Assembly: GCA_049974095.1 (NCBI GenBank)
Contig: JBMFJD010000001.1
Coordinates: forward strand, 30,001-62,000
Reading direction: 5' to 3'
Source: Nanopusillaceae archaeon
GTDB lineage: Archaea > Nanobdellota > Nanobdellia > Nanobdellales > Nanobdellaceae
DNA: 32,000 nucleotides
Both the position numbers and the translations under genes were made by a program. Below, in pieces: positions 1 through 32,000 of this stretch. Positions within the stretch are counted from its first letter, which is position 1, and every line of letters begins with the position of its first letter. Under the pieces are notes generated by a model. That model saw only the letters and a program-made list of their open reading frames with translations, was not told where the DNA came from and searched no databases.

Positions 1-1694
1 AATGTATTCATTATATTATTATCAATGTATTCAACTCCTTCTTTACTTAATTCCTTTATCATTTCTTCTTTATAATTTATATCATTCATTGTTCCAATTT
101 TATTTCCATTATAATCATATATTTCAATTCCCTCATCTTTAACTATATATATTTTGCTTTTATTTAAATATATATCGTATGATTTATTTTTCTCTTTATC
201 AATTATTGTATATTTATATTTCATAATTATTTCTTCTTTCTTATCTTCAATCAAATTTCTTATAAATCTTGTATAATATAATATTTCTTCTTTAAATTTT
301 TCCATTTCAATTAAATCAAACTGTTTGTTTTTATATTTCTGTATATTATCCTCTAGTTCCTTTATTCCATTTAATTCTACAGATATATTCTTTTCTATAT
401 AATTTAATAATTCCTCATTAAATAATTCTTTAAATTTATTCTTTAATGTTTCATAAATCATTAAATAATTATCTATTATTTTCTTTTCATTTTCTTTATC
501 AATTATTTGTTTTAAATTTTTCATTTCAGAAATAAATTTATCTGCTTTTTCAAATACTTTCATTAAATCTTCGTATTTATATTCATTTACTAAACCATGT
601 TCAAAATCTTTTCTCATTTTCCATACTTCTTCCAAATCATTTACATATTTATTATCTAATAATCCTCTTTCAACAAATAATTTTCTTAACATTTCTGGTG
701 TTTCTTTTGGATCTCCAGGTAATAAACCATAATCCATTATAACAGATTGGCCTACAGTTATCATTGCAACTGCAAGATCTTCAATAATTAAATTATTTAT
801 TGTATTCTTTAATTTTTCTCTAGCTTCCTTTATTGCTGTCTCTGCAGCATTTATATATTTTTCAGAAGCTTCTTGAGATGGCTTTATTATTCCTTTTAAT
901 AATAATTGCTTCCATGCAATAAACATTCCTCTATCATATAACGCAATCCCATCTCTTAAAAAAGTAATTATTACAGGATTTGATTCTGATAATGATAACC
1001 AATATTCTGTTAATGTATAAACTTGTGGATGTAATATTTTTTTAGATCCTGTTATCAATTTTGCCTCCATAGCTTTTTCAGTTATTATACTAATTAATTT
1101 TGCTTTTAATTCTTCAAATGTATGCTGTTTTACATCCGTATCATCTATTACAACATATACATCTATATCAGAAGATTCTATACTTCTTCCCTTAACTTGA
1201 GATCCTGCTAATACATATGCAACTACATATCTTTGCAATAAATCAATTATTAATTTTTTATGAACAGATGTTAACTTTATTATTTCAATAAAACCTTTAT
1301 CATATAAAACATTTCCTAAGGATAATAAATCAATTAACTCAAATCTTGAATCCATAGAAATTCCTTTTATATCTTCTATTAATAATACATGTAACCATAT
1401 ATCCATCTTATTATTCTTAATTATTTCCAAATATTTTGTTATAAAATCTGTTTTTAATTTTATTTTTTCATCAGGTTTTAAATCAAAATCAGATATAACA
1501 ACAACCCAATGTTTATATGTTTCTATTTCTCTTTTAAATTTTTCAAAAATATCTTCACTTACTATTACATTGCTATAATTCATTAATCCTTTTAATAATT
1601 CTAATATATTTTGATCTTTTTCTTTAAATTCTACTATTGATAATATTCTATCTCTATATTCACTATTTAATATCTCATCTTTTAGATTATCCAT
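1..1694 (-). CDS. Nucleotidyltransferase (MNT / pol-beta superfamily) fused to a HEPN-like domain; C-terminus runs off the window
   Basis: ATG at 1694-1692 and the frame stays open to position 1. It is absent from the supplied ORF track, presumably because there is no stop in the window. My translation gives ...AYVLAGSQVKGRSIESSDIDVYVVIDD... (G-S...D-x-D minimal nucleotidyltransferase motif, ~1150-1215) and ...VWKMRKDFEHG... (R-x4-H HEPN-type motif, ~597-614), followed by a K/E-rich helical tail. Confidence 0.6.
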   Translation of the reverse strand, partial: MDNLKDEILNSEYRDRILSIVEFKEKDQNILELLKGLMNYSNVIVSEDIFEKFKREIETYKHWVVVISDFDLKPDEKIKLKTDFITKYLEIIKNNKMDIWLHVLLIEDIKGISMDSRFELIDLLSLGNVLYDKGFIEIIKLTSVHKKLIIDLLQRYVVAYVLAGSQVKGRSIESSDIDVYVVIDDTDVKQHTFEELKAKLISIITEKAMEAKLITGSKKILHPQVYTLTEYWLSLSESNPVIITFLRDGIALYDRGMFIAWKQLLLKGIIKPSQEASEKYINAAETAIKEAREKLKNTINNLIIEDLAVAMITVGQSVIMDYGLLPGDPKETPEMLRKLFVERGLLDNKYVNDLEEVWKMRKDFEHGLVNEYKYEDLMKVFEKADKFISEMKNLKQIIDKENEKKIIDNYLMIYETLKNKFKELFNEELLNYIEKNISVELNGIKELEDNIQKYKNKQFDLIEMEKFKEEILYYTRFIRNLIEDKKEEIIMKYKYTIIDKEKNKSYDIYLNKSKIYIVKDEGIEIYDYNGNKIGTMNDINYKEEMIKELSKEGVEYIDNNIMNT

Positions 1695-1717
1695 TTATAT
1701 AAAATCATTATAAATAT

Positions 1718-2260
1718 TTAAATTCTTTTTTTAAACCATTCTTCATACTTATTTATATCTATATTCTTCTCTTCTTTTTTTTCTTCTTTTTTCTCCTCAT
1801 TTTTTTCTTGATTTAAATATGATTGACTTAATTTAATTAATTCATTTACAACATAATTTTTTAACTCCTCCAAATTTTGTGGTTCTTCTTTAAATCTCTT
1901 AAAGTATAAATTAATATTATCTTCTTTATACCTTGGAATAACTTGAATAAAAATATGCTTTGTAGATTGTTTAGTTTCTCCAGAAGATAATATTATATTT
2001 ACTCCATCAAACTTTAGTTTATCTTTTAGTACATAAACAATATATTTTGCTATTGTAAACATTTTCTGATTTATCACATCATTTAATATTGAATAATCCT
2101 CTATATGTAATTTTGGAAAGATTAGAAAAGTACCTTTTGATGGAGGATAGATATCAAACACAGAAATTATGTCATTATCTTCATAAATAATATATGAAGG
2201 TACTTCCTTATTTGCAATTTTACAATATATGCATCCGTCCATAGAATTATAAATTATCAT
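1718..2260 (-). CDS. HIT-family protein with a degenerate histidine triad and a K/E-rich tail
   Basis: N-terminal CIYCKI...VPSYIIYEDNDIISVFDIYPPSKG and ...VIPRYKED align with Hint-type HIT proteins. The HxHxHxx motif reads KHIFIQV. Confidence 0.7.
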   Translation of the reverse strand: MIIYNSMDGCIYCKIANKEVPSYIIYEDNDIISVFDIYPPSKGTFLIFPKLHIEDYSILNDVINQKMFTIAKYIVYVLKDKLKFDGVNIILSSGETKQSTKHIFIQVIPRYKEDNINLYFKRFKEEPQNLEELKNYVVNELIKLSQSYLNQEKNEEKKEEKKEEKNIDINKYEEWFKKRI

Positions 2261-2277
2261 ATTCTATTAAATATTTT

Positions 2278-3255
2278 ATGATAAGCTATTCATTAATCAT
2301 GGTTATAACAATAATTCCTCTATTAATATATGCTTTTCTATTATATCTTTCAGAAAATTTAATATTAAAATATATTTCAAAATACTCTAAATATTATTCC
2401 TCTTGGCCAGAATATTATTTATTAATTTATACTGCAGGTATTGCTTCTGGATTACAAGCATTTTTACCTGGATTAGCAGTAGTATTAAATGGAAATCCTA
2501 AATTAGCATATTATTTTCAATTATATAATGTTGTATTAGATTATACTATTACTTTAGGAACTTTTATTTTAGGATTTAATTTTAACGAAAAATTAATTGA
2601 TAGTAATATTCTTGCTTTTATTACTATTGCTTTAATTGCTCAAATTATTGTACTAATATTTAAAGAAATTAATTTTTGGATGGGTGCAATATTGTATATT
2701 ATTTTCCTTCTTATTACAATATATATATTTTATAGATACAGAAAAAAAGATCAAACAAAAGTAGAGTATAAAGATTCTTTTTATGAATACTTTAAAGCTC
2801 TTGTATTTGCATTAGAGATTGCTCTTGCAGTATCAATAATATATATTGGTGGTAATATCTTAAATAATATTGCAAATACTTTCCAATCTTTGGGTTTATC
2901 AATTCCATTAATTGGATACGTAATCTCCCTAATTTTATTTACATTGCCAGATATTTTATATGGTCATATTTCCTGGTTCAAAAAGAAAGATTTAAATATA
3001 AGTATAGCATCTATAACAGGAGAAGAATTATCAGAACTTACATTATTTATAGGTATTATTGCAATGATAAATCCAATAATTTTTGGACCATCTGATATTA
3101 TCCCAATAATATCTTCAATGTCTGCTATATATTTATCTATACTTATTTTATATTTATTTTCATATAAAGGAAGAATCCCAAGATGGATTGGAATTATTTT
3201 AATATCTTTAGGAATAATTTTGGGATTTATAAATGGAATTGCAAATATATCATAA
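2278..3255 (+). CDS. Polytopic membrane protein, possibly a distant CaCA (cation/Ca2+ exchanger)-like transporter
   Basis: 325 aa, hydrophobic throughout. Two segments (IASGLQAFLPGLAVV and ITGEELSELTLFIG) loosely resemble the alpha-repeat G(S/T)SxPE motif. The family assignment is weak. Confidence 0.45.
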   Translation: MISYSLIMVITIIPLLIYAFLLYLSENLILKYISKYSKYYSSWPEYYLLIYTAGIASGLQAFLPGLAVVLNGNPKLAYYFQLYNVVLDYTITLGTFILGFNFNEKLIDSNILAFITIALIAQIIVLIFKEINFWMGAILYIIFLLITIYIFYRYRKKDQTKVEYKDSFYEYFKALVFALEIALAVSIIYIGGNILNNIANTFQSLGLSIPLIGYVISLILFTLPDILYGHISWFKKKDLNISIASITGEELSELTLFIGIIAMINPIIFGPSDIIPIISSMSAIYLSILILYLFSYKGRIPRWIGIILISLGIILGFINGIANIS

Positions 3256-3288
3256 ATTTAAAAATTTATTTATAATTTTTAATTTAAA

Positions 3289-3405
3289 ATGAGAAGAAGT
3301 TCAAGAAGATGGAAAAAATATTTAAGATCTAGATGGAAATGGCAAAAGAGAAGAATTAGAGAAGAAAAAAGATTAAGAAAAATTGCAAGATTAAGAGCTT
3401 TATAA
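3289..3405 (+). CDS. rpl41e: Ribosomal protein eL41 (L41e), 38 aa; below the ORF-track size cutoff
   Basis: My translation is MRRSSRRWKKYLRSRWKWQKRRIREEKRLRKIARLRAL*. The RRWKK...RWKW.KRR.R pattern and extreme basicity match archaeal L41e. Confidence 0.7.
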   Translation: MRRSSRRWKKYLRSRWKWQKRRIREEKRLRKIARLRAL

Positions 3406-3414
3406 ATACTAACC

Positions 3415-3426
3415 TTTTTAAATATT
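3415..3426 (+). promoter_or_regulatory. Candidate TATA box for the 16S rRNA transcript
   Basis: TTTTTAAATATT lies about 25-30 nt upstream of the first GC-rich leader hairpin (3450-3501). TATA-like strings are common in this AT-rich DNA, so support is limited. Confidence 0.3.
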
Positions 3427-3596
3427 AAAACAATTTATCTAATACATACCCCTGTAATATAAATCCTACCGAAAACTATGAGGTAGGATAATAATACAGG
3501 GAACAAATGTGGAGATAATCTGAAAAGGGGATAAATGCAGTGGAGATAGCGGCCGTACTTTTCGGGTTTAGGCCCGCGGTGGGTTAAATCCACCGA

Positions 3597-5088
<1,492 letters not shown>

Positions 5089-5139
5089 ATCTCCACTGCA
5101 ATCCCCAAATTTTATTTCCCTTTCTTTTACCATATTATA

Positions 5140-6348
5140 ATGTTTGAGATAAAGTATAGAGATGGAGCTGGAAGAATTGGAATACTGAAGTACAAAAATA
5201 AAAAAATAGAAACTCCTATTTTGTTACCTGTAATAAATCCAAATAATTCAATTTTACCTATAGAGGATATAAAAAAATATAAAATAAGTGCAATAATGAC
5301 AAATGCCTATATTTTATATAAAAAGAAAGTAAATGAAGATATACATAAATATTTGAATTTTAATGGGATAATAGAAACTGATTCTGGATCATATCAAATA
5401 TTACATTATAAAAAGGAATTAGAAATAAATAATAAAGAAATTATAGAATATCAAATAAGAATTAATTCTGATATTATTAATGTATTAGATTTACCAACAG
5501 ATATTGATAAATCTAGAGAAGAAGCTGAAAAAGAATTAAATATAACTGTTGAGAGAATAAAGGAAGGTATTGAAATAAAAGGAGATAAATTAATAAATGG
5601 AGCAATACAGGGAGGAGTATATGTTGACTTAAGAAAAAAAGCAGCAGAAATTGTAAGAAATTTAAATGTAGATATATTTGCAATTGGAACAATTGTTCCC
5701 TATATGATAAATTATAAATTTGATAAATTATTTGAACTAATTATTGAACCAAAAATTATTTTACCATTTAATAAACCGGCTCATTTATTTGGAATGGGTC
5801 ATACATTAACATTACCTTTATCTATTTATCTTGGAGGAGATATATTCGATTCTGCTTCATATGTTTTATTTGCAAAAGATAAAAGAATATTAACACCATA
5901 TGGAACATTTAGATTTGATGAAACAAAAAATATTTATTTAGAAACAAAAAATAATTTATATCACTTAGAAGAATTAAAAGATCTAGATGAAAAAGAATTA
6001 ATAAAGATAATTGCAGAACATAATTTATATACATTAATAAAAGAAATAGAAATAATAAAAGATGCTATTAAGAATCAATATTTAACTGATTTAGTTCTAA
6101 TTAAAGCACATGTTCATTATTCAATATATAAAGCAACAAAAAAAATATTAGAGAAATATTATGAATATCTAAAAAATTTAGAACCTGTAAGAAAAAGATC
6201 TGGAATTTTCTATGGAGGAGAATTGAATGAAATTAGAGTAGATGTAAAAAGAGCAATTGAAAGATTAAACGAAAGAGTTGATAAAAAAGATATTGAAGAA
6301 ATATATGATTATGTTTATCCTTTTAATTCATTTAAAAATATAAAATGA
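5140..6348 (+). CDS. tgtA: Archaeosine tRNA-guanine transglycosylase, catalytic domain only (truncated or split ArcTGT)
   Basis: ETPILLPVINP, IETDSGSYQ, LFGMGHTLTLPLSIYLGGDIFDSASY and AEHNLY motifs of TGT are present. At 402 aa it is far shorter than the ~580 aa I recall for full-length ArcTGT, and no C2/PUA domains are visible. Confidence 0.85.
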   Translation: MFEIKYRDGAGRIGILKYKNKKIETPILLPVINPNNSILPIEDIKKYKISAIMTNAYILYKKKVNEDIHKYLNFNGIIETDSGSYQILHYKKELEINNKEIIEYQIRINSDIINVLDLPTDIDKSREEAEKELNITVERIKEGIEIKGDKLINGAIQGGVYVDLRKKAAEIVRNLNVDIFAIGTIVPYMINYKFDKLFELIIEPKIILPFNKPAHLFGMGHTLTLPLSIYLGGDIFDSASYVLFAKDKRILTPYGTFRFDETKNIYLETKNNLYHLEELKDLDEKELIKIIAEHNLYTLIKEIEIIKDAIKNQYLTDLVLIKAHVHYSIYKATKKILEKYYEYLKNLEPVRKRSGIFYGGELNEIRVDVKRAIERLNERVDKKDIEEIYDYVYPFNSFKNIK

Positions 6349-6842
6349 ACCTATATGAAAAATATACAAAGAGAGAAATAAGATTATCAAAAAAATTTAA
6401 GAAAAATTCTGAGATAAATATAATAGCTTTAGAAAGTAATACAAAAGATTTTGCTTTAAATATAATAAAAAATATAGATAAAAAATTTAATATGAATTTT
6501 AAAATAAATTTAAAAACATATAAAAAGATTGAAGAAATAGAATTAACTAAAGATAGTATATTAATTTTGCCAATTGAAGGAATTTTCTTATCTTTTTTAA
6601 TTTATAATTATAATAAAGATGAAAAATATAAATATTTTATAAAAAAGAAAAATGAATTTTTTTATAATATAGGATATAATATCTCAGAATATTATATATC
6701 AAAAAATATTAATAAAGAACCTTTCTTTTTTACAGAATACAAAGATTTATTGAAATTTATTTATGATATTATTTCTTTAAAGGAAAAGTATGTTTTTGGA
6801 TTAAAAAATATTTTAGATTATTTTTCAAAATATTATTTATAA
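6345..6842 (+). CDS. Hypothetical basic protein, translationally coupled to tgtA (ATGA overlap)
   Basis: 165-aa ORF in an otherwise tightly packed region. Its start overlaps the tgtA stop by 4 nt. I recognise no motif. Confidence 0.5.
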   Translation: MNLYEKYTKREIRLSKKFKKNSEINIIALESNTKDFALNIIKNIDKKFNMNFKINLKTYKKIEEIELTKDSILILPIEGIFLSFLIYNYNKDEKYKYFIKKKNEFFYNIGYNISEYYISKNINKEPFFFTEYKDLLKFIYDIISLKEKYVFGLKNILDYFSKYYL

Positions 6843-6865
6843 AGATTATACTTTAAATATATAAA

Positions 6866-7276
6866 ATGCCAGTATTCATGATTAGAGGATATACATTGGA
6901 AGAATTAAAAAATATGTCTATTGAAGAATTTGCAAATAAAGTTGCAAATTCAAGGGTAAGAAGAACTTTATTAAGAAGATTAAAGTTAGGATTTCCACCA
7001 GAATGGGAAAATTTCTATAAAAAATGTTATTCACAATTACAAGGAAAATACAATAAAACTGTAAAAACTCATGTAAGAGAAATTACTATATTGCCATTTA
7101 TGGTTGGATGTAAAGTTGGAATACATAATGGAAAAGAATTTGTCGAATTTGAAATAAAACCAGAAATGATCGGAAGAAGATTAGGAGAATTTGCATCTAC
7201 AACAAAGAAAGTTCAACATTCAAATCCAGGTATTGGAGCCTCGAAATCTTCAAGGTTTATGAAAGCAAAGAAATAG
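6866..7276 (+). CDS. rps19: Ribosomal protein uS19 (S19p)
   Basis: ...VKTHVREITILPFMVGCKVGIHNGKEFVEFEIKPEMIGRRLGEFASTTKKVQH... is the canonical S19 core. Confidence 0.9.
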   Translation: MPVFMIRGYTLEELKNMSIEEFANKVANSRVRRTLLRRLKLGFPPEWENFYKKCYSQLQGKYNKTVKTHVREITILPFMVGCKVGIHNGKEFVEFEIKPEMIGRRLGEFASTTKKVQHSNPGIGASKSSRFMKAKK

Positions 7277-7277
7277 T

Positions 7278-8102
7278 TTATCCTAATATATTTATAAAGA
7301 AAGATCCTTTTGGTGTTAATGGCAATACCAAGTCAAACAAAAATATTACCATAAATAAGAAAATTAGAATATATTTTGCCCCTGCTTTATAAGAATCGTC
7401 ATACATTTTTCCCATAGCTAAACCTGCAAATATTGCTTGGATTATTGACATATAATACATTAAATTTGTAACAAAATCTACATTTATATTTGATGTCTGA
7501 CCTGGTAATGAAATTTGTAAAAATGGTAATAAAAATAATTCAAATGTAAATATTATTCCTAAGAAAAATATAAAAACTATATATGAATGAATTATATTTT
7601 CATGCATTTCTGCTTTTCTAGACTCCTTAATTTTTCTTACTTCCATTATACTATTTATAATTGCCTCTAATCCATTTTCTAAGTTTCCTCCTCCTTTATA
7701 TATATCAATTAATGATTTTATTGTTCTTTTTATCATATTATTATTACTCTCTTCTGCAAATTGCATAAAAGAATCTTCAATATTAATACCCCAATCTATT
7801 CTTGAAGATAAATTTCTTATTAAATCATTTATTCTCCCATAATCATTTTTTTCAATTTGTCTTAATGCTAAAGGTAATGGCAAACCTGATTTTAGTAAAT
7901 CTATTAGATCTAATGAAAATTTAATAAATTCCTCTTCTTTTTCTTTTTCTATTCTACTATTTATTTCTTGATATATTAAATATGGAAATATTCCAAAAAT
8001 AATACCAGAAACAATTGAGTCCAATAAACCAAAATTAAAAATATAAAATGAGATTAAAATAATGAAAGTTATAGAAATAATTGTTATTATTTCTATTTTC
8101 AT
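7278..8102 (-). CDS. T2SS-F-domain membrane protein, second half of a FlaJ/TadC-like pilus or archaellum platform
   Basis: An N-terminal TM pair, then LDLIDLLKSGLPLPLALRQI...GINIEDSFMQFAEES...IYKGGGNLENGLEAI (GspF/T2SSF-type helical domain), then C-terminal TMs. The start overlaps the upstream ORF by ATGA. Confidence 0.7.
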   Translation of the reverse strand: MKIEIITIISITFIILISFYIFNFGLLDSIVSGIIFGIFPYLIYQEINSRIEKEKEEEFIKFSLDLIDLLKSGLPLPLALRQIEKNDYGRINDLIRNLSSRIDWGINIEDSFMQFAEESNNNMIKRTIKSLIDIYKGGGNLENGLEAIINSIMEVRKIKESRKAEMHENIIHSYIVFIFFLGIIFTFELFLLPFLQISLPGQTSNINVDFVTNLMYYMSIIQAIFAGLAMGKMYDDSYKAGAKYILIFLFMVIFLFDLVLPLTPKGSFFINILG

Positions 8103-9484
8103 TCTTTTGATAAATTATTAAATACGAATATAAAGCCCAAATTTATTAAAGGTAATACTACATAAGTTACAATTTCTAAAATTCCTTGTATATTAACATT
8201 ATATGTTTGCTGCAATATAGACATTAGCATAATTCCAATAGATATTATTATCATTGGCAATGTTAATACCATTCCTACATATAAATCTGAGAATGTTTTC
8301 ATTACCTGTCCTATTTTTTTTAAAAAACTATTATATTTCATCATCTCTTGTTGAGAATACAACAATAAAAATTCAGATATTTTTCTTCCAGATTCTATTG
8401 TTAATATTAATTCTTCTAAAAAATCTCTTAGATCTTTTGATACTGTTTCTGAAGCAACAGATCTTAATGCATCAGTTAAACTTTCACCCAAATCAATTCT
8501 ATCCAATATTTTTTTAAATTCTTTTGATAAAAATCCATATTCATCTGTTTCACTTATTATTTTAAATATGTATTTTATTTCTATTCCTGCACTTGCTAAA
8601 GATGCCATATGTATAATTGCAAATGGCAAGTTTTTCTCTATATTTTCTCTAATATTTTTCTTTCTCTCTTGAAAATAATAAAATATTGAAAAAATTGTTA
8701 AAGAAAAGACAATAATACCATATAGGAAATAATAGAAATTATATAAATAAATTGATAAAAATATTATTATCAAAAAAAGTAGTATTGAAATAAAGATGCT
8801 TGAAGATAAAAATTCTTCAGGAGAAATATCATAATATGATTCCTTTAACATAGATTTAAGTTGAAAATATATTTTTGGAGATAAATTTAAAATTTTTTTA
8901 GATATATTTCCAAATATTTTATATGATATATTAATAAAAATTTTCTTAATTTCTTCATAATAATTTATTCCTTTCTTCTTTATTATTTTGTTTATATTTA
9001 TTTTCCTTTCTTCTTTCTCTTCTTTATCTTTTCTTTTAAATAATATATTTTCTGCCTCAAAGAATTTTCTTTCTAACTTTATTTCTTCTTTGTTAAATAC
9101 TTCTGGAAATATTTTTTGTATTTTATTCATATTCTCATCTAATCTATATTGAAAACTTTGTATATATTTATTTTCTTCCTCGCTTTTTTCTTCAATACCC
9201 TCCAAAAATCTTATTGATTTTTCTGTCTCTTCTATTATACTTATTAAATCATATAAATATGAGTATTTTTTACTTTCAAGAAAATTTATTCTATTCTCTA
9301 TTATCTTTTTTCTTCTTTCAAATTCCTTTTTATCTAAATATCCTTCCAAATATAATTTTTCAAAATATTTTATCCATTCTTTTTTCCTTTTTATTTCTTT
9401 TATTATTTTCTCTAATTTATTAGTATATCTTTTTATTTTTTCAATACTATTTTCAACGTTCAACAAAGTTTCTTTTCTAATCAT
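8099..9484 (-). CDS. T2SS-F-domain membrane protein, first half of the FlaJ/TadB-like platform, with a ~220-aa K/E-rich N-terminal coiled-coil extension
   Basis: C-terminal half has ASLASAGIEIKYIFKIISE...IDLGESLTDALRSVASET...IESGRKISEFL plus flanking TM segments. The N-terminal half is charged and helical. Confidence 0.7.
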   Translation of the reverse strand: MIRKETLLNVENSIEKIKRYTNKLEKIIKEIKRKKEWIKYFEKLYLEGYLDKKEFERRKKIIENRINFLESKKYSYLYDLISIIEETEKSIRFLEGIEEKSEEENKYIQSFQYRLDENMNKIQKIFPEVFNKEEIKLERKFFEAENILFKRKDKEEKEERKININKIIKKKGINYYEEIKKIFINISYKIFGNISKKILNLSPKIYFQLKSMLKESYYDISPEEFLSSSIFISILLFLIIIFLSIYLYNFYYFLYGIIVFSLTIFSIFYYFQERKKNIRENIEKNLPFAIIHMASLASAGIEIKYIFKIISETDEYGFLSKEFKKILDRIDLGESLTDALRSVASETVSKDLRDFLEELILTIESGRKISEFLLLYSQQEMMKYNSFLKKIGQVMKTFSDLYVGMVLTLPMIIISIGIMLMSILQQTYNVNIQGILEIVTYVVLPLINLGFIFVFNNLSKE

Positions 9485-9526
9485 GATAAATATCTTATAT
9501 ATTCCAGCATATATTAATGTTATATC

Positions 9527-11020
9527 ATGATAAATATTAGATTTGTAAATGAAATAAAATTAAATGTTCCTAAGAATAAATTTGAGATAGATATAACTTA
9601 TCCAATAATAGAACCATTTGCCTATGCTCATATATATTTTAATAAACAATCCTATGATCTTGTATATGAAATACTAGAACCAAAACTTTCAGAAAATGAA
9701 AAAAAGATACATGAAAATATTATATACTATATTGAAAGACTTTTATATGTAAAATTATCTGAAATAAATAATATAAATGATTTATTAAGTTATTTACAAA
9801 GATTATATGATTTTGTATTAAAAGAATTAGGAATAAAATTAGGAGAAGAATCTTATCAGAAGATTTTCTATTATATTTTTAGAGACCTATATGGATATGG
9901 AAAAATAGAACCTTTAATGAGAGACCCTTTAATTGAAGATATAGAATGCTCAGGAGAAGATTTACCAATTTTTATAGTCCATAGATATTTCGGAAATTTA
10001 AAAACAAACATTATATTAAGTGAAAAAGAAATAAGAGATATTATTGAAAAATTTGCTTTAAGATCTGGAAAACATATTTCATATGCGGAACCATTATTGG
10101 ATGCTACATTACCAGATGGGTCTAGAATTAATGCAACATATTCTCAAGAAATTACAACAAGAGGTCCTACTTTTACAATAAGAAAATTTAGAGAAGTTCC
10201 TTGGACTCCTATTGAATTAATAAGATTAGGAAGTGCTACTCCAGAAATATTTGCATATTTATGGCTGGCTGTTGAATATAGGAAAAATATTATAGTAATT
10301 GGAGGGACAGCATCTGGAAAAACAACAATGTTAAATGCAATTTCAATGTTTATTCCACCAGAAGCTAGAATAATTTCTATAGAAGATACTAGAGAAATAA
10401 GATTATACCATCAAAACTGGATTCCTTCTGTAGTAAAATATGCATCAGATAAAAATAGAGAAATAGACATGTATGAACTGTTAAGGATGTCTTTTAGACA
10501 AAGACCAGACTATGTAATTGTTGGAGAAGTTAGAGGACAGGAAGCATATGTAATGTTCCAAGGCATGGCATCTGGACATGCTGCTTTATCTACAATACAT
10601 GCAGAAAATACAAAATCTTTAATTGATAGATTAATTACTCAACCAATTAATTTGTCTCCCTCCCTATTAGAATTATTAAATGTTGTTGTTATAATGCAAC
10701 ATGATAATTTCTTAGGAACAAATTTAAGGAGAATAAAAGAAATAGACGAAATTATAACATATAATAAAATAAATAAAACTTTTTTATGGAATCCTTTTAG
10801 AAGAGAATATCTAGAGAATAGAAAAAAATATTTATTTAGATTAATTGAAAAAGAATATGGAATAAGTTATAAAAAATTAAATGAAGAATATATTACTAGA
10901 GTAAAATTATTGAGAAGATTATCTGAATTAAATATATCGGATTTTCAAACATTTTCAAAAATAATTCAAACATATTATTATAACAGAGATTTTGTATTAA
11001 ATTATTATAATGTAATCTAA
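9527..11020 (+). CDS. Type II/IV secretion-family ATPase (FlaI / PilB / VirB11-like)
   Basis: Walker A IGGTASGKTTMLNA, Asp box SIEDTREI, Walker B PDYVIVGEVRGQEA, His box LSTIHA. It is divergent from the platform genes across a 42-bp spacer. Confidence 0.85.
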   Translation: MINIRFVNEIKLNVPKNKFEIDITYPIIEPFAYAHIYFNKQSYDLVYEILEPKLSENEKKIHENIIYYIERLLYVKLSEINNINDLLSYLQRLYDFVLKELGIKLGEESYQKIFYYIFRDLYGYGKIEPLMRDPLIEDIECSGEDLPIFIVHRYFGNLKTNIILSEKEIRDIIEKFALRSGKHISYAEPLLDATLPDGSRINATYSQEITTRGPTFTIRKFREVPWTPIELIRLGSATPEIFAYLWLAVEYRKNIIVIGGTASGKTTMLNAISMFIPPEARIISIEDTREIRLYHQNWIPSVVKYASDKNREIDMYELLRMSFRQRPDYVIVGEVRGQEAYVMFQGMASGHAALSTIHAENTKSLIDRLITQPINLSPSLLELLNVVVIMQHDNFLGTNLRRIKEIDEIITYNKINKTFLWNPFRREYLENRKKYLFRLIEKEYGISYKKLNEEYITRVKLLRRLSELNISDFQTFSKIIQTYYYNRDFVLNYYNVI

Positions 11021-11044
11021 TTTAAGAAAAATTAATTGGGTCTA

Positions 11045-13989
<2,945 letters not shown>

Positions 13990-14070
13990 TTTCATCCCCT
14001 CATCTTAATCATCAGGTTCCCTTCCTTACTTCCTAGGTAAGGAAGTTCATTATATACATAATACCATATA

Positions 14071-14083
14071 TAATATTTAAAAA
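14071..14083. promoter_or_regulatory. AT-rich TATA-like element positioned for both the 23S leader (-) and proS (+)
   Basis: TAATATTTAAAAA: TTTAAAAA is centred about 28 nt upstream of the proS ATG (14108). Its complement TTTTTAAATA faces the 23S leader. This rests on spacing only. Confidence 0.3.
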
Positions 14084-14107
14084 GATATCTTTTCGTCTTT
14101 TAGAATT

Positions 14108-15790
14108 ATGAACAAAAACTCTACAAAAAAAGATGAAAATTTCTCCGAATGGTATAATGAAATAGTTAGAAAAACAAATATAATTGATGATAGATATCCT
14201 GTAAAAGGAATGCCTGTATATTTCTCTTACGGATATATAATGATAAGAAATATTTTTAAAAAATTAGAAGAAGAATTGGATAAAAATGAATTTGGACCAT
14301 ATTGGTTTCCAATATTAATACCCTATGATATATTTAAAAAAGAAAGTGAACATATTAAAGGATTTGAAAAAGAGGTATTTTATGTTACCCCAGCAAAGCC
14401 AATTGAAGAAGAAAAAGAAATAAAATATGTTCTAAGACCTACCTCAGAAACAGAAATGTATTATATGTTTTCTTTATGGATTAAATCATATAGAGATCTT
14501 CCTTTATTAACATATATGACTAATACAATGTATAGATATGAAACAAAGGCTACAAAACCATTAATAAGAGGAAGAGAGGTACTATGGAATGAAGCACATA
14601 CTGTACATAAAGATTTAGATGATGCTGAAAGGATGATAAGGAAATCTATGGAGATATATTCAGAAATATTCTGGGATAATCTAAGTATACCACACATGTG
14701 GGTAAAAAGACCAGATTGGGATAAATTTGCTGGAGCAGATTATACCTTAGCTGCAGAAACAATAATGCCTGATGGAAGATTTTTACAAATTGGTACTACA
14801 CATTTATTAGGAAGAAACTTCTCAAAAGCATTTAATATTATATTTGAAGATGATCATCCTTTTGCAAAAATAGATAAAAATAAATTTGAAGCTTTTGATG
14901 AAAGCGGAAATAAATATGAAATTGAAATAAATAACAATAAAGTAACAATAAAATATTATGAGAAAGAAGAAATAAAACATGTATATGAATCTGAAATAAA
15001 TTTCAATGGAGAAATCAGTGAAGATAACAAAGAATTAATAAATATACTATATAATAAAATAAAAGAATTTTTTGGAGATGTAAAATTAAAAAAAGAAAAA
15101 TTTGTATGGCAAACATCTTTTGGATTATCAATGAGAACATTAGCTGCAATAATTGGAATACATGGAGATGATAAAGGATTAATATTACCATTTGATCTAG
15201 CACCAATTCAAGTAATTATAATACCAATATATTATTCTGAAGAAGAAAAAAACAAAGTATTAGAATATTGTGAAAAAATATATAATAAATTAAAAAATTA
15301 TTATAGAGTAAAAATTGATAAAGATGAAACAAAGAGTCCTGGATGGAAATTTAATCAATATGAAATGTTAGGAGTACCATTGAGGATATCTATAGGTAAA
15401 AAAGAAATTGAAGAAAATTATGTAACAATATCTGTAAGAAAATATAATGAAAAATCACAAAATTATTATATTGAGCTTGAAAAAATAGATGAAGAAATCA
15501 AAAAAATAACTGAACGCTATGAAAAAGAATTAAAGGAAAGAGCAAAAAAATATTTTGAAAATAAAATAATTAAAACAGAAAATATAAAAGATATTGAAGA
15601 TAATTTAGAAAAAGGTTTTGTATTTAAAGTACCATTTTGTATGAGTGAAGATTGTGCTGAAGAAGCAAAGAAAAAATATAATATTGATATAAGAGGTACT
15701 GATATAGAACCAGAAAATGCAAATAATAAAAAATGTATATTTTGTGGAAGAGAAGCAAAATATTTTGTATATGCGGGAAGATCATACTAG
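14108..15790 (+). CDS. proS: Prolyl-tRNA synthetase, archaeal/eukaryotic type, with an insertion of about 80 aa
   Basis: FSEWYNEI...YPVKGM, LRPTSET, RGREVLWNEAHT, FLQIGTTHLLGRNFSKAF, QTSFGLSMR, HGDDKGLILP, and a Cys-rich C-terminal domain ending ...YAGRSY. Confidence 0.9.
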   Translation: MNKNSTKKDENFSEWYNEIVRKTNIIDDRYPVKGMPVYFSYGYIMIRNIFKKLEEELDKNEFGPYWFPILIPYDIFKKESEHIKGFEKEVFYVTPAKPIEEEKEIKYVLRPTSETEMYYMFSLWIKSYRDLPLLTYMTNTMYRYETKATKPLIRGREVLWNEAHTVHKDLDDAERMIRKSMEIYSEIFWDNLSIPHMWVKRPDWDKFAGADYTLAAETIMPDGRFLQIGTTHLLGRNFSKAFNIIFEDDHPFAKIDKNKFEAFDESGNKYEIEINNNKVTIKYYEKEEIKHVYESEINFNGEISEDNKELINILYNKIKEFFGDVKLKKEKFVWQTSFGLSMRTLAAIIGIHGDDKGLILPFDLAPIQVIIIPIYYSEEEKNKVLEYCEKIYNKLKNYYRVKIDKDETKSPGWKFNQYEMLGVPLRISIGKKEIEENYVTISVRKYNEKSQNYYIELEKIDEEIKKITERYEKELKERAKKYFENKIIKTENIKDIEDNLEKGFVFKVPFCMSEDCAEEAKKKYNIDIRGTDIEPENANNKKCIFCGREAKYFVYAGRSY

Positions 15791-16022
15791 GTGGCCGTAG
15801 GCCGCTTTTAGTATATATCTTTCTCAGCGGTATACCTTGTACCGCCAGGACGCAATTCTCAAGGTACATACCATCTCTCCAGGTTTATCTGGAGTTACCT
15901 CCAGATATTTACCTTTCATCTTCATCAATGATATGTCCTATATTTCTTTTTGCGTTGCCAGGAATTTCTCCCTCCGGGTCTCCCCGGTGGCTTAACGGTA
16001 AGCGGACCTTCCTACGGCCACC
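15790..16022 (-). ncRNA. Structured 233-nt ncRNA; best guess is a reduced RNase P RNA (identity uncertain)
   Basis: A GC-rich island in AT-rich DNA with 12-nt perfectly complementary termini. There are two GNRA-capped perfect hairpins when read on the minus strand, CR-I/CR-IV/CR-V-like blocks, and a TATA-like box 22-29 nt upstream on the minus strand (16044-16051). Confidence applies to it being an RNA gene; for the RNase P identity it is ~0.45. Confidence 0.75.
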
Positions 16023-16054
16023 TTTTTTATTTTTATCTTTTAAATATATAAGTT

Positions 16055-16216
16055 ATGTCTGATCAACAAGCACCATTATTTACATATTTGGGATTATATA
16101 AATTTGGAAAGGAAAAATCAAAAATTAAATTAAATAAGAGAAATTTAATACTATTTGTTATTATTTTTGCGGCAATAATATATCTAATTAATCTATTATC
16201 ATCATGTCTATTCTAA
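16055..16216 (+). CDS. Small (53 aa) single-pass membrane protein, putative
   Basis: My translation is MSDQQAPLFTYLGLYKFGKEKSKIKLNKRNLILFVIIFAAIIYLINLLSSCLF*. It overlaps the next ORF start by 13 nt and is below the ORF-track cutoff. Confidence 0.35.
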   Translation: MSDQQAPLFTYLGLYKFGKEKSKIKLNKRNLILFVIIFAAIIYLINLLSSCLF

Positions 16217-16653
16217 CTCAAGATCTAGAATATAATAGAAGACTAAAGGAAGTATTACATATATATAATGTATCTTTAAAAAATAATAAGGGAGCAGAAA
16301 CAATAAGAAATTTCGTTAAATCTGTTGTTGAATATTTTGATTATGTAATAGAAATATATTTAAAGGAAAAGAAAAATAAAGGAGAGATTGAAGAAATACC
16401 AGATACACCATTAAAAAAATATAAAAAATTTTTAGAATTAATAAATAATAAAGAAATTGAAGAACTAACAAAATATTATAGGAATCTTAGACTTTGTTTA
16501 AATAATGAAATAATTATAACAAATGAGTTTAGAAGATCAATGATAATAAAGTGTAAAGGAATGAATTTTGAATTTTCAATGGATATTAAAATACTAAAAG
16601 AAATAGCCGAAAATGTTAAGAAATTTTCTGAAATTATTACAAAATATATATAA
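16204..16653 (+). CDS. Hypothetical helical protein, coupled to the MinD/ParA gene (TAATG overlap)
   Basis: 149-aa ORF whose stop overlaps the ATG of the next gene by 1 nt. I recognise no motif. Confidence 0.55.
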   Translation: MSILTQDLEYNRRLKEVLHIYNVSLKNNKGAETIRNFVKSVVEYFDYVIEIYLKEKKNKGEIEEIPDTPLKKYKKFLELINNKEIEELTKYYRNLRLCLNNEIIITNEFRRSMIIKCKGMNFEFSMDIKILKEIAENVKKFSEIITKYI

Positions 16654-17411
16654 TGGCTAGAGTTATAACAATATCTTCTGGAAAAGGCGGGGTTGGAAAA
16701 ACTTTTTTTTCAATCAATTTATCAAGAGCATTATCTCTTCTAGATCTTAAAACACTATTAATAGATTACAATTTAACTACACCAAATGTTTCAATTAATC
16801 TTGGATTAGGACAAGAAAAGAATAATATACACAAATATTTGAGAGGAGAAGTAAGTATTAGAAAATGTATAAAAAAATATAAAGAAAATTTTCATATAAT
16901 ACCTGGAAGCTTGAATATTGAAGATTTAATAGATATTTCTGCAGAGAGACTAAATGAAGGAGTTCTAAAATTATATAATGATTTTGATTATATAATAATA
17001 GATTCTGCTGCTGGAATTGGGAAAGAAGCGTTAGAATCATTAAAATCTGCTGAAGAAGTATTAATTATAACAAATGTAGAAAAATCATCATTATTGGACG
17101 CTTATAGATTAATAAAAGTATTAGGAAAATTAGATATAAAAGTTTTTGGGGTTGTAATAAATAAAGTAAAAAAGAAAAATATTGATTACATAAAAATTGA
17201 AAGATTTTTGGGAAAAGAAATTGTTGGAATTATCCATTATGATGAAAACGTACAAAAATCTATGGATTATGGGATTCCTTTATTAGATTATGATATTAAC
17301 TCAATAGCCTCAAAAGATATTTTAGAAATTGCTAAAGAAATAAGTGGAAAAGAAATAAAAGAAAAAGAAAGTAAATTAAATAAAATATTAAGCATATTTA
17401 AATGGAGATAG
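16653..17411 (+). CDS. MinD/ParA-family P-loop ATPase
   Basis: Deviant Walker A SSGKGGVGKT, Walker B-like YIIIDSAAG, and about 250 aa in size. Confidence 0.85.
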   Translation: MARVITISSGKGGVGKTFFSINLSRALSLLDLKTLLIDYNLTTPNVSINLGLGQEKNNIHKYLRGEVSIRKCIKKYKENFHIIPGSLNIEDLIDISAERLNEGVLKLYNDFDYIIIDSAAGIGKEALESLKSAEEVLIITNVEKSSLLDAYRLIKVLGKLDIKVFGVVINKVKKKNIDYIKIERFLGKEIVGIIHYDENVQKSMDYGIPLLDYDINSIASKDILEIAKEISGKEIKEKESKLNKILSIFKWR

Positions 17412-17671
17412 ATTTTGAATTAGAAAAAATATATGAAATATTAGATAGAAAAAGATATAAGAAAATATTATTACAATTTCCAGATGGATTAAAACCATAT
17501 TCTAAAGAAATATATGATAAATTAAGAGAAAAATATAAAGATTTGGAAATATATATTTGGTTTGGAACAGATTTCGGTGGTTGTGATATACCAATTTATT
17601 TAGATAAATATGGATTCGATTTAATAATTCATTTTGGACATGATAAATTTTATAAATTAGAAATAAAATGA
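17402..17671 (+). CDS. Diphthamide synthase Dph2, N-terminal domain fragment only (89 aa)
   Basis: YKKILLQFPDGLKPYSKEIYDKL...FGGCDIP...GFDLIIHFGHDKF matches the first ~90 residues of archaeal Dph2 (..vLiQsPEGL...YGACD...cDalIHlGHs), which I recall as ~340 aa. The ORF stops right after that. Confidence 0.7.
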   Translation: MEIDFELEKIYEILDRKRYKKILLQFPDGLKPYSKEIYDKLREKYKDLEIYIWFGTDFGGCDIPIYLDKYGFDLIIHFGHDKFYKLEIK

Positions 17672-17889
17672 ACAATATTTTATTATTTTTAGGCATAACT
17701 TTTATTATAATAGGATTTTCTCTTTTGATCCTTTATGGAATATTAAGTTCTGAAAATATAAAATATTCTGGAATAATACTAATAGGCCCATTCCCAATAA
17801 TAATAGCAAATTCTCTAGATCTTTTAATAATTTCTATTATAATTTTATTTATTATTATTATTATCCTCTTCTATAAAATAATCATATAA
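17668..17889 (+). CDS. Small two-TM membrane protein (DUF131-like)
   Basis: 73 aa, with GIILIGPFPIII between two hydrophobic helices. ATGA overlap with the Dph2 fragment. Its 3' end overlaps the convergent HAD gene by 45 nt. Confidence 0.55.
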   Translation: MNNILLFLGITFIIIGFSLLILYGILSSENIKYSGIILIGPFPIIIANSLDLLIISIIILFIIIIILFYKIII

Positions 17890-18519
17890 TTCCTTCAGAT
17901 TCTTAAATACCATTGTAGCTCCTGCAGAAATTAATTCTCTTTTCTTATTAACCCCACTAGCAATCCCTATAACATTTATTCCTGCTCTTTTAGCAGCAAT
18001 TATTCCATAAATAGAATCTTCTATTGCTAATACTTCAAAAGGTAATAAATTCATCATTTTAACTGCTTTTATATAACATTCTGGTTCTGGTTTTTGTTCT
18101 TTTACATCATCTCCAGTAATAATCACATCAAATAAATTTAATATTCCCAAATGCTTTAATAATTCATATACAAGTCTTTTTGTATTTGAAGTAACAATAC
18201 TTAGCTTATATTTCTTTTCTCTAAAATAATTTAATATTTGCTTTGCTCCAACATTAAACTTTATTTTATCTAAATATTCTTCTATAATTATATCTTCTGC
18301 TTCCCTTAATATATCCTCAGAACCTATATTTAAATTGTGTTTTTTAATTATTGCTTCTACTAATTCCCTTGGAGGAGCTCCAAAGCTATCAAGAGTACCA
18401 TCTACCTTAATATTGTATTTTTCAAATATTTTTTGATGAGCCTCATCGTATATTTTTAGACTATTAACTAATGTTCCATCGAGATCCATTATTACTCCTT
18501 TCAAGTTATACAATATCAT
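17845..18519 (-). CDS. HAD-superfamily phosphatase (beta-phosphoglucomutase / phosphoglycolate phosphatase-like)
   Basis: Motif I VIMDLDGTLVNS, motif II SIVTSN, and motifs III/IV K...AIEDSIYGIIAAKRAG. Confidence 0.8.
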   Translation of the reverse strand: MILYNLKGVIMDLDGTLVNSLKIYDEAHQKIFEKYNIKVDGTLDSFGAPPRELVEAIIKKHNLNIGSEDILREAEDIIIEEYLDKIKFNVGAKQILNYFREKKYKLSIVTSNTKRLVYELLKHLGILNLFDVIITGDDVKEQKPEPECYIKAVKMMNLLPFEVLAIEDSIYGIIAAKRAGINVIGIASGVNKKRELISAGATMVFKNLKELYDYFIEEDNNNNK

Positions 18520-18563
18520 AACTATATAATATTTAAAGAAAAACTATAAAACATATAAAAGGG

Positions 18564-19604
18564 ATGGAAAGCGTAAGGGAAAATATAAGGAGGATACTGA
18601 TTGAGGAATATTTAAGAAAGAATAAAGATCCATTTGAAAGTATAGTTGGACAGGAGGATACTAAAAGACAAATTATTGCTTCTTTGATTTCTGGAAGAAA
18701 TATATTAATTATCGGACCACCTGGAACTGGAAAAACTACTATTGCAAAAAATATAGCATCTTTATTACCTACCATAGATTTTCCAGAAGAGATTCCATTG
18801 TGGGCATATCCAGAATTTCCTTTTGTTTCTGATGAATATAGAAAAAAGTGGGAAACTGGTCCTTTTATAAAATTAGAAGGAGAAAAAAGATTTATTAGAA
18901 TACAAGGATCTTATGATTTATCTATAGAAGATCTAATTGGAGATATAGATCCTTCAAAAGCATTAAAATATGGTATACATTCTTTAGAATCATTTATACC
19001 TGGAAAAATATTTAGAGCCCAACATGGAGTATTATTCTTTGATGAATTAAATAGAGCTCCTCCAAAAGTACAGAATACATTATTAGAATTATTAGAAGAA
19101 AAGAAAATAACAATTGGATCATATGAATTTCAAATACCTTTAGATATAATTTTTGTTGCCACAATGAATCCAGAAAGTTATTATGGAACAGAAAAATTAT
19201 CCGATGTATTATTAGATAGATTTGATGCAATTTATTTGAATTATCCAAAAGATATTGAAGAAGAAAAGAAAATAATATTTAAATATGGAAAAAACCTTAA
19301 TATAAATTTCCCAGAAAAATTAATTGATTTGTTCTTGGAATATATACAAGAATTAAGGAAAGATGATAGATTGGAAAAGAAACCCTCTGTTAGATCTAGT
19401 ATTGGAATATATGAAAAAGCACAAGCATTAGCAATAATTGATAAAAAAGAAAATGTTGAATTACAGCATATATTTGAAGCATTACTATCAATTTTACCAA
19501 ATAGAATAAGATTAAAGCCATCATATAGAATGGAAATGAAAGAGGAAGATTTTATTAAAAATACATGGAATTCTTTTATAATAGGAAAAGGCTTTCGGAG
19601 TTGA
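18564..19604 (+). CDS. AAA+ ATPase, ChlI / MoxR-like
   Basis: FESIVGQEDTKRQII...NILIIGPPGTGKTTIAKNIASLLP (Walker A), GVLFFDELNRAPPKVQNTLLELLEE (Walker B / sensor region), FVATMNPE, LLDRFD. Confidence 0.85.
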   Translation: MESVRENIRRILIEEYLRKNKDPFESIVGQEDTKRQIIASLISGRNILIIGPPGTGKTTIAKNIASLLPTIDFPEEIPLWAYPEFPFVSDEYRKKWETGPFIKLEGEKRFIRIQGSYDLSIEDLIGDIDPSKALKYGIHSLESFIPGKIFRAQHGVLFFDELNRAPPKVQNTLLELLEEKKITIGSYEFQIPLDIIFVATMNPESYYGTEKLSDVLLDRFDAIYLNYPKDIEEEKKIIFKYGKNLNINFPEKLIDLFLEYIQELRKDDRLEKKPSVRSSIGIYEKAQALAIIDKKENVELQHIFEALLSILPNRIRLKPSYRMEMKEEDFIKNTWNSFIIGKGFRS

Positions 19605-28064: not shown

Positions 28065-28399
28065 ACTCTTCTAAATTCTATATAATTGTTTGTTATATTT
28101 TGACCAAAAGAAAATACAGTACCATTACTTAAATTTTCATAAATTATCTCATATAGTCTATTAATTCCTAAATTATCTAATATAGAAGAATTAAAATCTT
28201 CAGACGTTAAATTACATATAGGATTAGAATATTCCTCTGTTATTTTTTTAATAATTATCCTTCCATCGATAAATTTGTTAAAAAAATCTGAATATTTGAA
28301 ATTAACATTATAAATATTTGATACTTCCTCCATTAATAATAAAGTTATAAAAAAAATTATAACTACTATCAATAATAGTTCAAAAAATCTATCCAGCAT
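28016..28399 (-). CDS. Pilin-like small secreted/anchored glycoprotein, paralog 1
   Basis: MLDRFFELLLIVVIIFFITLLL N-terminus. Sequons NLT, NSS, NLS, NGT, NIT. C-terminal motif VCYYDGSLYLVEV. Confidence 0.55.
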   Translation of the reverse strand: MLDRFFELLLIVVIIFFITLLLMEEVSNIYNVNFKYSDFFNKFIDGRIIIKKITEEYSNPICNLTSEDFNSSILDNLGINRLYEIIYENLSNGTVFSFGQNITNNYIEFRRVCYYDGSLYLVEVLIS

Positions 28400-28441
28400 A
28401 TAATATTATACCTTATAAAGCTTTTTATATATAAATCCTAA

Positions 28442-29017
28442 ATGGACTCTAAATTAGTATCATTATTAAAGGAAAATAAAAAAATGATTACTGTTAGCGC
28501 AAAAAATTTACCAATTTCAAGAAAGGATTCTGAAGAAGTTGGAAGATTTATTAAATATTTAACTATACCATTAGCAAAAAAATACCTAAATATGGTAATT
28601 AATTTTCAAATTGCAGTTCCTTTATATAGATATCATAAAAAACAAGCTCATCATTCAAATGTAATGGGAAAAGTACCATATGGAAGATATCCTATAAAAG
28701 TTTCTAAATATTTCCTAAAATTATTAAATTCTTTAGAGAATAATGCAAAGAATTTAGGTTTAGATCCAAATAAAGTAATAATTGTTTCTGTAGATGCTTC
28801 AAAAGGAAACAAACCACCAGGTAGATTAAGAGTAACAAAAATAAAAACAGGTCCTGGAGGAGTAAGAAGAGCATTATATGTCGCTCATAGGAAAATAACT
28901 CATATAAAAATATATGGACTATATGTAGAAAATTTAGATACAATGAAAAGATTAAAGAAAAAGGCTTTAAAACAAATTGTTAAACAAATATTAAAAGAAT
29001 GGCAACAAAAAATATAG
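28442..29017 (+). CDS. rpl22: Ribosomal protein uL22
   Basis: ...AKNLPISRKDSEEVGRFIKYLTIPLAKKYLNMVINFQIAVPLYRYHKK... and its position directly upstream of uS3. Confidence 0.85.
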   Translation: MDSKLVSLLKENKKMITVSAKNLPISRKDSEEVGRFIKYLTIPLAKKYLNMVINFQIAVPLYRYHKKQAHHSNVMGKVPYGRYPIKVSKYFLKLLNSLENNAKNLGLDPNKVIIVSVDASKGNKPPGRLRVTKIKTGPGGVRRALYVAHRKITHIKIYGLYVENLDTMKRLKKKALKQIVKQILKEWQQKI

Positions 29018-29676
29018 AAGAAATTGTAAAAGAAAAAAGAGTTGAAGCTGTATTAGATAAAGTATTAAAAGACAAATTTAAAGGAAAATTAATTAGTAGG
29101 GTTGAATATTTAAAAATTTCAATGGGAACAAAAGTAATAATTTATTGCGCAAGACCAAGATTAGTATTAGGTAAATCAAATGAAAATATGGAAAAAATAA
29201 AGAAAATTGTAGAAGAAATAACAAAATCCAAAGATCCAATAATTGAAGTAGTTGCTGTAGAAAATCCATTATTAGATTCTGAAATTGTTGCTGATTTAAT
29301 TGCTGCTCAAATTGAAAGATATGGAAATAGAGCAATAAGAAGGATAATGCAAAAAGTAATGGATCAGGTAATGCAAGCTGGTGGATTGGGAATTGAGGTG
29401 AGAGTAACTGGAAAGGTAATAGGAGATAGATCTTCAACAATTAGAGAACAAAGAGGATATATTAAAAAATCTGGAGAATTAAATAAAATTATTGGAAAAA
29501 GTATAAGACATGCAAAATTATCATCTGGAGTAATAGGAATACAAGTAAGGATATTGAAATCTGGAGAAAATCTACCAGATAGAATAAAAATAAAGGATAT
29601 AGCAGAAATAAATCCTGAAGAATTAGAAAAAATAGATCCTTCTTTATTAGAAAAAATATCAAAAGAAAATAAATAA
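28999..29676 (+). CDS. rps3: Ribosomal protein uS3
   Basis: KH-domain region VIIYCARPRLVLGKSNENMEKIKK; PLLDSEIVADLIAAQIERYGNRAIRR; GGLGIEVRVTGKVIGDRS. Confidence 0.9.
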   Translation: MATKNIEEIVKEKRVEAVLDKVLKDKFKGKLISRVEYLKISMGTKVIIYCARPRLVLGKSNENMEKIKKIVEEITKSKDPIIEVVAVENPLLDSEIVADLIAAQIERYGNRAIRRIMQKVMDQVMQAGGLGIEVRVTGKVIGDRSSTIREQRGYIKKSGELNKIIGKSIRHAKLSSGVIGIQVRILKSGENLPDRIKIKDIAEINPEELEKIDPSLLEKISKENK

Positions 29677-29677
29677 A

Positions 29678-30916
29678 TTAAGAGCCATACATAATATATT
29701 TATCAATTTTATCCAAAAATATTTTTATCACATCTGTTCCTTTAATTCTTCCTAATGTTCCCTTAATACATTTTCTTTCAGAAAATTCTTTAACAAAACC
29801 TGATCTTGCATTTTCACTATATATAAATATTGGAACAGGATCTGAAGTATGTCTTCCCAATATTGATGATGTAGAATGATCTCCTGTCATTGCAATCACA
29901 TCAAATTCATCTTTTATTTTTTCTACTAATTCTTTATCAATTCTTTCTATGAGTTTCTTTTTCTCTATTGGTTTTTTATCATGAGATAATGAATCTGTTC
30001 CTTTTATATGTATAAAAACAATATCATATTTATCTCTATAACTTATTGCTGCTTCTACAAAAGAAAACAAATTCTCATCTGCAGTTCCTGTTGTTCCCAA
30101 TGGTTTATATATATCCATACCAACATATTTTGCAACTCCTAAATACATTGGAGCTGCTGCAAGAAATATTGCTTTTACATTATATTTGTTTGGAAATAAA
30201 TCTTCTTCTTTTAATTTTTCATATTTAGAAGAAGATCTTATCAGTAAATAATTTATTTCTGGTAAATCTTTCTCTTTTCTTTCTTTATTTATTTTATGAT
30301 TCTTCGAAAAATTATAAAATTCTTCTACCAATTTATTTAATACTTCTACTGTTTCTTTTGCTTCTTTATCTAAATATTTTATTTCTGGCACTTTTATATT
30401 TTCTTTATGTAAATCATTATCCGTAACTTTTTCTGATTTTAATCCTTTTATTACCAATACCCCCCTATGCTCTACACCATGTTTTATTATTATCTTTATT
30501 CCATATTCCTTTTCTATTTTTTCTTTTACATCTTCAAAATCTTTTAATAATTCTTCCAATCCATAATCATTTCTTCCTATTCTTCTATCTATTAATATTT
30601 TATTATTGTCTACTGTTCCAAAATTTAGTCTAAATGCAATATCTCCTTCTTCTAATTCAATATTATTACCCAATGCCTCAAAAATTCCTCTACCTTTGTA
30701 ATATTTATCAACATCATATCCAAATAAAGATAAATGTCCTGTATCACTTCCTGGAACAAATCCTGGAGCTACAGTATCTACAATACCTGCTTCAGATTTC
30801 CTAACTAATTTATTTATATTCTCTTTTTTTGCAGCTTCCAATGGTGTTTTATTTCCCAATAATTTATTTGGATGATCGCCAAGACCATCTAATATTATAA
30901 ATAAACCTTTTTTCAT
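29678..30916 (-). CDS. apgM: Cofactor-independent phosphoglycerate mutase, archaeal type (ApgM)
   Basis: FIILDGLGDHP...KTPLEAA, PGSDTGHLSLFGYD, GRGIFEALG, MTGDHSTSS. It converges on uS3 with 1 nt between the stop codons. Confidence 0.85.
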   Translation of the reverse strand: MKKGLFIILDGLGDHPNKLLGNKTPLEAAKKENINKLVRKSEAGIVDTVAPGFVPGSDTGHLSLFGYDVDKYYKGRGIFEALGNNIELEEGDIAFRLNFGTVDNNKILIDRRIGRNDYGLEELLKDFEDVKEKIEKEYGIKIIIKHGVEHRGVLVIKGLKSEKVTDNDLHKENIKVPEIKYLDKEAKETVEVLNKLVEEFYNFSKNHKINKERKEKDLPEINYLLIRSSSKYEKLKEEDLFPNKYNVKAIFLAAAPMYLGVAKYVGMDIYKPLGTTGTADENLFSFVEAAISYRDKYDIVFIHIKGTDSLSHDKKPIEKKKLIERIDKELVEKIKDEFDVIAMTGDHSTSSILGRHTSDPVPIFIYSENARSGFVKEFSERKCIKGTLGRIKGTDVIKIFLDKIDKYIMYGS

Positions 30917-30948
30917 AATTCTTAACCTCTCTCTTTTAATTTAAATTT

Positions 30949-30960
30949 TTTATAAAAAAT
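30949..30960 (+). promoter_or_regulatory. Candidate TATA box for tRNA-Leu
   Basis: TTTTATAAAAAT. The core TTTATAAA occupies -28..-21 relative to tRNA nucleotide +1 (30978). Confidence 0.35.
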
Positions 30961-30977
30961 AGAAAATATTAAAATAT

Positions 30978-31062
30978 GCGGCGGTGCCCGAGCTGGACAA
31001 AGGGGTCGGGCTCAAGACCCGATGGAGAAGATCCGTCAGGGGTTCGAATCCCCTCCGCCGCA
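30978..31062 (+). tRNA. tRNA-Leu (anticodon CAA), class II with a long variable arm, CCA not encoded
   Basis: GCGGCGG-TG-CCC..GGG-..-TCGGG-CTCAAGA-CCCGA-TGGAGAAGATCCGTC-AGGGG-TTCGAAT-CCCCT-CCGCCGC-A, followed by TTTTATTT. Confidence 0.9.
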
Positions 31063-31166
31063 TTTTATTTATACAGGATACTCAATATTAGTAATTGAGA
31101 TTAAATATAGAATTGGAATGTATAAATCTTTATTTTAGATAAATAATAAAAATTTCAAAAATAAAA

Positions 31167-32000
31167 TTATTTAAATAATCCAGTAATATATATTTGAGGC
31201 ATATTTCCAAATGGAGGCAATATTCTTATTCTGATCCAATATATTTGTAAATTTGTTACATTTTGACCAAATACGAATATATTTGCATTCGATACCTTTG
31301 GTACTTGTGGAGCTGCACCAGCTTGATGATAATTATTCAAAAATATGCTAATATAATTATTATATCCTATACTATATACTGCTGGTACATTTGCGTTATA
31401 TAAAAAACTGCTTAAACTATTTCCATCAACAATAGATAACAAAGTATTATATAATGATGGATTCGCACAACAATATGCACCATCTGTAGAACAACTTATA
31501 TTTAAACTTGTTCCTGTTCCAAATTTAATTTCTTCTTGACTTAGTAAAGATAAGTAGAAATCAACCATATAGCCAGATAAATTATATGTATTTAAAGTAT
31601 ATATTCCAGATATTCCAAAAGAATTCAAATAAACATAATTACTACCGTTATATATTTTTCCTATTATTCCAAATAAAGATGGATTATTAAAATCTTTAGG
31701 AGTCCAATAGTAAGTGAATACTTGTTGTCCATTATCATATCCTTGAACTACATATGGATTTGCTCCTACATATGGATAATATAATTGATAATAATCTATA
31801 TTATTACTTCCTATTCCCATATAAATTGTTATATTTGTATTATTAGAAATTCCATTTGGTAATTTTACCCACCATACATCACAAGTTATTCCATTATTAT
31901 TTAGTTGACCTTCATACCAAGAATATAATAGAGAACCTGTTAGATTAGAAGTATTTGTGAAGAAAAGTGCATTTTGGCCATTTGGATTTATTTCCAAAAA
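31167..32000 (-). CDS. Secreted or surface glycoprotein with a DUF2341 / LamG (concanavalin-like) domain; N-terminus lies beyond the window
   Basis: DVWWVKLPNGISNNTNITIYMGIGS and LQIYWIRIRILPPFGNMP resemble DUF2341 signatures. It has many N-x-S/T sequons. The first Met in the window (31997) has no signal peptide and the frame is still open at 32000. Confidence 0.6.
   Translation of the reverse strand, partial: FLEINPNGQNALFFTNTSNLTGSLLYSWYEGQLNNNGITCDVWWVKLPNGISNNTNITIYMGIGSNNIDYYQLYYPYVGANPYVVQGYDNGQQVFTYYWTPKDFNNPSLFGIIGKIYNGSNYVYLNSFGISGIYTLNTYNLSGYMVDFYLSLLSQEEIKFGTGTSLNISCSTDGAYCCANPSLYNTLLSIVDGNSLSSFLYNANVPAVYSIGYNNYISIFLNNYHQAGAAPQVPKVSNANIFVFGQNVTNLQIYWIRIRILPPFGNMPQIYITGLFK

Follow-up and report, generated by a model that had tools for sequence, protein, structure and literature searches.

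Results

Genomic locus

The window, which is the whole 32-kb stretch of DNA analyzed, contains the prolyl-tRNA synthetase (ProRS) gene proS and, convergent with it on the opposite strand, a gene for an RNase P RNA (Table 1). The two genes meet at the proS stop codon TAG (15788-15790), which overlaps the last 2 nt of the RNA gene. A preliminary description of this DNA had noted a GC-rich island here, and the element indeed has a G+C fraction of 0.45, against 0.18-0.28 in the flanks. The TATA-box-like TTATATAT upstream of the RNA is presumed to be the promoter of the RNA gene, and may be shared with a divergent small ORF. This neighboring ORF matches NCBIfam Sec61beta weakly (E 7.5e-4, 19.2 bits, cutoff 55) and is probably Sec61-beta. 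Its start codon position is kept in 13 of 14 loci, the exception being locus L090. Besides this probable Sec61-beta, the unannotated small ORFs of the window appear to encode hydrophobic or pilin-like products and a helical protein; none is Pop5-like.

Table 1. Features of the proS-RNase P RNA locus. An RNA position is obtained by subtracting the window coordinate from 16024.
Feature	Window coordinates	Strand	RNA positions	Remarks
proS (prolyl-tRNA synthetase)	14108-15790	+		Pfam tRNA-synt_2b, HGTP_anticodon, ProRS-C_1
Whole RNase P RNA gene	15789-16023	-	1-235	235 nt; RF00373, orthologues, MFE z-score
P1, 5' strand	16015-16021	-	3-9	GUGGCCG
J1/4, CR-I and P4 5' strand	16001-16014	-	10-23	UAGGAAGGUCCGCU; U18 is the bulged uridine
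P5, 5' strand	15997-16000	-	24-27	Pairs with RNA 181-184 (window 15840-15843)
Specificity domain	15844-15991	-	33-180	Rfam consensus alignment
P7			33-36/177-180
P8			37-50
P9			51-64	GNRA loop
P10			65-66/175-176
P11			70-73/170-173
CR-II				J11/12; contains AGAAA
P12	15863-15938	-	86-161	Basal stem, internal loop, 3-bp P12b, 9-bp distal hairpin with GNRA loop GUAA
CR-III				J12/11; contains UGAGA
J5/15 and P15 stub	15829-15839	-		C185 A186 A187; G188 G189/C194 C195, 4-5-nt loop
J15/4 linker	15807-15828	-	196-217	22 nt, single-stranded, contains CR-IV; replaces J15/2, P2 3' strand and J2/4
CR-IV core	15817-15824	-	200-207	AGAAAGAU; 4 nt upstream of CR-V
CR-V and P4 3' strand	15798-15812	-	212-226	ACUAAAAGCGGCCUA
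P1, 3' strand	15791-15797	-	227-233	CGGCCAC; directly past the proS stop codon, opposite strand
TATA-box-like TTATATAT	16044-16051	-		-28 to -21 relative to RNA position 1
53-aa ORF	16055-16216	+		Divergent from the RNA gene; neighbor, outside the RNA

Identity and strand of the RNA

[quoted passage not shown] The element is a full-length match to RF00373, the archaeal RNase P RNA family of Rfam (86.6 bits, E 7.5e-23, model positions 1-288), above the gathering threshold of 84 bits. The MFE of the minus-strand RNA is -96.5 kcal/mol, compared with a mean of -59.0 for 200 dinucleotide-preserving shuffles (z = -8.45), none of which folds as well. The sequence details of the earlier description were all recovered. 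These are the complementary termini GGTGGCCGTAGG (15790-15801) and CCTACGGCCACC (16011-16022), the minus-strand hairpins CCGGG-GAGA-CCCGG (15974-15987) and UAUCUGGAG-GUAA-CUCCAGAUA (15886-15907), GCGGUA-N7-UACCGC (15827-15845), AGAUGAAAG (15913-15921) and ACUAAAAGCGGCCUAC (15797-15812).

The minus strand had been taken as the probable sense strand, and four observations agree with this. The RF00373 match was found on the minus strand only, the GNRA loops exist only there, and the TATA motif is conserved upstream on that strand. Furthermore, dozens of G.U cells in an alignment of 30 sequences would become A.C mismatches if read on the plus strand. The element starts at the proS stop codon, as a structured proS 3' UTR or terminator would, and a helix on one strand always implies complementarity on the opposite one, but given these four observations the probability of such a plus-strand feature is close to nil.

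Orthologues and conservation

We found 29 further distinct orthologues, from 12 genomes and 17 metagenome contigs, with 21 metagenome contigs carrying the RNA in all. They include Nst1 (Candidatus Nanobsidianus stetteri), Nanopusillus acidilobi, Nanobdella aerobiophila MJ1 and strain YN1, the closest relative of the window by ProRS (83% identity). In 12 genome loci the RNA comes directly after proS and is encoded on the other strand. Orthologue length is constant at 232-236 nt, and a TTTATATA-type motif is kept at the same distance upstream in 14/14 loci compared. A comparison of TATA spacing upstream of tRNA genes with Nanoarchaeum equitans covers six tRNAs only, in an AT-rich background. RF00373 scores of the orthologues range from 56.8 to 92.4 bits (E 2.7e-13 to 2e-24); most fall below threshold (56.8-74) yet are highly significant. 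The RNAs of Nst1, N. acidilobi and N. aerobiophila score 64-71 bits, all under 84, so annotation by the Rfam gathering threshold would miss all three relatives. Using our own covariance model on 67 loci, each covering ~20 kb around proS, we detected no reduced or intermediate RNA in N. equitans, Woesearchaeota or Pacearchaeota loci, an absence that says little because of this coverage; the only matches were canonical RNase P RNAs in Nitrososphaerales loci.

Across the 30 distinct sequences, the fold model has standard pairs in 99.2% of cells and both-sided, compensatory changes in 38 of 63 pairs. None of 500 shuffles reached the observed pairing and covariation values, and controls in which the 3' partner was shifted by 1-3 columns were only 33-44% paired. 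With a mean column identity of 91%, the sequences are close relatives, and many of the covariation counts are therefore not independent events. While the helices vary, G12-A15, A184, A186-G189, A200-A203 and A206-A217 are invariant. The Rfam model aligns CR-I to CR-V in canonical order, in agreement with the CR-I and CR-V assignments of the preliminary description, and their cores are invariant. CR-I reads GGAAGGUCC, and the strings of CR-II to CR-V are those given in Table 1; for matching we used short strings that we take to be the CR consensus. The RNA retains CR-I to CR-V, the entire specificity domain (P7-P12), P1, P5 and P4 together with its bulged U. P2 and P3 are lost entirely, and P15-P17 are cut to a 2-bp stub.

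These deletions could also be read as damage, in which case the element would be a decaying, non-functional descendant of RNase P RNA on its way to the loss seen in N. equitans. This archaeon belongs to the same phylum and has a related ProRS (49% identity, locus L013), our covariance model R1 finds no RNase P RNA in that proS locus, and N. equitans tRNAs are reported to be made leaderless (PMC3491384, PMC3790967). The Nst1 complex has been described as having undergone "partial degradation" (PMC3655853), and the bulged U is missing in one orthologue. However, 30 sequences from several genera keep all helices through compensatory changes, their single-stranded core segments are invariant, and length and promoter motif are conserved. 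This is not the pattern of a pseudogene, and we regard decay as very improbable. The element is highly likely to be the gene for the catalytic RNase P RNA subunit, in reduced form, of a nanoarchaeon of the Nanopusillus/Nanobdella group.

A catalytic half without P2 and P3

The P2-P3 arm and the P4 pseudoknot are treated as universal core, and P2/P3 are reported in other cellular RNase P RNAs. Here P1, P10/11, P4 and the CR order are present, and P2/P3 between P1 and P4, with the resulting pseudoknot, are absent. P1 is paired in 100% of cells, with compensatory changes in 2/7 pairs, and the window RNA also forms pairs 1-235 and 2-234 beyond it. Topology identifies this terminal helix as P1 and not P2, because its 3' strand is 3' of the P4 3' strand. 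RNA 10-23 follows P1 directly and is aligned by the model to AGGAAAgUCCcCC. The model deletes 25 columns of the P2 5' strand and P3 and 6 columns of the P2 3' strand. No nucleotides are left for either helix, since P1 abuts UAGGAAGGUCC and AUAU alone separates CR-IV from CR-V. The absence of P2/P3, already remarked in the preliminary description, is common to all 30 sequences. With the P2-P3 arm gone, P1, P4 and P5 form one continuous nested stack, and P4 is no pseudoknot.

P4 pairs positions 15-17 and 19-23 with 218-225, leaving U18 bulged. It is paired in 98.8% of cells and shows compensatory changes in 4/8 pairs; three orthologues have a C.A mismatch, and in L090 an A replaces the universally conserved bulged U. 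On the 3' side, A212-A217 are invariant. CR-IV lies close by, with CGCUGAGAAAGAU aligned by the Rfam model to CGCuuAGucGAAU and A200-A203 and A206-C213 invariant. The preliminary description had instead taken AGAUGAAAG as CR-IV and listed its distance of 100 nt from CR-V as a caveat. That block sits in P12, where it belongs to a repeated GAUGAA K-turn-like motif, and the caveat disappears with the true CR-IV only 4 nt upstream of CR-V.

P5 is 100% paired, and an A-U pair becomes G-C in YN1 and Nanobdella. The J5/15 segment C185 A186 A187 occupies the "A anchor" position; a role of the L5-15 adenosine has been described (PMC6565675). L15, P16, P17 and P6 are missing, with 37 model positions deleted and GG-N4-5-CC left. 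A186, A187, G188, G189, C194 and C195 are invariant, and covariation is silent on the P15 stub because its pairs never vary. A P6-like pairing of J5/7 with the AU-rich linker showed no covariation in the 30-sequence alignment.

P4 and the extended terminal helix

The preliminary description had cautioned that P4 might be an alternative register of the terminal helix. In that register, P1 and UAGG/CCUA would form a terminal helix of 11-13 bp with the CR-I AAGGU looped out, and the outer part of P4 would be absent or one state of a switch. In each of the 30 sequences, nearest-neighbor energies make the 4-bp P1 extension more stable than the outer 3 bp of P4, with a margin of 0.4-5 kcal/mol overall and of 5 kcal/mol in the window. 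MFE, centroid and RNAalifold structures all pick the extended register, which is paired in 99.1% of cells (columns 3-13 with 227-237).

Covariation points the other way. The extension pairs show zero compensatory changes and have U.U mismatches at position 11 in Nanobdella, CTOTU25739 and L090, whereas the outer three pairs of P4 have no broken cells and one compensatory A-U. What separates the two registers is one compensatory change and three U.U mismatches. The P4 register is also the one homologous to every other RNase P RNA, and the inner five P4 pairs are common to both registers. The main concern is thus answered in that P4 covaries, and partly stands in that the competing extension is the more stable one. 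We favor P4 and consider the long terminal helix unlikely.

Specificity domain and P12

The specificity domain is complete. Compensatory changes occur in 4/4 pairs of P7, 4/5 of P9, 4/4 of P11 and 2/4 of P8, with P8, P10 and P11 paired in 100% of cells. The GCGGUA/UACCGC hairpin, part of the fold first proposed, is broken in some cells and shows one compensatory change against the 4/4 of P7; P5 and P7 were preferred, as backed by covariation.

P12 has compensatory changes in 7/11, 2/3 and 8/9 pairs of its stems. Its internal loop places GAUGAA-GAUGAA (RNA 98-109, 15915-15926) opposite GGAGAG (RNA 144-149, 15875-15880). A K-turn consists of a C helix, a 3-nt bulge and tandem sheared G.A/A.G pairs, and in a double K-turn the NC helix of the first turn is the C helix of the second (PMC5499556). 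By inspection, GAU-GA-A-GAU-GA-A opposite G-GA-GA-G matches this pattern. We infer that the loop may form K-turns resembling the double K-turn of euryarchaeal RNase P RNAs (PMC5499556). G107 A108/G145 A146 are invariant, and G101 A102/G147 A148 become A-U pairs in Nanobdella.

Comparison with known RNase P RNAs

A shortened RNase P RNA in this lineage was already known. The Nst1 RNA, likewise detected with the archaeal Infernal model, was reported by Podar et al. in 2013 as not foldable (PMC3655853). It is an orthologue of the window RNA at the same proS locus (L012), with the same length and alignable throughout, and the window comes from a different species. In the literature searched, we found no published secondary structure or recognized structural type for the Nst1-type RNA, and for this reason we regard it as a known ribozyme in a new structural variant. 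What is new is the fold, in which P2/P3 are missing, P4 is nested and P15 is a stub.

The RNA shares with type A (the RF00373 consensus, e.g., Pyrococcus) P1, P4 with the bulged U, P5, the P7-P10 cruciform with P8 and P9, P10/11, the long P12 with K-turn-like motifs and a GNRA loop, and CR-I to CR-V. It differs in lacking P2, P3, L15, P16, P17 and P6, in its length (235 nt against a 288-position consensus) and in a P4 that is no pseudoknot; the P15 with L15, P16, P17 and P6 pseudoknot that marks type A is not found. Type M, of the Methanococcales, likewise lacks P6, P16, P17 and the L15 loop and has a double K-turn in P12 (PMC5499556). However, type M keeps the P2/P3 that touch Pop5 and Rpp30 (PMC6565675) and lacks P8, whereas the window RNA has P8 and lacks P2/P3. 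Type T, of the Thermoproteaceae (Pyrobaculum), is also naturally minimized, to ~200-250 nt with a reduced protein set (PMC13462272), but in the opposite direction. In type T the specificity domain has shrunk, Rpp21 is lost and the catalytic domain remains bound by Pop5-Rpp30; the vestigial specificity domain and intact catalytic domain of type T are both absent here.

The minimal RNAs of fungal mitochondria (budding yeasts, Smittium), whose catalytic part is essentially P1 and P4 with no P2/P3, are the only others described with a P1/P4-type catalytic part (CR-I, CR-V, often CR-IV; PMC3790967). Unlike the window RNA, they have lost the specificity domain, are organellar and poorly conserved in sequence, and depend on Rpm2, a large, unrelated protein.

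Predicted protein partners and activity

No RNase P protein genes were detected by Pfam and NCBIfam among the ~40 ORFs of the 32-kb window. In Nst1, p21, p29 and p30 accompany the short RNA, which was found with Infernal (PMC3655853); a second study reports RPP21, RPP29, RPP30 and L7Ae as present and POP5 as not found, and predicts remodeling of the catalytic domain (PMC4919917). In the M. jannaschii enzyme, the P2-P3 arm is the site of Pop5 and Rpp30 contact and of dimerization: CR-IV is held by Pop5, which occupies the P2/P3 junction, and Rpp30 touches the P2-P3 arms of the two RNAs of the dimer (PMC6565675). Loss of the arm, as the Pop5 seat and Rpp30 contact, accompanies the reported lack of a recognizable Pop5 and the divergent Rpp30 of Nst1, and would predict a monomeric enzyme.

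We infer expression, protein partners and catalysis as follows. The RNA would be transcribed on the minus strand from the TATA box ~25 nt upstream, with its end lying within the 3' end of the convergent proS. Helix P4 and its bulged U, built by CR-I and CR-V, would form the active site together with CR-IV; CR-IV and CR-V lie on a single invariant 22-nt linker. Both tRNA rulers, the J5/15 adenosine of the catalytic half and the CR-II/CR-III T-loop region of the specificity domain, are kept, as are the L9 and L12 GNRA loops. Rpp21-Rpp29 and L7Ae would bind the specificity domain, where the K-turn-like P12 motifs could receive L7Ae. By analogy with the family, the RNA-protein complex would use the standard two-metal mechanism, at the CR-I/CR-V junction, to cut pre-tRNA 5' leaders.

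A functional derivative without catalysis would instead serve as a tRNA-binding scaffold or act on another substrate, with leaders removed by a protein enzyme or removal needless. Pop5-Rpp30 raises the cleavage rate ~60-fold (PMC4919917), so losing its seat could weaken catalysis, and the specificity domain is better kept than the catalytic domain. Against this, the most conserved parts are CR-I, CR-IV, CR-V, P4 and the J5/15 adenosines, and HARP is reported missing from all DPANN genomes examined (PMC6380272). We consider a non-catalytic role distinctly improbable and favor an active RNase P RNA.

Discussion

The balance tips slightly toward a fourth archaeal class of RNase P RNA beside A, M and T. 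It would mirror type T, combining a full specificity domain with a catalytic domain pared to P1-P4-P5, CR-IV and a P15 stub. Natural minimal RNAs show what an active site truly needs. Type T indicates that the specificity half is almost discardable; judging from the RNA of this hot-spring nanoarchaeon, the catalytic half may likewise do without its P2-P3 arm and the resulting pseudoknot. This RNA offers a natural test of how little of the catalytic half the enzyme needs.

If the RNA is active, a cellular RNase P could dispense with the P2-P3 arm and with a pseudoknotted P4. The enzyme would be monomeric and work without a canonical Pop5, which is predicted to be lost or altered beyond recognition, and the invariant AUAUAUAC linker is predicted to take over the placing of CR-IV and CR-V. 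With Nanopusillus acidilobi and Nanobdella aerobiophila both in co-culture, the system is tractable. An active RNA would also represent a living intermediate on the way from a full RNase P to its total loss in N. equitans. The reduced form documents stepwise erosion of RNase P within a phylum whose best-known member has none.

An archaeal RNase P RNA gene adjoins proS

When the whole window was searched against Rfam with curated thresholds, five features emerged, including a minus-strand archaeal RNase P RNA aligned to its model from end to end (Table). This bears out the RNase P RNA identity proposed in the preliminary description, whose quoted strings and coordinates are all present. Flanked by the proS stop codon (TAG, 15788–15790) and a 53-aa ORF, the element is the G+C-rich island noted there, with a G+C content of 0.45 compared to 0.18–0.28 in the flanks. 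The minus-strand RNA has a folding energy of −96.5 kcal/mol, compared to a mean of −59.0 for 200 dinucleotide-preserving shuffles (z = −8.45), none of which was as stable. Many G·U cells, which would be A·C on the opposite strand, together with the GNRA loops, indicate that the minus strand is the sense strand, as had been proposed.

The TATA-like box described upstream is present as a TTTATATA-type box, which keeps its position at about −28 to −21 in 14 of 14 loci compared. This spacing fits a putative archaeal promoter. The box separates the RNA gene from the divergent 53-aa ORF. This ORF shows weak similarity to Sec61-beta (NCBIfam E 7.5e-4, under the cutoff) and encodes a hydrophobic helix at its C terminus, and its start codon holds a fixed position in 13 of the 14 loci. 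The positional conservation of both start codon and box suggests a shared bidirectional promoter region for the two genes. The 3′ end of the RNA overlaps the proS stop codon, and Nst1-like sequences have a T5 run 8–12 nt downstream of it.

Table. Features of the window and helices of the RNase P RNA, with compensatory changes counted on the 30-sequence alignment A2 (RNA position n is window coordinate 16024 − n)
Feature	Window	Strand	RNA positions	Remarks
16S rRNA	3597–5088	+		Rfam scan
tRNA-guanine transglycosylase and 165-aa ORF	5140–6842	+		transglycosylase 402 aa, TGT domain only
23S rRNA	11050–13984	−		Rfam scan
Two tRNAs				Rfam scan
ProRS (proS)	14108–15790	+		560 aa
RNase P RNA	15789–16023	−		RF00373; 86.6 bits, threshold 84, E 7.5e-23
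53-aa ORF	16055–16216	+
89-aa ORF	17402–17671	+
Three consecutive ORFs	27400–28399	−		94, 129, 127 aa
P1			3–9 / 227–233	2/7 pairs
P4			15–17, 19–23 / 218–225	4/8, U18 bulged
P5			24–27 / 181–184	1/4
P7			33–36 / 177–180	4/4
P8			37–40 / 47–50	2/4
P9			51–55 / 60–64	4/5
P10			65–66 / 175–176	invariant
P11			70–73 / 170–173	4/4
P12 base and stem			86–87, 89–97 / 149–157, 160–161	7/11
P12b			110–112 / 141–143	2/3
P12c			117–125 / 130–138	8/9
P15 stub			188–189 / 194–195	invariant
CR-IV	15817–15824	−	200–207	homologous by RF00373 alignment

Nanoarchaeal relatives carry the RNA

The neighboring gene encodes prolyl-tRNA synthetase (ProRS), and relatives were gathered by scanning one genome per species with the ProRS of the window. 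The close relatives belong to the hot-spring nanoarchaeal group: Nanoarchaeota archaeon YN1 (83% ProRS identity), several Candidatus Nanopusillus MAGs (65–73%), Ca. Nanopusillus acidilobi (73%), Ca. Nanobsidianus stetteri Nst1 and AB-777_F03 (71%) and Nanobdella aerobiophila MJ1 (69%); identity to Nanoarchaeum equitans is 49%. Using nhmmer, the RNA was located directly 3′ of proS, on the opposite strand, in 12 of these relatives' loci, and was not found in the N. equitans locus or the next-closest "Woesearchaeota" contig. A 26-nt pattern of the invariant 3′ region (GAARNATATATACTAAANGNNGCYTA) matched 21 metagenome contigs, all of which contain the full RNA. The resulting alignment, A2, holds 30 distinct orthologous RNAs of 232–236 nt, with locus L090 and CTOTU25739 the most divergent. 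The other DPANN loci searched, which span the proS neighborhood only, gave no hit to a covariance model of the nanoarchaeal RNA (R1).

Against the RF00373 gathering threshold of 84 bits, Nst1 scores 71.0, N. acidilobi 68.2 and Nanobdella aerobiophila MJ1 63.9, and several metagenome copies (L006, L082, L086 and L091) also fall below it, at 56.8–74; E-values are still 1e-13 to 1e-18. Annotation at curated thresholds would therefore overlook nanoarchaeal RNase P RNAs scoring below 84 bits.

The R1 search also returned canonical RNase P RNAs with a 38-nt P15–17 insert in Nitrososphaerales (Nitrosocosmicus) loci L068, L070, L072, L073, L075–L077 and L079 (e.g., L075:12954–13203), where they share the strand of proS and lie ~1.5 kb downstream of it; loose linkage of proS and RNase P RNA therefore exists in a distant archaeal order too. 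The length of the window ProRS is common to the entire nanoarchaeal group, while ProRS matches in other archaeal loci span ~470–485 codons. The extra segment (approximately residues 250–365) separates the catalytic core from the anticodon-binding domain and has a weak DUF7686 match.

The RNA lacks P2 and P3

In the RF00373 alignment, P1 is followed by a 25-column deletion comprising the 5′ strand of P2 and the entire P3, and a 6-column deletion between CR-IV and CR-V corresponds to the 3′ strand of P2, confirming the earlier observation that P2/P3 are missing. CR-I, P5, P7, P8, P9, P10/11, J11/12, P12 and J12/11 are aligned, as are the 3′ strands of P11, P10, P7 and P5 and the conserved CAAG of J5/15 (ACAAG in the window). 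A 37-position deletion 3′ of this CAAG falls at the expected site of P15–P17. CR-V and the 3′ strand of P1 are aligned, and CGCUGAGAAAGAU of the window is aligned to the CR-IV region CGCuuAGucGAAU.

The family consensus of CR-IV is AG-N4-AU. By the same alignment, the homologous segment is AGAAAGAU, positioned 4 nt 5′ of CR-V. The AGAUGAAAG previously assigned to CR-IV (15913–15921, RNA 103–111) is instead situated in the P12 internal loop, and that assignment was incorrect. CR-IV, the 5′ portion of CR-V and the AUAU between them share the single-stranded linker RNA 196–217. Linker positions A200–A203 and A206–A217 are invariant in 30/30 sequences amid helices that vary, therefore this linker, which replaces J15/2, the 3′ strand of P2 and J2/4, is strongly constrained.

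Covariation supports the secondary structure

Standard pairs occupy 99.2% of 1887 cells across the whole structure in A2. Both-sided changes occur in 38 of 63 pairs, a count that overstates independent events because the sequences of this phylogenetically shallow alignment are closely related (mean column identity 91%). None of 500 shuffles matched the observed pairing values on any measure, and pairing fell to 33–44% in a control in which the 3′ partners were slid by 1–3 columns. The covariation pattern agrees among YN1, Nanobdella, CTOTU25739 and L090. The pairs of P10 and the P15 stub never vary and are thus neither supported nor contradicted. Every sequence has a GNRA loop at L12 (GUAA or GCAA) and another at L9 (GAAA, GAGA or GGAA). 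The GCGGUA/UACCGC hairpin put forward earlier is not conserved and was rejected, since the same nucleotides make P5 and P7, which covary.

Two registers compete at P4

Because P2 is absent, P4 is nested inside P1 and forms no pseudoknot. The P4-like pairing with one bulged U was recognized correctly in the preliminary description, which cautioned that it could be an alternative register of the terminal helix. The inner five pairs (19–23 / 218–222) contain three of the four covarying P4 positions: 20/221 changes from C-G to U-A, 21/220 from G-C to A-U in YN1, and 23/218 from U-A to C-G in CTOTU25739 and L090. Since AGG is present twice in UAGGAAGG, the outer pairs A15-U225, G16-C224 and G17-C223 compete with a P1 extension made of U10-A226, A11-U225, G12-C224 and G13-C223. 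None of the outer P4 pairs has a broken cell, and one of them shows a compensatory A16-U224; the extension has three U·U mismatches and no compensatory changes. Covariation thus leans toward the P4 register. Thermodynamics leans toward the extension: minimum free energy, centroid and RNAalifold predictions all pick it, with a stability gain of 5 kcal/mol in most sequences and 0.4–0.9 kcal/mol in the three bearing mismatches. We adopt the P4 register on the grounds of homology in the Rfam alignment and because the bulged U requires it. The earlier caution therefore holds for the outer three pairs, where the extension is still energetically preferred, and we regard the competing conformer as real.

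Two P4 variants were observed. L090 (8757–8992) has an A (GGAAGGACC) in place of the universally conserved U at the bulge, RNA position 18; its P4 is otherwise intact, and the A may reflect genuine variation or an error in the assembly. Loci L082, L084 and L097 have a C·A mismatch at 20/221 (GGUCCGC with GCAGCC), which resembles a transitional state between C-G and U-A, the pairs present in other sequences.

K-turn-like motifs in P12

The P12 loop places GAU-GA-A-GAU-GA-A (RNA 98–109) opposite G-GA-GA-G (RNA 144–149). By inspection, this would fit two consecutive same-strand K-turn units, each with a C helix, a 3-nt bulge and then tandem G·A/A·G pairs; the two units would meet where the bulge of the second borders the short non-canonical helix of the first. 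Two such motifs would predict two bound copies of L7Ae. The loop resembles, from sequence alone, the "double K-turn" that binds two L7Ae copies in P12 of euryarchaeal RNase P RNA (PMC5499556). In A2, G107 A108 / G145 A146 of the distal unit never change. In Nanobdella aerobiophila (L008:11669–11900), the proximal G·A/A·G pairs at RNA 101–102 / 147–148 are replaced by two A-U Watson-Crick pairs and the distal unit is unchanged, which predicts one L7Ae site fewer there.

Other features of the window

The 16S and 23S rRNA genes are unlinked and lie on opposite strands; the ~6 kb between them hold protein genes, including those for tRNA-guanine transglycosylase and S19 and type II/IV secretion-like genes. 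The window has no detected 5S rRNA. The 3′ end of the transglycosylase gene is overlapped by 4 nt by a 165-aa ORF matching no family, and the two might constitute a split archaeosine TGT. The 89-aa ORF matches only the first ~58 of 302 diphthamide synthase profile positions (Pfam E 3.2e-12), which fits part of a split Dph2 gene; split Dph2 is reported for Nst1 in a table of split genes (PMC3655853). The three ORFs at 27400–28399 have hydrophobic N-termini, are Asn/Tyr-rich, match no family and may encode secreted or pilin-like proteins.

Discussion

Nst1 was already reported in 2013 to have a short RNase P RNA. A literature search, with subscription journals outside its scope, found no published fold of the nanoarchaeal RNA. 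Types A, M and T made up the classification of archaeal RNase P RNAs as of August 2026 (PMC13462272); judged by its predicted fold, the nanoarchaeal RNA fits none of these and mirrors type T. In its catalytic half it is similar to the minimal mitochondrial RNAs of fungi, in which only P1, P4 and often CR-IV are kept (PMC3790967); its specificity half is normal archaeal.

Cryo-EM of Methanocaldococcus jannaschii RNase P showed a catalytic P4 motif made of CR-I, CR-IV and CR-V, a P1–P9 contact, and measurement of the tRNA from a T-loop anchor (CR-II/CR-III) to an adenosine anchor within L5-15, a 3-nt linker; CR-IV is clamped by Pop5, which is seated on the P2/P3 junction, and Rpp30 contacts P2–P3 of both RNAs in the dimer (PMC6565675). 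The nanoarchaeal RNA keeps the tRNA anchors, as C185 A186 A187 (A186 and A187 invariant) and CR-II/III, along with P1, L9, P4 and all CRs. It has lost exactly the P2–P3 platform. Nst1 was found to encode three of the protein subunits (p21, p29 and a divergent p30; PMC3655853), and a later survey found RPP21, RPP29, RPP30 and L7Ae, with no POP5, and suggested catalytic-domain remodelling (PMC4919917). Pfam and NCBIfam scans of the 32-kb window identified no RNase P protein genes. The simplest reading is that the nanoarchaeal RNA would form a functional RNase P, in which the specificity-domain proteins and L7Ae would bind in the usual way, the catalytic domain would have been simplified along with its protein partners, and the enzyme would probably be monomeric.
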